From the NCBI GenBank assembly GCA_963809895.1, contig CAWELD010000003.1:2272001-2336000 (forward strand): a stretch of 64,000 nt of DNA. Direction: 5' to 3'. Below the pieces are notes generated by a model. That model ran no database searches, was not told where the DNA came from, and worked only from the letters and a program-made list of their open reading frames with translations. Positions 1 to 64,000 of this stretch are shown in pieces. How positions within the stretch are numbered: position 1 is the stretch's first letter; every line of letters begins with the position of its first letter. The DNA is from an uncultured Gemmatimonadales bacterium. Lineage in GTDB: Bacteria > Gemmatimonadota > Gemmatimonadetes > Longimicrobiales > Gaopeijiaceae. The position numbers were made by a program, and so were the translations under genes.

Positions 1-211
1 CGTCGGCGGCCGGAGGCGCGGCCTCCACCAGGAGACGCGCCAGCTCCAGTTCCCGGCGGACGTCTTCCTGGGTCATGCCCACCAGTTCCCGCCTGAGGCC
101 GGTCCCCACGAACGACACCACGAGGATCACCACCAGGGCCACGACGCCCAGGAAGCCTGCGAACAGGGGATGATGGATGCGAACCCGCATGGGCCCCGCC
201 GGCTCGGACAT
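1..211 (-). CDS. Sensor histidine kinase, PhoR-like, N-terminal fragment (runs off window start)
   Basis: Manual translation MSEPAGPMRVRIHHPLFAGFLGVVALVVILVVSFVGTGLRRELVG... shows an N-terminal TM helix. It lies directly downstream of an OmpR/PhoB regulator. Start is 211 or 190; the kinase domain is not visible. Confidence 0.6.
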   Translation of the reverse strand, partial: MSEPAGPMRVRIHHPLFAGFLGVVALVVILVVSFVGTGLRRELVGMTQEDVRRELELARLLVEAAPPAAD

Positions 212-231
212 GTTCAGGAACAAGCGGCGCG

Positions 232-996
232 CTAGGCGTCCCCGTCCGGAACCCGCAAGCGATATCCGAAGCCCCGGACGGTCTCCACCCAGTCACCGAC
301 GTCACCCAACTTGGCACGCAGACGCCGGACGTGCATGTCCACCGTGCGCGTCTGGATGCGGTCGGAGATGTCCGACCCGACGTCCCATGCCTTCTCCAGG
401 AGCTGCCTGCGACTCTGGGTGCGGCCGCGGCGCTCCATGAGCGCCTGCAACAGACGGAACTCGGTGGGCGTCAGGTTGAGCTCCTCACCGCCGAGGGTGG
501 CCTGATGCGCGCTCACGTCGATCCGGAGCTCCCCCACCTTCAGAACCCGGCCGCCGCCGGCCGCGCCCGGCTCCTGCATGCGCCGCAGGATGGCCTGACA
601 GCGCAGCACGAGCTCGCGGGGCGAGAACGGCTTGGTGAGGTAGTCGTCGGCACCCAGCTCCAGGCCGGCGATGCGATCCTCCTGCTCCCGCTTCGCCGTC
701 AGCACCAGCACCGGAATGGACCGGGTGGCCGACTCCTGCTTCAGGCTCTTCAGGACCTCGTCGCCCGAAAGCCCCGGCAGCATCCGGTCCAGGACCACCA
801 GGTCGGGAATCTCCCGATGGACCGCCTTGAGCGCGTCGGGACCGTTGCTGGAGGTCTCGACCCGGAATCCCTCGCGGGTGAGCTGATAGGCGATGAGCGC
901 CGCGATGTCGGGCTCGTCCTCCACCACCAGGACCCGGGGTGCGGCGTCGGCGCGGGGGGCAGCTTCCATGATGCTCCTCAGCACGGCAGTGCTCAT
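232..996 (-). CDS. phoB: OmpR/PhoB-family response regulator (PhoB/PhoP-like)
   Basis: REC domain (VLVVEDE, DLVVLDRMLP, LTAK, GADDYLTKPFS) plus winged helix (LTPTEFRLL, RTVDMHVRRLRAKL, ETVRGFGYRL). True start may be near 969. Confidence 0.85.
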   Translation of the reverse strand: MSTAVLRSIMEAAPRADAAPRVLVVEDEPDIAALIAYQLTREGFRVETSSNGPDALKAVHREIPDLVVLDRMLPGLSGDEVLKSLKQESATRSIPVLVLTAKREQEDRIAGLELGADDYLTKPFSPRELVLRCQAILRRMQEPGAAGGGRVLKVGELRIDVSAHQATLGGEELNLTPTEFRLLQALMERRGRTQSRRQLLEKAWDVGSDISDRIQTRTVDMHVRRLRAKLGDVGDWVETVRGFGYRLRVPDGDA

Positions 997-1054
997 GAGG
1001 TCTGGCCCGCTCGCACCGGCGCCGGAGCACTGCCCGGCGCCGGGGCACCGGGGA

Positions 1055-2287
1055 TCAGTCTCCGCGCACCAGCGCCTCGAGCTCCTCCTCCGTAAGGGTG
1101 TGGTCCGTGTGCTTGGCGGCCTCGAAGAGCTTGTGGCAGAGCGCCTCGTCCTCGGCGTCGTACCCCCTGTGCCGCAGCCAGTACTTCACGTTGGACAACC
1201 CCGACATGGGGCTGATCTCGATCTCCTGATGTCGCCCGATCATGGAGGCTGGGATGCCCGAATAGACCCGGTCCGCCAGCCAGGCGTCGCCCTTGTGCTC
1301 CGCCTTGGCGATGGCCGCCGCGTGGACCCCGGTCCCGGTGCGGAAAGCGTCGCGTCCGACCGCGGGGTAGTTGTGCGCCAGCGGCACCTTGCACGCCCGT
1401 GCAGTCAGCTCGCAGTACTCGGGCAGCGCCCGCAGGTCGCCGTCGTGGAGACCGAGAAGCGCCAGGTTCACGAGCAGGAGATCCATCTCGGTGTTGCCCA
1501 CGCGCTCGCCGATCCCCAGGGCGCACCCGTGCAGGCGCGTCGCCCCGGCCTGGAGCGCCGCCAGAGCGTTGGCCAGACCCAGCCCCCGGTCCCGGTGCCC
1601 GTGCCAGTCCACCTTCACGTCCTCGCCCGACGGACGCACGATCTCGTCCAGGACGAAGCGCACCACCGCACGGGCGCCGTCGGGGGTCGCGTGGCCCACG
1701 GTGTCGGCGATGCACACCCGGCGCGCGCCCCACTCGATGGCCCGGCCGTAGAGCGCCTTGAGCGTCTCGGGGCGCGCCCGCACCGTGTCCTCGGTGACCA
1801 TCATGACCGGGAGCCCTTCGCTCACCGCGAAGGTCACGGCCCGCTCCGCCGCCGCCACCATCCGGTCCAGCGTCCAGTCCTCGGCGTACTGGCGGATGGG
1901 CGAGCTGCCGATGAAGGTGCACGCCTCGATGGGCAGCCCCACCTGCTGGGAGATCTCGGCGATGGGCCGCACGTCGGCCACCACCGTGCGGGCCGCGCAG
2001 TTGGCCTCGATGTCGAGCTTCTGCTCCGCGATCTCCCGGGCCAGCGCCGTGACGGCCTCCACCGCTCGGGGTCCGGCGCCGGGCAGCCCCAACGCCGCGG
2101 AGTGGATCCCCAACTCCTCCATGAGGTGGAGCAGACGGATCTTGTCCCCGATGGGAGGATCGGTCACCGAGGGATTCTGGAGCCCGTCCCTGAGCGTCTC
2201 GTCGTCCAGCTCCACCGATTTCACCGTGGACCAATCGAAGGTCCCCGATACGGTGTTCCAGTCGTAGATGAGGTCCTTCTCGTCCAA
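1055..2287 (-). CDS. 2-isopropylmalate/homocitrate synthase-like DRE-TIM metallolyase lacking the C-terminal regulatory domain
   Basis: DETLRDGLQ, IADTVG, WHGHRDRG, GIGERVGN and GVHAAAI motifs; 410 aa. Confidence 0.85.
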   Translation of the reverse strand: MDEKDLIYDWNTVSGTFDWSTVKSVELDDETLRDGLQNPSVTDPPIGDKIRLLHLMEELGIHSAALGLPGAGPRAVEAVTALAREIAEQKLDIEANCAARTVVADVRPIAEISQQVGLPIEACTFIGSSPIRQYAEDWTLDRMVAAAERAVTFAVSEGLPVMMVTEDTVRARPETLKALYGRAIEWGARRVCIADTVGHATPDGARAVVRFVLDEIVRPSGEDVKVDWHGHRDRGLGLANALAALQAGATRLHGCALGIGERVGNTEMDLLLVNLALLGLHDGDLRALPEYCELTARACKVPLAHNYPAVGRDAFRTGTGVHAAAIAKAEHKGDAWLADRVYSGIPASMIGRHQEIEISPMSGLSNVKYWLRHRGYDAEDEALCHKLFEAAKHTDHTLTEEELEALVRGD

Positions 2288-2326
2288 CTCGACCCTCCGG
2301 CCGCAGCGTGCGTAGCGAGCTCATGA

Positions 2327-2881
2327 TCACAGCTCGTCGTAGTTCATCAACTTCCACGCGCCGCCGTACTCCACCAGGACGTCGAAGCTGGGGAGCACCC
2401 CTTCCTGGCCCGTGTCCTCGCGCCGGACCACCACCCGGGCGCCGGGACGGAGCGTGAAACTGTCGTAGACCTCGGGGTCCTCCTCGTACCGGATGGAAAC
2501 GAACTCGAGCTCGAGGCCGCCGTACTCCTCCAGGAGTTGGGCCAACCCCTTGCGGTTGTTCACCTCCGCGAGGCTCCACACGAAGTCGAAGGGCGTGTAC
2601 TTCCCGTCCGGCATCTCCGGCCACAGAAGGTGCTCGTACTCGTCGCGACTCACCAGCAGCGACGCCAACGCGTCCTCGTCCCGGGCCGCCACGGCATCCA
2701 ACACCGACTGGATCAGCGCCTTCTCCGAGCGCTCCGCGCCGGCCAACGGCGGGCGCGCCACCGCATCCGCGCAGCCCGCGAACAACAAGGGCACAGCCAG
2801 CGCGAGCCAGAGAGGGGAAGTCCCGCCCCGCCTCAAGATGGGACGAGGGAATCGGAACCGCGAGGGCAGAAGGGCCGCCAC
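2327..2881 (-). CDS. Hypothetical lipoprotein
   Basis: Hydrophobic stretch ending in lipobox-like LFAGC. Tightly packed between co-directional genes. Confidence 0.65.
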   Translation of the reverse strand: MAALLPSRFRFPRPILRRGGTSPLWLALAVPLLFAGCADAVARPPLAGAERSEKALIQSVLDAVAARDEDALASLLVSRDEYEHLLWPEMPDGKYTPFDFVWSLAEVNNRKGLAQLLEEYGGLELEFVSIRYEEDPEVYDSFTLRPGARVVVRREDTGQEGVLPSFDVLVEYGGAWKLMNYDEL

Positions 2882-2885
2882 CGGA

Positions 2886-4698
2886 TCAGTTCCCGCTCTG
2901 GTTCGGCCGGGAGTCGCTGCCGTCCACGGACCAGACGGTCCATCCGTAGTACCAGGCGTCCTCCAGCGCCGTACCGGGCGCCACCGCTCCGGGATAGTCG
3001 GTCTTGACCAGCACCCGTCCGTCGGTGGGAGCCACCAGGTTGGTGCCGTCCATGGGAATGGCGCTCACGTCCACCGCCGTGTACCCGTCAGGCACCGCCG
3101 TGGCGATGATGTCCGGCGGGATCGGACTGTGAGCCGATCTTGTTGTAGCCCGCCCGCAGCATGGGATCGACCAGCATGTTGCTGAAGCCGGCGTGCATGA
3201 AGAACGCCTTGTTCTGCGCCAGCGTGTAGCCTGAGCAGTCCTGGAAGTTCAGGTCGCTGTCGTCGGCCGCGCCGTTGTTCCACAGGATCACACCCTCCAG
3301 CGAGAGCGTCGTCTGCGGATCGGTCTCACCGGCCAGGCGGTTGTCGGCGTTGGCCGCCGTCGCCGGATGCTCCACGCAGAACCCGGCGCCGCCGAAGTCC
3401 CGCAGGATCGAGTTGTAGAGACGGTAGTGCGACGCCTCACGGAACTGGACGCCGTGGGTCCCCTTGGCACCGCCGATCTCGCCACTCTGCACGATCTCGT
3501 TGCCGCCGATCATGGTGGCGTTGGCCAGCACCGCCGTGGAGCGCGGCGTGCGGTCGGCCTTCTCACCGTCGTTGGAGATCTCGAAACCCTTGTCGCCGTC
3601 GTCGCCGCGCTGCTGGCCGATCAGGAACTGCATGAAGCCCCGGTAGCCGTCGGTGCCGTCGAAGGTGTCGTCGCCGATGCCGGTGGACACGATGTGCGTC
3701 ATGCTGACCGTGCCGCCGAAGGGCTCGGTGCCATCGTCCACGTTGTAGTGGATCTGCACGTAGTCGATGGTGGTGCCGGCGCCCACGCCCTGGGGCGCGA
3801 GGCCGTTGAGCTCGTCGGTGGGCGTCACGCGGTCGCCGGCGAACTCGATGCGCACACCGCGCAGGATGCCCGAGCTGTCGTTGTCGTCGTTGCCGCCGTA
3901 GAAGCCCGAGTCACCCTCGCCCTCGGCCTCGTTCCCGGCGTTGGTGCTGGCGCGGCCGTTGATGACCAGGCCGCCCCAGTCCCCGCGGTCCCGCTCACCG
4001 CGCGGCTTGTCCGAGGTGAAGACGATGACGTCTTCGGGGTTCGGCCGCGCGTTCTTGTCGCTGCGCTGAGCGTTGGCGTCGGCGATGATCCTGGAGCCGC
4101 GGTTGATGACGAGATACGCGCCACGCACGCCCTGGGGCAGGTCGGTCTTGCCCACCACCGTCGTGCCAGGCTCGATGGTCAGCGTGGCCGGTGCGCAGTC
4201 GGGGTCCTGGCCGTCGGCGCCGCAGTCCACGCCCACGAAGATGGGCTGCGTCAGGACCCAGACCTTGTCCTTGGTCCAGGTGGTGTTGTTGAGGACGTCG
4301 GTGGTGATCTCCACGAACGTCGCGGGCGCCTCGGGGATCTTGGCCGTCCTGGCCGTGGAGGCCGCCTCGCCGGCGCTGTTCTCCGCGAACACCTGGGCCG
4401 TGTAGGTCTGGCCCTCGGTGAGGCCGGAGAAATCGATGCTGGTGGTCGAAGCGTCCGTGGTGCTCTGCGTGCGGTCGGCCTCGCCGGGAGCCGTCAGAAC
4501 CACCCGGAAGCTGTTCGCGCCACTGCCACCGGACCAGCTCACGGTGATGGTGGTGCCGTTGATCGTCATGGTGACGCTGGTGGGCGCATCCGGCGTGTCG
4601 ACCGTCGGCTCGGTGCCGTTGTCGTCGCTGCACGCCGAGAGGCCGAACGAGGCGAGGGCGACGATGGCCAGGAGGGTCAGCAGTCTCGTCCACTTCAT
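2886..4698 (-). CDS. Surface lipoprotein with FN3-like domain and Gly/Asp-rich body, partner of the TonB receptor; apparent +1 frameshift at about 3118-3120
   Basis: MKWTRLL...FGLSAC lipobox, GGAG RBS, FN3-like segment, GDWGGLVING and VRIEFAG motifs. Removing one C from gat-ccc-gcc restores SDPPDIIATAVPDGYTAV..., joining the 2886..3095 ORF (603 aa total). Confidence 0.75.
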
Positions 4699-4742
4699 GA
4701 TGGTCGTTGCTCCAGGTGGATACGGGTTCAGCAGGGCGGGAG

Positions 4743-7539
4743 TCAGAACTCCCACGAGAGGCCGACGGAGAAGGTCCGTCCGACCGCGTAGCGGCGTTGC
4801 ACGAGGGTGATGTCGTTGGCGGTCTGCTCGAAGCGGTAGTCGGCGTCGAGCAGGTTCGTGGCCTTGATCCTGGCCGACGCGCCCCCGGGCAGCGGGAAGC
4901 CCACCGAAGCGTCCAGGGCGTTCCGGGGCTGCTCGTAGATGTCCGGGATGCCCAGCCCGCCGGCGGCGGTCAGACGCGCCCCGAAGCGATTCAGGAACAC
5001 GCCGGCCTGGAAGCCGGCGGGGTCCGCGTAGTTCAGCCCCACGTTGAGGACGTAGGGTGCCTGGCCTTCCAGGGGCCGGGTGAGGTTGGTGGGCTCGAAG
5101 CCGGACACGCCCTGGCGGACGTGCACCTTCGAGTCGATCCAGGAGTAGTTGAGCTGCGCCGAGTAGTTGCTCAGGGCCGGGCTGATCCGGTCCAGGCCGA
5201 GCTGCGTGTCCAGCTCCAGGCCGAAGATGCGGGCGTCTCTGGCGTTCTGGAACGAGTAGGCGGCGGAGGCGGCGGCCACGAACACCTGCTCGATGGGGTC
5301 CGTGAGCGTCTTGTAGAATCCCCCGACCGAGATCATCTCGCCGGGCCGCAGGAACCAGTCCATGCGCAGGTCGGTGCTGACGATCTCGGCCGGGACCAGG
5401 TTCTCGTTGCCGTACAGCTGCCTGAGGCTGGTGGCCTCGGTGAACTGGAAGGGCGCCAGCTCGCGGAACTCGGGGCGGTCCAGCGTGCGGCTCACCGCGC
5501 CGCGCAGCTTGACCTGATCCGCAGAGGGAGTAGACCAGGTTCAGCGAGGGCGCCAGGTCGGTCTGGTCCATGCGCGCCAGCGTGTCACCCCGGGAGTGGA
5601 GTTGGAGCTTGTACTGCTCGACCCGGGCTCCGACGATGGCCTGCAGTCGCTTGGTGACGGGCAGGTCCATGAGCAGGTAGCCGGCCCGCCTGTCGTCCCG
5701 GGCATCGTACAGGTCTCCGGGCTCCACCACCTCGTCGATGGAGAGCTCACCGCGGTTGCGGGCGTTGGCCACGATGCGCGCCGTGTCCAGAGCTTCGTCC
5801 AGATTGACGATCACCCCACCGAGGAACTTCCAGTTGAGCCGGCGCGCCGCGAACTCCCGGCTGCGGGTGCGGTATTCGCCGCCGAACTTCACCGAGGCGT
5901 CCCGACCGGCGAGCTGGAAGGGGAAGGTCCAGTCCAGCGCGCCGCTGAGGTCGTCGTCGGTGAGCGTGCTCCAGAAGTAGCGGCCCGACTCACCGATGTT
6001 GTGGAGCTTGAAGGCGCCGTTGTAGTCGAGGTAGACGGCCTCCCGCAGCATGGGCTCGTCACGGTTGGCCCGGGCGGCTGTGGCGCGCCACTCCAGACGG
6101 GAGTCTCCGAAGAGCCGGTGCTCGCCCGAGAGCTGGCTCCACAGCATGAGGCGCGACACGAAGCGCAGGCGGTCCGACCTCACCTCACCGCCGATGTCCT
6201 CGCTGTTCAGGCCCTCGTAGGTGCGGGCCTCGTCCTCGGTGTTGAGGTTCACCGCGGTGCGCAGGCTCAGCTTCTGCCCGGGATCGGGCTTGAAGGTGAC
6301 GTTGCCGATGGTGCCCCACGCGATGGTGCGGCTGCCGCGCTGGAAGGCGTAATCCACGTTGGCCGTGGGGTTGCCGTCCGGATACAACTCCTCGTTGAAC
6401 GACGACACGTCCCACTTGCGCTCCACTTCGTCGTCGTGGATGGCGTAGTCGTCGCTGTACGTGCCCGCGACGAAGTAGCCGAGCTCCCCCTCGTCGAACA
6501 CGTCGTTGCGGCCGCCCACCGAGAGGTTGAACGACCGGTTCATGGGCGTGCTCTCGGTCCGGGGCGTGAAGCCCTGGCCCAGGCTCTGAAGCGCCTGGCC
6601 GATGGCGATGCGCTCGGCGGGATCGGCCGGCAGCCGCTCACCCGAGGTGATGTCGCCCATGAGCCGTTTGACGATGTCGGGCTGGGCCCGGGTGCCGTCG
6701 TCGAAGCCGAGGAAGTCCCGATGGCCCCCGGCGTACCACAGGAAGCCGTCCTGGAACTGGCTCCTGGAGTTGACGCTGGTCCCGACCCCCACGCGCAGGG
6801 TGAAGCGGTCGGGGAAGTCCCTGGTCCGGATCTTCACCGAGCCGCCGGAGAAGTCGGCAGGCAGATCGGGGGTGTAGGACTTCTGGGTCTCCAGGCTCTC
6901 GAGGAATCCCGACGGGAACAGGTCCAGCGGCACGACCTCCCGCTCGGGCTCGGGGCTGGGAAGCGACGAGCCGTTGAGTGTCGTCTGCGAGTAGCGCTCT
7001 CCCAGGCCCCGCACGAAGACGTACTTGCCGTCGCTCACCGTGACGCCCGTGAGCCGCTGCGCCACGTCGGCCGCGTCGGAGTCGGGACGCTTCGCGATCT
7101 CCGTCGCGCCCACGGCCTCCACCATGGCATCGGACGTGCGCCGCTGATCCATGAGGTAGGCGTTGCTGCCCCGCTCCCGCTCGGCGGACACGGTGATGCC
7201 CCCGAGCTCCAGCGCCTGCTCCGAGAGCGTGACGTCCAGGGCCACGACCTGGTTCGCGGTCACGGCCACGTCGGTGATGGTCTTGGTGCCGTAGCCCAGG
7301 CTCTGCACCGAGAGGCTCACGACCCCCACGGGAACGTCGTTGAGCACGTAGCGACCGTTGAGGTCCGACACCGCGCCCGTGCCACCCTCGATGTAGACCT
7401 GCGCTCCCGAGATGGGTTTCGCGGACGACGCGTCCAGGACACGGCCGATGACCCGCCCCCTGGATTGGGCGCGGAGTCCCGTCGCGAGCAGGAGCGTCAA
7501 CAGTGCGGCCAGCGGCCAGGCACGAAGGTATCGCGGCAT
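4743..7539 (-). CDS. TonB-dependent receptor with carboxypeptidase-regulatory-like N-terminus; apparent +1 frameshift at about 5520-5525
   Basis: Signal peptide MPRYLRAW..., plug VFVRGLGERYSQTTLNG, C-terminal beta-signal GRTFSVGLSWEF. Removing one base restores LVYSL-ADQVKLRGAVSRTLDRPEFRE (931 aa). Confidence 0.85.
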
Positions 7540-7591
7540 GGTGTCCAGTCCCGGCGTTCTCGAATCGAGAGGGGCTTCGGAAGTCCCTTCA

Positions 7592-7645
7592 AGCCTAGGC
7601 GCGTGCGGTAACGACCGAGACCGACTCCGGTAACAAGCGGGTAAA
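7592..7645 (-). promoter_or_regulatory. Putative Pho-box-like direct repeats and -10 element for the TonB receptor operon
   Basis: GGTAA on + at 7607, 7629 and 7640 (minus-strand GTTACC, GTTACC, TTTACC; spacings 22 and 11 bp). Minus-strand TAGGCT (7592-7597) lies 9 nt beyond the last repeat. Confidence 0.5.
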
Positions 7646-7728
7646 GTCGTTCCCGGCCCGATCCGCACGCTCCGAGCGCCCTCCGCCGCGCATTGACGTT
7701 CGACACGGCCTCCGGCGAGACTCCTTTC

Positions 7729-9000
7729 ATGCCCGGAGAACTCTCGAAACCCCCGTCCGACGGACCCACCGCCGCCCCGGCCGACGCATCGTTGGACGCC
7801 CGCGCCAAACGCCTCATGCGCGGCCGGGGGATGCGTGCCGCCCGTGCTCTGCTGGAGCGCGACGATGGGCGCACCCTGAGCGAACAGCGCGAGCTCACCG
7901 AGATCGCGGCGCCCCCCTTCGGCGAGGGCGAGCGGGCCGCTCGCATGGCGGAGCTCATGGTGCGCTCGGGGTTGACCGACGTGGCCGTGGACGCCGAAGG
8001 CAACGTGGTGGCCGCACACGCCGCGTCCGCCCCGGACGCGGCTCACACGCTGGTGGTGGCTGCCCACCTGGACACCGTTTTCCCCGGGGGAACGCCGGTG
8101 ACGGTGCGGGAGCGGGACGGACGGCTGTGCGGTCCCGGGATCAGCGACGACGGGCGCGGGCTGGCGGCGATCCTGGCGCTCTCCCGGGCCCTGTCGGCAG
8201 GGGGATGGAGCCTCGGGCACCGCCTCCTGGTGGTGGCGACGGTGGGCGAGGAGGGAGCGGGTGACCTACGCGGTGTGCGGCACCTCTTCTCCACGGAAGG
8301 TGCCGCGGGCTCTGGGTGCCGGGGTTTCGTCTCGCTGGACGGCGCCGGCCTGCGCCGCATCGTGAACGCGGGCCTGGGATCGCTGCGATATCGTGCCCGG
8401 GTGCGCGGCCCCGGCGGCCATTCGTGGGTGGACTGGGGGACACCGAACCCGATCCACGCCCTGGGGCGTGCCGTCACGGCGCTCACGTCCATCCCCCTTC
8501 CCACCAAGCCCGCGGCCACGTTGTCCGTCGCCCGATGGACCGGTGGGACCAGCATCAACGCCATCCCGCGAGAGGCCTGGATCGACTTCGAGATCCGCAG
8601 CGAGGATCAGGACGTCCTCGCCGAGCTCGACCGGCAGGCGCGCGAGGCTCTCGGCGAGGTGGTCGCGGCCGAGGACCCGGTGGGCGCTCGCGGCCGGGCA
8701 TTGGAGCTCTCGGTGGAGGTCACCGGAAACCGACCAGCCGGCTACACGCCGCAGGAGACCCACCTGGTGCGCAGCGCCGCCGCCGCGACCCGTGCACTGG
8801 GCGCGGCCCCGGAGCTCGCGGTCTCCTCCACCGACGCCAACATCCCCATGGCGCTGGGGATCCCGGCGGTGACCATGGGCGCCGGGGGCGAGGCGGGCCT
8901 AACCCACACGCCGGGGGAGTGGTACCGCAACGTGCGGGGTCCCGACGGCATCGTCCGCGCCCTCCTCACGCTCCTGTTGGCCGACGGCCGGCCGGGCTGA
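7729..9000 (+). CDS. M20/M25/M40 family metallo-hydrolase
   Basis: AAHLDTVF, PGISDDGRG, TVGEEGAGDL, GPGGHSW, SSTDAN and HTPGEW motifs. Start chosen at ATG 7729. Confidence 0.9.
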   Translation: MPGELSKPPSDGPTAAPADASLDARAKRLMRGRGMRAARALLERDDGRTLSEQRELTEIAAPPFGEGERAARMAELMVRSGLTDVAVDAEGNVVAAHAASAPDAAHTLVVAAHLDTVFPGGTPVTVRERDGRLCGPGISDDGRGLAAILALSRALSAGGWSLGHRLLVVATVGEEGAGDLRGVRHLFSTEGAAGSGCRGFVSLDGAGLRRIVNAGLGSLRYRARVRGPGGHSWVDWGTPNPIHALGRAVTALTSIPLPTKPAATLSVARWTGGTSINAIPREAWIDFEIRSEDQDVLAELDRQAREALGEVVAAEDPVGARGRALELSVEVTGNRPAGYTPQETHLVRSAAAATRALGAAPELAVSSTDANIPMALGIPAVTMGAGGEAGLTHTPGEWYRNVRGPDGIVRALLTLLLADGRPG

Positions 9001-9014
9001 GGGCGCCCGCCGGG

Positions 9015-10016
9015 TCAGCCCTCGTGATCGACCACCGAGTGATCGGCGATCCGCACCGAGCCCCGCACGCCGCTCACATGCGCGTGCGCCCCCACCAGGC
9101 TGTCCCGGAGGCTCACCCCTTCCAGGTGGGCCCGGGCGCCGATGATGGAGTCGCGCACGACGGCGTCCTCCAGCACGGCGCCACGCTCCACGGTGACGCC
9201 GGGCCCCACCGAGCCTCCGCGAACCACCGCACCCTGCTCGATGCGCACGGGCTCGTGGATCTCGGCACCCTCGATCGTGGCGCCCGACGAGACCCCGCCC
9301 CGGCTGGTGGCCAGCAGGTGGGCATTCGTCTCCAGGAGCGTCTCGGGCTTGCCGCAGTCGTACCAGCCCGCCACCGGCGCGGTGAGCAGGCGGGCGCCCT
9401 GGTCGACCATGTACTGGAAGGCATCGGTCAGGTAGAACTCGCCACCCTTGCCGGGCTCGCCCTCCAGGGTGTGATTGATGCCTTCGAAGAGCAGGCCGTA
9501 GTCGCGAATGTAGTAGACGCCGATGTTCGCCAGCTTCGAGATGGGCTCTCGCGGCTTCTCGACGATGCGCTCCATGGTCCCGTCGGGCCGGGTGACGATG
9601 ACGCCGAAGCGCTGGTAGTCCTCGACCTCCATGGCCCACAGGATCCCCGCGTCGCCCTGGTCGAGACGCTGTGCGAGGGACAGATCCGCGTCGAAGAGCG
9701 TGTCGGCGAAGAGGATCATGAGCTCGTCGTCGGCCCATGGCTCCGCGAGCTTCACGGCTCCCGCGGTTCCGTCCATGGTCTCCTGGACCACGAAGTGCGG
9801 CTTGAGCGCGGGATACTCGGACGCGATGAAATCCCGGATCACGTCTTGCAGGTATCCCACCACGAAGACGATCTCCTCGACCCCCAGGGCCAGGACGTCG
9901 TCCAGCAGGTAGCTCAACACCGGCCGGCCGCCGACCCTGACGAGGGGTTTCGGAGTATGATAGGTCAGCGGACGAAGGCGCGTCCCGCGCCCCGCCAGGG
10001 GGATGATGGCCTTCAT
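9015..10016 (-). CDS. Sugar-phosphate nucleotidyltransferase with left-handed beta-helix tail
   Basis: LAGRGTRLRPLT..PKPL, VEKP and EFYLTDA motifs; hexapeptide-like C-terminus. Confidence 0.9.
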   Translation of the reverse strand: MKAIIPLAGRGTRLRPLTYHTPKPLVRVGGRPVLSYLLDDVLALGVEEIVFVVGYLQDVIRDFIASEYPALKPHFVVQETMDGTAGAVKLAEPWADDELMILFADTLFDADLSLAQRLDQGDAGILWAMEVEDYQRFGVIVTRPDGTMERIVEKPREPISKLANIGVYYIRDYGLLFEGINHTLEGEPGKGGEFYLTDAFQYMVDQGARLLTAPVAGWYDCGKPETLLETNAHLLATSRGGVSSGATIEGAEIHEPVRIEQGAVVRGGSVGPGVTVERGAVLEDAVVRDSIIGARAHLEGVSLRDSLVGAHAHVSGVRGSVRIADHSVVDHEG

Positions 10017-10158
10017 GGATCTTCCGTATGGGGGTCCTGGATGACTGCGGGCTCCGTCGCGCCGGACGGCCGCGACGGGGGCGTCTGAACCTTAACCGGG
10101 GCTGTCACGGCCGGGCAACGCGTCCGCCACGAGCCACCAACGATCACGGAGTCTTGTC

Positions 10159-10920
10159 ATGTCCCGCACTTCTCGCTGGTTCTCGCTCCTGCCGCTGGCG
10201 CTACTGATGGCGGGATGCGCACCCGCCCGCGCCGCCACGCCCGAGCCCCGTGTCGCCCCGCTGGCCCCCGCGGGGGCCGCGACCGCCGACACCGGCACCG
10301 TGGTGGTGACCGGTACGGCCTCGGTGAGCGTGGCGGCGGACCGCGCCCGCATTCGCTTCGCCGTCGAGCGCGAGGCGGCCACCGCAGGCCAGGCGGTGGC
10401 CGACAACGCCGCCGCCATGGACCAGGCGCTGAGCGCGGTGCGGCAGGCGCTGGGCGGCGCCGGCACGCTGGAGACCAGCGGGTACGGACTGTCGCCCGTG
10501 TACCGACAGCCCCCCCGGGATCAGGGCGGCGAGCCCACCATCGTGGCCTACCGGGCCGTCAACCATGTCGAAGTGACCGTGAACCGCGTCGACGACGTGG
10601 GCCGCATCCTGGATGCGGCGGTGGGAGCCGGCGCCAACCGCATCGCCGGGCTGTCGTTCTACGCCTCGGACACCAGGGACGCGCGCCTGGAGGCGCTTCG
10701 CCAGGCCACGGCCAAGGCCCGTGACGAGGCCCGCGTCCTCGCCGAATCGCTGGGCGTGCCGCTGGGCGCGCCGCTGCAGGTGCAGAGCTCGGCGGAGATG
10801 CCCACGCCCCAGCCGCAGATGTTCCGCGCCATGGAGGCTGCCCAGATGGCGACGCCCACCGAGGCCGGTGAGCAGGAGGTGTCGGCCACCGTCACCATCA
10901 CCTATCGGCTGGGTGGCTGA
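10159..10920 (+). CDS. SIMPL (DUF541) domain lipoprotein
   Basis: Lipobox MAGC; VVVTGTASVSVAADRA, LDAAVGAGANRIAGLSF, VSATVTITY. Confidence 0.85.
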   Translation: MSRTSRWFSLLPLALLMAGCAPARAATPEPRVAPLAPAGAATADTGTVVVTGTASVSVAADRARIRFAVEREAATAGQAVADNAAAMDQALSAVRQALGGAGTLETSGYGLSPVYRQPPRDQGGEPTIVAYRAVNHVEVTVNRVDDVGRILDAAVGAGANRIAGLSFYASDTRDARLEALRQATAKARDEARVLAESLGVPLGAPLQVQSSAEMPTPQPQMFRAMEAAQMATPTEAGEQEVSATVTITYRLGG

Positions 10921-11326
10921 CAGCGCATCCGGCCGCCCTTCGCACCGGCTCGTGGGCCGGACCTACGCCATCCCCTTCGATCGGGTGTGGCGGGAGGCGC
11001 TGGCGCTGGCGTCGAGGGGAACCGGCGCCGGCGGGTGGACGGTGACGGAAGCCGACGACGGCACGGGCGTCATCGTCGCCGAGGCGCCCAGACGGCTGCC
11101 GCCGGGAACGGATCGCATCCGACTGCACGTCACCCTGGACCCCGATGCCCAGACCCGGCTGGACCTGGAGTCCGTTCCGGTGTCCGGCGCGCTGAGCCTG
11201 GGTGCGGGGCGGCGACGCCTGCGCGGGTTCTGTGCGGCGCTGGACCGAGCGCTGGGGACCCGGCCCGGAGAGATGCTCCGTCCGGGAAATGAAGAGTCGA
11301 GCAGGGTGTTACCTTCCCGGCCATGA
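10913..11326 (+). CDS. Hypothetical protein, DUF1499-like
   Basis: GTG start overlaps the upstream stop, and its stop overlaps the next ATG. Sequence RTYAIPFDRVW...GVIVAEA...TRLDLES. Confidence 0.55.
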   Translation: MADSASGRPSHRLVGRTYAIPFDRVWREALALASRGTGAGGWTVTEADDGTGVIVAEAPRRLPPGTDRIRLHVTLDPDAQTRLDLESVPVSGALSLGAGRRRLRGFCAALDRALGTRPGEMLRPGNEESSRVLPSRP

Positions 11327-12279
11327 TCGCTCGCCTTCGAACCCGCGCCGCGTGGCTTCCGTCGGTGCTGACCCTGTGGGCGGCCCTGGCCTGTAGCGGC
11401 GAGCCCGCTCCGCCCGAGGCCGCCACCGACTCCGTGGCCGACTCGGCACCGGTTGCGCCGGCGATCGTGCGCAGCTTCGAGCGCGACGTGGTCTTCCTCA
11501 CCACTGCGCGGGACACCACGCTTCTGGTTCCGTGGCTGCTGGAGGCCACCACCGGGCCCGATGGCGTGGACCGCACCGCGCGCGCCTGGCTGCTCAGGGG
11601 CGGGGCCTGGGAACCGTTCCTGGACCAGCACTGGTCCACGCCTCCGACCCGCGTTCCGTGGCGCATCCTGCCCGTGGGCCCCCTGCATCTCGTAGTGGGA
11701 CCCGACGAAGCGCTGGAACGCCTGATCTTCGATGCGGCCCCCCGGGAGTTGGAGGTCGCCCTGGACGAGCCCCTGGTGGAATGGACGGGGCGCCAGGGGG
11801 AGGTCTTCCGGATCCTGGAGGGGGGCCTCCTCCTGGGCGGTCGTCGCTCGAGCGGCGTGGTCCTCGACCTGAGCCGGGGCGGAGAGTCCGACCGACCCCC
11901 GCCGGGCGACTGGGCCTTGCTGGTCTCGGGGGATTCCCTGCAGCTCGTGCTGCACGCCACGCCGGAGGACGGGGAGAATCTCTACGAGGGCTGGGCTCGT
12001 CTGGACTTCCGGGAGCTGAGCTTCCCGCAGCTGGAGGTGGCGTGGGCCGATGTGCGCGCCTTCGAGCGGGCGCGGCGCGACGTGCCCGTGGCCTGGACTC
12101 TCCAGGAAGAGAGCCCCAGCGTGCAGGGCCGGCTCGACGTGGTCACCGCCCACCTGGAGACCGGCGAAGGCGAAGGCCCGCTGCTCCCCGTGGATGCCCT
12201 GTTCGAGGTTTCGGGCAGCCTGACCCTGGAAGGGTCGGACTATCCTGTCCGGGGCCTGTTTCGACACACCCAGCGCTGA
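11323..12279 (+). CDS. Hypothetical lipoprotein (beta-rich)
   Basis: ALAC lipobox, ATGA coupling, coding-like composition. Confidence 0.7.
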   Translation: MIARLRTRAAWLPSVLTLWAALACSGEPAPPEAATDSVADSAPVAPAIVRSFERDVVFLTTARDTTLLVPWLLEATTGPDGVDRTARAWLLRGGAWEPFLDQHWSTPPTRVPWRILPVGPLHLVVGPDEALERLIFDAAPRELEVALDEPLVEWTGRQGEVFRILEGGLLLGGRRSSGVVLDLSRGGESDRPPPGDWALLVSGDSLQLVLHATPEDGENLYEGWARLDFRELSFPQLEVAWADVRAFERARRDVPVAWTLQEESPSVQGRLDVVTAHLETGEGEGPLLPVDALFEVSGSLTLEGSDYPVRGLFRHTQR

Positions 12280-12286
12280 GAAAGCC

Positions 12287-13855
12287 GTGTCCGACGAACT
12301 CGTGCGCGCCCTGGTGACGATCGTCTTCGGCGCCCTCGCCGGGGGTCTCACCAACACCATCGCCATCTGGATGCTCTTCCACCCCTACGAGCCTCCGCGC
12401 ATCGGGCGCTGGCGTCCCGGGTGGCTCCAGGGCGCGGTACCCAAGAACCAGGCGCGCCTGGCGGCGGCCATCGGGCGCACCGTGGGCAACCGACTGCTCA
12501 CGGCCGACGACCTGACCAGGATCTTCGCCCAGACCGAGTTCCGGAGTGCGTTCGACGAGCGTCTGGCGGCATTCCTGGACGAGATCCTGAACCACGAGAG
12601 GGGATCCGTCCGCGAGCTCCTGCCACCGGCCGTGCTACCGGAGGTGGAGGGCCTGGTGGCCGATGTCCTGGACCACAGCCTGGTGCGACTCCAGGGCTAT
12701 CTGGAGTCGGAGCGCTTCGAGCAGGCGGTGGGGCGGCGGGCCAACGAGATCGTGTCGGCGGTGGCCGACGAGCCGGTCGCCAACCTTCTCGGGGCGGAGC
12801 GTGAGGCGGTCCTCACCGAGGCGGTGGAGTCCTGGCTGGCGTCGGCGGTGGAGAGCGACGACTTCCGCCAGGCGCTGGACGACTACCTGCACCGGGTCAG
12901 CCACCGGCTGCTCGGACCCGATCGCACCTTCGAGGAGATCCTCCCGCTCGGGCTGGTGGGCTCGCTGGAGCACGCCATCAAGGGCTACCTGCCCCTGGCC
13001 ATCGAGCGCCTGGGCTCACTCCTGGAGGACCCCGCCGCGCGATCGCGCTTCGAAAGCGGCCTGCGCGAGCTCTTCCACCGCTTCCTGGGGGACCTGAAGT
13101 TCCACCAGCGGGTGGTGGCTCGACTCGTGGTCAACGACGAGACGCTGGAGCGGGTTCTCGACACCATCGAGGCCGAAGGAGCCGAGCGCCTCTCGGAGAT
13201 CCTGCGGGAACCCGCCGTTCAGGAGGCCATGGCCCGGGGCGTGAACGAGGCCATCGTGGACTTCCTGCGTCGCCCGGTGCAGTCGGTGCTGGGCGAGCCG
13301 GACTCCGCCGCGGTGGTGGAAGCCCGCGACACGCTGGCCGGCTGGATCATCAACATGGCGCGGGACCCACAGACCCGCACCTTCCTGGTCGCCAAGATGC
13401 GATCGGGTCTGGAGAAGGCCGGGGGCCACACCTGGGGCGACGTCTTCGAGCGCCTCCCCCCCGAACGCATCGCCGGATGGCTGGTGACCGCTGCCCGCAG
13501 CGAGGGAGCCTCACGCCTCTACGCCGAGGTGGCTCGCCGAGGCGCTGAAGCGCTCATGACCCGACCCATCGGCAGGCCGTCGAGCTGGCTCCCGGACCAG
13601 GCACCCCGACGCATCGAGGAAGGGCTGGGACCGGTGCTGTGGGACTGGCTCCAGACCCAGGTCCCCGACGTCATTCAACGCCTGGACGTGGCGCGCCGCG
13701 TGGAGGAAAAGGTGATGGACTTCCCCACGCCGCGCATGGAAGAGCTGGTGCGACGGGTCACGGACCGTGAGCTGCGCCTCATCGTCCACCTGGGGTACGT
13801 GCTGGGGGCGTTCGTCGGGGTGGTGCTGGTGCTGGTGAACGCCCTGCTGCCCTGA
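12287..13855 (+). CDS. DUF445 family membrane-anchored protein
   Basis: GGLTNTIAIWMLFHPYEP N-terminus and ELRLIVHLGYVLGAFVG C-terminus. Confidence 0.85.
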   Translation: MSDELVRALVTIVFGALAGGLTNTIAIWMLFHPYEPPRIGRWRPGWLQGAVPKNQARLAAAIGRTVGNRLLTADDLTRIFAQTEFRSAFDERLAAFLDEILNHERGSVRELLPPAVLPEVEGLVADVLDHSLVRLQGYLESERFEQAVGRRANEIVSAVADEPVANLLGAEREAVLTEAVESWLASAVESDDFRQALDDYLHRVSHRLLGPDRTFEEILPLGLVGSLEHAIKGYLPLAIERLGSLLEDPAARSRFESGLRELFHRFLGDLKFHQRVVARLVVNDETLERVLDTIEAEGAERLSEILREPAVQEAMARGVNEAIVDFLRRPVQSVLGEPDSAAVVEARDTLAGWIINMARDPQTRTFLVAKMRSGLEKAGGHTWGDVFERLPPERIAGWLVTAARSEGASRLYAEVARRGAEALMTRPIGRPSSWLPDQAPRRIEEGLGPVLWDWLQTQVPDVIQRLDVARRVEEKVMDFPTPRMEELVRRVTDRELRLIVHLGYVLGAFVGVVLVLVNALLP

Positions 13856-13873
13856 CGAAACCGGATCACCCCG

Positions 13874-14122
13874 TCAGTCGTCCGGAGGCGACTCCGGCGC
13901 GGCGGTGCGGAAGTGGTGCCGTTGGCGCCGACGCTCCGAGCCCCGTTCTTCCTTCCGGAACCAGTCCAGGGGCGTGAAGTGCCGCTTGACCGTGTTGCGG
14001 CGGGCGCCGCCGCGCTCCATGGCGCGATTGAGGTCGTCGGTGGTCTGGGTGTAGCGGCCAGGGAGCCCGAGCCAGATACCCAGTGCCAGAGCCAGCACGC
14101 CGAGGATGATCTTGATGAGCAT
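13874..14122 (-). CDS. Small single-pass membrane protein
   Basis: MLIKIILGVLALALGIWLG TM followed by a basic tail; 82 aa. Confidence 0.55.
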   Translation of the reverse strand: MLIKIILGVLALALGIWLGLPGRYTQTTDDLNRAMERGGARRNTVKRHFTPLDWFRKEERGSERRRQRHHFRTAAPESPPDD

Positions 14123-14130
14123 GTCTCATG

Positions 14131-14174
14131 AAAAACCGGGGCGGCCGCCGGGTTCCCTCCCGACGGCCGCCCCC
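14131..14174 (-). terminator. Intrinsic terminator
   Basis: Minus strand GGGGCGGCCGTCGGG-loop-CCCGGCGGCCGCCCC followed by GGTTTTT. Confidence 0.6.
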
Positions 14175-14203
14175 ATGGCTTCGAGCCGGGGCTCGGCGAG
14201 CCG

Positions 14204-14353
14204 CTAACGCTTCTTGAACGACTCCATGGCCAGAATGCCCACACCCACCGAAAGCATGATGGCGACGATGTTGGTGCCCACGGCCACCATGCCCACGACA
14301 GTCCAGAAGACGAGGTGGATGAAGAGGTAGCCACCGGGGACCAGATTGCGCAT
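14204..14353 (-). CDS. 49-aa hydrophobic small membrane protein (not in ORF track)
   Basis: MRNLVPGGYLFIHLVFWTVVGMVAVGTNIVAIMLSVGVGILAMESFKKR*; GAGGTG RBS upstream, terminator downstream. Confidence 0.65.
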   Translation of the reverse strand: MRNLVPGGYLFIHLVFWTVVGMVAVGTNIVAIMLSVGVGILAMESFKKR

Positions 14354-14414
14354 CGCTCGTCACCTCGAGAAGGGGTTTTCGTTGAAGCGCCGTATTGTAG
14401 CGACCGCGCCGGCG

Positions 14415-14903
14415 TCAGTCCACCGGCGGTGCGCCGTCCCGCGGCAAGTGGGTCTGCTCGTAGCGTTTCCGCGCCTCCGACAGGTAGGCCATCTTGAGCC
14501 CCAGCAGATGGCTCACCTTGCGCATGAGGTAGTCCTCACGGTTGGACAGCTTGCCGTCGGAGTAGACGAGCCCCCACATGACTTCCACCAGCACCATCTT
14601 CTGGCCCAGCGAGTAGTTCTCGCGGATGAGGTTGGTGAACTGGAAGAGGTCCGTGGCCGTCTGGCGCGCTCGCTCCGCGTAGCGCAGCAGCTCGTCCACC
14701 TGTTCCCGGCCGAGCCCGAAGTGGCGGCGAATGGCGCCCCTGATGTGGCGCCGCTCGTCGTCGGAGAAGTCGTCGTCCACATGCGCGAGCTCCAGCAGGA
14801 GCGCGCACGCGGCCAGGCGTACCTCGCGGTCTCGGCTCTCGGGCTCCGGCTCCTCCTCGGGCATCATGGAGGAGCGGAAGAACGATTTCAGGGCCTCGAG
14901 CAT
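14415..14903 (-). CDS. TerB-family protein
   Basis: LAACALLLELAHVDDDFSDDE and VYSDGKLSNREDYLMRKVSHLLG; GAGGTG RBS before ATG 14903. Confidence 0.8.
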   Translation of the reverse strand: MLEALKSFFRSSMMPEEEPEPESRDREVRLAACALLLELAHVDDDFSDDERRHIRGAIRRHFGLGREQVDELLRYAERARQTATDLFQFTNLIRENYSLGQKMVLVEVMWGLVYSDGKLSNREDYLMRKVSHLLGLKMAYLSEARKRYEQTHLPRDGAPPVD

Positions 14904-14966
14904 GGCCACCTCGTGCGAAGCTGAAGGGCGTGATCGGCCGCGGCTGGATGGGTCGAATCTAACAGG

Positions 14967-16664
14967 TCACGGGGCGGGAAGCGCCCGGATACGCCGGATT
15001 CCGGCCCGCAGCGGAAGCCAGATGGCGCCGCCCGTAACCAGCGCGGCCCCGGCGAATCCGGCGGCCACGGGCAGCCAGCCCGGCCCCCCTCCCCGCAGGC
15101 GCCCGCGCAGGAAGAGCCATACCGGCCACGCTTCGAGCGCGACCACGGCCCCCAGGTAGAGCACGGCGGCCATCATGAAGAGCAGGCCCCCGAACGAGGT
15201 GGGGATCTCGGCGACGTTCTCCGTCTCGTAGTTGGGATAGAGCGCGCCGAACCCCAGGGCCAGCGCCGTCAGGGCGAGGGTCATGAACACCATGGTCACG
15301 GTGGTGGCCCCGAGAATGAACGGCGAGGCGCGCATGAACAGGTTCGTGACCACGATGAGGGGAAGCGCGATGCACAGCAACGGGAGCGTCCCCACCCAGT
15401 ACTTGGACCAGAACACGGACTCGATGCGCGTGGGCGAGGAGCGCAGCAGCCACATCATGCGCCCCTCCAGCGACATGGCCGGAAAGACGAAGCGGGCCGC
15501 GATGGCGGCCACCACGAAGCCCGCCAGCCCCAGGTTCAGGAACGCCACCAGGTTGATGAGAAAGAAGGAGAGCTGCTCCCCGGTGTAGAGGGGCAGCTGC
15601 TGGATGTTGTAGACGTACACCACCACCAGGACCGCCAGCAGGATGAGCTGGGACCACTGGGTCGTGTCCCGGAAGAAGACGCGGACCTCTTTCTGGACGA
15701 GCTGGCGGGTGGCGGGGGCCAGCCGGGACAGCAGGACCTCCAGTCCGCGGGCGCGCCGGCGCCCGTGGCGACGCTCGGCACCCTCCTGGGCCCGGGTGAA
15801 GCCCGGGGCGTGGAAGCGCCCGTGCAGCGTGGCCCCGAGGACCACGAAGGCGGCCGCCGTGCTCACCAGCAGGACGAGGGGGAAGGGATCGAAGACGCCG
15901 TTCAGCCAGCCCATGAGGGTGTCGGTCACCCATTGGCTGGGGAGCCAGGGCGAGGTCGGCGTGCGCAGCACTCCGACGAAGTCCACCAGGCTGCGGAACT
16001 CCTCGGGCCGCACCAGCCGCTCGGGACGGAGGAAGCGGAACAGCGCCACCACACCGGCCGCCGACAAGAGGGCGATGAGCGCCAGCAAGTCCCGGGTGCG
16101 GCGGGCCGGGAACACGTTGACCAACAGGAGGGTGAACGCCGCTCCCACCACGGCCGGGAGTACCAGGAAGGCGGCGGTGGCCACCAGCGCCACCAGATAG
16201 AACCCCGCTCCGGCCGCGTACACGAACCCGTACGCCGCCAGCAGGGGAATCGCCATGAGGGCCACCATCCACGACGAGTCCGCCACCGTCTCGGCCAGGC
16301 GCGCCCCGTAGAGCTCGGCACCCCCCACCGGTGCCGCCATGAGCAGCTCGAGATCGTCGGCGAGGAAGAAGGTGCTGAGGGCGGTGATGACGTTGGAGAG
16401 GAGCAGGATGCCCAGGAAGGTGAGAAAGGCGATGCCCAGCAGCTTGCCCGCCAGCAGGTCGCCGATGCCCTGCGTGCCCCGGAAGTAGAGGAGCATGCGG
16501 GTGATGACGGCGAAGACGAATCCCCAGAAGAGAAGGCCCACGAACCCCAGCAGCAGGCCCTTGAAGAGGCGACCCTCACCGCCCCTGAGCTTGTTGCGGC
16601 GCGTGCGCCACTTGGGCCCCAGCAGGGTGGCGACGCCGGCCGTTCCGGCGCTGCCCCCGCTCAC
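14967..16664 (-). CDS. Putative ABC exporter permease subunit
   Basis: Multi-TM 565 aa with KEVRVFFRDTTQWSQL and SLEGRMMWLLRSSP; coupled to an ABC ATPase. Confidence 0.85.
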   Translation of the reverse strand: MSGGSAGTAGVATLLGPKWRTRRNKLRGGEGRLFKGLLLGFVGLLFWGFVFAVITRMLLYFRGTQGIGDLLAGKLLGIAFLTFLGILLLSNVITALSTFFLADDLELLMAAPVGGAELYGARLAETVADSSWMVALMAIPLLAAYGFVYAAGAGFYLVALVATAAFLVLPAVVGAAFTLLLVNVFPARRTRDLLALIALLSAAGVVALFRFLRPERLVRPEEFRSLVDFVGVLRTPTSPWLPSQWVTDTLMGWLNGVFDPFPLVLLVSTAAAFVVLGATLHGRFHAPGFTRAQEGAERRHGRRRARGLEVLLSRLAPATRQLVQKEVRVFFRDTTQWSQLILLAVLVVVYVYNIQQLPLYTGEQLSFFLINLVAFLNLGLAGFVVAAIAARFVFPAMSLEGRMMWLLRSSPTRIESVFWSKYWVGTLPLLCIALPLIVVTNLFMRASPFILGATTVTMVFMTLALTALALGFGALYPNYETENVAEIPTSFGGLLFMMAAVLYLGAVVALEAWPVWLFLRGRLRGGGPGWLPVAAGFAGAALVTGGAIWLPLRAGIRRIRALPAP

Positions 16665-17437
16665 GTGTCGCCGTCCCGCAGCGCCGACACCACGTCGGCC
16701 ACGGCCCCTCCCCCGGTGACCTTGAGGAAGATCTCCTCCAGGTGAGCCGCTCCGAGCCGGGCTTCTTCGCGGAGCTCGTCCATGGTTCCCAGCGCCCGCA
16801 CGCGGCCCGCCGACAGGATCGCGATGCGGTCGCAGAGCGCCTCGGCCACCTCGAGGGTGTGGGTGGAGAGGAAGACCGAGCCGCCGTCGTCGGCGAAGGT
16901 CCTCAACAGCTCTTTGAGGATGCGGGCGGCGCGAGGGTCCAAGCCCACCATGGGCTCGTCCACGACCACCAGGGCCGGCCGATGCAGGAGCGCCGAGGTG
17001 ATGAGGAGCTTCTGGCGCATCCCGTGCGAGTAGCTCTCCACCAGCTCGTCCTTCCAGTCGGCGAGGCTGAAGAGCCCGAGCAGCCGATCGGCCCGCGCCT
17101 CCACGGCGGCCCCCCCTTCACCCCACAAACCCGCCACGAAGCGCAGGAACTCGGCTCCGGTGAGCTTCTCGTAGAGGAACGGTCGATCCGGGATGTAGCC
17201 CACCCGGCGCTTGGCTTCGCGGGGACTCCGCTGCAGGTCCACGCCGTCCACCAGGACCCGGCCGGCGCTGGGCTGGAGGACCCCGGCCACCATGCGGATC
17301 GTGGTGGTCTTGCCGGCTCCGTTGGGGCCGAGGAAGCCGAAGATCTCGCCCCGGGGTACCTCCAGATCCAGGCCGTCCACCGCGGTGAAGGAGCCGTAGC
17401 GCTTGGTGAGTCCTTCCATCCGCAGCATGGCGCTCAC
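16661..17437 (-). CDS. ABC transporter ATP-binding protein
   Basis: Walker A GPNGAGKTT, signature YSHGMRQK, VVDEP and STH motifs. GTGA overlap start (or ATG 17428). Confidence 0.92.
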   Translation of the reverse strand: MSAMLRMEGLTKRYGSFTAVDGLDLEVPRGEIFGFLGPNGAGKTTTIRMVAGVLQPSAGRVLVDGVDLQRSPREAKRRVGYIPDRPFLYEKLTGAEFLRFVAGLWGEGGAAVEARADRLLGLFSLADWKDELVESYSHGMRQKLLITSALLHRPALVVVDEPMVGLDPRAARILKELLRTFADDGGSVFLSTHTLEVAEALCDRIAILSAGRVRALGTMDELREEARLGAAHLEEIFLKVTGGGAVADVVSALRDGDT

Positions 17438-18999
17438 CGGGGGGCCTCCGGATCCACGACGTCGATGTCCAGCCGCCCGATGAGGCGGAGGAGCTCCACC
17501 TGCTCCGCCAGGCCACCCACCAGGAAGCGGATGTGGGCGGCATCGGCGGGCGCCTGACCGAAGGTGGGATCCACCGCGACCCAGCGGCCCAGCCACACCT
17601 CCGGCCAGGCATGGTAGTAGAAGGCGCCGTCCACGTAGACCAGTCCCACGGCGGTGCGGGCCGGCAGGCCCAGGGCCCGGGCCAGAGCCACGTACAGGAC
17701 CGTGTGCTCGTTGCAGTCGCCCTGGCCCGACGCCAGCACCTGCAGCGCGCTGGGCACCGAGAAGGTGATCTCCTTCTTCAGCCGGTCGTACACGCCGTTC
17801 GTCAGCATCTCCGCCGCCCGGCGGGGATCGTCCGTGCCCCGGTAGCGCCGGTGCGTCATGGCCCGGGCGACCTCGATGATCCGGGGGTCGTCGCTCTGGA
17901 TCAACGGCTCCGGCTCCAGCGCCTCTCTCAGATCCATGCGCTTGTACGGCAGCGTGTAGCCCGCCTCCAACGCGTCCCAGCCTTCGCGTCGCACCACGAG
18001 GGTGTCGCCGTGGAGCCGCTGGCGACCCCCGTCGAGATCGAAGCCGGCCAGCTCCACCCCCTTCAGGACGAAGCGGAGCTCCCCACGGCTCTCCACGTCG
18101 TCCAGCGGCACGTCGCTCTGGATGGCGGTGGCCAGGATCACGTCGTCGTCCACCGCCGCCGCGCCCTGCGTGCGGCTGTCCTCCAACGCCTGACGAGCCA
18201 GCTCGAACTCGGTGCGCTCCATGGAGAATCCCAGCGGCGACGTGGCGCGCAGAACGCGGCCGTCCCCGTCGATCCAGCTCTCCATGGAGACGCCACCGAA
18301 CACCTCGGCGATGCGCCACGCCGGCACGGAATCCCATCCCGCGGTGCTCCAGCGGCCATCGTCTCCCATGACCACGCTGTCGGGAATGGCCAGCGTGTCG
18401 TGCTCGAGAACCCGCACCTCCACCGTGCGCGTGGACAGCGTCGAAGGGTCGAACACGGGAAGCCGGAGCCGCTTGCCCACCTCCAGCCCCTCACCCAGAG
18501 CCACCCGGATGGGGACCACGGCCGAGAACACCGGTGGCGAAGCCATGCGGAAGCTCAGCGTCTCGGCGTCGGGCGCGCTACCGAGGTGCACCTCCAGGAG
18601 CGTGTCGCCCCGTACGTCACCGTCGGCCTGGAAGCGGCCCACGTCGGAATCGAGGGAGAACTGGAAGCGGTCCATGCGCAGCGCCGAGTCCAGCTCCACC
18701 CGCGTGCGCACCACGGCGTTGCCCGTCCGGCCCAACGCCGGCAGCTCCAGGATCATGCGATCCTCGAGCTGGAATCCCCCGTCTACCGTGTCCAACGACG
18801 AGGTGGCCTGCCCCACCGCCCGCTCACCCATGCGCAGCGTGTAGAAGGTGACGCCGGGATCCAGGGTGAGCGCCGCTTCGGCCAGACGCGCGGTGGCAGG
18901 CCGCCCGTACTCGCGCCGGGCGTGCAGGCTCAGCACCACCAGCCACACCGCCACCACGGCCGTGCCCAGGACCCTGCGACGGCGCCCGGCGGACTCCAA
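17434..18999 (-). CDS. Membrane-anchored transglutaminase-like domain protein
   Basis: N-terminal TM; triad motifs GDCNEH, YHAWPEV, VAVDPT. Confidence 0.85.
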   Translation of the reverse strand: MESAGRRRRVLGTAVVAVWLVVLSLHARREYGRPATARLAEAALTLDPGVTFYTLRMGERAVGQATSSLDTVDGGFQLEDRMILELPALGRTGNAVVRTRVELDSALRMDRFQFSLDSDVGRFQADGDVRGDTLLEVHLGSAPDAETLSFRMASPPVFSAVVPIRVALGEGLEVGKRLRLPVFDPSTLSTRTVEVRVLEHDTLAIPDSVVMGDDGRWSTAGWDSVPAWRIAEVFGGVSMESWIDGDGRVLRATSPLGFSMERTEFELARQALEDSRTQGAAAVDDDVILATAIQSDVPLDDVESRGELRFVLKGVELAGFDLDGGRQRLHGDTLVVRREGWDALEAGYTLPYKRMDLREALEPEPLIQSDDPRIIEVARAMTHRRYRGTDDPRRAAEMLTNGVYDRLKKEITFSVPSALQVLASGQGDCNEHTVLYVALARALGLPARTAVGLVYVDGAFYYHAWPEVWLGRWVAVDPTFGQAPADAAHIRFLVGGLAEQVELLRLIGRLDIDVVDPEAPR

Positions 19000-19002
19000 A
19001 GG

Positions 19003-19521
19003 TCAGTCCGAAGGGCGCAGGGGTGCGAGCGCCCGATCGAAGATGTCGCGCTCGTAGTCGTTCTCCACCACGACCACCACCTCGTCCAGGCCTCCTTCAC
19101 CGGTGGCGGGGTGTGTCGCCAGCACCTCGGCCAGCAGACGCGCCGCCTCTTCGGCCTCCAGAGCGCCGGCGCCCACGCCCAGCGGGGGGAGCGCCAGGCT
19201 GCGCAGCCCCCAGTCGGCCGCCCGGGCCAGCCCCTGCTCCAGGGCCCGGCGCACGCTGGCGCGGCTCACGGGCTCCTCCGACGATTGCACCACGAAGTGC
19301 AGGAGGTACGGCACCGGCAGCGATCCACCCGGCGTGAGCACCGCGCCGCCCAGGGGAATCTCGCCCAGGGATCCGAGCTGCCGGGCCACCGAAGGACCGG
19401 CGGCCAGCTCCAGCCTACGGCCTGCCGGCGTGATGGACGCGCCGTCGGTACGGGCCGCGCGGACCACCACGTCGACGCCGGCGTCGTGCAGTTCCCCAAC
19501 CTGGACACGCACCACCGTCAT
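19003..19521 (-). CDS. Macro-domain protein (degenerate)
   Basis: Fold motifs GGAVLTPGGSL, YLLHFV and SLALPPLGVGAG; canonical GDIT, NAAN and GGGV motifs are altered. Confidence 0.75.
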   Translation of the reverse strand: MTVVRVQVGELHDAGVDVVVRAARTDGASITPAGRRLELAAGPSVARQLGSLGEIPLGGAVLTPGGSLPVPYLLHFVVQSSEEPVSRASVRRALEQGLARAADWGLRSLALPPLGVGAGALEAEEAARLLAEVLATHPATGEGGLDEVVVVVENDYERDIFDRALAPLRPSD

Positions 19522-20225
19522 CGCCCGGACAGCTCCCGTGCGCGCCGGTACATGCGGGCCGCCTGCTGCGGTAGATGCTGCCGGTCGAACAGGATCCCCA
19601 GCGTGTGGTACGGCCGGGGGTCGTCAGGACGAAGGCGGGCAGCCTCGTGGAGCACCTCCATGGCCTCCTCCACCCGGCCCAGGCGATTCAACGCCTCTCC
19701 GCGGTAGAAGTGCGCGTCGGCGTGCTGCGGCTCGTCGAAGCAGACCTTGCGCAGCTCGACCTCGGCCTCGGCGTACAGCCCGCGCCGGAAGAGGACCATG
19801 CCCAGCGCCGCGCGCACCTCCACCGACTCCGGCTGCAGGCGTTGCGCACGCCGCAGCTCCCGCTCCGCGTCGTCGAAGCGGCCCATGGCACCCAGCAACG
19901 ACGCCACCCGGGCCACCACGACGGGATTCTCCATCTCCAGGCGGAGGGCTTCGTCCAACGCCTGGCGGGCCCGGTCGTGCGAGCCACGGGCCACCAGCGA
20001 CTCGGCCCGCTCCAGGGCCGCATCGGCCGGGCCGGCGCGCGGCGGGGTCCGCGGCTCCGGGGGCGGCGGCGGGGATGGCGACGCCTCGCCCGCAGGCTCG
20101 GGCGGATCGCGAGGCGACCGGGCCTCGCGCGGCGAAGCTCCGTCGCCCGGCGTGCCCGAGCCTCCCGATCCGTTTCCCAGCAATTCGGCCTGATCGCCGA
20201 ATCCGTCTCCGTGAGGGCCCTTCAT
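19518..20225 (-). CDS. Tetratricopeptide repeat protein
   Basis: Repeats such as AHFYRGEALNRLGRVEEAM and PYHTLGILFD. Confidence 0.8.
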   Translation of the reverse strand: MKGPHGDGFGDQAELLGNGSGGSGTPGDGASPREARSPRDPPEPAGEASPSPPPPPEPRTPPRAGPADAALERAESLVARGSHDRARQALDEALRLEMENPVVVARVASLLGAMGRFDDAERELRRAQRLQPESVEVRAALGMVLFRRGLYAEAEVELRKVCFDEPQHADAHFYRGEALNRLGRVEEAMEVLHEAARLRPDDPRPYHTLGILFDRQHLPQQAARMYRRARELSGR

Positions 20226-20279
20226 CCTGCGTCCACTCCTCCACCGGCCCGTCTCTAAGGGCGAGCAGCATGCGTCGTG

Positions 20280-22136
20280 TCAGTCGCGTTCCACCAGGAC
20301 CGTGCGAGCCTCGTTGCGGGGCTCGTAGAAACGGTCGATGAGACGTTCGAAGCGCTCCTGCACCACCCTGCGCTTCACCTTCTGCGTGGGGGTGAGCGTA
20401 CCATTCTCGATGGTGAACTCCTCGGTCAGGAGCGCGAGCTTCTTGGGCCGCTCGTACCCCGAAAGGGGGCCGAGATGGTCCATGATCTCGTGCTCCATGA
20501 GGGCCTGGACCCTGGGCTCGTGGAGAAGCGCGTGCCGATCGGAAGCGACGATCCCCTGCCCCTTCGCCCAGCTCTCCAGCGCCCCGAACTCCGGCACCAC
20601 CAGGAGCGCCGGGAACTTGCGCTTGTCTCCCACCATCACCACCTGGTCCACGTAGGTATTGGAAAGGAGGCGATTCTCGATGGGCTGCGGCGCGATGTTC
20701 TTCCCACCCGCCGTGACGATCAGGTCCTTCTTGCGGTCGGTGATGCACAGGCAGCCGTCTTCGGCGATCTCGCCCACGTCACCGGTATGGAACCAACCCT
20801 CGTCGTCGATGACCTTGTCCGTCTGTTCCGGACGGTTGAAATAGCCCTTCATGACCTGGGGTCCCCGCACCAGGATCTCGCCGTCCTCCGCAATGCGGAT
20901 CTCCGTTCCGGCGACCACGGGTCCCACGGTCCCGATGTGAACGTGCTCCTCACGGTTCACGTTGGTGACCGGGCTGGTCTCCGTGAGGCCGTAGCCCTCG
21001 AGGATGACCAGTCCCACCGAATAGAAGAAGCGGTTGATGGCCGGCGACAGCGGGGCGCCGCCGCTGACGAAGAACCGGATGCGGCCTCCCACGCCCTCAC
21101 GAATCTGGCGGAAAACGATGCGGTCGGCCAGCGCGTACTGCGCCCGTACCAGCGCCGACGGCTCCCGGCCGCCGAGGCGGGCCTCGGCCCAGCGATCCGC
21201 CACGCGACGCGCCCATGCCACGATCCAGGCCTTCACGCCGCCCACTTCCCTGACCCGGGCGTAGACCTTCTCGTACAGGCGGGGCACGGACACGACGATG
21301 GTGGGCCGGATCACCAGCAGGTCTTCGGCCACCGTGTGGATGTCGTGTCCGTAGGCGACGGTGCAGCCCCGGGAGAGCAGCAGGTAGTCCACCATGCGCT
21401 GGAGCACGTGGCTCAGCGGCAGGAAGGAGAGCGTGACGTCGGCCGGACTCACGCTCAGCGCCTGGCCCGCCTGCCACACGTTGGCGTGCAGGTTGTCGTG
21501 GGTCAGCATGACGCCCTTGGGGTCACCGGTGGTCCCGGAGGTATAGAGAATCGTGGCCACGTCGCCGGGCTGGATCTCGCCGGCCCGGGCACGAAAGGCC
21601 TCCATGGGCCCCGAGCCCACCGCCTCGCGTCCGCGGGCCACAAGCTCCTTCCAGGTCAGGTCGGCCACGCCGTCGGTATCGTCGTCGAAGCCCACCAGGG
21701 TCACGTCCTGATCGACCAGGTCCGCCGCCTTGCGGGCCTTCTCGACCTCGCCGCGGGTGGATGCGAAGACGAGGCGGGCTCCGGAATCCCGCAACATGTA
21801 GGCGACCTGCTCGGGAATCAGCGTGCTGTAGACGGGCACGTCGATCACACCGGACAGCAGGCAGGCGTAATCCGCCAGCGACCACTCCGGACGGTTCTCC
21901 GACAGGATGGCGACCCGATCACCGGGTGAGATGCCCAGGGTCGTGAGGCCGTGGGCCACTTCGCGGGCCCGGATCAGGGCCTCGGCATACGAGATGTCGC
22001 GGGTCTGCTCGCCCTGGTCCACGAAGTAGCGGAAGGCAGGCGCGTCCTGGAAGCGGTCCACGGCGTCCAGAAACAGACCGCACAGCGTTCCACGGGGGAC
22101 CTCGACCTCGTTGGCCACGTAGGTGCGCTTTTCCAT
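20280..22136 (-). CDS. Long-chain fatty acid-CoA ligase
   Basis: YTSGTTGDPKG, EGYGLTE, FHTGDVG and ITDRKKD motifs. Start MEKRTY at 22136. Confidence 0.92.
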   Translation of the reverse strand: MEKRTYVANEVEVPRGTLCGLFLDAVDRFQDAPAFRYFVDQGEQTRDISYAEALIRAREVAHGLTTLGISPGDRVAILSENRPEWSLADYACLLSGVIDVPVYSTLIPEQVAYMLRDSGARLVFASTRGEVEKARKAADLVDQDVTLVGFDDDTDGVADLTWKELVARGREAVGSGPMEAFRARAGEIQPGDVATILYTSGTTGDPKGVMLTHDNLHANVWQAGQALSVSPADVTLSFLPLSHVLQRMVDYLLLSRGCTVAYGHDIHTVAEDLLVIRPTIVVSVPRLYEKVYARVREVGGVKAWIVAWARRVADRWAEARLGGREPSALVRAQYALADRIVFRQIREGVGGRIRFFVSGGAPLSPAINRFFYSVGLVILEGYGLTETSPVTNVNREEHVHIGTVGPVVAGTEIRIAEDGEILVRGPQVMKGYFNRPEQTDKVIDDEGWFHTGDVGEIAEDGCLCITDRKKDLIVTAGGKNIAPQPIENRLLSNTYVDQVVMVGDKRKFPALLVVPEFGALESWAKGQGIVASDRHALLHEPRVQALMEHEIMDHLGPLSGYERPKKLALLTEEFTIENGTLTPTQKVKRRVVQERFERLIDRFYEPRNEARTVLVERD

Positions 22137-22170
22137 GGAGGTCTCCCGTCGGCACGGAGGGCCGGTCCGA

Positions 22171-22581
22171 TCACATGCGACGGATCCGGATCTCCACGTC
22201 CAGGTCGGTTCGCAGCGTGTGGAGAACGCTGCAGTACTTGTCACGAGACAGCGCCACGGCCCGCTCCAGACGCGTCTGGTGCTCCTCGCCGGGACCCCGC
22301 ACGCGATACTCCAGCCGCAGCGCGGTGTACCGGCGCGGCGACGTATCGGGGCGGTCGCCGTCCACCACCACCTCCAGCTCCTCCACCGGCACGCGGGCCT
22401 TCTGGAGGATCAGCACCACGTCGATCCCCATGCACCCGGCCAGGGAGATGAGCAGGAAGTCCATGGGAGACGGTGCGGCGCCGCCTTTCCCGTCCAACAG
22501 AACGCTGGGACCACCCTCGGGTCCGCCACGGAACTGCTCGCCCTCGCCGGTCCACCGGAGCAGGACCCGCTTAGATGCCAA
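22171..22581 (-). CDS. OsmC/YhfA family protein
   Basis: SPMDFLLISLAGCMGID and LSRDKYCSV; TTG start after GAGGAGG. Confidence 0.85.
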   Translation of the reverse strand: MASKRVLLRWTGEGEQFRGGPEGGPSVLLDGKGGAAPSPMDFLLISLAGCMGIDVVLILQKARVPVEELEVVVDGDRPDTSPRRYTALRLEYRVRGPGEEHQTRLERAVALSRDKYCSVLHTLRTDLDVEIRIRRM

Positions 22582-23035
22582 GGGAGCCCTCCTCCTCGTC
22601 TTCGGCACCGGCCGGCGCGCCGCCCTCGCCGGTGATCTCCGCCAATGTCGCGCGGGCGTGCTCCACGTGCTCGCCCGCCGCCGGGTCCCGGGGCGCGTGG
22701 GCCAGGAACGCCCTCAGATGACGCACGGCCTGCTCCTGCTCACCTCCGTGCAGATAGAGGAAGGCGAGGCCGTAGTGCGCGCCCGGCGCGTCGGGATCGC
22801 TCCGCAGGACGTGCCGATAGGTCTTGGCGGCCTCTTCGGTCATGCCGATACGGGTGTAGGCGATGGCGATCTGCTGAAGCACCACCGGATCCCCGGGGGA
22901 CTCCTTGAGAGCCAACCGGAACGACGTCAGCGCCTCGTGGAACTTGCCGTCCGTGAGGAGCTCCAGCCCCTCCTCGTAGTAATCCACTCGGTGCTGGTCG
23001 CCCGAGCTTCCGAAGAGCTTGTTCCACCAGGACAT
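22571..23035 (-). CDS. Tetratricopeptide repeat protein
   Basis: YYEEGLELL..GKFHEAL, QIAIAYTRIG, AHYGLAFLYL. Confidence 0.8.
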   Translation of the reverse strand: MSWWNKLFGSSGDQHRVDYYEEGLELLTDGKFHEALTSFRLALKESPGDPVVLQQIAIAYTRIGMTEEAAKTYRHVLRSDPDAPGAHYGLAFLYLHGGEQEQAVRHLRAFLAHAPRDPAAGEHVEHARATLAEITGEGGAPAGAEDEEEGSLGI

Positions 23036-23147
23036 GGGCGCGGGGGGATCCGTGGCGTGGGAGGAGCGGTCCGGACCCGGGCGAGCCCCGGGTCGGGGGT
23101 GGCATCAACCTAACCGGGGCCTCGTAAGCGCGGCAACGCAGGGGCGT

Positions 23148-23774
23148 TCAGCGTGCCGCCACCAGGATCCCCGGGCCCGCCACCGTCTCGGGCAGACCCA
23201 CCGCGGCCAACCGGTCCGCGAGATCGGGCTCGGGATCGAGCACCACCACGCGGTGGCGGGGGGCCAGGATGCGGGCCGCCTCGGCAAGGACCTCGTCGGG
23301 CGGCCCGCCGTGGAGGACCACGCCGCGGATCACGCCGTCGAAGAAGGGCAGGCCCGGAGCGGCGGTCATGCGGTTGATACGGGGAGCCTCCGGCCAGGCT
23401 CGCGTGCGTGCGTCCAGGGCCACCAGCTCCACCTCGGCCAGCGCCTTGCTGAGCGGCAGGGCCACACCGACCGCCTCGCCCACCAGGACGGTGACCCCGG
23501 CGCCCTCGGCCGCCCCCAGCGCCGCCGCCACCGCGGCGACGGTGTCGGCCCCGACGGGAGCGGGATCGGCTGCCACCTCCGGCTCCAGCGCCGCGCGCGG
23601 CGGGGCGCGCAGGTCGCCGAACCCCTCACGGACCGGGAAGCGGTCACGACAGTTCGGGCACCCCAGCGCTCCCTCCAGCACCCGGCGCTCCTCCATGCGG
23701 TCGGCCAGCAGGATCAGGCCGAAACGGGGGCCGCAGCGGGGGCAGGTGAGGCGGTCCGTGAGGAGGATGTGCAC
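23148..23774 (-). CDS. Trm112-like Zn-finger fused to a degenerate methyltransferase-like domain
   Basis: LTCPRC...LGCPNCRDRFPVREG; C-terminal LVALD, LPFFDG and EAARILAP. Confidence 0.7.
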   Translation of the reverse strand: MHILLTDRLTCPRCGPRFGLILLADRMEERRVLEGALGCPNCRDRFPVREGFGDLRAPPRAALEPEVAADPAPVGADTVAAVAAALGAAEGAGVTVLVGEAVGVALPLSKALAEVELVALDARTRAWPEAPRINRMTAAPGLPFFDGVIRGVVLHGGPPDEVLAEAARILAPRHRVVVLDPEPDLADRLAAVGLPETVAGPGILVAAR

Positions 23775-23780
23775 GCCGTG

Positions 23781-24203
23781 TCAGGCCCCTTCCTGCATGG
23801 AGGGCGCCCGGTGGGCGGGTACCGTCACCGGGCGTTCGCTGTACTGCGCCCACTGCATGGGCGTCTCCCAGACGCGGGTGTACAGGAGACCGTCGGCCAA
23901 CGTCGGGGGCAGGCGCTTCTTGAGCTCGTCGAAGAACCAGCGAGCCTGGTTTTCGGCGCTGGTCTCCACGGACTCGAACGCCGGAAGATCGTTCAGGTTG
24001 TAGTGGTCCAGCTCTTCGGCCAGCGCCCTGAGCTCCCGCTTCAGGTCCACGAAGTCGTAGGCGATGCCGGACTCGTCCAGCTCCTCGGCCTGGAGCGCCG
24101 CCTCCACCACGTAGCGGTGACCGTGCAGACGCTCGCACTTGCCCTTGTAGTGGCGCAGGAAGTGGGCGGCGTCGTAGTGGGCCTGAACACTGACGGTGTA
24201 CAT
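23781..24203 (-). CDS. queD: 6-carboxytetrahydropterin synthase (COG0720, PTPS-I/III motif)
   Basis: YDAAHFL, CERLHGH, LDHYNLN, SAEN and VWET motifs. Confidence 0.85.
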   Translation of the reverse strand: MYTVSVQAHYDAAHFLRHYKGKCERLHGHRYVVEAALQAEELDESGIAYDFVDLKRELRALAEELDHYNLNDLPAFESVETSAENQARWFFDELKKRLPPTLADGLLYTRVWETPMQWAQYSERPVTVPAHRAPSMQEGA

Positions 24204-24209
24204 GAAGGA

Positions 24210-24941
24210 CTACCCTCGCTCGATCTGCAGAAGGGGGATGCGCACGTGGAGGGGGCGCGTGAGCACGAACTCGACGGCGTCGGCCACGTCGTCGGGCCGG
24301 AGCATGGCGTCACGGTCCGGAAGGCCCGGGACCCGCGCGGCATCCACGGCGTCCCACAGCGGCGTGTCGGTGGCGGCGGGCTCGATGAGCGTCGCACCGA
24401 CGCCGGTTCCGCGAAGCTCCTCCACCAGGACCTCGTGGAGGCCGCGGAGCCCGAACTTGGAGGCGGCATAGGCGGCATTGCCGGGCAGGGCGCGCCGGCC
24501 CGCCACCGACCCCAGATTCACGATCCGCCCACGGTTCCGTTCCAGGAGGGCCGGCAGCAGCGTCCGCACGACCAGGAAGCTCCCTCTGAGGTTCACGGCG
24601 ATCTGGCGATCGAAGTCGGCCACCGAGGTCTCGGCGAAGGGAGCCAGGGAGAAGGCGCCCGCGGCGTTGACGATCGCGTCGGGCGGACCACCGAGCTGCT
24701 CCTGCAGGCCCTCCACGGCCGCCCACACCTCGGCGTCGTCGGTGAGGTCCGCGGGCCATGGCGCACCCCCCGAGCTCGTGGCGAGGTCCTCGACCGGGGC
24801 CGGGTCGCGGCACAGCACGTGAACGCGCGCCCCACCCTCGGCCAACCGACGGACCACCGCTTCGCCGATCCCCCGGCTCCCGCCGGTGACCAGCACCGTC
24901 CCGCCGCTCAGCTCCACCGGCTGCTTCTCCGGTCCGCGCAC
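24210..24941 (-). CDS. SDR family oxidoreductase within the pterin cluster
   Basis: TGGSRGIG, VNAAG and YAASK motifs. Confidence 0.88.
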   Translation of the reverse strand: MRGPEKQPVELSGGTVLVTGGSRGIGEAVVRRLAEGGARVHVLCRDPAPVEDLATSSGGAPWPADLTDDAEVWAAVEGLQEQLGGPPDAIVNAAGAFSLAPFAETSVADFDRQIAVNLRGSFLVVRTLLPALLERNRGRIVNLGSVAGRRALPGNAAYAASKFGLRGLHEVLVEELRGTGVGATLIEPAATDTPLWDAVDAARVPGLPDRDAMLRPDDVADAVEFVLTRPLHVRIPLLQIERG

Positions 24942-24948
24942 GCGTGTC

Positions 24949-25587
24949 TCACGACAGGGGGTGATGCGTGGCCATGGAGAGCCGCAGGAACTCGTCCCGG
25001 GTCCGGGGATCCTCGAGGAAGGCGCCCCGCATGGCCGACGTGATGGTCTTGGAGTTCTGCTTCTGCACGCCTCGCATCATCATGCACAGATGGTAGGCCT
25101 CCACCACCACGCCCACCCCCTGCGGCTGGATGATGTCCCACAGGGCCTGGGCGATCTGCTCGGTGAGACGCTCCTGGACCTGGAAGCGGCGGCTGAACAC
25201 CTCCACCAGCCGGGCGGTCTTCGAGAGCCCCATGATCTGGCCGTCGGGGATGTAGGCGACGTGCACCTTGCCGAAGAAGGGCAGCAGATGGTGCTCGCAC
25301 AGCGAGTACATCTCGATGTCCTTCACGAGCACCATGTTGTGGTGATGCTCTTCGAAGAGCGCATCGCCGATGACCCTCTCCGGCGACGACTCGTAGCCGT
25401 GCGTGAGAAAGCGCATGGCCTTCTCCACGCGCTCCGGAGTCTTGACCATCCCCTCGCGCTCCGGATCGTCACCCAGACGGCGGATCATCTCGGCCACGAG
25501 GTCGGTGAAGGCCACGCCGGAGAGGTCCGGGCGGGTCGAGCCGGCACCGTGGGCCGTCGTTCCTTTGTTCGTCGTCGTTTCGGGCAC
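24949..25587 (-). CDS. folE: GTP cyclohydrolase I
   Basis: SLCEHHLLPF, GLSK, QVQERLT and HLCMMMRGV; GTG start after GAGGAG. Confidence 0.95.
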   Translation of the reverse strand: MPETTTNKGTTAHGAGSTRPDLSGVAFTDLVAEMIRRLGDDPEREGMVKTPERVEKAMRFLTHGYESSPERVIGDALFEEHHHNMVLVKDIEMYSLCEHHLLPFFGKVHVAYIPDGQIMGLSKTARLVEVFSRRFQVQERLTEQIAQALWDIIQPQGVGVVVEAYHLCMMMRGVQKQNSKTITSAMRGAFLEDPRTRDEFLRLSMATHHPLS

Positions 25588-25613
25588 CTCTATCTCCTCT
25601 ACCGACGGGGAGC

Positions 25614-26030
25614 TCACTCCCCGGAGTATTCCACGTAGTTGCGGGGCGTCTCCCACAGCAGCAAGCGCTCCAGGGCGACCCCGTCCGGCATGCGATCCAC
25701 CAGGCGCTCCCACACGGCCACGACCAGGTTCTCGGTGGTGGGAATACGGCCTCCCATCCAGGGCACCTCGAGGTTGAGGTTGCGGTGGTCCACGTCGTCC
25801 ACCACCTGCTCCTGGACGAGCTCCTTGAGCGCCTTCAGGTCCAGCACGTATCCGGTCTCGTCGTCCACGTCGCCGGACACCGTGACGTCGAGCTCGTAGT
25901 TGTGGCCGTGCCAGTTGGGGTTGGAGCAGGCACCGAAGACGTCGGCGTTGCGCTCGTCGGACCAGTCGGGACGAAAGAGGCGGTGTGCCGCGCTGAAATG
26001 GACTCGGCGGGTGACCCTGACTCGGGGCAT
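25614..26030 (-). CDS. 6-pyruvoyl-tetrahydropterin synthase (COG0720, PTPS-II motif)
   Basis: FSAAHRL, CSNPNWHGHNY (CX5HGH), DHRNLN, TTEN and WETPRN. Confidence 0.88.
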   Translation of the reverse strand: MPRVRVTRRVHFSAAHRLFRPDWSDERNADVFGACSNPNWHGHNYELDVTVSGDVDDETGYVLDLKALKELVQEQVVDDVDHRNLNLEVPWMGGRIPTTENLVVAVWERLVDRMPDGVALERLLLWETPRNYVEYSGE

Positions 26031-26206
26031 GCTGCTCCACTCCTGGAAGGCCGTAGCGGACGCGCCGGACGGCGAGAAGATACCCCGCCCCCGACCGGCT
26101 GCATGCTTACCCACCCTGCTGCAAATCGGTCCCGCCCGAAGCGGAGGAGCCGGCGCCCCCACGGGGACGCCGGCTCCGGACCGCGCACGGTGGTGACGAC
26201 GGCGCC

Positions 26207-29200
26207 TCAGGACACCAGCCGCACCCGGATCTTGGACTCGTCGACGATGATGCGCGGACCGTCGGGGCCGAGCCTTTCGTTGAGCTGACGAATGGTGGTG
26301 TTCCACACCTGCCAGACGGCATCGATGGCCTCCTGGGCTTCGGTGTGGACCTCCCGCAGCCGCAGCATCTGCGGGTCGGTGGGCGGCGCCTCCACCCCCG
26401 AGATGGAGCGCGTCAGCGAGCGAACCTCCTCGCGCACCCGGGGACGTTGCCGGTACCCCATGTTGGGCGGGGGCCTGCGCAGCAGCGAATCGGTCACCTG
26501 CGCCATTTCGGCCCGGGCCCGCGCCACGTCGTCGCGTAGATCCGCGGCGCCCGGCAGCGCCCCGGGCTCGTCGCGGAGCGTCTCGTCGAGGGCGTCGAGC
26601 TGCTGGAGCACGCTCTCGGCCACGCCGACGGCGCCGTCCACCTGTCCCGCGAGCTCGCCCAGCGACGTCACCGCCTCGAACTGCGCGCGGTAGTCCGCGG
26701 CGGTCATCTCCACCCTGGGATCCCCGCGCACCTCCACCGACCGGGACTTCTCCCAGCCCGGCCCCACCAGCGCCACCGTGTACGTGCCCGGAACCGCCGT
26801 GGGTCCACCGCCCCCGAAGAACCCACCGCCGCCGCCCTGTCCGCCGGCCGGATCGTCGTAGCGCAGGTCCCAGGTGACCCGGTTGAGCCCCACCCTGGGC
26901 TCGCGCACCGGGAGCGTACGAACGGTGTCACCGGCCCCGTCGCGGACTTCGACCCGCAGCCCGCCGTCGGGGACCGACGCCAGGTAGAAGTTCACCATGG
27001 CGCCGTAGTCCGGGTTCGGCGCCGCGTACGCGCGCTGGCCCTGGTTGGCGTCGGTTCCGGCCATCTCCCACCGGGTCGCCCGCCGGACCGGAAAGAGATA
27101 GGGAGCCTCGTCCAGCGCACGGGGCAGATCCTGCAGCACCCTGGCGTCGTCCAGGACGTACGCGCCCCGGCCGTGGGTGCCCAGCACCAGATCGTCGTAG
27201 TCCGGCTGCATCTGGATGTCGCGCACCGAGACCGGAGGCAGATCGGCGCCTCGCAGGTCGTGCCAGCTCGAACCCCGGTCGAAGGAGACCTGGAGCCCCC
27301 TCTCCATTCCCACGTAGAGGATGTCCGGGTCGGTGAGGTCCTCGCGGATCACCTTCACGTAGTCGTCCTGGGGCAATCCCTCCGCCAGGCTCCGCCAGGT
27401 CGCGCCGTAGTCGTCGGTGACGAAGGCGCTGGGCGCGAAGTCGTCCATCTGGTGATTGTCGACGGCGATGTAGGCCCGCCCACCCTCGAAATTCGACGCG
27501 TCCACCTTGGCGATCCACGCTTCATCGCGCAGGCCGGCGCGCTTCAGGTTGTCGGTGACGTCGGTCCAGCTCTCGCCGCCGTCGCGGGTCACGTGCACCA
27601 GCCCGTCGTCGCTTCCCGTCCAGATGACGCCGGCCTCCACCGGCGACTCCTCGATGGTCAGGATGGTGGTGTGGAACTCGGCCGCCGTGTTGTCGAGATA
27701 GATCTCCCCGCCGGAATCCAGCTGCTTCTCCGGGTCGTCGGTGGTGAGGTCCGGGCTGATCACGTCCCAGGACTGGCCGAAGTCGGTGCTCCGGAAGACC
27801 ACGTTGCCGCCGAAGTACACGGTGGCGGGATCGTGGGGCGAGATGTGGATGGGCGCGTTCCAGTTGAAGCGGTACTCGTGGTTCACCATGGCGTCTCCCG
27901 CCGACCCCACGATCTTCGGGTACGGATGGATGCGCCGCGCGGCTCCGGTGCGGGTGTCCACCAGGGCGATGTTGCCGCCCTGGGAGTTGGTGTAGACCAG
28001 CCACGGCATGCCGGGCACCGACTGGCTGTAGAAGCCGTCGCCGCCGGAAAGGTTGAACCAATCGTCCTTCAGGATCCCTTCGCTGTGCAGCGAGTTGGAG
28101 GGACCGCACCAGTTGCCGTTGTCCTGCAGCCCGCCGCACACCCAGTACGGATCCCGGTCGTCGACGTCGATCTGGTAGAACTGGGACAGCGTCACGGTGT
28201 TCAGGATGTCGAAGGTCTCCCCTCCGTCCAGCGACACCTGGAATCCCCCGTCACTCCCCGAGAGGTAGCGCTGTGAATCCTGGGGATCGATCCAGAACGA
28301 CTGATGATCGCCGTGCACGTCGCGGGCGATGCGCTGAAAGGTGCGTCCGCCGTCCGTGGACTTCGACAAGCCCCCGGACAGGGTGATCAGCACCTCGGGG
28401 TTGGTGGGGTCCACCCTCAGATCCGAATAGTAGAACGGGCGGAAGTTGATGTCCCTGGAGTCGTTCACCGTGCGCCAACTCTGACCCCGGTCGTCGGAGC
28501 GCCACAGCTGACCCTGGGTGCGCGTCTCGGAGATGAGGTAGACCGTTTCCGGCGCACTCTGGGCCACCGCCACGCCGATGCGGGCCATGGGCTCGGTGGG
28601 CATCCCCGGCCGATGGGCCAGCGACTGCCAGGTCTCCCCCCCGTCGCTGCTACGCCACAGGGCGGTCTCGCCGCCACCGTCGTCGAAGCGCCAGGGCCGG
28701 CGCCGGAAGGTCCACATGCCCGCGTACAGGACGCGCGGGTTGGAGGCTTCGAGGTCCAGGTCGCTGCAGCCGGTGTCCTCGTCCACGTACAGGACCTTGT
28801 CCCAGGTCGCCCCGGCGTCGGTCGTGCGGAAGACCCCGCGTTCCGGGTTGGGTCCCCAGGCGCGGCCCAGGGCGCACACCCACGCGACATCCGGATCGTC
28901 CGGATGCACGCGGATACGCTTGATGCGCTCGGTCCCGTCCAGGCCGAGATAGCTCCAGGTGTCCCCACCGTCGGTGGATCGGTACACCCCGTTGCCGTAG
29001 GAGGAGGAGTTGCGGGGATCCCCCTCGCCGCTCCCGAGCCAGATCACGTTGGGATCGGAGGGTGCCACGGCCAGCGCCCCCACGGAGTAGACCGGCTGGT
29101 CCGTGAAGAGGGCCTCGAAGGTCGTGCCCCCGTTGCGGGTCCGGAACACGCCGCCGTCGGCACCTCCCACGTAGAAGGTGCGCGGGTCGCCCGCCACCCC

Positions 29201-29371
29201 TTCGATGGCGCTCACCCGGCCGCCCATGTTGGTGGGCCCCAGGGGACGCCACTCCAGTTGGGCCAACGCCGTGGACATGGGGTCCCGGGCATCCTGCGCC
29301 AGGACCGGCGGGGGCGAGAAGAACGCCGGAGTGAGGGTCAGGACCAAGAGAAGCCGTCGGGGAATACGCAT
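26207..29371 (-). CDS. Secreted VPS10/sortilin-like BNR-repeat beta-propeller protein
   Basis: Signal peptide, WRPLGP..GGRV, many SxDGGxTW Asp-box repeats, GGLQDNG and GTHGRG. Confidence 0.88.
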   Translation of the reverse strand: MRIPRRLLLVLTLTPAFFSPPPVLAQDARDPMSTALAQLEWRPLGPTNMGGRVSAIEGVAGDPRTFYVGGADGGVFRTRNGGTTFEALFTDQPVYSVGALAVAPSDPNVIWLGSGEGDPRNSSSYGNGVYRSTDGGDTWSYLGLDGTERIKRIRVHPDDPDVAWVCALGRAWGPNPERGVFRTTDAGATWDKVLYVDEDTGCSDLDLEASNPRVLYAGMWTFRRRPWRFDDGGGETALWRSSDGGETWQSLAHRPGMPTEPMARIGVAVAQSAPETVYLISETRTQGQLWRSDDRGQSWRTVNDSRDINFRPFYYSDLRVDPTNPEVLITLSGGLSKSTDGGRTFQRIARDVHGDHQSFWIDPQDSQRYLSGSDGGFQVSLDGGETFDILNTVTLSQFYQIDVDDRDPYWVCGGLQDNGNWCGPSNSLHSEGILKDDWFNLSGGDGFYSQSVPGMPWLVYTNSQGGNIALVDTRTGAARRIHPYPKIVGSAGDAMVNHEYRFNWNAPIHISPHDPATVYFGGNVVFRSTDFGQSWDVISPDLTTDDPEKQLDSGGEIYLDNTAAEFHTTILTIEESPVEAGVIWTGSDDGLVHVTRDGGESWTDVTDNLKRAGLRDEAWIAKVDASNFEGGRAYIAVDNHQMDDFAPSAFVTDDYGATWRSLAEGLPQDDYVKVIREDLTDPDILYVGMERGLQVSFDRGSSWHDLRGADLPPVSVRDIQMQPDYDDLVLGTHGRGAYVLDDARVLQDLPRALDEAPYLFPVRRATRWEMAGTDANQGQRAYAAPNPDYGAMVNFYLASVPDGGLRVEVRDGAGDTVRTLPVREPRVGLNRVTWDLRYDDPAGGQGGGGGFFGGGGPTAVPGTYTVALVGPGWEKSRSVEVRGDPRVEMTAADYRAQFEAVTSLGELAGQVDGAVGVAESVLQQLDALDETLRDEPGALPGAADLRDDVARARAEMAQVTDSLLRRPPPNMGYRQRPRVREEVRSLTRSISGVEAPPTDPQMLRLREVHTEAQEAIDAVWQVWNTTIRQLNERLGPDGPRIIVDESKIRVRLVS

Positions 29372-29484
29372 GACTCGGCTCCGTGCGGGGATTCGCCAGC
29401 GCGCCGTCCCGGGAGGGCGGCGCCGGAACGGAAGCAACGTGCGCCTCTCGAGCCCCGCGGGCAAATCCCGTCCTCACCAGCACG

Positions 29485-29526
29485 AGAAACGGGGCCGGCG
29501 CTCCCTGACGGGTGGCGCCGGCCCCG
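29485..29526 (-). terminator. Intrinsic terminator of the putative 6S RNA
   Basis: 12-bp stem 29490-29501/29515-29526 followed by TTTCT on the minus strand. Confidence 0.7.
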
Positions 29527-29528
29527 AA

Positions 29529-29679
29529 ACGCACCGGAGGGGTTTTATTGAAGCCCGGGCAGTATTGATGGTGACCTCCCCGCAACTTCCGTCTTCCTTC
29601 ATCGAGGCGTGACGTCCATCTCGGGAGTCAGTCCCGGCTTCTCTTGTGTTGGCTCAATAATGATGGCCCTCCGGTACGC
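29529..29679 (-). ncRNA. ssrS: Probable 6S RNA
   Basis: Rod-like self-complementarity (GCGUACCGGAGGG/CCCUCCGGUGCGU; UUAUUGAGCC/GGCUUCAAUAA; UGACUCCCG/CGGGGAGGUCA) around an A-rich bubble, with its own promoter and terminator. Ends approximate. Confidence 0.7.
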
Positions 29680-29684
29680 ACTCC

Positions 29685-29714
29685 AATATACCGGGGGGCA
29701 GGGGGGCGGGTAAA
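29685..29714 (-). promoter_or_regulatory. Sigma70-type promoter of the putative 6S RNA
   Basis: TTTACC-18 bp-TATATT on the minus strand. Confidence 0.6.
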
Positions 29715-29767
29715 GCGATCCCCCACGGATTTCAGGGGTAGCCAGGACGTCGTGTCCGCTCCCGGCG

Positions 29768-29797
29768 TTGACATTTCGCCCGGCGCGCCCCTAGCCT
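29768..29797 (+). promoter_or_regulatory. Sigma70-type promoter of the leader ORF/metal uptake operon
   Basis: TTGACA (29768-29773), 18 bp, TAGCCT (29792-29797); ATG follows 8 nt later. Confidence 0.65.
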
Positions 29798-29805
29798 GGT
29801 CGTTC

Positions 29806-30141
29806 ATGGACCACATGCGCTACAACCTGGCCCGCTGGTTGGGGATTCCCCTGACGGCGGTCCTTCTGGCCCTCACCGTGGCCCTGCCCCTCATGGAGAG
29901 CAGGGATTGGCGTGGTGGGCCCGTGCTGGAGGCCAAGCACGACCCGGCGCACTGCATCCAGGGCCACGACCACCGCCTGTGCATCCTGGGCGGGGTCCTG
30001 CGCACGCTCCTCCCGGCGAGCCGTCCAAGGCCGCTTCCCGAGACCCAGGTGGAAGGCCTGCGCGAGGCGCGCTGGGCCGAGATTCCCGGCCGCATCCTCC
30101 ACCCGCTCACCCGCTCCCGGGCCCCTCCCTTCTCGCTCTGA
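29806..30141 (+). CDS. Putative metal-sensing ribosome-arrest leader peptide (TM + His/Cys cluster + RAPP; CruR/DUF2946-like architecture)
   Basis: 111 aa: hydrophobic LARWLGIPLTAVLLALTVALPL, HDPAHCIQGHDHRLC, C-terminal RSRAPPFSL. Lies upstream of metal uptake genes. Alternative start at 29815. Confidence 0.7.
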   Translation: MDHMRYNLARWLGIPLTAVLLALTVALPLMESRDWRGGPVLEAKHDPAHCIQGHDHRLCILGGVLRTLLPASRPRPLPETQVEGLREARWAEIPGRILHPLTRSRAPPFSL

Positions 30142-30252
30142 ACCCAGCTCCATGCGCCGCCGTCTCGCCGATCCGCGGACGGGCGGTCGCCGTGCAGGCC
30201 CATGGGGGCCCTGCACGCGCTGAACCCAGAACCGAGATGTGGAGGTCTACGC

Positions 30253-31578
30253 ATGCGCGTTCCCCAGAGATGGCTCGCGGGCACCGTGGTGGTGCTCGCC
30301 GTCATCACGACGTTCCCCACCCCCGGGGCAGCCCAACAGCAGGCTGCCGATTCGGTGGCCGCCCGCCTGGCCCGCCTCCAGGCCCGGGTCGACAGCCTCG
30401 AGGCCCTCGTCCGCCGGCTCCAGGCCACCGGTCAGGAGGAGGCGGCCCAGAGCGCCGCCGAGCAACTCCGCGCCGCGGCCCGTGCCGCGGCCGCCGCGGG
30501 CGCCGCCCCCGACACCACCACCAGCGCCCAGGGAGGCCAGACCTTCGTCGGGCGCCAGCGCTCGCTTCAGGCGCTGAATCCCGAGATCAGCGCCACCGGT
30601 GATTTTCTCGTCCAGGCCGACAAGGACGACACCAACGCCGACAACTTCATCGCGCGGGAGTTCGAGTTTTCCTTCCAGGCCTCGCTGGACCCCTACTCCC
30701 GGGCCAAGATCTTCGTGAGCAACCACCGCCCAGGCGGTGAGCTGGTCCCCTTCGCCACCGATGACGGAGGCGAGGAGGAGGGCGGCACCGCCGTGGAGGA
30801 GGGCTACGTGCAGTGGGTGAACCTGCCCGGCGGAACCAGCCTCACCCTGGGACGCTTCTTCCAGCGCTTCGGCACCCTCAACCGCTGGCACGGCCACGCG
30901 CTGCCCTTCCAGACCCGCTCGCTCCCCCATCTGGCCTTCCTCGGTGAGGAGTCTCTCACCCAGACGGGAGCGTCGCTTTACTGGCTGGTCCCGGTGCACG
31001 GGGGCGGGACGTACGAGACCTGGCTCGAGGTGACCCGGTCCGAGAACGCGGCCCTCTTCGGGGACAACCACGGGCTGTCGGTCCTGGGACACGTCAACGG
31101 CTTCTGGCAGCTCACCGACGCCACCGATCTGGATGTGGGCCTCTCCTGGATCAACGGCACCCGGGAGTCCGGCGACGCCCTCATGGACCAGAATCTCTAC
31201 GGGGCGGAGATGGCCTTCACCTGGAGGCCTCCGAACCGCAGCCGCTACCGCGACTTCACCTTCCGCGGTGGCGTCATGGTCAAGGATCCGTCGTCGGCGA
31301 CCGTGAACGCGCGCAGCGCCAAGGGCGTCTGGAGCATGGCCGAGATGCGCCTGTCGCCGAGCTGGCTGGTGGGCGGACGCTACGACTGGGTCGAGAATCC
31401 GGACGACCCGGACCAGACCGCATCGCTGGTCTCGCCCACGCTCACCTGGTGGCAGAGCGAGTTCGTCCGCGTGCGCGCCGAATACGACTTCCTGCGCCGC
31501 TCCTTCGGCGAAGACACCGGCAAGCTCGTCATGCAGGTGACCTTCGCCATGGGCCCCCACAAGCACGAGAACTACTGA
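30253..31578 (+). CDS. Outer-membrane beta-barrel protein of the metal (Zn-type) uptake operon
   Basis: GGAGGT RBS, signal peptide, coiled coil, LNPEISATGDF, LNRWHGH, WWQSEFVRVRAEY and His-containing C-terminus MGPHKHENY. Confidence 0.8.
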   Translation: MRVPQRWLAGTVVVLAVITTFPTPGAAQQQAADSVAARLARLQARVDSLEALVRRLQATGQEEAAQSAAEQLRAAARAAAAAGAAPDTTTSAQGGQTFVGRQRSLQALNPEISATGDFLVQADKDDTNADNFIAREFEFSFQASLDPYSRAKIFVSNHRPGGELVPFATDDGGEEEGGTAVEEGYVQWVNLPGGTSLTLGRFFQRFGTLNRWHGHALPFQTRSLPHLAFLGEESLTQTGASLYWLVPVHGGGTYETWLEVTRSENAALFGDNHGLSVLGHVNGFWQLTDATDLDVGLSWINGTRESGDALMDQNLYGAEMAFTWRPPNRSRYRDFTFRGGVMVKDPSSATVNARSAKGVWSMAEMRLSPSWLVGGRYDWVENPDDPDQTASLVSPTLTWWQSEFVRVRAEYDFLRRSFGEDTGKLVMQVTFAMGPHKHENY

Positions 31579-31627
31579 CCCCCTGGAGGGCCCCACGGCG
31601 GGCCGTCCCAGTCACGGAGACGACATC

Positions 31628-32704
31628 ATGAAAACGCATCTCGTCACAGGTCTGGCCTTGATGATCGGCGCGCTGAGCGCTGGTCCGGCCCGGGCCGACA
31701 CGCACCCCGACGGCGACGGGCCCGCGCGCTTCGCGCCGGTGCGGGTGGTGGCCACCCTTCCGGTCTACGGAAGCATCGTCAAGGAGATCGGCGGCAACGA
31801 GGTGGAGGTGACCTCCATCGCCGACCCCGACGAGGATCCCCATTTCGTGCGGCCGAAGCCCAGCTTCGCGCTGGAGCTGCGCAGGGCCGACATGTTCATC
31901 ACCACCGGACTGGACCTGGAGCTGTGGGCTCCTTCGCTCCTGGACAAGGCGGGCAACAGCAAGGTCATCGAAGGCGGCCCGGGCTACGTCACCGCGTACA
32001 CGGGAATCAAGTTGCTGGACGTGCCCTCGGCGGTGGACCGCAGCCAGGGAGACGTGCACATCTACGGCAATCCCCACGTCCACACCGACCCGCTGCGCGC
32101 CCTCCAGGTGGCGCGCAACATCACCACCGGCCTCAACCGGGTGGCCCCCGATCGCTCCCAGACCTGGAACGACGGCCTGGCGCGTTTCCAGGATCGGATC
32201 TACCGGGCCACCTTCGGCGACCGTCTCGTGGAGCTCATCGGCGGCGAGACGCTGGAGCAGCTGGCGCTGGCGGGCAACCTGCACAGCTTCCTCGACGGCC
32301 AACAGTACGAAGGCCATCCGCTGTCGCAGGAGCTGGGTGGCTGGCTCGGCAAGATGGCGCCCTATCGGGGCCGTCACATGATCTGCTACCACAAGAACTG
32401 GGCCTACCTGCAGGAGCGCTTCGACCTCACCTGCACCGAGTACGTGGAGGCCAAGCCGGGCATCCCCCCGACACCACGCCACGTGGCGCGACTCATCGAG
32501 CTGATGCAGGCGCAGAACATCAAGGTCATCCTGGCCGCGTCGTACTTCAGCCGGAACAAGGTGGAAACCGTGGCGGACCGCGGCGGCGCGACGGCGGTCA
32601 TCGTGCCCATGGAGCCCGGCGGCAGCGTGAACACCCCCGACTACTTCTCGTTGGTGGACCACTGGGTCGATGGCCTGACCACGGCGTTCGCCGGCACCTC
32701 CTGA
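31628..32704 (+). CDS. znuA: Metal ABC transporter substrate-binding protein (ZnuA/TroA family)
   Basis: VVATLP, DPHFV, GNPHVHTDP, YHKNWAYL and EAKPGIPPTPRH. Confidence 0.88.
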   Translation: MKTHLVTGLALMIGALSAGPARADTHPDGDGPARFAPVRVVATLPVYGSIVKEIGGNEVEVTSIADPDEDPHFVRPKPSFALELRRADMFITTGLDLELWAPSLLDKAGNSKVIEGGPGYVTAYTGIKLLDVPSAVDRSQGDVHIYGNPHVHTDPLRALQVARNITTGLNRVAPDRSQTWNDGLARFQDRIYRATFGDRLVELIGGETLEQLALAGNLHSFLDGQQYEGHPLSQELGGWLGKMAPYRGRHMICYHKNWAYLQERFDLTCTEYVEAKPGIPPTPRHVARLIELMQAQNIKVILAASYFSRNKVETVADRGGATAVIVPMEPGGSVNTPDYFSLVDHWVDGLTTAFAGTS

Positions 32705-32725
32705 CCCGCTGACACGGACCGTCCC

Positions 32726-33574
32726 ATGCTCCAGCTCATGATCACCCCGTTGTGCGCGTCCATGGTCATCCTGTTGATCCACGCGTACTTCGGGCTCCAC
32801 GTCATCCAGCGGGAAGTGATCTTCGTGGACCTCGCCCTGGCCCAGATCGCGGCGCTGGGCGGCACGGTGGCCTTTCTCCTGGGATCTCAGCCGGGCTCGG
32901 CCTCGGCCTACGTCTGGAGCTTCGGCTTCACCCTTCTGGGCGCGCTCATCTTCTCGTGGACGCGCCTCGAGGACTCCCCCGTTCCCCAGGAGGCCCTCAT
33001 CGGCATCACCTACGTGGTGGCGTCGGCCGCGGTGATCCTGGTGTCGAGCTTCACCGCCGAGGGCGCCGAGCACCTGCAGGAGACGCTCACGGGATCGCTC
33101 ATCTGGGTGACCTGGCCCACGGTGTTCAAGATCGCCGCGCTCTACGCAGCCGTGGGACTGTTCCACTTCTTCCTCAGGCGGAAGTTCCTGGCCATCTCCT
33201 TCCACCCGGAGCAGGAGCGCCACATCCACCTGTGGGATTTCATCTTCTACGCCACCTTCGGGATCGTGATCACGGCGGCCGTGCAGATCGCCGGCGTGCT
33301 CATGGTGTTCAGCTCGCTGGTCATCCCGGCGGTGGTGGCCTTCTTCTACGTGCGCACCTTCCGGGCGGCCATCCTCATGGCCTTCGCCACCGGCACGGTG
33401 GCGGTCTTCCTGGGACTGGCGGTGTCGTTCAGCATGGACCTGACCACCGGACCGGTCATCGTGTGCGCCTTCGGATTCGTGCTCCTGGTGGCGCTCCTCT
33501 TCCGCAAGCGCTTCGGCGTGGTGCTCAAGGAAGGCGACCGCCGGGGCCTGACGGTGCGGGGCTTCGAGATCTGA
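32726..33574 (+). CDS. znuB: Metal ABC transporter permease (ZnuB/ABC-3 family)
   Basis: GLHVIQREVIFVDLALAQIAALG, AGVLMVFSSLVIPA and DLTTGPVIV. Confidence 0.88.
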   Translation: MLQLMITPLCASMVILLIHAYFGLHVIQREVIFVDLALAQIAALGGTVAFLLGSQPGSASAYVWSFGFTLLGALIFSWTRLEDSPVPQEALIGITYVVASAAVILVSSFTAEGAEHLQETLTGSLIWVTWPTVFKIAALYAAVGLFHFFLRRKFLAISFHPEQERHIHLWDFIFYATFGIVITAAVQIAGVLMVFSSLVIPAVVAFFYVRTFRAAILMAFATGTVAVFLGLAVSFSMDLTTGPVIVCAFGFVLLVALLFRKRFGVVLKEGDRRGLTVRGFEI

Positions 33575-33599
33575 CGAACGCGACTGCGGCGACCATGGT

Positions 33600-33632
33600 G
33601 CCCGCCCGCCCGCATCGACGCGGCGGGCGGGC
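33600..33632. terminator. GC-rich hairpin between convergent genes
   Basis: 11-bp stem GCCCGCCCGCC/GGCGGGCGGGC; no U tract. Confidence 0.45.
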
Positions 33633-33637
33633 CCGGC

Positions 33638-34537
33638 TCACCCGGTCCGGAAGCTCCGCAACAGCCTCAGGTTCCCCAGATCCGCGGCCACCGGGTCGTC
33701 GCCCTTGGGCGTTTCCAGGACCTTGGGGACGGTGGCGAAACGCGGGTCCGTCATCAGACGCCTGAAGGGAGCCTCACCCAGCGTTCCCTGTCCGATGCCG
33801 GCGTGGCGGTCCCTGCGCGACCCCAGCGGATGCACCGAGTCGTTGAGGTGGAAGAGCCCCACGCTCTCCAGCGGCAGGTGGTCCTGGAAGGCCATCCACA
33901 CGCCCTCCCAGTCGTCCACGAGGTCGTAGCCGGCGGCGTAGGCGTGACAGGTGTCGACGCACACGCCCACGCGAGCACGCAGGGGCTCGCGCACGCCCGC
34001 GAGGATGGTCGCCAGATCCTGGAAGCGTCCGCCCACGCTGGTCCCCGAGCCGGCCGTGAGCTCCAGCAGCACCCGGGCGGCGCCGGGAACCGCCTCCAGC
34101 GCCCGTTCCACGCCCTCCGCATTGCGCGCGAGACCCGATGCGTGGTCACCGTCGGTGGCGTTGCCCGGATGGGTGACCAGGAAATCGAGCTCCAGCCTGG
34201 CGCATCGATGGAGCTCGGCCTGGAAGCTGGCCAGCGACCGGCGCCACAGGACGGGGTCGGGGCTCGCCAGGTTGATCAGGTAGGAGTCGTGGCTGCCGCA
34301 CACCACCATGCGCTGGCGTGCACGCTCGGCCGCAAAACGCTCCACCATGTCGTCGCCGAGCCGTGGCTCGGCCCAGCGGTTGGGCTGCTTGGTGAAGAGC
34401 TGGAGCACGACCGCGTCGATGTCCCGCGCCCGGCCCGGAGCGCGGTCCACACCCCCGGCGGCAGACACGTGGGCACCGAGCTCGTCTGCCGGAGCAGAAG
34501 GGATCGCGGCGTCCGGTGGAGAATTCGTCACTGGCAT
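33638..34537 (-). CDS. nfo: Endonuclease IV
   Basis: LGAHVS, HDSYLINL, HPG, LLELTAG, CVDTCH, FHLNDS, DRHAGIG and VLETPK. Start approximate. Confidence 0.92.
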   Translation of the reverse strand: MPVTNSPPDAAIPSAPADELGAHVSAAGGVDRAPGRARDIDAVVLQLFTKQPNRWAEPRLGDDMVERFAAERARQRMVVCGSHDSYLINLASPDPVLWRRSLASFQAELHRCARLELDFLVTHPGNATDGDHASGLARNAEGVERALEAVPGAARVLLELTAGSGTSVGGRFQDLATILAGVREPLRARVGVCVDTCHAYAAGYDLVDDWEGVWMAFQDHLPLESVGLFHLNDSVHPLGSRRDRHAGIGQGTLGEAPFRRLMTDPRFATVPKVLETPKGDDPVAADLGNLRLLRSFRTG

Positions 34538-34747
34538 CCTGCCCGAAAGGAGGTCATTCGAGTCGGCAAATATTGCCGGCCGTGGTACGAGATTGCCGGC
34601 CGCGGCCCGGAAAGCCCCCGGGAATGCGGCCAAACCCGGGGGCGGTCAGCCGGCACGCGTCTTGAGGGGTGAGCAGGTCCCGATCCGAAAAGCGGATCAC
34701 AGAGCAGCCCCAACCCCCAGGCCACACGAACGCCGGAGGACCCCCCG

Positions 34748-35188
34748 ATGCGCCCATCGTTCCGTCTCTGCGCTGACGGCTTCATCGATCTTCGCGATCG
34801 ACGCCGTGTCAAGACTCCGGGGGCCTTCGAATCCAGGGTCGAGCCGGCCGTGGAGTCCGAGGCCGTGGCCTTCCTTCTGTCCCACAGCTTCCCGGGCCAC
34901 CGGCGCGTCGTTCGACCGCTTTCCGAGTCGAACCGCCGGCATCTGCGCCTGGCCATGTGGGCGGACTCGGTCCAGGAGCGCATGAACCTCGCCGACCGGG
35001 TCTGGCGCAGCATCACGGAACCCGTGCCGCCGCCCCCCGAGGGCCGGAGCCCCATGCTCATCCAGGTCCTCCGGTACGGGGACCGCAGCTATCCCCTCTA
35101 TCTGGACGAACGCGTCACCCGGGTCATTCCCCCGGGCGGAGTGCCGGCGGAGCGAGACGCTCCGGCCCTGGACCTCAAGACCGCCTGA
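34748..35188 (+). CDS. Hypothetical protein
   Basis: GGAGGA RBS, GC3-rich coding pattern, fills the gap, hairpin downstream. Confidence 0.6.
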   Translation: MRPSFRLCADGFIDLRDRRRVKTPGAFESRVEPAVESEAVAFLLSHSFPGHRRVVRPLSESNRRHLRLAMWADSVQERMNLADRVWRSITEPVPPPPEGRSPMLIQVLRYGDRSYPLYLDERVTRVIPPGGVPAERDAPALDLKTA

Positions 35189-35213
35189 TCGTTCAGGCTC
35201 GAGGGGGATGGGA

Positions 35214-35248
35214 GGGGCGGACCGGTCTCGAGTGAGCCGGTCCGCCCC
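35214..35248. terminator. Hairpin between convergent genes
   Basis: 12-bp stem GGGGCGGACCGG/CCGGTCCGCCCC. Confidence 0.45.
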
Positions 35249-35301
35249 CCTGAATCGCTACTGGAGACGGGTCCGGGGGCCATGCCCACGGGCCCGTCCC
35301 G

Positions 35302-36690
35302 TCATTCCGGCAGCCCCGGCTCCGTCATGCCACGCACGTCGAGAGCCTCGTCGAGCTTCTCGGGAGGGAGCAGCCCCCGCTCCTTGACCACGTCCCGCAC
35401 CGAACGCCCCTCCCTGGCCGCCTGCTTGGCCACCTCCGACGCCTTGTCGTAGCCGATGAAGGGGTTCAGCGCCGTGGCGATGGAGGGGTTCTTTTCCAGC
35501 AGGTCGCGGCAGCGCTCCTCGTTGGCGGTGATACCCACCACGCAGCGGTCGGTGAACGCCTGACAGGCGCCGGCCAGCAGGTGGATCGACTCGAGGAGCG
35601 CCTGCGCCATCACCGGCATCATGACGTTGAGCTCGAAGTTCCCGCGCTGGCCGGCCACGGTGATGGTGGTGTGGTTTCCCATGACCCGGGCGCACACCAT
35701 CATGAGCGCCTCGCTCATCACCGGATTCACTTTGCCCGGCATGATGGAGCTTCCGGGCTGCACGGCGGGCAGCCGGATCTCCGAGATCCCCGAAGTGGGC
35801 CCCGACGAGAGCCAGCGCACGTCGTCGGCGATCTTCATGAGCCCCGTGGCCAGGGCGTTGAGCGCGCCCGAGGCGCTGACCACCGCGTCCTTCGCGGCCT
35901 GGGCCTCGAAGTGGTTCTCCGCCTCGTGGAAGTGCATGCCCGTGGCCTGCGCGAGCCGGGCGATGGTCTTGGCCGCGAAGCGCGGGTGCGTGTTGATGCC
36001 GGTCCCGGTGGCGGTGCCCCCCAGCGCCAGCTCCTCCAGCTCCTCTCCGGCGCGCCGCACCCGCGCCATCCCCCGGCGTACCTGCTGGGCATAGCCTCCG
36101 AACTCCTGGCCGAGCCGCACCGGGGTGGCATCCATGAGGTGCGTGCGCCCCGACTTGACGATGCCGTCGAAGGCGGCGGCCTTGGCCTCCAACGCCCTGG
36201 CCAGGGCCTCGAGAGCGGGCACCAGCTCCTCCTGGACGGCGACCCGAGCGGACACGTGCATGGCCGTGGGGATCACGTCGTTGGAGGACTGGCCGAAGTT
36301 CACGTGATCGTTGGGATGGACCGTGCCGTCACCCTCCAGCAGCTCGGTGGCTCGGTGCGCGATCACCTCGTTGGCGTTCATGTTCGTGGAGGTGCCGGAC
36401 CCGGTCTGGTAGATGTCCAGCACGAACTGGTCGTCCCAGCGCCCGTCGGCGACCTCGCCGGCCGCGGCCACGATGGCCTCGGCCACCGCCTCGTCCACGA
36501 GCCCCAACTCCCGGTTGGTTTCTGCGGCGGACCTCTTGATCAGGCCCAGCGCCTGGATGAAGCGCCGGCCGAAGCGCTGGCCGCTGATGGGGAAGTTCTC
36601 GAACGCCCGCTGGGTCTGGGCGGCGTAGAGCGCGTCGGCCGGGACCTTCACTTCGCCCAGCGAGTCCTTCTCGATGCGATAGTCGCTCAT
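35302..36690 (-). CDS. fumC: Class II fumarate hydratase
   Basis: QTGSGTSTNMNANEVI, GRTHLMDA and GSSIMPGKVNP. Confidence 0.93.
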   Translation of the reverse strand: MSDYRIEKDSLGEVKVPADALYAAQTQRAFENFPISGQRFGRRFIQALGLIKRSAAETNRELGLVDEAVAEAIVAAAGEVADGRWDDQFVLDIYQTGSGTSTNMNANEVIAHRATELLEGDGTVHPNDHVNFGQSSNDVIPTAMHVSARVAVQEELVPALEALARALEAKAAAFDGIVKSGRTHLMDATPVRLGQEFGGYAQQVRRGMARVRRAGEELEELALGGTATGTGINTHPRFAAKTIARLAQATGMHFHEAENHFEAQAAKDAVVSASGALNALATGLMKIADDVRWLSSGPTSGISEIRLPAVQPGSSIMPGKVNPVMSEALMMVCARVMGNHTTITVAGQRGNFELNVMMPVMAQALLESIHLLAGACQAFTDRCVVGITANEERCRDLLEKNPSIATALNPFIGYDKASEVAKQAAREGRSVRDVVKERGLLPPEKLDEALDVRGMTEPGLPE

Positions 36691-36795
36691 GATTCGACGA
36701 CCTTATTGCGTGAAGTCACGGAGGGTCGGACTCCTGAAAGTGCCGCGCCCGGCGACCGGGGTAAAGGCGGAGCGAGGGCGGACCCGCATACGGTC

Positions 36796-37431
36796 TCACG
36801 CCGCCGCGATGCTCAGCCACCAGAGGACGGCACCGCAGGCCAGCGGCACGGTGAGGTTGTCGTCGAGGCCCAACGGGAGCACCTCCACCGCGGCGGCGGC
36901 GAGCGCGGCCAGCGCCGCCGCCCCCAGACCCACCTGCGGCCACAGCACCAGGAGCGCGACCCCGATGAAGGTGGCGGTGCCCAGCACGCTCCCCTTGCCC
37001 AGTCTCGTGCGGCCGCGCGTCCGGCCCACCACGCTGGCCGCCGGATCGGCCAGCGCCAGCACGGTGAGGGCCGGGGTCGCCACGGTGGCGGAGAACGCGG
37101 ACCAGGTGCCCAGCGCGCCCACGACGAACCAGGTGGACGAAGCGACGTGGCCGGCCTCGCGGGGCGAAGCGAGCGAGGAAAAAACGCGAAAGAAGACCGT
37201 GTTCAACCGGCGAGACCTCAGGCGCACCCCATCGGCCAGCAGCGCCACGAGAGCCGCCACCGCCAGCCCCGTCACGGTCACCCGACGGTCCAGACCCAGA
37301 GCCGGCGGCAGGAAGGCCACCAGGAGTCCGAAGCAGGCGTGGAGCGCCCGCCTCCAGGGCTGGACGCCCTCGGTGCGGCGGACCAGGGCGTCGAGCTCGG
37401 GCTCCTCCACGAACCCATGGGTTGTGCTCAT
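36796..37431 (-). CDS. Polyprenol/diacylglycerol (phytol/dolichol-type) kinase family membrane protein
   Basis: RRALH, LADPAASVVG, KGSVLG and LDDNLTVP. Confidence 0.8.
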   Translation of the reverse strand: MSTTHGFVEEPELDALVRRTEGVQPWRRALHACFGLLVAFLPPALGLDRRVTVTGLAVAALVALLADGVRLRSRRLNTVFFRVFSSLASPREAGHVASSTWFVVGALGTWSAFSATVATPALTVLALADPAASVVGRTRGRTRLGKGSVLGTATFIGVALLVLWPQVGLGAAALAALAAAAVEVLPLGLDDNLTVPLACGAVLWWLSIAAA

Positions 37432-37496
37432 GGTCCGACAAGGTAGAGCTTCCCGACGAGGCCTGACCACCGCCGTCCTCGAGATGGACACCGCAT

Positions 37497-37540
37497 CGTT
37501 ACAGAACCGTCACCGAACCCCGCTGGCCCTGGGGTAGACT
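37497..37540 (+). promoter_or_regulatory. Putative Pho-box-like tandem repeat and -10 element for the PAP2 gene
   Basis: CGTTACAGAAC CGTCACCGAAC (11-bp units, 9/11 identical); TAGACT at 37535-37540. Confidence 0.5.
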
Positions 37541-37590
37541 GGACGCGAGCGGGGCGCTCACCGCTCCGCCCCCCCGGCGGGAGGTGATAC

Positions 37591-38115
37591 ATGACCACAT
37601 GGATTCTGCGCCTGGGAGCCTTCGACGAGCGGCTCCTGCAGCTGGTCGTCGACCGGCGACACCCGCGGCTCGACGCGTTCATGCGCGCGGTGACCCGGCT
37701 CGCCGACTGGCCGGTGGCCGTCGCCATGACGCTGACGGTGGCTTTCGGCGCCCTGCCCGGCCTGCAGTCCGCAGGCGTGCGCGCGGCGTGGACGCTGGCC
37801 CTCGGTCACGCCGCCGTGGAGGTGCTCAAGCGCGTCTTCACCCGCGAGCGGCCCCGGCTGCCCGTGGGGATCGGATGGCTGGTGGGGGTGCCCGACCGCT
37901 TCAGCTTCCCCAGCGGCCACGCCACGGCCGGCATGTCCATGGCGCTGCCCCTGGCGCTGGCGCTGCCCGTTCCCGTAGGCGCGGCGGTCCTGGCGCTCGG
38001 CGTGCTGGTGGGCGTCTCCCGCTGCTATCTCGGGGTGCACTACCCCGGTGACGTGGCCGCCGGCTGGGCGCTGTCGGCCACGATCCTGTCGGCAGGCGTC
38101 GCCCTGGGGCTCTGA
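37591..38115 (+). CDS. PAP2-family phosphatase
   Basis: KRVFTRERP, SFPSGH and SRCYLGVHYPGD; GGAGGT RBS. Confidence 0.92.
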   Translation: MTTWILRLGAFDERLLQLVVDRRHPRLDAFMRAVTRLADWPVAVAMTLTVAFGALPGLQSAGVRAAWTLALGHAAVEVLKRVFTRERPRLPVGIGWLVGVPDRFSFPSGHATAGMSMALPLALALPVPVGAAVLALGVLVGVSRCYLGVHYPGDVAAGWALSATILSAGVALGL

Positions 38116-38139
38116 CCCGGACCGTCTACACCCGGCGAC

Positions 38140-39417
38140 TCAGCCGCAGGTGGACTGACTCGGTTCCGGCGGCGGGCTGTCCGCCGTAGGGTCTCCGACG
38201 AGCCCGAGAAAGAGGATCGTGCCCGACAGCCGCTCACGGAGGGCGAAGACGAAGGGTCGGTCCACGATCAGCCCGAGGAACGACGTCACTCTGGTGCCCA
38301 CGGCGGTGGCAGCCGCCGCACGGGTGCCCGCCTCGTCCACCTCGATGAAGGTCTTCTGGCGCACGAAGTCGATGCAGAGCCGATCACCCGCGGGTGACAT
38401 GCCGGTGAAGTCCGCCTGGCCCGTGAACGCCACGCCCATTCCCATGTCCCGCAGCGCGTCGTTCAGATACGTGTCGAACGTGAGCTCGAAGCGCGGCAGC
38501 GCCAGCTCGTCGACCTCCGTAGTGTGGAGCGAGCCCAGAACCTCGGACCATCTGGCCTCGTCCAGCCCCGCCGCGAAGTCCGCCGCAGTGGCCGGATCGT
38601 TCGGCACCACCACGAGCATGGCGTACGCCCCACCGCCGTACGGCAACTCGGCGGCCTGATAGCCGGGGCCGTCACCGAGCCCGATGTCGGCATTCTGCAA
38701 CGACATCATGTCGACGCTCACCGTGGAGCCGTCGGCCCGATGGAAGGCCTGCTGGCGGGTGTCGTCCGGATCGAAGCGCTCCGTCCAACGGCCGTCGAAG
38801 TAGATGGCGTTCAGCAGCACCATCACCTGATCCTGGTCGAGGTCGTCCAGGATCCGGGGGATGTAGCCCCCGGTGTGCTCGTCGACCCAGTCGTTGATGT
38901 CCACCAGCGTCTGGGGGTCGCCGAAGTCGGCGGATTCGGCTTCCGCGTCGAAGGCGCCACCCACCGTCTCGAAGAAGCTGTCGTGAAAGACGAAGTCCTC
39001 GTTGGCCCACAGCGCGTTGGCGATGCGGAAGTCCACTTCGGGATCGAGCCCGCGCAAGAGATCGATGAGCCCCCGGTACGAGGTGTTGATCTCCTCCTGC
39101 GACAGACCCTCGAAGCCCAGGGCCGCGCGCATGGCGGTGAAGGTCTCCCCGGCCGCGCCGTTGAGGGTCATGCCCAGCGCCATGGAAGCGCTCAGGGGCG
39201 AGAGCACCACGTTGGGTCGCCCGTCGCTGGCCACCACGCGGCGCAAGAGCTCGAGGCCGAAGCCGTTGGAACGCGCCAGGAGCTCGCTCTCGGCCGCGGT
39301 CAGCGGTCGGGGAAGCTCGTCGATGGGCTCCGAGCCGGGGCCGGTGGCATCGCCACAGGCGCTTGCGAGGATCGAGAGCGCGGCCACGGCGGCCGCGGCG
39401 AGGGCATGACGTGACAC
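38140..39417 (-). CDS. Serpin family lipoprotein
   Basis: Lipobox ASAC; SPLSASMALGM, NAIYFDGRW, EVDEAGTRAAAAT and DRPFVFAL. GTG start after GGAGG. Confidence 0.92.
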   Translation of the reverse strand: MSRHALAAAAVAALSILASACGDATGPGSEPIDELPRPLTAAESELLARSNGFGLELLRRVVASDGRPNVVLSPLSASMALGMTLNGAAGETFTAMRAALGFEGLSQEEINTSYRGLIDLLRGLDPEVDFRIANALWANEDFVFHDSFFETVGGAFDAEAESADFGDPQTLVDINDWVDEHTGGYIPRILDDLDQDQVMVLLNAIYFDGRWTERFDPDDTRQQAFHRADGSTVSVDMMSLQNADIGLGDGPGYQAAELPYGGGAYAMLVVVPNDPATAADFAAGLDEARWSEVLGSLHTTEVDELALPRFELTFDTYLNDALRDMGMGVAFTGQADFTGMSPAGDRLCIDFVRQKTFIEVDEAGTRAAAATAVGTRVTSFLGLIVDRPFVFALRERLSGTILFLGLVGDPTADSPPPEPSQSTCG

Positions 39418-39510
39418 GGAATCCTCCCTGCGAGGGACGAGCGCTGTCGAAGTGGGAACGATCGAGCCGCCGCCCCGGTGACGGTGCGACGGTCGCGTGC
39501 CCATCCAGCG

Positions 39511-40257
39511 TCAGCGCCTCGGAGGCCTGGTCGGGCGCATCTCCACGCGGCTCACCAGGGCGCCCGTGGGATAGGTCAGAAGGTGGAGCACCGCACGCCC
39601 CACGTCGTCGGCGGCCAGGGCCCACGTCCGGCCACCGTCGTGGGTACCGAACGAGGTGTCCACGCTGCCCGGCATGATGATGGCGGTGCGGATACCCTCG
39701 TAGCGCAAGTCGATCATCATGGCCTCGGTCATGCCCAGGAGCCCGAACTTGCTGGCATTGTACCCCGACCCTCCACCGAAGCTGTTGCGGCTCGCCAGCG
39801 ACCCGATGTTGACGATCCAGGCGTCCCCTTCTCCACCGGCGCCGGCCTTCGTGAGGTGGGGGAGGGCGGCCTTGGACATGTGGAAGACGCCGTGGAGGTT
39901 GGTCTCCACCTGGGCGAGCCAGTCCTCGGCGGACATCTCCTGAAAGGGCTTGAAGATGCCGATGCCGGCATTGTTCACCAGGATATCCAGCCGTCCGAAG
40001 CGATCCACCGTGGCATCGACGAGGTCGCGGCAGGAGTCGGGATCGCGGACATCGCAGGCGAAGCCCGCCACGCCGCCGCCCTGCTCACCTCCGGCCTGGC
40101 CCGCCGCGTCCTCGGCGCGGCTCCGATCCCGCGAGGTGAGCGCCACCGAGATGCCGGCGCCGGCCAGGGTCTCGACGACGGCCCGCCCGATTCCCTCCGA
40201 GCCGCCGGTCACCACCGCCACGCGTCCTTTCAGCTCTGTCGCTCCGGTGCTGGTCAT
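39511..40257 (-). CDS. SDR family oxidoreductase
   Basis: TGGSEGIG, LVNNAG and YNASK. Confidence 0.9.
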   Translation of the reverse strand: MTSTGATELKGRVAVVTGGSEGIGRAVVETLAGAGISVALTSRDRSRAEDAAGQAGGEQGGGVAGFACDVRDPDSCRDLVDATVDRFGRLDILVNNAGIGIFKPFQEMSAEDWLAQVETNLHGVFHMSKAALPHLTKAGAGGEGDAWIVNIGSLASRNSFGGGSGYNASKFGLLGMTEAMMIDLRYEGIRTAIIMPGSVDTSFGTHDGGRTWALAADDVGRAVLHLLTYPTGALVSRVEMRPTRPPRR

Positions 40258-40399
40258 GGTGCATCGCACTCCTGATCGTCGGATCGTACACTGAGGGGGC
40301 CGCGTCGGGAACGCCGACGCAGTCCGTCGGTACGCAACCCCGTCGGGGCCAGGCAGTTCCGGGGCTCCGGCGCCCATTCCACGACACGGGAGTCCTGAT

Positions 40400-41122
40400 T
40401 TGCGGCGAGTCGCGCTGGTCACCGGGGGAGCCGTTCGGGTGGGCCGCGCCATCACCCTGGGGCTGGCCGATGCCGGCTACGACGTGGTGGTCCACTACCA
40501 CGCCTCCGCCGCGCCGGCGCGAGAAGTGTGCCGGGAGGTGGAGGCGCTGGGGCGCCGCGCGGTGGCGGTGCAGGGCGACCTAGCAGGCAGCGAGGGGGCG
40601 GAAGCGGTGGTCCGGGCCGCCGCCGAGGCCTACGGGAGGCTGGATCTACTGGTGAACAGCGCAGCCTCGTTCGAGTCGCGTCCACTCCTGGACGTGGACG
40701 AAGCGGAGTGGGATCGGGTGATGGCGCTGAACCTCAAGGGGCCGTTCCTGCTGGTGAAGGCGGCGGCCACGCTCCTGCGCGAGGCCCGGGGCTCGGTGGT
40801 GAACATCCTGGATCTGTCGGCCTTCCAGCCGTGGGTCGACTACCCCCACCATGCGGTCTCCAAGGCCGGCCTGCTCCACCTCACGCGGATTCTGGCGCGG
40901 GTCCTGGCCCCGCACGTGCGGGTCAACGGCATCGCGCCGGGCACGGTCCTGCCGCCGGAGGAGTTCGACGACGCCCAGCGGGAGCGGGAGAAGGAGCGCA
41001 CGCTGGTCGGGGAGCTGGGCACACCGCAGGACGTGGTCCGCACCGTACTCTTCCTCACCGCCTCACCCTTCATCACCGGAGAGGTCGTGGTGGTGGACGG
41101 AGGGCGCCGGCTGAACGGCTGA
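40400..41122 (+). CDS. SDR oxidoreductase, pteridine reductase-like
   Basis: TGGAVRVG (Arg in the Gly-rich loop), VHYHAS, VNILD and VNGIAPG; HAVSK in place of YxxxK. Confidence 0.8.
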   Translation: MRRVALVTGGAVRVGRAITLGLADAGYDVVVHYHASAAPAREVCREVEALGRRAVAVQGDLAGSEGAEAVVRAAAEAYGRLDLLVNSAASFESRPLLDVDEAEWDRVMALNLKGPFLLVKAAATLLREARGSVVNILDLSAFQPWVDYPHHAVSKAGLLHLTRILARVLAPHVRVNGIAPGTVLPPEEFDDAQREREKERTLVGELGTPQDVVRTVLFLTASPFITGEVVVVDGGRRLNG

Positions 41123-41136
41123 CGCCTCGCCCCACC

Positions 41137-42144
41137 TCATCCGGCGGAGGCCGCCGCCGCTTCCGGAGCCTCCAGATCCATGCCCCCGTGGGCGAGCCAG
41201 CGCTCGGCTTCCAGAGCCGCCATGCATCCGCTGCCCGCCGCCGTCACGGCCTGCCGGTAGTAGTCGTCCATCACGTCGCCCGCGGCGAACACGCCCGGCA
41301 CCGACGTGGCCGTGCGCCAGCTCTCGGCCGGACGCACGTACCCGTTCTCCTTGAGCTCGATCTGGCCGTCGAGGAACTCGGTGTTGGGCTGGTGACCGAT
41401 GGCCACGAACAGCCCCCCCACCGACATCTCCTCTTCCCGGCCGGTCTTCACGTTGCGGATGCGCAGCCCACGGATCTCCTCGTCACCGAGCACCTCCGTG
41501 ACCACGGTGTCCCACAACACGCGGATCTTCGGCGACGCCAGCGCGCGCTCGGCCATGATGGGCGACGCGCGCAGCTCGTCGCGGCGATGGATGACCACCA
41601 CCTCCGCGGCGAAGCTGGTGAGGTAGAGAGCCTCCTCCATGGCGGTGTCACCTCCACCCACCACGGCCAGCGTCTTGTTCCGATAGAAGGGCAGAGCGCC
41701 ATCGCACACCGCGCACGCCGACACCCCGCCACCGGTACGGGCCAGGCGCTCCTCGCCGGGGACGCCGATCCACTTGGCGTTGGCTCCGGTGGCCACGATG
41801 ACCGCGTCTGCCTCGATCTCCTTGCCGGTGCTGGAATAGAGCCGCCGGGGATAGACGGAGAAGTCCACCCGCTCGATGTCCTCGGTGAAGATGCGGGTGC
41901 CGAAGCGCTCCGCCTGTTGCCGGAACGCCATCATCATCTCGGGCCCCGTCACGCCGTCGGGGAAGCCCGGATAGTTCTCCACGTCCGTGGTGAACATGAG
42001 CTGCCCACCCGGGATCATGGTGCGACTCCCGGCGCCCTCGAAGACCACGGGGTCGAGATTGGCGCGCGCGGCGTACAGCGCCGCGGTCCATCCCGCGGGG
42101 CCCGAGCCCACGATGACGACCTTCTCTCTCATGACGTCCGACAT
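41137..42144 (-). CDS. trxB: Thioredoxin-disulfide reductase
   Basis: [39 protein letters not shown] and [11 protein letters not shown]. Confidence 0.95.
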
Positions 42145-42181
42145 GTTCGTCCTCCAGAGCGTCCGCCGCGGGGCGGGCGCG

Positions 42182-43186
42182 TCACTTGTCCTTGAATACC
42201 GCGAGGCTGGTGGAGTGGCCGGGGTTCACGCGCGCATCGGGGTTCACGAAATGCACCGCGTTGTTCACCGCGATGCAGGCCTCCGCGAAACCGGTGGCGA
42301 TGAGGTCCAGCTTGCCCTCGTAGTCCACGATGTCGCCGGCGGCGTAGATCCCCGGCACGTTGGTCTCCATGAGCTGATCCACCACGAGCCGGTTCTTGTT
42401 GAGCTCGAGCCCCCAACGCTTGATGGGGCCCAGATCGGGCTTGAAGCCCAGGAAGGTCAGGACCGCGTCGACCTCCAACACCGTCTCCTCGTCGGTCCTG
42501 TTGTCGAATACGGTCACCGACTCCACGGTTCCATTCCCGTGGATCTCGCGCACCTCGTGGTAGGTGAGGAGCTCCATCTCACCCGCGGCGCACGCTGCAT
42601 CCATCTGCGTGACCGAGGCCTCGTGGGCGCGAAAGCCCTCGCGGCGATGCACGAGGACCACCCGGCTGCAGTGGGCCTTGAGGATGAGGGCCCAGTCCAG
42701 GGCCGAATCGCCCCCACCCACGATGAGGACCCGCTTGTCGCGGAAATCCTCCGGATTCTTGACGGCGTAGTTCACGCCACGGTGCAGATGCTCCCGGTAT
42801 CCCGGCACGTCCAGATGGCGGGGCTCGAAGGCTCCCTTGCCCCCGGCGACCACCAGGGCACGAGTGGGATACGCCCCCCCGCGGGCCCGCAGCACGAAGT
42901 GGTCGTCGGCCCGCTCCACCTCTCGCACTTCTTCGTCCAGGACGACCTCGGGATCGAACTGCATGGCCTGCTCCGTGAGGCCACGCGCCAGGTCCTTGGC
43001 CAGGATCTTGGGGAATCCGCCCACGTCGAAGATGTACTTCTCCGGGTACAGCGCCGTGAGCTGACCGCCCAGCTCGGGAAGAGAATCGACGATGCGCGTG
43101 GTCATACCGCGCATGCCTGCGTAGAAGGCGGCAAACAGGCCCGTGGGGCCCCCGCCGATGATGGTCACGTCCTTGATATCAGTCAT
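42182..43186 (-). CDS. TrxR-type ferredoxin-NADP+ reductase (YumC-like)
   Basis: [26 protein letters not shown] and C-terminal PGHST; no CxxC. Confidence 0.88.
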
Positions 43187-43246
43187 GGGGTGAAGTCTAA
43201 CCGGCCCGGGGCGAGTGGCAACGCCCGGGACCTGCGAGCGGGAACC

Positions 43247-43696
43247 TCAGAGGGGGACCGGCGCCTCGTCGCCGTCGCCCAGCAGGTCGGACACCCGCGT
43301 GAGCACGCCGCGAGCGTTGTCGTAGCTGATCCGCTCCATCGCGTCCGACAGCGGGAGCCACAGGCAATCGGTGATCCCCTCGGCCACTTCCGGAACGGGC
43401 TCGCCGTCGTTCGACGACATGAGGAAGAACGCGCAGAACTTGTGGACGAGGCGGCCCTGCAGGCGGAAATACCAGTCGATGGTCTCCAACTCCGGCCCCA
43501 GGACCAGGGCCTCCAGCCCCGTCTCTTCCTGGACCTCGCGAAGCGCCGCGTCGGCGGCGGCCTCCCCTTTCTCCAGGTGGCCCTTGGGGAGGCCCCAGTT
43601 TCGGTAGGGGTCACGGATCAGGAGAACATGCACTTCGCCGGCGATGCGGCGCACCACCACTCCCCCGGCGCTGCGCTCGATGCGAGCCCGGCTCAC
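43247..43696 (-). CDS. NUDIX hydrolase
   Basis: SAGGVV, WGLPKG and Nudix box GHLEKGEAAADAALREVQEETGL. Start 43696 or 43717. Confidence 0.88.
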   Translation of the reverse strand: MSRARIERSAGGVVVRRIAGEVHVLLIRDPYRNWGLPKGHLEKGEAAADAALREVQEETGLEALVLGPELETIDWYFRLQGRLVHKFCAFFLMSSNDGEPVPEVAEGITDCLWLPLSDAMERISYDNARGVLTRVSDLLGDGDEAPVPL

Positions 43697-43755
43697 GCGT
43701 GCCCGCTCCCGAGGCACGAGGTCGCATGGGGGAGGCCACTCATCCGGAATCGGCG

Positions 43756-44763
43756 TCAGAAGATGGACAGGCGCACGTAGCGCTTCGGATTCTCTCGCAG
43801 GTCGGCCAGCAACAGGTCCAACTGCCGCAGGACGGCGCCGGCACGACTCACCAGCACCGTGTCGGCGAACAGCTGACCGATGGCACCCTCGCCCCGGCTC
43901 ACCCTCGCCGTCAAGCGGTCGATACGCGCGAAGGCCGAATCCGCGCGGCGCAGGGTCTGGTCGAACTCGTCGGTGGACTGGGCCACCTGCCCGGCAATGC
44001 TGGACAGCGTGCCCGTGGCGGTGCGCACGTTCACCAGGATGGAATCCACCTCGCCCGACGCCAGGATGCGGTCGGCGTGCTGCAGCGCCGAGCGCCCCAC
44101 TTCGGCGGCCCCGCCGATCTCGGTGGCCGCCCGCTCCACCTGGGCGCTCACGTTGGCGAAGGTCGACGCCTGCTGGCCCACCAGATCACGCAGATTCTCG
44201 CTGACCTGCTGGATGTTGTCGATGGCCTGGCGGAAGTTGTCGGCCGTGGAGTCGTTGAACGCGCGGTCGACGCGATTGGTGAGCACGGCGAGGTTCTGGC
44301 TGATCTCGTTCGCCGTGGCGGTGAGGCGGGAGATGTCCGGAATGGCGAAGCCACCCACCACCCGCACGCCCTCCTCCTTCAAGCGTGAGGGCACGACGAA
44401 GTAGTCGAAGGTGGGAAAACGGGCGCGAGACACGATCTCGGTCTGCCACTCCCCGAACAGGGACTCCGGCGCCACGATGGCGACGGCGTCGGTGGGCAGC
44501 TCCATGTCGTTCTCGAGGCGCAGTCGGATGCGCACCGCCTCACCGTCGGGCACCACCTCGAACGACTCCACGCGGCCGATCTGCACGCCACGGAACTTGA
44601 CCGCGTTGCCCTCCCGCAGCTGGCCCACGTCCTGGACCAGCACGTCGATGGGAACGGCCGGCCGGCCGAAGTTGATCCCCTTGAGCCAGAGGGTGCCCAC
44701 CGCCGTCACGGCGATCCCTGCCAGGATCACGGCTCCCACCAGCACTTCTTTGCCTCGATTCAC
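43756..44763 (-). CDS. mlaD: MlaD/MCE family protein
   Basis: N-terminal TM, VKFRGVQIGRV, helical tail ending DLRENPKRYVRLSIF. Confidence 0.88.
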   Translation of the reverse strand: MNRGKEVLVGAVILAGIAVTAVGTLWLKGINFGRPAVPIDVLVQDVGQLREGNAVKFRGVQIGRVESFEVVPDGEAVRIRLRLENDMELPTDAVAIVAPESLFGEWQTEIVSRARFPTFDYFVVPSRLKEEGVRVVGGFAIPDISRLTATANEISQNLAVLTNRVDRAFNDSTADNFRQAIDNIQQVSENLRDLVGQQASTFANVSAQVERAATEIGGAAEVGRSALQHADRILASGEVDSILVNVRTATGTLSSIAGQVAQSTDEFDQTLRRADSAFARIDRLTARVSRGEGAIGQLFADTVLVSRAGAVLRQLDLLLADLRENPKRYVRLSIF

Positions 44764-45509
44764 GTCGCCTCCTCCCAGAGCTCCGGCTTTCCCTCGATGA
44801 AACCCTGGACCACCGGATCGTCCGAGTCCTGAATCTCCCGGGGCGTGCCGACGGCGCGCACCCGTCCCTTGTACAGCATGGCGATCCTGTCCGAGATACG
44901 ATACGCGCTGTCGAGATCGTGGGTGATGACGAGACTGGTGACGCCGAGCTCGTCGCGCATGCGCAGCACGAGCCGGTCGATGACCGTCACCGTGACCGGG
45001 TCCAGGCCCGTGGTCGGCTCGTCGTAGAGCAGGTAGCGTGGCCTCAGGGCGACGGCACGCGCCACCCCCGCCCGCTTCTTCATTCCACCCGACAGCTCGA
45101 TGGGATAACGCTCCTCCACACCCTCCAGGTCCACGAGCTCGAGCGATTCCCGCACCCGCTCGCGAATGTCGGCGTCGGACATGTCGGGAATGCGGCGCAG
45201 GCCCATGGCCACGTTTTCGCCGATGGTCATGGAGTCGAACAGCGCCGCGAACTGGAAGACGTAGCCCACCTTGCGGCGCAGCTCGTAGAGCGCGTCGGTG
45301 GCGAGCCCGCCGACCTCCTCGTCGTCCACCCACACCTCTCCCGCATCGGGCTGCACCAAACGGATGATGGACTTGAGCGTCGTGGACTTGCCCGAGCCCG
45401 ACGAGCCGATGACGGACACGACCTCACCCTCCTCCACCTCGAGGTCGAACCCGTCCAGGACGACCTGGCCGTCGAAGGCCTTCTCGAGGCCGCGGATGCG
45501 GATGCTCAC
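44760..45509 (-). CDS. mlaF: MlaF-type ABC ATP-binding protein
   Basis: GSSGSGKST, FQFAALFDSMT, LSGGMKKR and YDEPTTGLDP. Confidence 0.9.
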   Translation of the reverse strand: MSIRIRGLEKAFDGQVVLDGFDLEVEEGEVVSVIGSSGSGKSTTLKSIIRLVQPDAGEVWVDDEEVGGLATDALYELRRKVGYVFQFAALFDSMTIGENVAMGLRRIPDMSDADIRERVRESLELVDLEGVEERYPIELSGGMKKRAGVARAVALRPRYLLYDEPTTGLDPVTVTVIDRLVLRMRDELGVTSLVITHDLDSAYRISDRIAMLYKGRVRAVGTPREIQDSDDPVVQGFIEGKPELWEEAT

Positions 45510-46288
45510 AGGAGTGCCGCCGCCCAGAAGGCGTCCAGCACCAGGATCACCATGCTCGACACCACCACCGCGCGCGTGGTGGCACGACCCACACCCTGGG
45601 CACCGCCGGTGCAGGTGAAGCCGAAGAAGGCCCCCAGACCCGTGACGGTGAGGCCGAAGCTGGCAGCCTTGATGAGGGCGAACTCCACGTCGAACGGGCG
45701 GAAGAAGAGGCGCAGTCCCCGCACGAACTCGGGTGTCGACAGATCCAGGAGCGACAGCGAGGTGGCCCATCCCGCCACGATGCCCATGGCCATGGCCAGC
45801 GCCACCACCACCGGGAACATGACCAGACCCGCCAGGACCCGCGGCACCACCAGGTACGCCACGGGATCGTAGGCCAGCGACTCCAGGGCATCGATCTGCT
45901 CGGTGACACGCATGGTACCGAGCTCGGCGGCGATGTTGGCCCCGACCCTGCCCGACAGGGACAGCCCGGTCAGGACCGGGCCCAGCTCCAGAAGGATGGT
46001 CTTGCCCACGAGGGCGCCCACGAAGTACAGCGGCACGGTGCCGGTGAAGGTGTAGGAGGCCTGGATGGCCAGCACGATGCCCGTGAAGGTGGCGATGAAG
46101 AGCGCGATGGGCACAGAGGCGACCCCGACGGTGGCCATCTGGGGCACGAACAGAGGGAGCCAGATGTCCAGCTTGCGAAGTGCTCGCGCCGCACCCAGGG
46201 CCAGATAGCCGCCACGCCCCACCGAGCCCACCACGCCCAGGGCGAGGCGTCCGACGTATCCGGCCGATCCGAGGAGCACGCGCTTCAT
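45506..46288 (-). CDS. mlaE: MlaE-type ABC permease
   Basis: ELGPVLTGL and AAELGTMRVTEQIDAL. Confidence 0.92.
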   Translation of the reverse strand: MKRVLLGSAGYVGRLALGVVGSVGRGGYLALGAARALRKLDIWLPLFVPQMATVGVASVPIALFIATFTGIVLAIQASYTFTGTVPLYFVGALVGKTILLELGPVLTGLSLSGRVGANIAAELGTMRVTEQIDALESLAYDPVAYLVVPRVLAGLVMFPVVVALAMAMGIVAGWATSLSLLDLSTPEFVRGLRLFFRPFDVEFALIKAASFGLTVTGLGAFFGFTCTGGAQGVGRATTRAVVVSSMVILVLDAFWAAALL

Positions 46289-46429
46289 GGCCGCACCTAT
46301 CAGGTCGTCGAGGGATGGGGCCGAGACTCCCCGGGCCCCGGGGTGGAGGGGTCGTGCGAGGCTACACCGGCGCCCACCGGCGGATCCGTCCAGAATGCCA
46401 CCGGGAGCGCGGGGTGCTCGAGCGCCGGG

Positions 46430-46786
46430 TCAGCGGTGGTGGACGGGCAACGCCCCCTCCACCGTGAACTCCACCTCCTCCTCTCCACCCTCCGGAGACG
46501 GCACCCGGCACGCCAGTCGGAACCGGGTGGTGCTGGACCCTGGATCGATGACCGCGACTTCCACGTCCAATCCCTGCTCGACCGACACGATGCGGGTGCG
46601 GACGCGATCTCCCGGCTCGGCTTCGCGGCGGTCCAGGGGATTCTTGAACAGGGTCTTGGTGCTCTGCCGCCCCGATTCCAGGGTGCGTGTCACCTTCACG
46701 AACCGGAGCCAGTCCGGCTGATAGCTAATGTCGTACTGGTGTCCGCGTTGATCGACGCCGGACCCGTCGCGGTTGTGCCGCGCCAT
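46430..46786 (-). CDS. Hypothetical protein
   Basis: GGAGGT RBS before MARHNRDG...; beta-rich, coding-like composition. Confidence 0.6.
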   Translation of the reverse strand: MARHNRDGSGVDQRGHQYDISYQPDWLRFVKVTRTLESGRQSTKTLFKNPLDRREAEPGDRVRTRIVSVEQGLDVEVAVIDPGSSTTRFRLACRVPSPEGGEEEVEFTVEGALPVHHR

Positions 46787-46945
46787 CACGACCTCCACGT
46801 GGCGGGCCAATTTACGCAAAATTCACCTTGAACAAATGTCTTTCCATCGCTCGGGAAATGTCAAGTTTCCTGATGTGGCACAACTGAGAATGTGTCTACA
46901 TCACGGGGGATTTCCACCGATGCCGGGTCGCGAAAAGCCGCAGAG

Positions 46946-48058
46946 TCAGAGAGCCAGCGGCACCGGGACAAAGGTGAGAAAAAAGACGATGATCGCCGCC
47001 CAGCCGATCCTCCGTCGCCACCGTCCCGGGGCAGGCGGATCCTGCAGGACCGGCGGATGCTTCATCCTTCCCCGGTTCACACCCCACGCCAACAGCGCCC
47101 ACACCCACCAGCCCCACCAGAGCCATCCCAGCGCCAGGAGCGCCAACAGGACCGGGACACCGACACGTCCCTGACGCTCACCGAACAGGGCATAGGCGAC
47201 GTGGCCTCCGTCGAGTTGACCCAACGGAAGCATGTTGAGCGCGGTGACGAAGAATCCCAACCACCCGGCCAGCGCAACCGGATGCAGCAGGAGGGGCGCG
47301 TGCGGGGAGCCCGGCGCCAGCAGGTCGGCCATGACGCGGGTGAGGGGCCCGGTGCCCAGCCATACGGGCTCTCCGGCGAAACGCACCAGGAACGGCGTCC
47401 ACGGGTTCCCCCACCCCGGGCCGGGCAGCGAATGCCGGAGGCCCCAGGCGAAGAGCGGAACCGAGAGCACGAAGCTGGCCACCGGCCCCGCCACGCCCAC
47501 GTCGAGAAGCACGTCCCTTCGCACCATGGGGCCGCGGATCCGGATGAAGGCCCCCAGCGTTCCGATCAGGGACAGATAGGGCGGAACCGGGAGGAAGTAC
47601 GGCGGCGAGACCGGCACCCCGTGCCGTCGCGCCACCAGGTAGTGACCCATCTCGTGCGCCAGGAGGACGGCCAGGAACGGGAGGGCGAAGGGGGCGCCGC
47701 GCAGCAGGAGCTCCGCATGAAATCCCCTGGGCACGGGCAGGGCCACCGGGCCGACGTAGAGGGGCCGCGCATCGAAGGGATCGACCCCGGCCATGAGCGC
47801 TCCGGCGGCCAGGCAGGTGACCAGGGTGGCCGCGAAGAGGAGCACGTGGAGCCACCACCGCGTCGGAGCACCGCCGGCCTCACGCAGGAGGACCAGGTCC
47901 AGCCCGTCCTCGTCTTCGTGGAGCCAGGAGGATCCCGGCCACTGATCCAGCGCGGACCGAACCTCGGGGGAGTCGGCGCGCAGGCCCTCGTGCAGACGCG
48001 CACGCACGAGCAGAGCGCCGCGGGCCGTGCCTGTCCGCACGTCACGCGCCAACGCCAT
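46946..48058 (-). CDS. Site-2 protease (M50) family intramembrane metalloprotease
   Basis: AHEMGH, GTLGAFI, AGPVA and NMLPLGQLDGGH. Start uncertain. Confidence 0.9.
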   Translation of the reverse strand: MALARDVRTGTARGALLVRARLHEGLRADSPEVRSALDQWPGSSWLHEDEDGLDLVLLREAGGAPTRWWLHVLLFAATLVTCLAAGALMAGVDPFDARPLYVGPVALPVPRGFHAELLLRGAPFALPFLAVLLAHEMGHYLVARRHGVPVSPPYFLPVPPYLSLIGTLGAFIRIRGPMVRRDVLLDVGVAGPVASFVLSVPLFAWGLRHSLPGPGWGNPWTPFLVRFAGEPVWLGTGPLTRVMADLLAPGSPHAPLLLHPVALAGWLGFFVTALNMLPLGQLDGGHVAYALFGERQGRVGVPVLLALLALGWLWWGWWVWALLAWGVNRGRMKHPPVLQDPPAPGRWRRRIGWAAIIVFFLTFVPVPLAL

Positions 48059-48077
48059 CCAGGCGTCGGGATTATTC

Positions 48078-48106
48078 TTGACCCTCTCCGGAGTGGGGGT
48101 TATGAT
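48078..48106 (+). promoter_or_regulatory. Sigma70 promoter of rho
   Basis: TTGACC-17 bp-TATGAT. Confidence 0.75.
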
Positions 48107-48270
48107 CGAGCCGTTCCCTCAGGATTGTCGCGTCGTTTCGCGTTTCTTCCAAGATCCCGCCCGGGATTCGGCAACACCATACGTCGGTCCCGCCCGACGT
48201 GACGCCCGGTCCTCGCACGGACCGCTTCCCTCCTCTCCCGGCAACTCCCCGGCCCCGCAGGAGTTCTCAC

Positions 48271-49527
48271 GTGGACATCGCGGAACTCAAGGCCAAGACC
48301 GTGGGCCAGCTGCACGAGATGGCGGAGCAGCTCAACATCCCGAACTACACGGGCCTCCGCAAGCAAGACCTCACCTTCAAGATCGAACAGAGCCTGCTCG
48401 AAGGTGACGTGGCGTTGCGGGCCGAGGGCGTGCTGGAGATCCTGCCCGAAGGATACGGCTTTCTTCGCTCCCAGGCCTGGAACTACCTCTACGGGCCCGA
48501 CGACATCTACGTCAGTCCTTCGCAGATCAAGCGCTTCGACCTGCGCACCGGCGACACCATCGTGGGTCACGTGCGACCCCCGAAGGACGGCGAGCGGTAC
48601 CTGGCCCTCCTGCGGGTCCAGACCATCAACCAGGTTCCCCCGGACCAGGCTCCGGTCCGGCAGGCCTTCGAGCAGCTCCGCCCTCGCTATCCGGACGAGC
48701 GGCTCCGGCTCGAGACCGAAGACGATCCCGATCTGTCCATGCGCGTCATGGACCTGATCGCGCCCATCGGGAAGGGGCAACGAGGGCTCATCGTCTCTCC
48801 TCCCAAGGCGGGCAAAACCGTACTCCTGCAGAAGATGGCCAACGCCGTCGTGGCCAATCACCCCGAAGTGCACCTGATCGTGCTCCTCATCGACGAGCGA
48901 CCCGAAGAGGTCACGGACATGCAGCAGCACGTGGCCGCCGAGGTGATCTCGTCGACCTTCGACGAGCCGGCCGAGCGCCATACGCAGGTCGCGGAGATGG
49001 TGCTGGAAAAGGCCAAGCGCCTGGTGGAATACGGGCGCGACGTGGTCATCCTGCTGGACTCCATCACGCGCCTGGCGCGGGCCTACAACACGGTGGCGCC
49101 GCACTCCGGAAAGATCCTCTCCGGGGGAGTCGACGCCAACGCCCTCGAGAAACCCAAGAAGTTCTTCGGCGCGGCCCGCAAGATCGACGGCGGCGGGTCC
49201 CTCACCATCGTGGCCACGGCGCTCATCGACACCGGGAGCCGCATGGACGAGGTGATCTTCGAGGAGTTCAAGGGCACCGGCAACATGGAGCTGGTGCTGG
49301 ACCGACAGATTGCCGACCGGCGGATCTTCCCGGCCATCGACCTGAACAAGTCGGGCACCCGCAAGGAGGAGCTCCTCCTCACCGAGACCGAGCTGAACCG
49401 CGTCTATCTGCTGCGGAACTTCCTCGGTGACATGCCTCCGACCGAGGCGATCGAGTTCCTGCTGGCGCGCATGGAGCGCACGCGCACGAACCGGGAGTTC
49501 ATGGACGCCATGGCCCAGGGCGCGTGA
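48271..49527 (+). CDS. rho: Transcription termination factor Rho
   Basis: [33 protein letters not shown] and [13 protein letters not shown] start after AGGAG; 418 aa. Confidence 0.97.
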
Positions 49528-49546
49528 CCGCTCAGCGACGCCCGGG

Positions 49547-50089
49547 CTACTCGTCCAGCACGGCCTGGTAGCGAGGGTTCACCACCAGTCGGCCCTCCTG
49601 GAAGACCTTGCGGTCCCACGGGAAGATGACCGTCTCGTCGGTCTCCAAAGCGTAGTAGTCGGGCCGATAGCCACCGGGGCGTACGAAGCTCGTGGCCGTC
49701 CGCACCTCCGCGGGGCCCACGTCGCGCACCGCGGCCAGCGCCAACCGCAACGTGTCGCCGGACGTGGTCACCTCGTCCACCAGCAGGACACGCTTCCCCT
49801 CGAGCCTGGCCGGCGCGGCCGACAGCACCTCGGGTCTCTCCCGCACCCTGCCCACGCCCTCCTTCCGGCTCACCAGGATCGAATGGAACTCCTGGCGGAG
49901 GATGGACGCCACGACCGCGCCCGGAATGACGCCCGTACGCGCGATGCCCACCACGATCTCGGGGTCGTAGTCACGCGCCACGCGGAGCGCCAGCGCCCGG
50001 CTGAGCTCCCCGAACATCTCCCACGAGACCTCCAGGAACCGCTGCTGTGCGCGAAGACCGGGGTCGGAGTTGGTGAAGGGTTCGAGCAT
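49547..50089 (-). CDS. Type I phosphoribosyltransferase
   Basis: PRPP loop VLLVDEVTTSGDTL, IVVGIARTG and IFPWD; start at MLEPF. Confidence 0.85.
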   Translation of the reverse strand: MLEPFTNSDPGLRAQQRFLEVSWEMFGELSRALALRVARDYDPEIVVGIARTGVIPGAVVASILRQEFHSILVSRKEGVGRVRERPEVLSAAPARLEGKRVLLVDEVTTSGDTLRLALAAVRDVGPAEVRTATSFVRPGGYRPDYYALETDETVIFPWDRKVFQEGRLVVNPRYQAVLDE

Positions 50090-50229
50090 GGTCGCCTCCG
50101 GCAGGGGGGGACGGTGGAGGGACCGCGGAACGTACGTGGCCCCGGGGGTGGCGGACAACTCCCGGTTGACCGACGTGGTCGCGATCCTCATCGTCAGGCG
50201 ATGATCTTCCCTCATGCGTACGGTCGAGG

Positions 50230-50691
50230 ATGACCGCCGTGTCCGATTCGCCCCAGAGCGGCGCCGACGCACTCCTTGAGAAAGCGCTGGAAGAGACGGG
50301 CGCCCGGGATCCTCGCGAGTTCTACCGCGCCCGGCTCAAGGAGCTCAGGGAGCAGAGTCGCGAAGCCTACGAGCGCGCCGTGACGCACTACCGGGACCGC
50401 CTCCTGCCCGCCATCGTCGAGGAAGGAGCCGATCCGCTGGCGGCCTGGACCGAGTACGGCCGGGTCCTGGCCGAGCTCGTCGCTCCGGGACGCACGCTCA
50501 CGGTCGATCCCACCGGCAGGGCCTCGGCCTACGAGGCGCCGTCTCGCCGGGACCACCTGATCCTGCACCTGCCCGACAGTCGTCGCATGCGCGCCATCCT
50601 GGTGGGGCTGCCCCCGGAGCTGAGCGCGGCTCAGCGGGCGACCTTCGACTGGTTGGTCCAGGGCCGCAACACGCTGCGAGACGCCTCCTGA
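50230..50691 (+). CDS. Hypothetical protein
   Basis: Coding-like 153-aa ORF filling the gap between minus-strand genes. Confidence 0.65.
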   Translation: MTAVSDSPQSGADALLEKALEETGARDPREFYRARLKELREQSREAYERAVTHYRDRLLPAIVEEGADPLAAWTEYGRVLAELVAPGRTLTVDPTGRASAYEAPSRRDHLILHLPDSRRMRAILVGLPPELSAAQRATFDWLVQGRNTLRDAS

Positions 50692-50719
50692 CGCGCCGGG
50701 GCCGGGCGGGCCGCGAAGC

Positions 50720-53700
50720 CTACCAGCCTGCGAAGCCCACCTGAACCCTGAAGCCTGCCCGATTTTCGCGTGCGTCCACCGCCAGCTCCGGGTGCGAGAT
50801 CAGGACCGGAACGTCCACGCGCAGCCGGAACGGCGAGCCGGGACGCGCCAACTCCAGGCCCACTCCCGCGGACCACAGGAGGGTCCTGGCCGGCAGCCGG
50901 TCCTCTACGCTGTCGTCGGTGCCCGGCGCCAATGGCAGGAGCAGCGGTAGGCCGGGCTGAGCCCCGGTACCGATCCCTCCGAACGCCAGGGGCCTGAGCC
51001 GGAGTCCCCGGGGACCGCCCAGGGCGAGCCCGGGCGCGGCCACCTCCAGGTCGGCCGACACGAGCCAGGCCAGTGAGACCGTGGGATCGAACCCTCGCAG
51101 GACACCACCACCGGCGACCCAGCCCCGGTCGTCCAGCGCCGAGCCGGCGGACCGGATCCACGGATTCCCCACGGTACTCCAGGGATCCGCCGACGACAGG
51201 AAGAAGCGGCGCTCCGCCGGTACCCGGTCACCGTTCCAGCGCGTGTCGGCCTCGGCTTGGTCGGCCCCCACGGCACCACCCGCGAACAGGTGGGACCTCA
51301 GGGTCCACCCGGCACCCAGCGGCCGGTCACCGTCGGCTCGCACGGTGCCCCGCAGCCAACGGTGGTCGCCGGTGTCGAAGCCACCCGCGCCGGTGGCGTC
51401 CAGGTTCCACGCCAGGCCCAGGAGGTCCGCCCGCAGGCGCCCCCCGAACCCCATCTCGCCGGAGACCTTTCGCGCCGGGGTCCAGCGGCCCGGCACCAGA
51501 TAGGCCGGGTCGTCGACGCCGGCCACCGTCGCGAAGATCCGCACGGCCCGGTCCGAGCCGGACAGCGGATGCGCCCGCAGATCCTTCTCCGCCGAGGCCG
51601 ACAGGAGATAGCGACCCTCGCCGGCGAAAGCCTCGAACCCGAGGCCTGGACGGGGTCGGTCCCCGAGAACGGGGCCCTGCGACCGCAGGTACAGGCTGCC
51701 GGCGTCCCACCCGCGGCCCGTGTCACCGCGATCCCCGAGGGGGATGGCCGGGAGCCCCAGGCGCACCACGCTCGTGCTGAGTCCCAGCAACGACTGCCGC
51801 ATCTGGACACCCGCCACCCATCCCCCGGCATCGTTGACCCATGCCAGCGGGAAGATCCCCACCGGAACCCGGTCCAGGCGGAGCGGCAACGGCCGGGTCG
51901 GATCGTCGAGCTGGAAGTCGTAGGCCGGGAGGCTCACGCCCCGCCCCCAGGCGTCGTTGGAGGGATTCCAGTCCAGGATGGTGCCCCGGGGATCCAGGCG
52001 GATGACGTCGGGCTCGAAGGTGGTCCGCAGCACGCTCCGGCTCGCCAGCGCGTTGCCGTCCAGGACCGTGTCCAGGACCTCGCCGCCGCGGCCCGAGACG
52101 CGCACGGGCACCGGCATGCGCACATCGCCCAGGCGCCGCAGGCGCAGGCGCGTGACCCACTCTTCGGGCGCCCCGTCCACATGGACGTCGTCCAACGCGT
52201 AGTCCACCACCCCCACCGCGTGGAGCCACTGGCCGAAGAACCAGTCCAGGTCGCGGCCCGACACCTCCTCGGCGACCTCCTGGAAGGCCTGGGAATCCAC
52301 GTGTCTGAACTGGTAGCGCTGGTACCAGGTCCGGAGGATGCGGACCATGGTGTCGTCGCCCACGAGCTCCCGGAGCATCCACAGGATCACGGAGCCCTTG
52401 GTGTAGATCATGGCGTTGTAGACGCCGTGCTCGGCGTAGTCCTCGGCACGCAGGACCACCGGCTCCGACACGCCGGTGACATCGTTCAGGATCGTCGAGG
52501 CCCGACTCCCGACCCACTGGCCCGGCCCACCCCCCGCCCGCTCATTGAACCACGCGGTCTGGAACGAGGTCATGCCCTCGTCCAGCCATCCCTCGTACCA
52601 CTCGTTGTTGGCGAGGATGCCGAAGGCGTAGATGTGCCCCACCTCGTGCAGGATCAGCCCCTGCGACGCGGAGCCGTTCATGACCATCATGGGAAACTCG
52701 GTTCCACCGCCCTCCAGACGATGCAGGTTCGTCACCTGCGGATAGGGATAGGGGCCGAAGATGGAATCCAGCCACTGGAGCGCCACCGCCGTGCGGCGCA
52801 CCGCCTGTCCCCCTCCCCACTGCCCCTCGTCGCCGGGCCGGTAGAGCACACGGATGACGGCGCCGTCGAACGCTCCTTGTTCGTAGATGTAGTCGGGGCT
52901 GGTGGACCACGCGAAATGATGCACGTTCTCGGCGTACCACCGGACCCGCTTGCGGCCCGCGGCGGGCTCCGGTCCCAGGAGGTCCAACGCCTCGGCGGGG
53001 CGGAGCCGGCGCGCGGGGTAGGTGCCACACACGCGCTCGCCCCCCCGCTCCACGCAGGGCGGCCCGTCCTGGGTGCCGTACCACGCCCGCTGGTAGTCGA
53101 TGGGGCCCGTGCCGGGCACGGCGGCCCGGGCCCACCCGGGCTCGCCCTCGACGGGGACGCCGGTGGCGCCCATGACCTGGTCCTCGGCCAGGTCCAGCGT
53201 CACGTCGAAGGTCGCGAACTCGCTGTAGAACTCGCCGGAGCGCACCAGCGGATGGGGCCGCCACCCCTCGTCGTCGTAGACCGCCACCCGGGGATACCAC
53301 TGGGCGAAGTCGAAATGCCGTCCGCGCCGCCCCTGGCGACGAGGTACCGTGGACGGCCGGGAATCCCAACGCACGTCGATGGTGAGGGAGCGGCCGGGCT
53401 CCAGGGGTTGCGGCAGATCCATGGCCACCACGGTGGAGTCCGGCGCGTTGGGGTAGCGCAGGCGCACCGGCCGTTCGTCCACGGTCAACTCGCGGATGCG
53501 CTCGAAGCCCTGGTCCTCGGAAGACAGGTCCTGGAAGGTGCGGATCCCGAACTCCAGGTCACGACGAGCCCACGCCGAGTTGGGGCGAAAGGCGTTCAGG
53601 TACAGGTGCAGATAGAAGGTGGTGAGGGTGTCGGGAGAGTCGTTCCTGTAGCGGATGCGTCCACGACCCTCCAACACGCCCGGCTCCTCGTCCAACCGGG

Positions 53701-53803
53701 CCTCGATGCGGTACTCCACCCCCTGCTGCCAGGCCCGCGGGGCCTCCTGCGGCGGCGACACCACCGTTGCCGCCAGGGCGGCCCAAATGCTAACCACGCC
53801 CAT
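50720..53803 (-). CDS. Secreted M1-family metallopeptidase with long C-terminal beta-rich domain
   Basis: GGTEFP, HEVGH...WLDEG and YTKG; signal peptide. Confidence 0.88.
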   Translation of the reverse strand: MGVVSIWAALAATVVSPPQEAPRAWQQGVEYRIEARLDEEPGVLEGRGRIRYRNDSPDTLTTFYLHLYLNAFRPNSAWARRDLEFGIRTFQDLSSEDQGFERIRELTVDERPVRLRYPNAPDSTVVAMDLPQPLEPGRSLTIDVRWDSRPSTVPRRQGRRGRHFDFAQWYPRVAVYDDEGWRPHPLVRSGEFYSEFATFDVTLDLAEDQVMGATGVPVEGEPGWARAAVPGTGPIDYQRAWYGTQDGPPCVERGGERVCGTYPARRLRPAEALDLLGPEPAAGRKRVRWYAENVHHFAWSTSPDYIYEQGAFDGAVIRVLYRPGDEGQWGGGQAVRRTAVALQWLDSIFGPYPYPQVTNLHRLEGGGTEFPMMVMNGSASQGLILHEVGHIYAFGILANNEWYEGWLDEGMTSFQTAWFNERAGGGPGQWVGSRASTILNDVTGVSEPVVLRAEDYAEHGVYNAMIYTKGSVILWMLRELVGDDTMVRILRTWYQRYQFRHVDSQAFQEVAEEVSGRDLDWFFGQWLHAVGVVDYALDDVHVDGAPEEWVTRLRLRRLGDVRMPVPVRVSGRGGEVLDTVLDGNALASRSVLRTTFEPDVIRLDPRGTILDWNPSNDAWGRGVSLPAYDFQLDDPTRPLPLRLDRVPVGIFPLAWVNDAGGWVAGVQMRQSLLGLSTSVVRLGLPAIPLGDRGDTGRGWDAGSLYLRSQGPVLGDRPRPGLGFEAFAGEGRYLLSASAEKDLRAHPLSGSDRAVRIFATVAGVDDPAYLVPGRWTPARKVSGEMGFGGRLRADLLGLAWNLDATGAGGFDTGDHRWLRGTVRADGDRPLGAGWTLRSHLFAGGAVGADQAEADTRWNGDRVPAERRFFLSSADPWSTVGNPWIRSAGSALDDRGWVAGGGVLRGFDPTVSLAWLVSADLEVAAPGLALGGPRGLRLRPLAFGGIGTGAQPGLPLLLPLAPGTDDSVEDRLPARTLLWSAGVGLELARPGSPFRLRVDVPVLISHPELAVDARENRAGFRVQVGFAGW

Positions 53804-53849
53804 GTGGGATTCTCCGTGCTGTCATGCGTCGAGCCGGCGCATCGCCGGA

Positions 53850-56567
53850 TCACTTCTCGAGGCTGTTTCGCACCTTCGCGGTCAACTCCGCCGAAGTAAA
53901 GGGCTTGCGGAGCACGTCCGCGTCCGGCGATCCGAGGCCCCCGCGGCCCTCGTCGTAGTAGCCGGTCATGAAGAGCACCGCCCCCTGCGGGTGGGCCTCG
54001 CGGAAGGCCCGGGCCACGCTTCTGCCGTCGCGGCCCGGGAGCACCACGTCCGTGAGGAGCAGGTCCACGGGACCGGCGTGCTCATCCATCCACGCCAGGG
54101 CCTCGCCGGCGTCCGCCGCGGTGGCGACCCGGAACCCCGCGTTCTCGAGCACGCGACGGAAGAGGGCTCGGAGCGCCGGCTCGTCCTCCACGAGCAGGAT
54201 GGTCTGGCCCGATGCCTCGCCTGCCCGATCCTGAGCTGCCACGTCGGCCTCGGGCCCGCCAGCCTCGGCGCCCGGGGCGTCCCGGGCCGCCTGTGGCAGG
54301 AAGAGCCGGAAGGTCGTGCCCACACCCCCCTCGCTCTCCACCGCGATGTGCCCTCCGGCCTGCTGCACCACCCCGTAGACGGTGGACAGCCCGAGGCCGC
54401 TACCTCGCCCCACGTCTTTGGTGGTGAAGAACGGGTCGAAGATGGACGCCATGTGGGTCTCGGAGATCCCCGTCCCTTCGTCCTGGACGGTCAAGACGAT
54501 CCAGCGACCGGCGGGCACCGGTGTCCCGGCCACGAGCTCGGTCCGGTCCAGCCGTGTACGGCGCGTGGCGATCCGGACCCGGCCTCCGTCGGGCATGGCG
54601 TCCCGGGCATTCACCGCCAGGTTCACCAGCGCCTGCTCCAACTGGGCCTTCTCAACGCGCGTGAACGCGCCGGCAGCCCCCAGGGCCAGCTCCAAGCGCA
54701 CCCTGGGCGGCAGGAGCCGACCCATCATGGTGGACACGTCCCTGATCACGGCGTCCACCTCGACGCGCTCCGGTGTCAGCGTCTGCCGCCGCGCGAACGA
54801 GAGGAGCCGCCGGGTGAGGTCGCGACCACGTCGGTGGGCGCGCACGATCTCCTCTGCCGCCTCGCGCGTCTCGCCCGGAAGGGCCGGATCCTGCACGATG
54901 CCCTCGGCGTAGCCTCCCACCACGGTGAGCAGGTTGTTGAAGTCGTGGGCCACACCCCCGGCCAGACGGCCGATGGCTTCGAGTCGCTGGGCGCGTCGCA
55001 ACTCCTCCTCGAGCTGCAGCACCTCGGTTCGGTCCCTCGACACGGCCAACAGGCACGCCTCGCCCTCCACCTGGATTGCCTCGGCCGACACCAGAAATCT
55101 CCGTGTCCTCCCGTCCCGCATGCGGAAGTCGCAGGGACGGTCGCGCACCCTCCCCTCCCGAGCCAGCTCGGCCACCAGGGCCTCCCGTTGCTCGGGCAGG
55201 GCCCAGATGCCGAGTGCGGCGGTGCTCCGGCCGACGACTTCTCCCCGGGTCCACCCGGTGACCTCCTCGAAGCCGCGGTTGACCTCCAGGAGCGCGCCGT
55301 CCGACGCTCGCGTGATGCTCACCGCATCGGGAAACGCCCGGAAAGCGGCCTGTAGCCGCACGCGCACCGCCGCGCTGTCACGTTCCACACGGACCCGGGC
55401 CAGCAGACCCGCCAGAAGGCCACCGGCCAGCCCGTACCAGCTCTCTTCCACGGCGGCATCGGACCCTTCCAGGGAAACTCCCCTGAACCCCAGGACCCCG
55501 GCCAGCCCCCCCGCGATCCGACAGGGCACCAGCAGGTCACGGGTGTCGCCGTCGCCGGCTCGTTCAAGGGGATTCCCCTCCTGGAGGGGACGAGGCACGC
55601 GGTACGCCAGGTCCCCGACGACGTCGTCCGCCTCTGCCGGGGTGAGGTCGTCGCCGCCACGCCACGCCGCCCACACGCGGGGCCCCCCTGCACCCACCTC
55701 GACCAGGAAAGCGGAGCGCGCGCCCACGAAGCCGGCCATGCGCGCCAGTGCCACCTGAGACGCGGCGTCGGCGGAGGCGGCATCGATGCCTACCAGCCGC
55801 GTGCTGACGTCCTGGAGGAGCTCCTCTCCCTCCAGCCGGCGGCGCAGGCGCTGATCGGTCTCCTCCAGCACCTGCGTGGCCTGGCGGGCCCGGGCCGCCT
55901 CCTGCTCCAGGAACCACGCCACCACGGCCACCACGACCAGGAAGAGCGTGCCCGCCGACACGAAGGGAAGGCCGACGAGCCAGGCTCCGTCGCCACGGAC
56001 GAGTCCCAGGACGACCAGTTCCACGGCCCACAGACCCAGGGCGCCGGCCAGGAGCGAGCGGGCACGGCCCGCGCCCACCGTGCGCTCCCGCATCACCGCC
56101 CACGCCGCCACGATGCCGGCGGCCGCGGCCATGAGCTCGGAGAGGCGAACCCGGATCAGCGCTCGCTCCGGGCCGGACAAGGGGACGGAGGCCAACGCGG
56201 CGGCCACCCCGGCCACCGCGATGATCGTCACCGTCGCGATCACGCTGCGCGCTTTCGGGGTGCGGCCGCCCAGCATGACGCTCGCCCCGAAGGAGACCAG
56301 GGCCAGGAACGAGGCGTGACCCGCCAGATTGACGGCGCTCGAGACGATCCTGAGCGGCGACGTGGCGGGCAGCCCGGTGAGGAGCGCGTACAGTCCGGCG
56401 CCCGATGCGGCCAGGCCGAGGCCCAGGGCCGTCCAGCCCCATCCCCACAGGCGCAGAACCACGCGCCGATGGACGGCCCCGTAGAGGAGGCTGGCAGCGA
56501 GGACGGACGCCATGAGCGCCTCGAGCCCGTACGCCAGTACGACGGCGAAGCGGAAATCGACGCTCAT
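53850..56567 (-). CDS. Hybrid sensor histidine kinase (multi-TM, GAF-like, PAS, HK, REC)
   Basis: AHDFNN, NLAVNARDA, DEGTG, FFTTK, GLGL and receiver LLLTDVVLP...KPF. Confidence 0.92.
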   Translation of the reverse strand: MSVDFRFAVVLAYGLEALMASVLAASLLYGAVHRRVVLRLWGWGWTALGLGLAASGAGLYALLTGLPATSPLRIVSSAVNLAGHASFLALVSFGASVMLGGRTPKARSVIATVTIIAVAGVAAALASVPLSGPERALIRVRLSELMAAAAGIVAAWAVMRERTVGAGRARSLLAGALGLWAVELVVLGLVRGDGAWLVGLPFVSAGTLFLVVVAVVAWFLEQEAARARQATQVLEETDQRLRRRLEGEELLQDVSTRLVGIDAASADAASQVALARMAGFVGARSAFLVEVGAGGPRVWAAWRGGDDLTPAEADDVVGDLAYRVPRPLQEGNPLERAGDGDTRDLLVPCRIAGGLAGVLGFRGVSLEGSDAAVEESWYGLAGGLLAGLLARVRVERDSAAVRVRLQAAFRAFPDAVSITRASDGALLEVNRGFEEVTGWTRGEVVGRSTAALGIWALPEQREALVAELAREGRVRDRPCDFRMRDGRTRRFLVSAEAIQVEGEACLLAVSRDRTEVLQLEEELRRAQRLEAIGRLAGGVAHDFNNLLTVVGGYAEGIVQDPALPGETREAAEEIVRAHRRGRDLTRRLLSFARRQTLTPERVEVDAVIRDVSTMMGRLLPPRVRLELALGAAGAFTRVEKAQLEQALVNLAVNARDAMPDGGRVRIATRRTRLDRTELVAGTPVPAGRWIVLTVQDEGTGISETHMASIFDPFFTTKDVGRGSGLGLSTVYGVVQQAGGHIAVESEGGVGTTFRLFLPQAARDAPGAEAGGPEADVAAQDRAGEASGQTILLVEDEPALRALFRRVLENAGFRVATAADAGEALAWMDEHAGPVDLLLTDVVLPGRDGRSVARAFREAHPQGAVLFMTGYYDEGRGGLGSPDADVLRKPFTSAELTAKVRNSLEK

Positions 56568-56603
56568 GTCAACCTCTGGGGAGCCGGCTCCCCGGAAAGG
56601 GGC

Positions 56604-58418
56604 TCAGTCCTCCACCAGGTAGGCGACGCCCCACGCGCCGACCCCCAGGTGGGTCGCGATCACCGGGGTGGCCGGTGCCGTGAGGGTCTCGGCAGGCCCG
56701 AAACGGTCGGCGAGCGCGCTCGTGACCGGGCGCAGGATCTCGGGACACCCCACATGGACCACCCCGAACCGTACCCGGGCATCACGGGGGATCCGTTGTG
56801 CGAGCGCGTCCAGTAATACGTCCCGGACTCGCCGCCTCCCGATCGCCCTCCCCACAGGAACCACCGAGCCCTGCGGGGTCAAGCCCAGGATCGGCTTGAC
56901 GTTGAGCACGGAGCCCAGCAGGGCGCGGCCACGGCCTACCCTTCCCGAAGCCAGCAGCCGGTCGAAGGTGTCCACGGTGAAGAGGATGCCGGAACGGGAG
57001 CGGATCCGCTCCAGCGACCGCACGATCTCGGCCGGCGGCGTGGCCAGCTCCGCGAGCTCGGCGGCCCGCAGCACGAGGAGGCCCTGCAGGAGTGACGCAC
57101 CCAGCGAGTCCATCAACTGTACGGGCACGCCGTGGAAGCGCCGCGCCGCCGCCGCACCCGAGGCGAACGTTCCCGACAGGGACGAGCCGAGCAGCACTCC
57201 CACGATGGCCTCGCCGTCCTCGGCAGCCCGGGAGAAGGTCTCCAGGAAGTCCGCGGGAGCGGGCTGCGAGGTCGTGGGGAGGTCCTCGGCTCCGGTCGCG
57301 AGACGGGCGTGGAACTCGTCGGCGCTGAGGTCGACGCCGTCCCGATAGGTGCGGTCGCCCGAGATGAGAAGGAGGGGTGTGACGTGGATCCCGTGCGCCC
57401 GCACCACCTCTTCGGGCAGGTCGGCGGCCGAGTCCGTCACCACCGTCACGGGCCGACGCGCCAGGCGCACGTGCGCTCCAGGGGCCGAGGCGCGCTCCAC
57501 GGCCCGGTGCTGTGCCCGCATGTCCTCGGCCTTGTGGGTGGCGAGTGTGCCCAGGCGTTGCAGATAGGCGAACACCTGGTCGGGCTCGTCCGTGTGGACG
57601 TGGACCTTGAGCACCTCGCCCGCCCGGATGACGATGAGCGAATCCCCCATGCCCCGCAGATGACGCTTCACCACCGACTGCTCCGGCAGGGCGTGCCCGC
57701 GCACCAGCGCCTCGGTACAGTAGCGGAAGCGCTCGGCCTGCTCCGGATAGTCCACGTCCGCCGCCGCCATGGACGCCCCGTCCGCATCGTCGACGGCCAC
57801 CAGCGGATCCCCGTGAATGAAGAGCAGGACCCCCTCGAGCAGCGACACGAAGCCCTTGGCGCCGGCATCCACCACACCGGCCTTCTTCAGCACCGGCAGG
57901 AGCTCCGGCGTGCGGGCCAGGGAGGCGCGGGCCCGCTCCACCACGTGCTGCATCAACGGGACGAAATCCCCGACGCTCGACGAGGACGCGGCGCTGGCGG
58001 CATCGCGCATCACGGTGAGGATCGTGCCCTCGACGGGCCGTTCCAGCGCTTCGTGGAGGTGCTCCACGCCGGCCTCGAGGGCCGCGCTGAACTCGGCCGC
58101 GGACACCCGGGCCTGATCCGGAAGGGAGCGGGCGAAGCCCAGCATGAAGTGGGAGAGCATCATGCCGCAGTTGCCCCGCGCGCCCAGCACGGCCGCCTGG
58201 GCAGCCTCCCGGGCCACGGCCGACACGGTGCGATCCCGATTGCGCCTGAGGTGGTCGGCGACGGCGCGCAGCGTCAGCGCGAGGTTGGTGCCGGTGTCCC
58301 CGTCGGGCACCGGGAAGACGTTGATGCGGTTCAGCTCGCCACGGTGCCGTTGCGTATATTCGCAGGCGGCGACCAACGAGCGGCGCAGGCGAGGACCGTC
58401 GACGTAGGCGATCTGCAT
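56604..58418 (-). CDS. DAK2 (FakA-like)-DegV (FakB-like) fusion protein
   Basis: NVFPVPDGDTGTN, ARGN, EGTILTV, VVDAG and KVHVHT, then VTDSAADL, PTTSQP, SSLSGT and THLG. Confidence 0.9.
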   Translation of the reverse strand: MQIAYVDGPRLRRSLVAACEYTQRHRGELNRINVFPVPDGDTGTNLALTLRAVADHLRRNRDRTVSAVAREAAQAAVLGARGNCGMMLSHFMLGFARSLPDQARVSAAEFSAALEAGVEHLHEALERPVEGTILTVMRDAASAASSSSVGDFVPLMQHVVERARASLARTPELLPVLKKAGVVDAGAKGFVSLLEGVLLFIHGDPLVAVDDADGASMAAADVDYPEQAERFRYCTEALVRGHALPEQSVVKRHLRGMGDSLIVIRAGEVLKVHVHTDEPDQVFAYLQRLGTLATHKAEDMRAQHRAVERASAPGAHVRLARRPVTVVTDSAADLPEEVVRAHGIHVTPLLLISGDRTYRDGVDLSADEFHARLATGAEDLPTTSQPAPADFLETFSRAAEDGEAIVGVLLGSSLSGTFASGAAAARRFHGVPVQLMDSLGASLLQGLLVLRAAELAELATPPAEIVRSLERIRSRSGILFTVDTFDRLLASGRVGRGRALLGSVLNVKPILGLTPQGSVVPVGRAIGRRRVRDVLLDALAQRIPRDARVRFGVVHVGCPEILRPVTSALADRFGPAETLTAPATPVIATHLGVGAWGVAYLVED

Positions 58419-58605
58419 GGAAAGCGAGTATCGGGTGTCACACGGCGAGCCGCCACCCCTTTCCAGGAGCGCGGCCCCCATGCTGTCTCCCGGTTACCGT
58501 CGGCCCGGATTCCAGGTCTCCACAGACGCGTGTGAAGACAAGCCCGTCCCGGTTCGTAGCTGAAGCGATATCATTCCCCGCGACCTTCTTGAGCGAGATC
58601 TCGAC

Positions 58606-59835
58606 ATGACGAACGGCAAGCGGTGGAGCTGCCTGGCACTGACCTCCTTCTTCCTGGTGGCGTGCGGCGAAGGAGGCACGGGCTGGGCCGGCACCATGAC
58701 GGATTCGGCGGGCGTCACCCTCGTCGCCAATCCCCCCGAGGGCCTGTGGGCGCCGGGCGAGGAGTGGACCGTCACCGAGGAGTACCGCGTGGGGGGCATG
58801 GACGCCCCTACCGAGAGCCAGTTCGGCCAGGTGACCGGAATCGACGTGGACCAGCAGGGCGACGTCTACGTGCTCGACGCCCAGGCCAGCGAGGTGAAGG
58901 TGTTCGACCCCGACGGCGGCCTCCTGCGCACCATGGGCCGGCAGGGCAGCGGCCCCGGGGAGATGGCGCGGCAGGTGGTCGGGCTGTTCGTCACGGGTAA
59001 CGAGATCCGGGTGCCCGACATCCTCAACTCGCGTGTCGCCCGCTTCACGCTGGACGGCGAGCCACTGGCACCGACGCCGCTGGACATCGCCAAGGGGGTC
59101 CCGATCCGTTGGGACGAGCTGCAGGGAGGCCGTATCGTGGCCCAGTTCCGCTCCATCTCGGGACTCACCACCGACGAGGCGCCTACCGGTGATCCCATCG
59201 TTTCCGTGGGCGAGGACACCCCCGACACCCTCGCCGTGCTGCCTCCCGGCGAGAGCGTACGCCTCTCTCAGGGCGGCGCGCAGTTCCGCTTCTTCGAGTC
59301 GGAGCCGGTATGGGACGCCGGGGACGACGGCATGCTGATCACCGCCCGGAACTCCGCCTATCGCATCGAGGTCCGCGACGCCTCGGGCACCCTGGTGCGG
59401 ATCATCGAGAAGGCCCACGAGCCCAAGCCCGTGACCGACGGGGACAAGCAGCGTATGCTGGACGCCATCCGCAAGGCCATGGCGGATCAGGGCCTGCCCG
59501 CGGCCGCCGTGCAGCAGGTGCTCCAGGGCGCCGAGTTCGCCGACCAGTATCCCGCCATGGCCCAGATCGTGGTGGGCCCGGAGAGCACGATATGGGTGGA
59601 GCGGCTGCACACCGCCCAGGAGCTCGCCGACGCCGGCAACTTCGACCTCCAGGACATCGGATCCCGGGAGTGGGAGGTCTTCGACGCCGAGGGCCGCTAC
59701 CTGGGCGTGGTGACGCTTCCGCCGAAGTTCATGCCCCTGCGGGTGGACGGGGACGCGTTCTGGGGCATCCAGCGCGACGAGCTCGACGTGCAGTCCGTGG
59801 TGCGGTACCGGATCGTGCAGCCCGACGCCGGGTGA
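58606..59835 (+). CDS. 6-bladed/NHL-like beta-propeller lipoprotein
   Basis: Lipobox LVAC; VYVLDAQ..VKVFDPDG..GRQGSGPGE and WEVFDAEGRYLG. Confidence 0.85.
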   Translation: MTNGKRWSCLALTSFFLVACGEGGTGWAGTMTDSAGVTLVANPPEGLWAPGEEWTVTEEYRVGGMDAPTESQFGQVTGIDVDQQGDVYVLDAQASEVKVFDPDGGLLRTMGRQGSGPGEMARQVVGLFVTGNEIRVPDILNSRVARFTLDGEPLAPTPLDIAKGVPIRWDELQGGRIVAQFRSISGLTTDEAPTGDPIVSVGEDTPDTLAVLPPGESVRLSQGGAQFRFFESEPVWDAGDDGMLITARNSAYRIEVRDASGTLVRIIEKAHEPKPVTDGDKQRMLDAIRKAMADQGLPAAAVQQVLQGAEFADQYPAMAQIVVGPESTIWVERLHTAQELADAGNFDLQDIGSREWEVFDAEGRYLGVVTLPPKFMPLRVDGDAFWGIQRDELDVQSVVRYRIVQPDAG

Positions 59836-59854
59836 CATCCGAAGCCGACTGAAA

Positions 59855-59903
59855 CACGAACGTCCCCCATCTCGTCCAGAGACGGGTGGGGGATGTTTTC
59901 GTG
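59855..59903 (+). terminator. Intrinsic terminator
   Basis: CGTCCCCCATC..GTC/GAC..GGTGGGGGATG stem followed by TTTTCG. Confidence 0.6.
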
Positions 59904-59960
59904 GCCATTTGTTCTGTTTTGTAGAAGATTTACCATCGAGATCACGTCGAGGAGTGCACG

Positions 59961-60290
59961 ATGGCGAAGGGTGACTACCTGGGAGAGTTCGAGCAGGTCG
60001 TCCTGCTGGCGGTGGCCCGTCTCGAGGAGGGCTACGGCGTGACGATCCGGCAGGAGATCGAGGCACGCACCGGGCGCGAGGCGACCGTCGGTGCGGTCTA
60101 CGCCACCCTGGACCGCCTCGAGGACAAGGGCCTGCTGCGCTCCTGGGAGGGCGAGCCCACGGGCCGACGAGGCGGGCGCGCGCGGCGTCACTTCGAGCTC
60201 ACCGCGCCGGGCCGTGAAGCGCTCACCCAGTCTCGCGAGATGATCGAGGCACTGTGGGACGGCGTCGACCTGAGGCCAGGCGAAGCATGA
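59961..60290 (+). CDS. PadR-family transcriptional regulator
   Basis: LGEFEQVVLLAV, YGVTI, GAVYATLDRLEDKG and RRHFELTAPG. Confidence 0.92.
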   Translation: MAKGDYLGEFEQVVLLAVARLEEGYGVTIRQEIEARTGREATVGAVYATLDRLEDKGLLRSWEGEPTGRRGGRARRHFELTAPGREALTQSREMIEALWDGVDLRPGEA

Positions 60291-62953
60291 GCCGCCGCAC
60301 CCCAGGGATCCCGGCGCTCGCACGCTGGATCGTCGCCCGCACCGCCCCGCGACACCGGCGTGAGTCCATGCTCGGCGACCTGGAGGAAGAGTTCACCCAA
60401 CGGGCCGAGCGCGCCGGCACGGCATCCGCCCGGCGCTGGTACTGGCGCCAGGCCCTCGGCTCGGTGAAGCCCAATCTGACCAGGCGGACCACGAGCGCCG
60501 CCCACATATGGGGAGGAGATGGCATGGACGGGTTCCTGAAGGACGTACGTTACGCGCTTCGGGCCGTGGTGCGCCGACCGCTGTTCGCCGCAGTCGTGGC
60601 CCTCACGCTGGCGCTGGGCATCGGAGCGAACACGGTGATCTTCTCGGCGGTCAACGGGATGATCCTGCATCCGTTCCCCTTCCCCGAGCCCGACCGCATC
60701 GTCGGCGTCGGCACCGCCTACCCGCACAACGGACAGGAGTTGAGCTTCTTCGAGAACGCCTCTCCCGCCGAGTGGGAGGACGTGCGCGATCAGGCCGGGA
60801 CCCTCGAAGACGTCATCGCCTTCGATCTCGGTAACCGCCAGATCATGGGTGACGGACCGCCCCAGAACGTGTTCTCGGCGTTCTGGTGGGGCGACGCCCT
60901 GCGCACGCTGCGGATGAGCGCCTTCCTGGGCCGTGGCTTCACCGACGAGGAGATCCGCACCGGCGCCAGGTCGGCGGTGCTGAGCCACCGCATCTGGCGG
61001 GAGCGCTTCGGCGGCGACAGCACGCTCGTCGGCTCTACACTCAGCGTGAACGGAGAGCCCCACACGGTGGTCGGCATCGCGCCCCCGGGCGTCCTCTTCT
61101 ACGGCGCCGACCTGTGGACCATCATGTCGGTGCCCCCGTCCGAGTATCCGAGGGGTCGGCGACAATTCGAGATCCTGGGCCGCATTCGCGAGGGCGCCAC
61201 CCTCGCCGGGGTCAATGCCGAGCTCCAGGGGATCGCCTCCCAGGTGGAGGGTGCCTGGGTGGCCGACAATCCGGAGTACCGGGACTGGCGCCTGGAAGCC
61301 CGCACCTGGACCGACATCAACGTGGCCACGATGAAGCCCGCGGGACTGATCCTCATGGGGGCCGTGGGATTCCTCCTCCTCCTGGTGTGCACCAATGTCG
61401 CCAACATGCTCCTGGCCCGGGCTCAGACCCGGCGCCGGGAGATGGCCGTGCGCACGGCGTTGGGCGCGGGCCGCACCCGCATCCTGCGCCAGCTCCTCAC
61501 GGAGAGCGTCCTGCTCTCCCTGGGCGGGGGAATCCTTGGGCTCGGGCTCGCGGTGGCCGGTACCCGCGGCCTCCAGGCCTTCATCGGTGGCCTCGGGCTG
61601 CCGGTGCCGGGCGACATCCGGATCGACCGCACGGTCCTGGCCTTCACCGCTTTGGTGAGCGTGGCGGCCGGAGTCCTCTTCGGCCTGGCTCCGGCGATCC
61701 AGTCGCTGCGTGGTCGCGCCGGCACCACGCTTCGCGCCGAGGGCGGCGGCGCCACCGGCTCCCGCTCCCGGCAGGCGCTACAACGCGTCTTCGTGGCCGT
61801 GGAAGTGGCGCTGGCCCTGGTGCTCCTGGCCGGCGGCGGACTGCTGGTCAACACCCTGCTCCGTCTCAACCGCGTGGATCCGGGCTTCGACGCCGACCAC
61901 GTGCTGACCATGCGTCTGACGGTGCCCCCCCAGAAGTACTCACCCGAGGAGATCCAGGCGTTCTTCCAGGACCTGAGCCAGCGGGTCGAGGGACTCCCCG
62001 GCGTGCGGGCCGCCGCGGCAGGACTCCAGTATCCCGGCGTGGCCTTCTCGCGCCGGAACTTCAGCGTGGAGGGCGCTCCGCCCCGCCCCGACGGCAGCTC
62101 ACCGCGAGCGCTGGCGACCATCGTGACCCACGGCTACTTCGATGCACTCGGGATTCCCGTCGTGCGGGGCCGTGGCTTCAACGCCGGCGACGGTCCCGGC
62201 GGCCTGCCGGTGGCCGTGGTGAACGAGAGCGCCGCCCGCTTGCTCTTTCCGGGCCGGGATCCCCTGGGCCAGCGGCTCAGGCTCGGCGAAGCCGATGCCC
62301 AGGGCCCCTGGTTCGAGGTGGTGGGCGTGGCCGCGGACGTGCGCAACCGGGGTCTGGACCAACCCCCCGAGCCGGAGGTGTACGCGGCGCAGGAGCAGAT
62401 CGGCCAGGGGACCAACCAGCTCTTCCTTCTGGTGCGGACGACGCAGGACCCGCGGGCTCTGCTCCCGGCCGTGCGTCGGACCGTTCAGGAGCTGGACGCC
62501 GACCAGCCCATCTACGCCATCGCCACGGCCCGCGAGCGCTTTGCCGCCTCCAACGCGTCTCGACGGGCCACCGCCGCCTTCCTCGCCATCTTCGCAGCCA
62601 TCGCCCTGGTGCTGGCGGCGGTGGGCATCTACGCGGTGGTGAGCTACGCGGTCTCCGAACGGACCCGGGAGATCGGCCTGCGTATGGCGCTGGGAGCCGA
62701 GTCCGGAAGGGTGCGACGTCTGGTCGTGGGCCAGGCGCTTCTTCCGGTGGCCGCCGGCACGGTAGCCGGCCTGGCCTTGGCGGCCCTGGCAGGTCGCGGC
62801 ATGAGCCAGATCCTCTTCCAGGTGTCGGGCAGCGATCCCACGACGCTGGGGGCGGTAACCACGATTCTGCTGGCGGTGGCCTTCGCCGCGAGCTGGATTC
62901 CGGCCCGGCGTGCGAGCCGCATGGACCCGGTGCGGGCGCTGACCAGCGACTGA
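60287..62953 (+). CDS. Duplicated MacB/FtsX-type ABC permease (ADOP-like)
   Basis: LGDLEEEF prefix, TLALGIGANT, two FtsX units (RRREMAVRTALGA, RTREIGLRMALGA), PARRASRMDP; ATGA coupling to PadR. Confidence 0.9.
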   Translation: MSRRTPGIPALARWIVARTAPRHRRESMLGDLEEEFTQRAERAGTASARRWYWRQALGSVKPNLTRRTTSAAHIWGGDGMDGFLKDVRYALRAVVRRPLFAAVVALTLALGIGANTVIFSAVNGMILHPFPFPEPDRIVGVGTAYPHNGQELSFFENASPAEWEDVRDQAGTLEDVIAFDLGNRQIMGDGPPQNVFSAFWWGDALRTLRMSAFLGRGFTDEEIRTGARSAVLSHRIWRERFGGDSTLVGSTLSVNGEPHTVVGIAPPGVLFYGADLWTIMSVPPSEYPRGRRQFEILGRIREGATLAGVNAELQGIASQVEGAWVADNPEYRDWRLEARTWTDINVATMKPAGLILMGAVGFLLLLVCTNVANMLLARAQTRRREMAVRTALGAGRTRILRQLLTESVLLSLGGGILGLGLAVAGTRGLQAFIGGLGLPVPGDIRIDRTVLAFTALVSVAAGVLFGLAPAIQSLRGRAGTTLRAEGGGATGSRSRQALQRVFVAVEVALALVLLAGGGLLVNTLLRLNRVDPGFDADHVLTMRLTVPPQKYSPEEIQAFFQDLSQRVEGLPGVRAAAAGLQYPGVAFSRRNFSVEGAPPRPDGSSPRALATIVTHGYFDALGIPVVRGRGFNAGDGPGGLPVAVVNESAARLLFPGRDPLGQRLRLGEADAQGPWFEVVGVAADVRNRGLDQPPEPEVYAAQEQIGQGTNQLFLLVRTTQDPRALLPAVRRTVQELDADQPIYAIATARERFAASNASRRATAAFLAIFAAIALVLAAVGIYAVVSYAVSERTREIGLRMALGAESGRVRRLVVGQALLPVAAGTVAGLALAALAGRGMSQILFQVSGSDPTTLGAVTTILLAVAFAASWIPARRASRMDPVRALTSD

Positions 62954-62983
62954 GGAACGCCGGCTGGAGCGGGGGTACAGGGA

Positions 62984-63013
62984 CGGGCCGGCGCCGGATG
63001 CGGCGCCGGCCCG
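62984..63013. terminator. Perfect 13-bp hairpin after the permease
   Basis: CGGGCCGGCGCCG-GATG-CGGCGCCGGCCCG; no U tract. Confidence 0.4.
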
Positions 63014-63052
63014 CGCTCGTCTCCGCTGGTCCATGAACGCAGGGAGGATCCC

Positions 63053-64000
63053 GTGCCGTTCCGCACCGTCGACCCCACCGACGGGTCCACGCTCGACTCC
63101 TTCGACAGCCTCTCACCGGCCGGGGCCTCGGCCATCGTGGGAGCCACCCACGACGCGGCGCTGGCCTGGCGCGAGGTGCCCTTTGGGGACCGCGCCGAGA
63201 GCATGCGCGCGGCGGCAGACATCCTGCGCCAGCGGGCGCCGGAATGGGGTCGCCTGATGGCGCGCGAAATGGGGAAGCCTCTGGCCCAGGGCGTGGGCGA
63301 GGCCGAGAAATGCGCCTGGGTGTGCGACTACTACGCCGAGCACGCCGAGGACTTCCTCCAGCCGGTCGCCGCGGACACCGACGCCAGCACCAGCTACTGG
63401 AGCTACGAGCCCCTGGGCGTGATCCTGGCGATCATGCCCTGGAACTTCCCTTTCTGGCAGGTCTTCCGCTTCGCCGCCCCCAACCTCATGGCCGGCAACG
63501 CGGGACTGCTGAAGCACGCCCCCAACGTGCCGGGATGCGCGCTGGCCATCGAGGACGTCTTCCGAGAGGCGGGTTTTCCGGAGAACGTCTTCCGGAACCT
63601 CTTCCTGGAGACCGACGACGTGCCGGGCGTCATCGACGACCCCCGGGTGAGGGCCGTCACCCTCACGGGCAGCGTCCGCGCGGGACGGGCCGTGGCCGCT
63701 CGCGCGGGCTGCGCCCTCAAGAAGACGGTGCTGGAGCTCGGTGGCAGTGATCCGTACGTCGTGCTCGCCGACGCCGATGTCGAGGCCGCGGCCCGGACCT
63801 GCGTGGCGTCCAGACTGATCAACTCGGGCCAGAGCTGTATCGCCGCGAAGCGCTTCATCGCGGTGCGGGAGGTCTACGACGCCTTCACCGAGGCGGTGGT
63901 GGCCCGCATGCGAGAGGCGGTGGTGGGCCCGCCTCTGGACGAGGAGACGACGGTGGGCCCCATGGCCCGCACGGACCTGCGCGACCAGCTGCACGCCCAG
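63053..64000 (+). CDS. NAD(P)-dependent succinate-semialdehyde dehydrogenase family ALDH, partial (not in ORF track)
   Basis: GGAGG RBS and GTG; manual translation gives EMGKP, IMPWNFPFWQ, LTGS, LELGGSDP and NSGQSCIAAKR. Confidence 0.92.
   Translation, partial: MPFRTVDPTDGSTLDSFDSLSPAGASAIVGATHDAALAWREVPFGDRAESMRAAADILRQRAPEWGRLMAREMGKPLAQGVGEAEKCAWVCDYYAEHAEDFLQPVAADTDASTSYWSYEPLGVILAIMPWNFPFWQVFRFAAPNLMAGNAGLLKHAPNVPGCALAIEDVFREAGFPENVFRNLFLETDDVPGVIDDPRVRAVTLTGSVRAGRAVAARAGCALKKTVLELGGSDPYVVLADADVEAAARTCVASRLINSGQSCIAAKRFIAVREVYDAFTEAVVARMREAVVGPPLDEETTVGPMARTDLRDQLHAQ

Follow-up and report, generated by a model that had tools for sequence, protein, structure and literature searches.

What does a 111-codon reading frame do at the head of an apparent metal-uptake operon, and how is that operon controlled? 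In the window (the whole stretch of 64,000 nucleotides analysed, from an uncultured Gemmatimonadales bacterium), the frame is followed by three genes in the order given in the preliminary description, namely an outer-membrane barrel, a ZnuA-like protein, and a ZnuB-like permease:

30253..31578, + strand, porin-fold outer-membrane protein with a signal peptide and an N-terminal coiled coil (AF2/Foldseek)
31628..32704, + strand, ZnuA-family substrate-binding protein (PF01297, E 2.3e-45)
32726..33574, + strand, ABC-3 (ZnuB-type) permease (PF00950, E 4.2e-28)

The AF2 model of the barrel (mean pLDDT 74.5) has porins as its best Foldseek matches in the PDB (OmpT, OprP, OprB, and DcaP; E about 1e-10), and the protein carries a conserved C-terminal GPHKHE(T/N)Y. 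Its homologues, which are 50-62% identical, keep invariant histidines in NRWHxH and GPHKH (13 sequences). The closest solved relatives of the binding protein are Synechocystis ZnuA (E 1.2e-12), AdcA, and YcdH, and its residues H72, H150, and H255, which align with those of ZnuA, were invariant in 8/8 orthologues. The ABC-3 permease is the only one found in the host genome; no ATPase gene was found in the operon or after the permease, and none of the ZnuC type was identified. By its sequence, the operon is of the uptake type. These three ZnuA-aligned histidines make zinc the most likely signal of the leader, a metal assignment drawn from the cargo genes only.

In our analysis of the frame itself, every feature previously described was recovered at the positions given for it:

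29806..30141, + strand, leader ORF, 111 codons plus TGA (coding-type GC, homologues)
29839..29895, + strand, transmembrane (TM) segment, residues 12-30, N-in/C-out (AF2, family hydropathy and charge)
29938..29982, + strand, His/Cys cluster HDPAHCIQGHDHRLC, residues 45-59 (alignments A1 and A4)
29983..30117, + strand, spacer, residues 60-104, kept in length and not in sequence, mostly disordered by prediction
30118..30129, + strand, putative RAPP arrest motif, codons CGG GCC CCT CCC (R105, P107, and P108 invariant)

The ORF runs from the ATG at 29806 to the TGA at 30139-30141, and its GC by codon position (0.70/0.55/0.82) is of the coding type. The hydrophobic N-terminal segment claimed earlier lies at residues 12-30, within a helix modelled by AF2 from residue 2 to 36 (pLDDT 90-97). 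Among 119 family members, the best 19-mer of this segment has a mean hydropathy of 2.14; lysine plus arginine average 3.1 on its N-terminal side versus 1.2 on its C-terminal side, and aspartate plus glutamate 0.36 versus 3.75. The site was rightly characterized as His-rich in place of CxxC, since H54, H56, and C59 are invariant and CXXC is absent. Exactly 45 residues, as had been proposed, separate Cys59 from Arg105; AF2 models this A-, P-, and S-rich spacer as coil beyond a short helix (57-67). After RAPP, only F-S-L precedes the stop codon.

A single RAPP is at chance level in the GC-rich host genome (109 occurrences in a rough proxy proteome, in which 12 coding-like frames carry R[AG]PP near their end, at most 8 residues from the stop), and the significance of the leader therefore rests on its conservation. 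We scored 80 Gemmatimonadota loci, found with the barrel protein as query, for the pattern H.H..C, 44-46 residues, R[AGS]PP, 2-7 residues, and stop. The pattern was present upstream of the porin/ZnuA/ABC-3 operon in 63/80 loci, with a spacer of 45 residues in 59 (44 in 2 and 46 in 2), the motif RAPP in 59 (RGPP in 3 and RSPP in 1), a two-residue tail in 56, and TGA as the stop in 58. A typical leader was absent from 15/78 evaluable loci; one locus without it (L080) keeps RAPP and carries Tyr where the Cys would be. Leader homologues were seen in 15/18 of the relatives' loci examined, and 16 leader sequences from relatives have a spacer of 45 residues in 14 and 46 in 2, with a two-residue tail in 14. 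A leader profile retrieved 564 cluster representatives at E<=1e-3 from a library of 1.84 billion proteins; among the best 150 matches, 145 fit the leader pattern and end in RxPP, 117 of these with a spacer of 45. H54, H56, C59, R105, P107, and P108 are invariant in alignment A4, whose 119 sequences are only 20-50% identical to the window leader, and H45 and D55 are at least 90% conserved in A4 and in A1 (16 leader sequences). Thus the TM segment, the His/Cys cluster, and RAPP are all kept in syntenic leaders, the comparison on which the preliminary description had proposed to judge them. The leader's recurrence at this operon is, as far as sequence can tell, far beyond chance, in statistics that overstate independence because the loci are mutually related. 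At least two family members precede a TonB-dependent receptor instead, one in genome G024 and one in a row of the PMC12992588 supplement.

Among the closest known counterparts is CruR (Bp2923) of Bordetella pertussis, described as the prototype of Pfam DUF2946/PF11162, in which 45 residues separate CXXC from RAPP and the spacer keeps its length as its sequence drifts (Roy et al. 2022, PMC9426467). Five added residues are reported there to impair copper control and mutations in RAPP to abolish downstream expression, and a toeprint located CruR arrest at RAPP (PMC12992588). The proposed kinship with the CruR type stood in one of two comparisons: the Pfam DUF2946 model scored over its cut-off in 0/16 leader members (best E 0.15), whereas hhalign matched the family to nine CxxC-RAPP leaders from Gemmatimonadota with 95.6% probability (E 1.3e-8). 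In these nine, the spacer from CxxC to R is 43-45 residues, and the next gene encodes a TonB-dependent receptor (6/9), a DUF5916/CBM9 protein (2), or an ABC ATPase (1). Since the downstream genes differ, the CxxC-RAPP and H-x-H-x-x-C leaders serve different systems, and both types sometimes occur in one genome (G004 and G024).

CruR and the window leader are each the first gene of a metal-uptake operon and share an N-terminal export/TM signal, a thiol-containing metal motif, 45 residues, RAPP 2-3 residues from the C terminus, a poorly structured product, and a long structured intergenic region. CruR has CXXC and defines PF11162, whereas the window leader has H-x-H-x-x-C, an extra His, and in its family often one more Cys upstream, and is not detected by PF11162. 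The cargo of CruR is a TonB-dependent copper receptor or PepSY protein and its metal is copper; that of the window leader is a porin, a ZnuA-type binding protein, and an ABC-3 permease, with zinc as the probable metal, in Gemmatimonadota and on an apparently leaderless mRNA. In our view, the 111-codon gene likely acts as a CruR/CutF-type regulatory leader (uORF) that controls the porin/ZnuA/ABC-3 operon, and leaders of this type probably serve a porin plus a zinc-type importer across Gemmatimonadota.

It is improbable that the leader gene chiefly makes a functional small membrane protein, e.g., an accessory that handles metal in the periplasm for the importer, with no sensory arrest and with a C-terminal RAPP that serves the accessory role or merely tunes translation. 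Conservation does extend to the TM helix, the PLLD/E segment that follows, and the His/Cys cluster, and the start-to-Cys distance is fixed (Cys at residue 58-60 in 38/40 loci with a promoter-set start), all as a mature protein might require. Nevertheless, nearly half of the product is spacer, conserved in length and not in sequence and mostly predicted coil; in nearly every member only two or three codons separate RAPP from the stop, and the RAPP codons show RNA-level selection and, by prediction, pair with the next Shine-Dalgarno sequence (SD). Moreover, CruR is thought to be short-lived (PMC9426467).

The start of the mRNA bears on the level at which control is exerted:

29768..29797, + strand, promoter with -35 TTGACA (29768-29773), an 18-nt spacer, and -10 TAGCCT (29792-29797)

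As the -10 element ends 8 nt ahead of the leader ATG, the mRNA of the leader operon looks leaderless or nearly so, with the arrangement TTGACA-17/18-TAnnnT-4 to 10 nt-ATG, which is newly seen here. A TTGACA-like element, 16-19 nt, TAnnnT, 4-10 nt, and an in-frame start were found in 40/63 leader loci. The window promoter was missing from the list of a consensus promoter scan because TAGCCT matches TATAAT at only 3/6 positions.

Zur repression is the textbook control of zinc uptake through znuABC operons. The window operon resembles these in cargo, with a binding protein of the ZnuA family and a permease of the ZnuB type. Unlike them, it has a porin gene ahead of znuA, no znuC, and no conserved promoter operator. 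The strong promoter adjoins the leader ATG, and the sequence between -35 and -10 is not conserved, so that no operator is evident there; in agreement with the earlier failure to see an AT-rich Zur-type palindrome, the leader loci compared share no AT-rich operator at their promoters. The sole AT-rich stretch upstream is part of a separate conserved RNA gene. Control of the operon seems to act beyond the start of transcription; with two Fur-family genes in the host genome, transcriptional control by Zur may nonetheless occur. RNA evidence comes from low-depth metatranscriptome contigs (about 6), which span parts of the leader and run across its stop into the porin gene; it is weak, as contigs assembled from an RNA library may derive from DNA.

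How an arrest in the leader could reach the porin gene is suggested by the predicted fold of the RNA between them:

30124..30140, + strand, predicted anti-SD strand (Pro-Pro codons, tail codons, and the TG of the TGA stop), pairing with 30227-30245
30142..30252, + strand, structured intergenic region of 111 nt (predicted fold)
30227..30245, + strand, SD strand of the closing helix, including the porin SD GGAGG at 30241-30245 (predicted fold)

The window fold has an MFE of -76 kcal/mol (z -2.63), and the intergenic length in relatives is typically 64-128 nt. Over 45 loci, the predicted partner of the SD has its maximum on the Pro-Pro codons (nt +6 to +14 relative to the Arg codon). The mean probability of this pairing is 0.50 versus 0.11 after shuffling of the leader 3' end; it exceeds 0.5 in 25/45 loci versus 0 in the controls, and 20/45 loci do not reach that value. 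CUCC occurs inside the Ala-Pro-Pro(+1) codons in 42/63 loci (absent from 21) where about 16% is expected, and the first Pro of RAPP has the rare codon CCT or CCA in 41/63 versus about 16% in barrel genes. Leaders also pair more strongly with their own SD region, the duplex averaging -22.0 kcal/mol versus -18.6 with the SD regions of other loci, a strength equalled in 0/5000 permutations. We therefore predict that the rare Pro-Pro codons of RAPP pair with the porin SD, a feature newly seen here, and a ribosome stalled on them would unmask it. When nt 30112-30141 were held unpaired as a mimic of the stalled ribosome, the window SD was predicted to re-pair with CCUCC at about 30096-30102, so that unmasking in the window locus may be incomplete; this second anti-SD site is absent from the family profile (45 loci).

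In the regulatory reading that we favour, the mRNA would start at or beside the leader ATG, and the nascent leader would insert its N-terminal helix N-in/C-out. The ribosome would then stall at R105-A-P-P108 with the codon of Pro107 in the P site and that of Pro108 in the A site, a position taken from published RAPP work. In free mRNA, 30124-30140 would be paired with 30227-30245 and the porin SD buried; a ribosome stalled on the anti-SD strand would free the SD and turn the porin/ZnuA/ABC-3 operon on. The fixed distance of 45 residues would bring H54-x-H56-x-x-C59 to a point shortly past the exit tunnel or to the mouth of the translocon on its periplasmic side. Binding of a metal, most likely Zn(II), by the cluster would relieve stalling, after which the ribosome would terminate two or three codons on, the helix re-form, and the uptake operon shut. 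The C-rich 3' part of the leader could let Rho add polarity.

Conceivably, Rho does more than that. It is possible, though we lean the other way, that the same arrest leader is coupled mainly by Rho-dependent termination, with SD masking secondary: the stalled lead ribosome would shield a rut site, and after its release Rho would terminate ahead of the porin gene. This is compatible with our main reading and has a precedent in CruR, which is shown to act through Rho (PMC9426467). The leader 3' part (C/G 1.47) and the first 40 intergenic nt (C/G 1.38) are C-rich and G-poor beside the barrel gene (C/G 0.97), the lead ribosome on a leaderless mRNA would trail the polymerase closely, and no intrinsic terminator was found in the leader-porin intergenic region (30142..30252). 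However, that region is strongly structured by prediction, which is unfavourable to Rho loading, and Rho alone leaves unexplained the position-specific anti-SD and the rare-codon bias. The anti-SD in its RAPP codons also sets the window leader apart from CruR.

A second precedent concerns the direction of control. CutF of Rhodobacter capsulatus, which belongs to DUF2946, reportedly stalls in response to copper as it is secreted co-translationally, melting a stem-loop over the ribosome-binding site of the next gene (bioRxiv 10.1101/2025.02.05.636593). The window leader has the same SD-masking design, and its N-in/C-out orientation would make the His/Cys site face the periplasm, as the metal site of CutF does. 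A reversed polarity, in which periplasmic metal induces or prolongs stalling and the operon is on at metal excess, is nevertheless unlikely. CutF has a proline-rich stall motif and switches on a detoxifying oxidase in response to copper, whereas the window leader has RAPP, a His-rich site, and an importer as cargo, for which the opposite polarity is expected, as induction of an uptake system at metal excess would be counter-productive. RAPP and RGPP are also reported as robust arrest motifs by themselves (PMC12992588), which fits a leader stalled by default and released by its signal.

Related peptides have been described in Streptomyces lividans, where SLIV_16130 and SLIV_18480 are RAPP/RGPP peptides upstream of metal-related genes whose arrest was demonstrated in vitro (Fujiwara et al. 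2025, PMC12992588). They share with the window leader a small size, secretion or a membrane location, RAPP/RGPP at the C-terminal end, conserved Cys/His, and a place ahead of metal genes. The genome-wide uORF lists of that study include, in row 5586 of supplement file 8, MBT8403099.1, a clear, N-terminally truncated member of the window leader family upstream of a TonB-dependent receptor; one member is thus already published, unremarked, in a supplementary list. The main text makes no mention of zinc, ZnuA, ABC transporters, porins, or Gemmatimonadota, and neither it nor supplement file 8 describes the leader family, the 45-residue ruler, or the anti-SD.

Finally, we hold it very improbable that the leader monitors export or membrane insertion (Sec/YidC activity) and not metal. 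Its N-terminal localisation signal and C-terminal RAPP do resemble SecM, MifM, ApdA, ApdP, and ApcA, the Sec/YidC-monitoring peptides with a localisation signal and a C-terminal arrest motif (RAPP in ApdA and ApdP) that unmask the ribosome-binding site of the downstream gene. In these, the signal is the pulling force of export and the cargo is Sec or YidC machinery; the window leader has a conserved metal-ligand cluster and metal-uptake cargo in their stead. Export monitoring would leave the invariant H-x-H-x-x-C and the 45-residue ruler unexplained, and about 75 residues lie between the end of the TM segment and the arrest point, so that insertion of the segment would be complete long before stalling. 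The same genome does carry a second small ORF that bears a signal and ends in RAPP, directly upstream of secD, the classical setting of RAPP arrest peptides.

The leader is the first gene of its own operon and is followed on the same strand by the genes of an outer-membrane barrel, a ZnuA-family binding protein, and an ABC-3 permease. The preliminary description had the coordinates and nature of the ORF, its hydrophobic segment, His/Cys cluster, 45-residue spacer, RAPP end, and downstream genes all correct, and we confirm the leader as follows (window positions):

29768-29773 and 29792-29797, + strand: promoter, TTGACA and TAGCCT with an 18-nt spacer, ending 8 nt before the ATG
29806 (ATG) to 30139-30141 (TGA), + strand: leader ORF, 111 aa
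Leader residues 12-30: hydrophobic segment
Leader residues 45-59: His/Cys cluster, HDPAHCIQGHDHRLC
Leader residues 60-104: spacer of 45 residues
30118-30129, + strand: RAPP (R105-A-P-P108), followed by F-S-L and the stop
30241-30245, + strand: Shine-Dalgarno sequence (SD) of the porin-fold barrel gene, GGAGG
30253 (ATG) to 31578, + strand: barrel gene, 441 codons
31628-32704, + strand: ZnuA-family binding protein (PF01297, E 2.3e-45)
32726-33574, + strand: ABC-3 permease (PF00950, E 4.2e-28)

The gene 3' of the permease, encoding an AP_endonuc_2-family (xylose isomerase-like TIM barrel) protein, lies on the opposite strand, so the operon has no ATPase gene. Divergent from the leader on the minus strand is a 1085-aa Sortilin/Vps10-BNR repeat protein (26207-29464), with no relation to the leader seen. 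Near-identical contigs from metatranscriptome X1 cover 29841-30088 and 30131-30318 at a depth of ∼6; as contigs of an RNA library they cannot show start, end, strand, or level, and the parts of the leader locus they leave uncovered carry no information.

In an approximate proxy proteome for this GC-rich genome, which probably takes in non-coding frames, RAPP occurs 109 times, AAPP 117 times, and R[AG]PP within eight residues of the stop in 12 coding-like frames. Because of the non-coding frames, we draw no conclusion on genome-wide RAPP depletion, and since a lone RAPP is not above chance, weight was placed on comparison across genomes. A word search with the single leader sequence gave no match beyond the leader itself, and a six-frame search of 60 relatives gave matches that were weak but real. 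An ORF of the same build was found in 15 of the 18 inspected loci of relatives, being absent in L015, L016, and L020. The 16 leaders with assigned starts, the window's included, are 105-119 aa long with 23-38% identity to the window's protein. The Cys of H-x-H-x-x-C lies at residue 55-60 (once at 67), the Cys-to-Arg spacer is 45 residues in 14 and 46 in two, 14 carry RAPP as arrest motif and two RGPP, a tail of two residues follows PP in 14, and TGA is the stop codon of 15. M1, H54, H56, C59, R105, P107, and P108 are invariant in the alignment.

We then used 13 aligned barrel proteins (50-62% identical) as a locus query, which yielded 244 confirmed loci in species-representative genomes. The best 80 of these were analyzed (79 titled as Gemmatimonadota lineages, one as 'uncultured bacterium'), and a leader was called where an upstream ORF had H.H..C, 44-46 residues, R[AGS]PP, 2-7 residues, and a stop. 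This survey of the DNA preceding homologues of the 30253 gene, which the preliminary description had proposed, found the His/Cys motif, the ruler, and an R[AGS]PP end together in 63 of the best 80 loci.

Features of the 63 leaders upstream of the barrel gene
Spacer length: 45 aa in 59; 44 in 2; 46 in 2
Arrest motif: RAPP in 59; RGPP in 3; RSPP in 1
Tail after PP: 2 aa in 56; 3 in 3; 4 in 3; 7 in 1
Stop codon: TGA in 58; TAG in 3; TAA in 2

Among the 17 loci without such a call, two (L058, L077) have less than 300 nt of upstream DNA, one (L080) has a leader with Tyr replacing the Cys, and one (L086) has only a frame with a RAPPLA end. Three others (L089, L098, L106) are the second barrel copies of three genomes that have two among the best 80 loci; these lie behind a Cys-rich DUF1847 protein (an assignment Pfam-checked in L098 alone) and not behind a leader, which their other copies (L113, L115, L114) have. 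No leader was seen in the remaining ten. A chance ORF was ruled out by the conservation, the codon-position GC, and the fixed lengths.

The 16-sequence profile matched 564 of 1.84 billion cluster representatives at E≤1e-3 and 239 at E≤1e-10. Among the best 150 of the 564, an RxPP end is present in 145 (RAPP 138, RGPP 6, RHPP 1), HDH..C in 133, and a 45-aa spacer in 117. All 26 scored matches in a 5.8-billion-protein collection are unnamed or 'hypothetical protein', and none has a Pfam domain. Of 301 genomes sampled evenly over the phylum, 72 had a match at E≤1e-5, and these fall mainly in two families, the window's own (36 of 47) and a second one (15 of 23). Genome G037, flagged unpublished, is counted in the tallies for relatives (six-frame, PF11162, and RNA-gene searches) and for the phylum sample, and no sequence of it was used.

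A pattern of a TTGACA-like hexamer, 16-19 nt, TAnnnT, 4-10 nt, and an in-frame start recurs in 40 of the 63 leader loci, and in 38 of these 40 the Cys is at residue 58-60. The recurrence, together with a promoter that ends 8 nt before the ATG in the window, predicts that the leader mRNA is leaderless or nearly so. No operator is apparent, since the spacers between the -35 and -10 hexamers have no sequence in common; in agreement with the earlier remark that an obvious AT-rich Zur-type palindrome was lacking, no palindrome or AT-rich operator (Zur box) is common to the leader promoters compared. The AT-rich CAATAATGA upstream was ruled out as a Zur operator, being part of a conserved RNA gene. 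Rfam gave no family at the gathering score across the 64-kb window and only chance-level matches within 29440-30270, so that no known riboswitch or leader RNA accounts for the locus.

The RNA in the divergent region upstream of the leader is conserved, single-copy, and structured, about 150 nt long (29530-29678, minus strand). A metatranscriptome contig lies exactly over 29560-29669 at a depth of 653, compared with ∼6 on the leader, and has adapter letters at both ends. With a 171-nt query, 34 of 41 relatives matched at 70-86% identity, mostly at sites away from the leader. On the minus strand, RNAalifold predicted a closing stem and a stem formed by UUAUUGAGCC and GGCUUCAAUAA, together with a large internal loop and a stem at the apex; compensatory changes occur in 8 of 44 pairs, and a promoter-like TTTACC-18-TATATT ends at 29685. 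The Rfam 6S model has no match anywhere in the genome, no Rfam family fits this RNA, and an SRP RNA candidate is present elsewhere in the genome and not at this site; the RNA is possibly a divergent 6S RNA.

In the AlphaFold2 (AF2) model of the leader, built from 119 sequences, residues 2-36 form a confident helix and residues 57-67 a short one, the rest being coil, with no fold that would define a metal site. Ahead of the TM segment, the 119 members average 3.1 Lys plus Arg and 0.36 Asp plus Glu; behind it, these averages are 1.2 (over 15 residues) and 3.75, respectively. Taken with the hydropathy and the AF2 helix, this charge distribution indicates an N-in/C-out orientation, in which the His/Cys cluster would be destined for the periplasm. 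The site had been described as His-rich in place of CxxC, and this is borne out by the invariant H54-x-H56-x-x-C59, which puts HxxC where the ruler would place CXXC; CXXC is absent, and C50 is common, not invariant.

A bias towards rare codons was found in the arrest motif. Among the 63 leaders, 27 use CCT and 14 use CCA for the first Pro of RAPP, compared with Pro-codon shares of 8.5 and 7.9%, respectively, in the neighboring barrel genes; the Ala is GCT in 19, and the Arg is AGA, AGG, or CGA in 27. CUCC falls within the Ala-Pro-Pro(+1) codons in 42 of the 63 loci as against ∼16% expected from codon usage. The intergenic region between leader and porin gene is long and predicted to be structured, and RNA 30094-30267 is predicted to fold with an MFE of -76 kcal/mol (z -2.63), pairing two strands:

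30124-30140, + strand: predicted anti-SD strand, running from CCU CCC through the tail codons into the stop
30227-30245, + strand: predicted SD strand, containing the porin-gene SD

In 45 loci with a recognizable SD and an intergenic region of at most 150 nt, the predicted partner of the SD lies predominantly within nt +6 to +14, counted from the Arg codon. Pairing of the SD with the RAPP-to-stop segment has a mean P of 0.50, compared with 0.11 after dinucleotide shuffling of the final 48 nt of the leader, and P exceeds 0.5 in 25 of the 45 loci and in none of the shuffled controls. The leader segment forms a duplex of -22.0 kcal/mol on average with its own SD region and of -18.6 kcal/mol with those of other loci (0 of 5000 permutations equalled the former), a segment taken 60 nt upstream in the leader as a control gave -16.7 kcal/mol, and these anti-SD and codon statistics overstate independence because the loci are mutually related. 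Despite this kinship, the positional sharpness and the rare-codon bias of the putative anti-SD are hard to explain otherwise. When 30112-30141 is forced to be single-stranded in the window, folding predicts a new pairing of the SD with another CCUCC (∼30096-30102), which has no counterpart in the family pairing profile; such re-pairing would speak against a clean switch in the window locus. We therefore put forward only as a prediction from RNA folding that the arrest site is placed such that a stalled ribosome would alter the mRNA structure masking the porin ribosome-binding site.

RAPP and RGPP are described as robustly arresting bacterial ribosomes, and the CruR stall as having the third codon of RAPP in the P site and the fourth in the A site (PMC12992588). 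For CruR, RAPP is reported to be required for downstream expression and CXXC for copper control, and the 45-residue spacing to matter (PMC9426467). A ribosome arrested at Pro107/Pro108 would cover the entire 5' strand of the closing helix and thereby free the porin-gene SD, such that arrest would mean ON. An uptake operon would be expected to be ON in metal shortage, and metal bound at H54/H56/C59 (with H45 and often C50) would accordingly relieve the arrest, upon which termination would come two or three codons on and the helix would close. The 45-residue ruler would set the cluster 48-53 residues from the P site. The cluster may then lie just outside the tunnel, as the preliminary description proposed and as Roy et al. 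suggest for CruR (PMC9426467). Given the topology and the constant spacing from the N terminus, a place at the periplasmic opening of a docked translocon is equally possible. On these comparative grounds, we consider it likely that the ORF is a regulatory arrest leader for the porin/ZnuA/ABC-3 operon, and we lean towards the metal relieving rather than inducing the arrest. A contribution of Rho to the coupling between leader and operon is plausible: the C/G ratio is 1.47 in the 3' half of the leader and 1.38 in the first 40 nt after its stop, compared with 0.97 in the barrel gene, and no intrinsic terminator was found between leader and porin gene.

The leader shares with CruR/DUF2946 the RAPP near the C terminus, the 45-residue ruler, and an export/TM signal, and with CruR the first position in the operon and the long intergenic region. 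It differs in the PF11162 score, CXXC, and copper-type cargo, and for these reasons we place it outside DUF2946; DUF2946 leaders precede TonB receptors, PepSY, PCuAC, YcnI, and others, whereas a porin, ZnuA, and an ABC-3 permease follow here. The HMM search against DUF2946 that had been called for did not detect the family: the window's leader has no match at E≤1, none of the 16 leaders exceeds the gathering score of 23.7 bits (four match at E≤10, best 0.15), and a PF11162 search of the genomes gave no match at the window's leader locus. By analogy, the leader would work like CruR and CutF, yet is not a member of Pfam DUF2946. SecM and MifM have an SD-masking design that the leader resembles. 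A similar design is described for CutF (bioRxiv 10.1101/2025.02.05.636593).

The PF11162 search found nine CxxC-RAPP/RGPP leaders in the phylum (loci L116-L131; genomes G017, G014, G039, G038, G004, G043, G045, G051, and G024), three of them over the cut-off, with CxxC-to-R spacers of 43-45 aa. They are followed by TonB-dependent receptors with CarboxypepD_reg (six of nine), DUF5916/CBM9 (two), or an ABC ATPase (one), and some genomes (G004, G024) carry both leader types; this split in cargo suggests different signals. In hhalign, the alignments of the 16 His-rich and nine CxxC leaders matched with 95.6% probability (E 1.3e-8, 102 columns), a score that leans on TM, low-complexity, and RAPP features. 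As these features are common to both, the likeness could also have arisen by convergence; we regard the two groups as probably distantly akin.

RAPP/RGPP uORFs upstream of diverse metal genes have been described by Fujiwara et al. (2025, PMC12992588), and supplement file 8 of that work has 'carbohydrate porin' among the enriched downstream annotations (54 RAPP vs 5 AAPP) and one row, MBT8403099.1, that is an N-truncated member of the window's leader family. Zinc, ZnuA, ABC transporters, porins, and Gemmatimonadota go unmentioned in its main text, file 8 being the part of the supplement covered here. A search of full-text literature found no zinc-linked arrest leader.

The barrel protein has no significant Pfam match. 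Its AF2 model (mean pLDDT 74.5) is a porin-type barrel behind an N-terminal coiled coil, with OmpT, OmpM1, chitoporin, OprP/OprO, OprB, and DcaP as the best Foldseek matches (E ∼1e-10), and the 13 aligned sequences have invariant His in NRWHxH and in GPHKHE[T/N]Y at the C terminus; the protein may act as a metal-selective channel of the outer membrane. Across Gemmatimonadota, the family co-occurs with ZnuA (244 loci confirmed). The best solved relatives of the binding protein are Synechocystis ZnuA (E 1.2e-12 and 1.9e-12), followed by 8svc (an unnamed metal ABC-transporter binding protein), AdcA, YcdH, and laminin-binding zinc proteins, with Mn/Fe binders scoring below the zinc-type relatives. 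Its H72, H150, and H255, invariant in all eight orthologues, are aligned to Synechocystis ZnuA at its DPH, DPH, and FH positions, which we take to be the three zinc ligands of ZnuA. All NCBIfam equivalog models scored the binding protein and the permease far below their cut-offs. No ABC-3 permease other than this one was found in the genome; no ATPase gene is present in the operon in the window or in the relatives' loci examined (L022-L035), and no ZnuC-type ATPase exceeded the cut-off in the genome, the best ABC ATPase match being at C10:229937. Zinc is the foremost candidate for the metal of the His-rich leader, with about an even chance. Copper is the main alternative because at least two members of the family precede TonB-dependent receptors (one in G024, the other the published MBT8403099.1).

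To our knowledge, copper is the only metal for which sensing by a nascent chain on a stalled ribosome has been demonstrated (CruR, CutF). Every comparative test available supports a newly seen, putative branch of RAPP metal-sensing leaders that lacks CXXC, is His-rich, and is probably linked to zinc, with a predicted leaderless transcript and an apparent anti-SD in the arrest codons as its new features. If true, nascent-chain metal sensing would reach a second metal, the more than 500 sequence clusters would form a natural series for how ligand chemistry sets specificity, and an unannotated 'hypothetical protein' family and a ZnuA-associated porin family of a little-studied phylum would gain a role. 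As SD and anti-SD would be written into the arrest codons, the leader would also be a compact test case for a small metal-induced fold releasing RAPP arrest. Tentatively, and with the odds against it, this could be the first zinc-sensing nascent peptide: the ruler would span exit tunnel and translocon and hold H-x-H-x-x-C at the periplasmic mouth of SecYEG during the RAPP stall, and periplasmic Zn(II) binding would pull the chain and free the ribosome from the Pro-Pro anti-SD, placing the only ZnuB-type importer and its dedicated porin under translational and not Zur control across much of Gemmatimonadota.

The same genome has a second RAPP ORF (G000:C3:3084553-3084879, +; L139:154-480) of 108 aa with an N-terminal signal-like segment, whose last residues before the stop read EARAPPA. 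A SecD/SecDF gene (Pfam SecD_1st, SecDF_P1_head, SecD_SecF_C) lies slightly more than 100 nt downstream. This ORF is a candidate ApdA/ApdP-like export-monitoring arrest peptide, which suggests that the organism also employs RAPP arrest in a classical setting.

Follow-up and report, generated by a model that had tools for sequence, protein, structure and literature searches.

The window, i.e. the whole 64,000-nt stretch of a Gemmatimonadota genome that was analysed, contains a leader gene that is probably, judging from its sequence, of a small exported metal-binding type. The leader ends in RAPP and stands ahead of a zinc-type uptake operon, in which a porin gene is followed by genes for a binding protein of the ZnuA type and for an ABC-3 permease (Table 1). 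The porin gene begins 111 nt past the end of the leader.

Table 1. Features of the leader and its downstream operon (positions in the window)
Feature	Positions	Strand	Basis or remark
Leader promoter, probably sigma-70 (TTGACA, 18 nt, TAGCCT)	29768..29797	+	Sequence; ends 8 nt before the ATG
Leader ORF, 111 aa, CruR/CutF-like	29806..30141	+	MDHMRY...TRSRAPPFSL-stop
Putative metal site H54-D-H56-x-x-C59	29965..29982	+	H54, H56 and C59 invariant in 49/49
RAPP codons CGG GCC CCT CCC, putative arrest site and anti-Shine–Dalgarno	30118..30129	+	Folds, leader alignment
5′ strand of the predicted helix masking the ribosome binding site, Pro-Pro codons through stop plus a few bases	30124..30148	+	Folds
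Inner hairpin 1 of the intergenic spacer	30154..30190	+	Minimum free energy (MFE) fold; missed in the earlier note
Inner hairpin 2 of the spacer	30191..30217	+	Folds
3′ strand of the helix, with the Shine–Dalgarno GGAGG (30241-45) at its end	30219..30245	+	Folds
Porin-like outer-membrane beta-barrel, first regulated gene (proposed)	30253..31578	+	AlphaFold, Foldseek
ZnuA/AztC-type metal-binding protein	31628..32704	+	Pfam ZnuA, E 2e-45
ABC-3 (ZnuB-type) permease	32726..33574	+	Pfam/NCBIfam; sole ABC-3 gene found in the genome

The AlphaFold model of the porin (pLDDT 87) has porins as its top Foldseek matches (VhChiP with E 4e-12, OmpT and OmpM1); no Pfam family scored above cutoff for this protein, and its profile matched no PDB sequence. 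A match to the porin was found in 76 of the 301 genomes of the order, a tally that counts one unpublished genome (G166) used in no other result. For the binding protein, the top NCBIfam models are AztC and then MntC, both under cutoff, and the best PDB matches are zinc-uptake proteins; the NCBIfam and PDB matches show a resemblance to Mn and Fe binders as well. Those relatives that carry a name belong to the Gemmatimonadota, one of them to the Longimicrobiales. The neighbour genes differ among 18 genomes, with folE, queD, endonuclease IV and one ZIP transporter recurring (60 of 215 ORFs scanned). FolE, QueD and endonuclease IV are zinc enzymes. Based on the ZnuA/AztC matches and these neighbour genes, zinc is our best guess for the ligand of the leader, although Mn, Ni or Co may take its place. 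His-only CutF-like leaders have been linked to Ni/Co genes in the available part of PMC9973294. The genome contains two Fur-family genes.

The leader is organized as a hydrophobic N-terminal segment, putatively for export, the HxHxxC motif, a linker modelled at low confidence, and the terminal RAPP-FSL-stop, with RAPP at residues 105–108 of 111. Sequence and AlphaFold model show a basic N-terminus plus a hydrophobic helix, and the model places helices at residues 3–36 and 56–68. Among 49 aligned leaders M1, H54, H56, C59, R105, P107 and P108 are invariant, where the invariance of RAPP is partly by construction as the leaders were selected by the pattern R[AGS]PP. Many leaders have a second Cys, but only one Cys is invariant, together with two His. 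The distance from this Cys to the Arg of RAPP (here C59 to R105) is 46 in 48/52 leaders and 45 or 47 in the remainder, and the length is nearly constant at 109–111 aa in most close loci. These leaders derive from a total of 94 loci, from which 10 duplicate or non-homologous cases and one locus lacking a porin match were excluded. An R[AGS]PP-stop leader is present in 76 of the remaining 83; three of the seven leader-less loci have less than 530 nt of upstream DNA, and in four a profile search revealed no leader. Removal of two duplicates and one start-less locus left 59 close and 14 distant loci, and omission of seven near-identical close loci provided the test set of 52.

A homologue search with the single leader sequence returned the leader itself only, hence a profile was needed; it retrieved 479 relatives at E ≤ 0.001 and matched 34 of 201 genomes of the phylum. 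The leader is single-copy in its genome, and when the whole genome was scanned for further hydrophobic leaders of the RAPP-stop kind, the leader locus plus one doubtful ORF came up. No match to Pfam DUF2946 (PF11162, cutoff 23.7 bits) was obtained for the leader. Two of the 73 homologous leaders pass this cutoff (L061 with 24.2 and L088 with 28.9 bits), and five more score below it. In the ESM Atlas, the cluster closest to the leader bears the automatic name putative DUF2946 (score 0.97). The leader has no CXXC; H56-x-x-C59 occupies the same register, and CxxC is found in distant homologues. As the Pfam cutoff and the CXXC motif both failed, the leader was kept out of DUF2946 and is best seen, on sequence grounds, as belonging to a divergent CruR/CutF-like clade in which HxxC replaces CxxC. 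The rules given for CutF-like leaders in the available part of PMC9973294 describe it well: its 111 aa are below 150, Pro-Pro 107–108 falls in the last 15 residues, a gene on the same strand follows within 1000 nt, and a Shine–Dalgarno (SD) sequence within a stem that a stalled ribosome would open is indicated by prediction and covariation. Conversely, the downstream genes are not secA, secDF or yidC, as would be expected for a Sec/YidC monitor. The Rfam covariance models gave zero matches at E ≤ 1 in 29400-30500.

The promoter assigned to the leader falls below the threshold of the promoter scanner. Across the homologues TTGAC is present at −44..−28 of the leader ATG in 38/52, and TAnnnT at −16..−5 in 35/52, the latter count being biased upward because leader starts were chosen partly on a −10-like score; the promoter spacers look unconserved. 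An SD precedes the leader in just 5/52 homologues. This scarcity, combined with the position of TTGAC, suggests that the leader mRNA is probably leaderless. In metatranscriptome run X1, both 30131-30318 and portions of the leader are represented by contigs at a depth of ~6, carrying no information on strand, level or a single transcript; runs X2 and X3 contribute nothing.

The earlier note had proposed that the RAPP codons double as an anti-SD for the porin gene. The short strings from which it built the helix (CCTCC, GGAGG, TCTCG, CGAGA, etc.) all lie where it had placed them, and the core of the helix was recovered: CCTCC at 30124-28 pairs with GGAGG at 30241-45 in the MFE fold of 30100-30270 and with a probability of 0.95–1.0 in five folded segments of 151–621 nt. 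In the same fold C30129 pairs with G30239. The continuation of the helix through 30131-35/30233-37 and 30137-40/30227-30 is present as well, albeit not in a single register, as two small loops each displace the strands by one base. The hairpin that was to be enclosed by the helix exists, but it shares the interior with inner hairpin 1, resulting in a three-way junction. The repeat CTGAACCCAG is real but a by-product, as its copies CTG-AACC-CAG pair mutually around a 4x4 loop. A repeat of the stop flank occurs in 1/52 loci, namely that of the window, and CTGAACCCAG was rejected as a separate element in favour of two quasi-palindromes pairing together. The spacer sequence is not conserved among homologues. 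An intrinsic terminator in the spacer was likewise rejected: it is absent here, and a T-run is found in 8/52 homologous spacers.

The fold of 30100-30270 is more stable than expected (z −2.76), and none of 200 shuffles folded equally well. Still, at a single locus such pairing could arise by chance, because CCN-CCN codons match any GGAGG in a GC-rich genome; according to the available part of PMC12697547, proline codons resemble anti-SD sequences. The arrest strand of the window pairs equally well or better with 345 of the 1183 strong-SD ribosome binding site (RBS) regions of the same genome. A single locus is therefore weak evidence, and at this locus alone the pairing exceeds chance only modestly.

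As any SD can pair with CCN-CCN, a crossing design was chosen in which the arrest strands, taken as 33 nt starting at the Arg codon, were each paired with every RBS (−35..+3) of the 52 loci, with downstream start codons set automatically by SD score. Cognate duplexes have a mean of −26.3 kcal/mol compared to −21.5 kcal/mol for non-cognate ones. After double-centring the cognate mean is −4.73 (permutation sd 0.52), a value reached by 0 of 100,000 permutations, while four control pairings were null (z −0.02, 0.90, −0.83 and 0.55). The homologues are kin, so that p-values are overstated, and the controls share this kinship. For the RAPP-proximal 15 nt against the SD alone z is −5.7. Using one locus per genus (35 groups) the mean z is −7.0. 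In sliding windows the maxima lie over Pro-Pro to stop (z −9.3) and over the interval −35..0 (z ~−7), with flat profiles elsewhere. Each RBS was also compared with that of the nearest relative, and in 33/52 loci the own RBS is the better partner. For replication, 30 leaders were fetched by profile from unused genomes, two were dropped for want of a downstream ORF, and the 28 tested gave z −4.85, with controls at −0.39, −0.83 and 0.39. These independent leaders head genes for TolC-like (6), TonB-type (10) and Pfam-less (12) proteins. The covariation among homologues that the earlier note had called for is thus seen as cognate-specific pairing far past chance, in 52 loci and again in 28. Every RBS in the cross test has an SD, and the cognate ones still win; together with null controls and an independent replicate, this largely refutes the chance explanation, which we consider very improbable.

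The codons themselves point in the same direction. Native codons outpair synonymous recodings in 41/52 loci. The first Pro codon is CCT in 23/52 homologues, as compared to 15% when first codons of PP pairs are counted across this genome and 7/56 for other PP pairs within the leaders, and in 22 of the 23 CCT loci its wobble U has an A as partner. An apparent excess of CCA at the same position (15/52) was dropped, since other PP pairs in leaders use CCA in 11/56 cases. RAPP is followed by two codons and the stop in 47/52 loci, the base before TGA is C in 47/49, whatever the amino acid, versus 49% genome-wide, and TCAG is found upstream of the SD in 19/52 loci versus 0–3 in control windows. From these sequence comparisons we conclude that the pairing between arrest strand and RBS is under selection.

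The register of this pairing varies. When the loci are folded in full, each on itself, pairing between the SD window and the first five bases of Pro-Pro exceeds P 0.5 in 20/52 loci, so that the proposal of RAPP codons as an anti-SD holds for these loci, including that of the window, whereas the register shifts elsewhere. Masking is seen in 13/23 loci with CCT and 2/15 with CCA, and in shorter folds the same five bases mask the SD window in 32/59 loci. The Pro-Pro-to-stop strand as a whole pairs with −35..+3 in 29/52 loci versus 1/52 for a control strand. Pro codons acting as an anti-SD are the commonest register and no rule; the conserved unit, as far as the comparison of sequences can tell, is the strand from RAPP through stop, paired with positions −35..0. 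A MAFFT alignment covering 30 of the 52 loci yielded no consensus pair in RNAalifold, which is why alignment-free cross-pairing was used; spacer lengths of 51–141 nt and the shifting registers probably defeat alignment. In 10 distant loci, where the porin mostly lacks an SD, cognate pairing is not significant (z −1.6), indicating that the leader can work without the helix.

The latter observation bears on a mechanism in which transcription control of the CruR type is primary, i.e. a C-rich rut site at the 3′ end of the leader is concealed by the stalled ribosome, release leads to Rho termination in the spacer, and SD pairing is secondary. CruR shares the Cys-to-RAPP spacing and acts through Rho (PMC9426467, available part), two matches to the Rho RNA-binding domain are present in the genome, and the SD-poor distant loci retain the leader despite their lack of significant cognate pairing. 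Moreover, the region −30..+21 around RAPP has a C/G ratio of 1.98, and of 2.31 at wobble positions. The excess of C is limited to the anti-SD region, however, with a C/G ratio of 1.05 in the spacer, and a rut site needs composition rather than complementarity to its own RBS, leaving the cognate-specific signal unexplained. Overall, we judge Rho as the primary route to be unlikely.

The effect of a stalled ribosome on the RBS was addressed by masking its footprint in the fold. The predicted footprint from 30124 to ~30141 spans the whole 5′ strand, and masking it lowers the cost of opening the RBS at this locus from 20.2 to 15.0 kcal/mol, or to 12.0 kcal/mol when the upstream RNA is covered as well. 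Over the 52 loci the mean relief is 2.85 kcal/mol (4.03 kcal/mol with upstream RNA covered) versus 0.22 kcal/mol for a footprint placed 31 nt upstream. A relief of at least 2 kcal/mol is reached in 30/52 loci versus 8/52 for the control footprint; in 15/52 loci the stalled footprint gives no relief. Forcing 30110-30145 open in ViennaRNA, as the earlier note had suggested, loosened the RBS, but the SD re-paired weakly elsewhere, the weaker partners being 30096-30102 (including CCTCC at 30096-30100, within the leader), 30148-53, or downstream sequences. The notion that a stalled ribosome would free the RBS as in secM-secA is consistent with the predicted footprint and the lowered opening cost, although CutF and CruR are the closer models.

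Unregulated translational coupling would also link leader and porin: finishing ribosomes would briefly unwind the helix and provide a fixed, low level of porin, with RAPP merely slowing them and no ligand involved. The stop codon lies inside the helix, so that each terminating ribosome opens it, and transient opening by a non-arresting ribosome has been proposed for uDF_RQH (PMC10987492, available part). The invariant HxHxxC at its fixed distance from RAPP and the near-fixed leader length are hard to reconcile with such coupling, as both call for a sensing geometry. We therefore regard it as rather improbable.

Combining conserved peptide anatomy, cognate pairing, and overlap of the footprint with one strand of the helix, we consider it likely that a metal-sensing arrest-peptide translational switch controls the porin operon. 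Leader, porin, binding protein and permease would share a single mRNA from the promoter adjoining the leader, co-transcription being assumed. When the leader end is free of ribosomes, the codons from Pro-Pro to stop are predicted to form base pairs with both the porin SD and the preceding ~20 nt, a masking that covariation supports, and porin translation would be off. During synthesis, the hydrophobic N-terminus of the nascent leader would engage Sec, and the ribosome would stall on RAP/P, as suggested by ApdA/ApdP. The stall would cover the 5′ strand from ~30110 to 30141 and the RBS would open. HxHxxC would sit 48–53 residues from the P site at arrest; an exported chain exits the translocon roughly 48–53 residues from the P site. 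Metal, most likely zinc, may bind HxHxxC there, fold helix 56–68 and pull on the chain, which would end the stall. Termination would follow two to three codons past the released stall and the helix would re-form, where the untranslated downstream RNA may also be shortened by Rho. By analogy with CruR, uptake would be on when metal is scarce and off when it is plentiful; a CruR-like polarity, with stall and expression in the absence of metal, fits because the target is an uptake operon. We infer arrest, export, metal binding, the identity of the metal and the polarity.

A fuller reading can be formulated, in which HxHxxC folds on zinc where the chain exits the translocon, thereby ending a RAPP stall, and the stall codons are themselves the anti-SD. 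The only ZnuAB-type system found in the genome would then be under translational control by periplasmic zinc, replacing or acting atop a Fur-family repressor, and the cassette would be reused across Gemmatimonadota before uptake and efflux genes. Taken as a whole this reading is tentative, and we would place it somewhat on the doubtful side.

A putative export segment in combination with RAPP, as in ApdA/ApdP, is also compatible with a secM-like monitor of export or envelope redox, where the stall would be governed by Sec pulling or by a disulfide and would adjust the synthesis of outer-membrane proteins. The second Cys of many leaders would suit such a monitor, and outer-membrane proteins are encoded by most first genes behind the leaders of the replication set. 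The targets are metal uptake and efflux genes rather than sec or yidC, however, and the one invariant Cys is accompanied by two His, so this possibility appears quite improbable.

Among known systems, as described in the available parts of the respective papers, the proposed metal-sensing switch is analogous to CutF and to SecM/uDF_RQH in its mode, and to CruR in its peptide geometry. CruR (Bp2923, DUF2946), the leader of bfrG in Bordetella pertussis (PMC9426467), has the same Cys-to-RAPP spacing (C93 to R139), with 45 residues between metal motif and RAPP in both cases. It differs in its CxxC motif, where the leader described here has HxHxxC, and in its target, a copper TonB receptor instead of a ZnuA/ZnuB-type operon with a plugless porin. 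Furthermore, CruR acts through Rho and uses frequent codons for RAPP, while SD pairing is proposed here and the rare CCT, which pairs with the SD, is favoured. CutF of the cutO operon in Rhodobacter capsulatus (PMC9973294, bioRxiv 10.1101/2025.02.05.636593) corresponds to the proposed switch in that an exported leader binds metal and, on stalling, opens up the structure in which the SD is hidden. The CutF stem-loop is described as intergenic, whereas the anti-SD proposed here consists of the arrest codons themselves; and CutF stalls on PPP and is copper-induced for detoxification, so that the opposite polarity is expected for an uptake target. SecM-secA, MifM-yidC2 and uDF_RQH-secDF2 (PMC10987492) likewise open an SD-masking stem by arrest close to the leader's 3′ end, in the case of secDF2 through RGPP arrest. 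These leaders monitor Sec/YidC and regulate secretion genes, in contrast to the metal genes headed by the present one. The RAPP/RGPP arrest chemistry is common to ApdA/ApdP (PMC7897499, PMC10951233), and no SD-masking hairpin is predicted for ApcA, ApdA and ApdP in the available part of PMC7897499.

The principle of a stall opening an SD is thus already published (SecM, CutF). RAPP/RGPP uORFs have been reported from many phyla as encoding small secreted proteins that carry RAPP at the C-terminus and precede TonB and other metal-homeostasis genes (PMC12992588, available part), and whether and how RAPP arrest regulates the downstream genes is left there as an open question. The main text of that paper does not contain the words “Shine”, “stem-loop”, “zinc”, “ABC transporter” or “Gemmatimonad”. 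In the literature covered, from which subscription journals are mostly absent and whose figures and supplements could show it, we found no passage naming RAPP codons as an anti-SD or describing a zinc arrest leader. The present data provide a comparative answer to the question raised: as codons at the arrest site and their cognate RBS evolve in concert, the switch would be translational. The unit is compact (~480 bp), and the roles of peptide and RNA are separable by synonymous changes. CruR and CutF, the characterized metal-sensing arrest leaders compared, both respond to copper according to the available parts of their descriptions; if the ligand is zinc, nascent-peptide sensing would reach a second metal and offer a route to reading periplasmic zinc.

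Upstream of the leader, a contig of run X1 covers 29560-29669 at a depth of 653 versus ~6 on the leader, where contigs lack strand and true level. On the minus strand from ~29680, the sequence has a rod-shaped fold with a central bubble, behind which stands a terminator-like hairpin (z −4.67), and is preceded by a sigma-70-like promoter. A match is present in 113 of 121 genomes of the family, almost always single, and 14 of 40 consensus pairs show compensatory changes among 22 sequences. No Rfam match was obtained for this RNA, nor any match to the Rfam 6S models anywhere in the genome, and a literature search pairing 6S RNA with Gemmatimonad retrieved nothing. An assignment as SRP RNA was discarded, the SRP RNA candidate of the genome being located elsewhere. 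A rod with a central bubble is what we take to be the architecture of 6S RNA, and the sequence features suggest that it is probably an unannotated 6S RNA. As it stands back to back with the leader in just 14/52 loci, it is regarded as a neighbour outside the switch.

The leader ATG is preceded by a −10-like hexamer at a distance of 8 nt (window 29768-29808), and most leader homologues lack a Shine–Dalgarno (SD) sequence ahead of this codon. Judged from these sequence features, the leader mRNA is probably leaderless. The length of the leader is kept near 110 residues.

In a distant clade (loci L083-L094), the same leader carries the motif HDExxCxxC, ends in RAPP-VS[IL]x-stop and precedes a porin gene that mostly has no SD. 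Here, a conserved GAGAC is found about 20 nt ahead of the start, and a GTCTC behind RAPP is able to pair with it; a different switch may operate in this clade. Related HxH/HxxC RAPP leaders are spread across Gemmatimonadota (L142-L171), with three in a single genome (G047), and stand ahead of TolC-like efflux genes and TonB-type receptors. These two kinds of target would require opposite metal polarity from one cassette. Two porin loci are without a leader: L111 (genome G285) has neither binding protein nor permease behind the porin, and the permease of L109 (G251) comprises 205 aa. Both look decayed.

The porin–binding protein–permease cassette (window 30253-33574) contains no ABC ATPase gene, and its permease is the only ABC-3 gene found in the genome. 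Among 18 more broadly sampled loci, with 60 of 215 ORFs scanned, most showed no ABC ATPase gene directly 3' of the permease; one ATPase ORF was found, 700 nt behind the permease of L112. The ATPase for the cassette is either encoded elsewhere or unneeded. Two queD-like genes, folE and an endonuclease IV-type gene lie on either side of the operon and lean weakly towards zinc as the metal. The two queD-like genes and folE were identified from ORF translations, and their homologues in relatives match PTPS and GTP cyclohydrolase I.

Upstream of the leader, a terminator-like hairpin belongs to a minus-strand structured RNA of ~150 nt, which is matched in 113 of 121 family genomes, shows compensatory changes and is covered at high depth in one metatranscriptome contig. 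A search of Rfam returned no match; the RNA is probably an unannotated 6S RNA of the host's family. Separately, the genome holds two matches to the Rho RNA-binding domain, one of them within the window.

Coordinates of features around the operon and of the Rho domain matches
Feature	Position	Strand	Remark
Structured RNA, ~150 nt	window about 29680-29485	minus	conserved, mostly single-copy
Promoter of the structured RNA	29714-29685	minus	
Two queD-like genes, folE, endonuclease IV-type gene	23781-26306 and 33638-34633	minus	flank the operon
Rho RNA-binding-domain match	window about 48421 (G000:C3:2320421)		
Rho RNA-binding-domain match	G000:C3:850478
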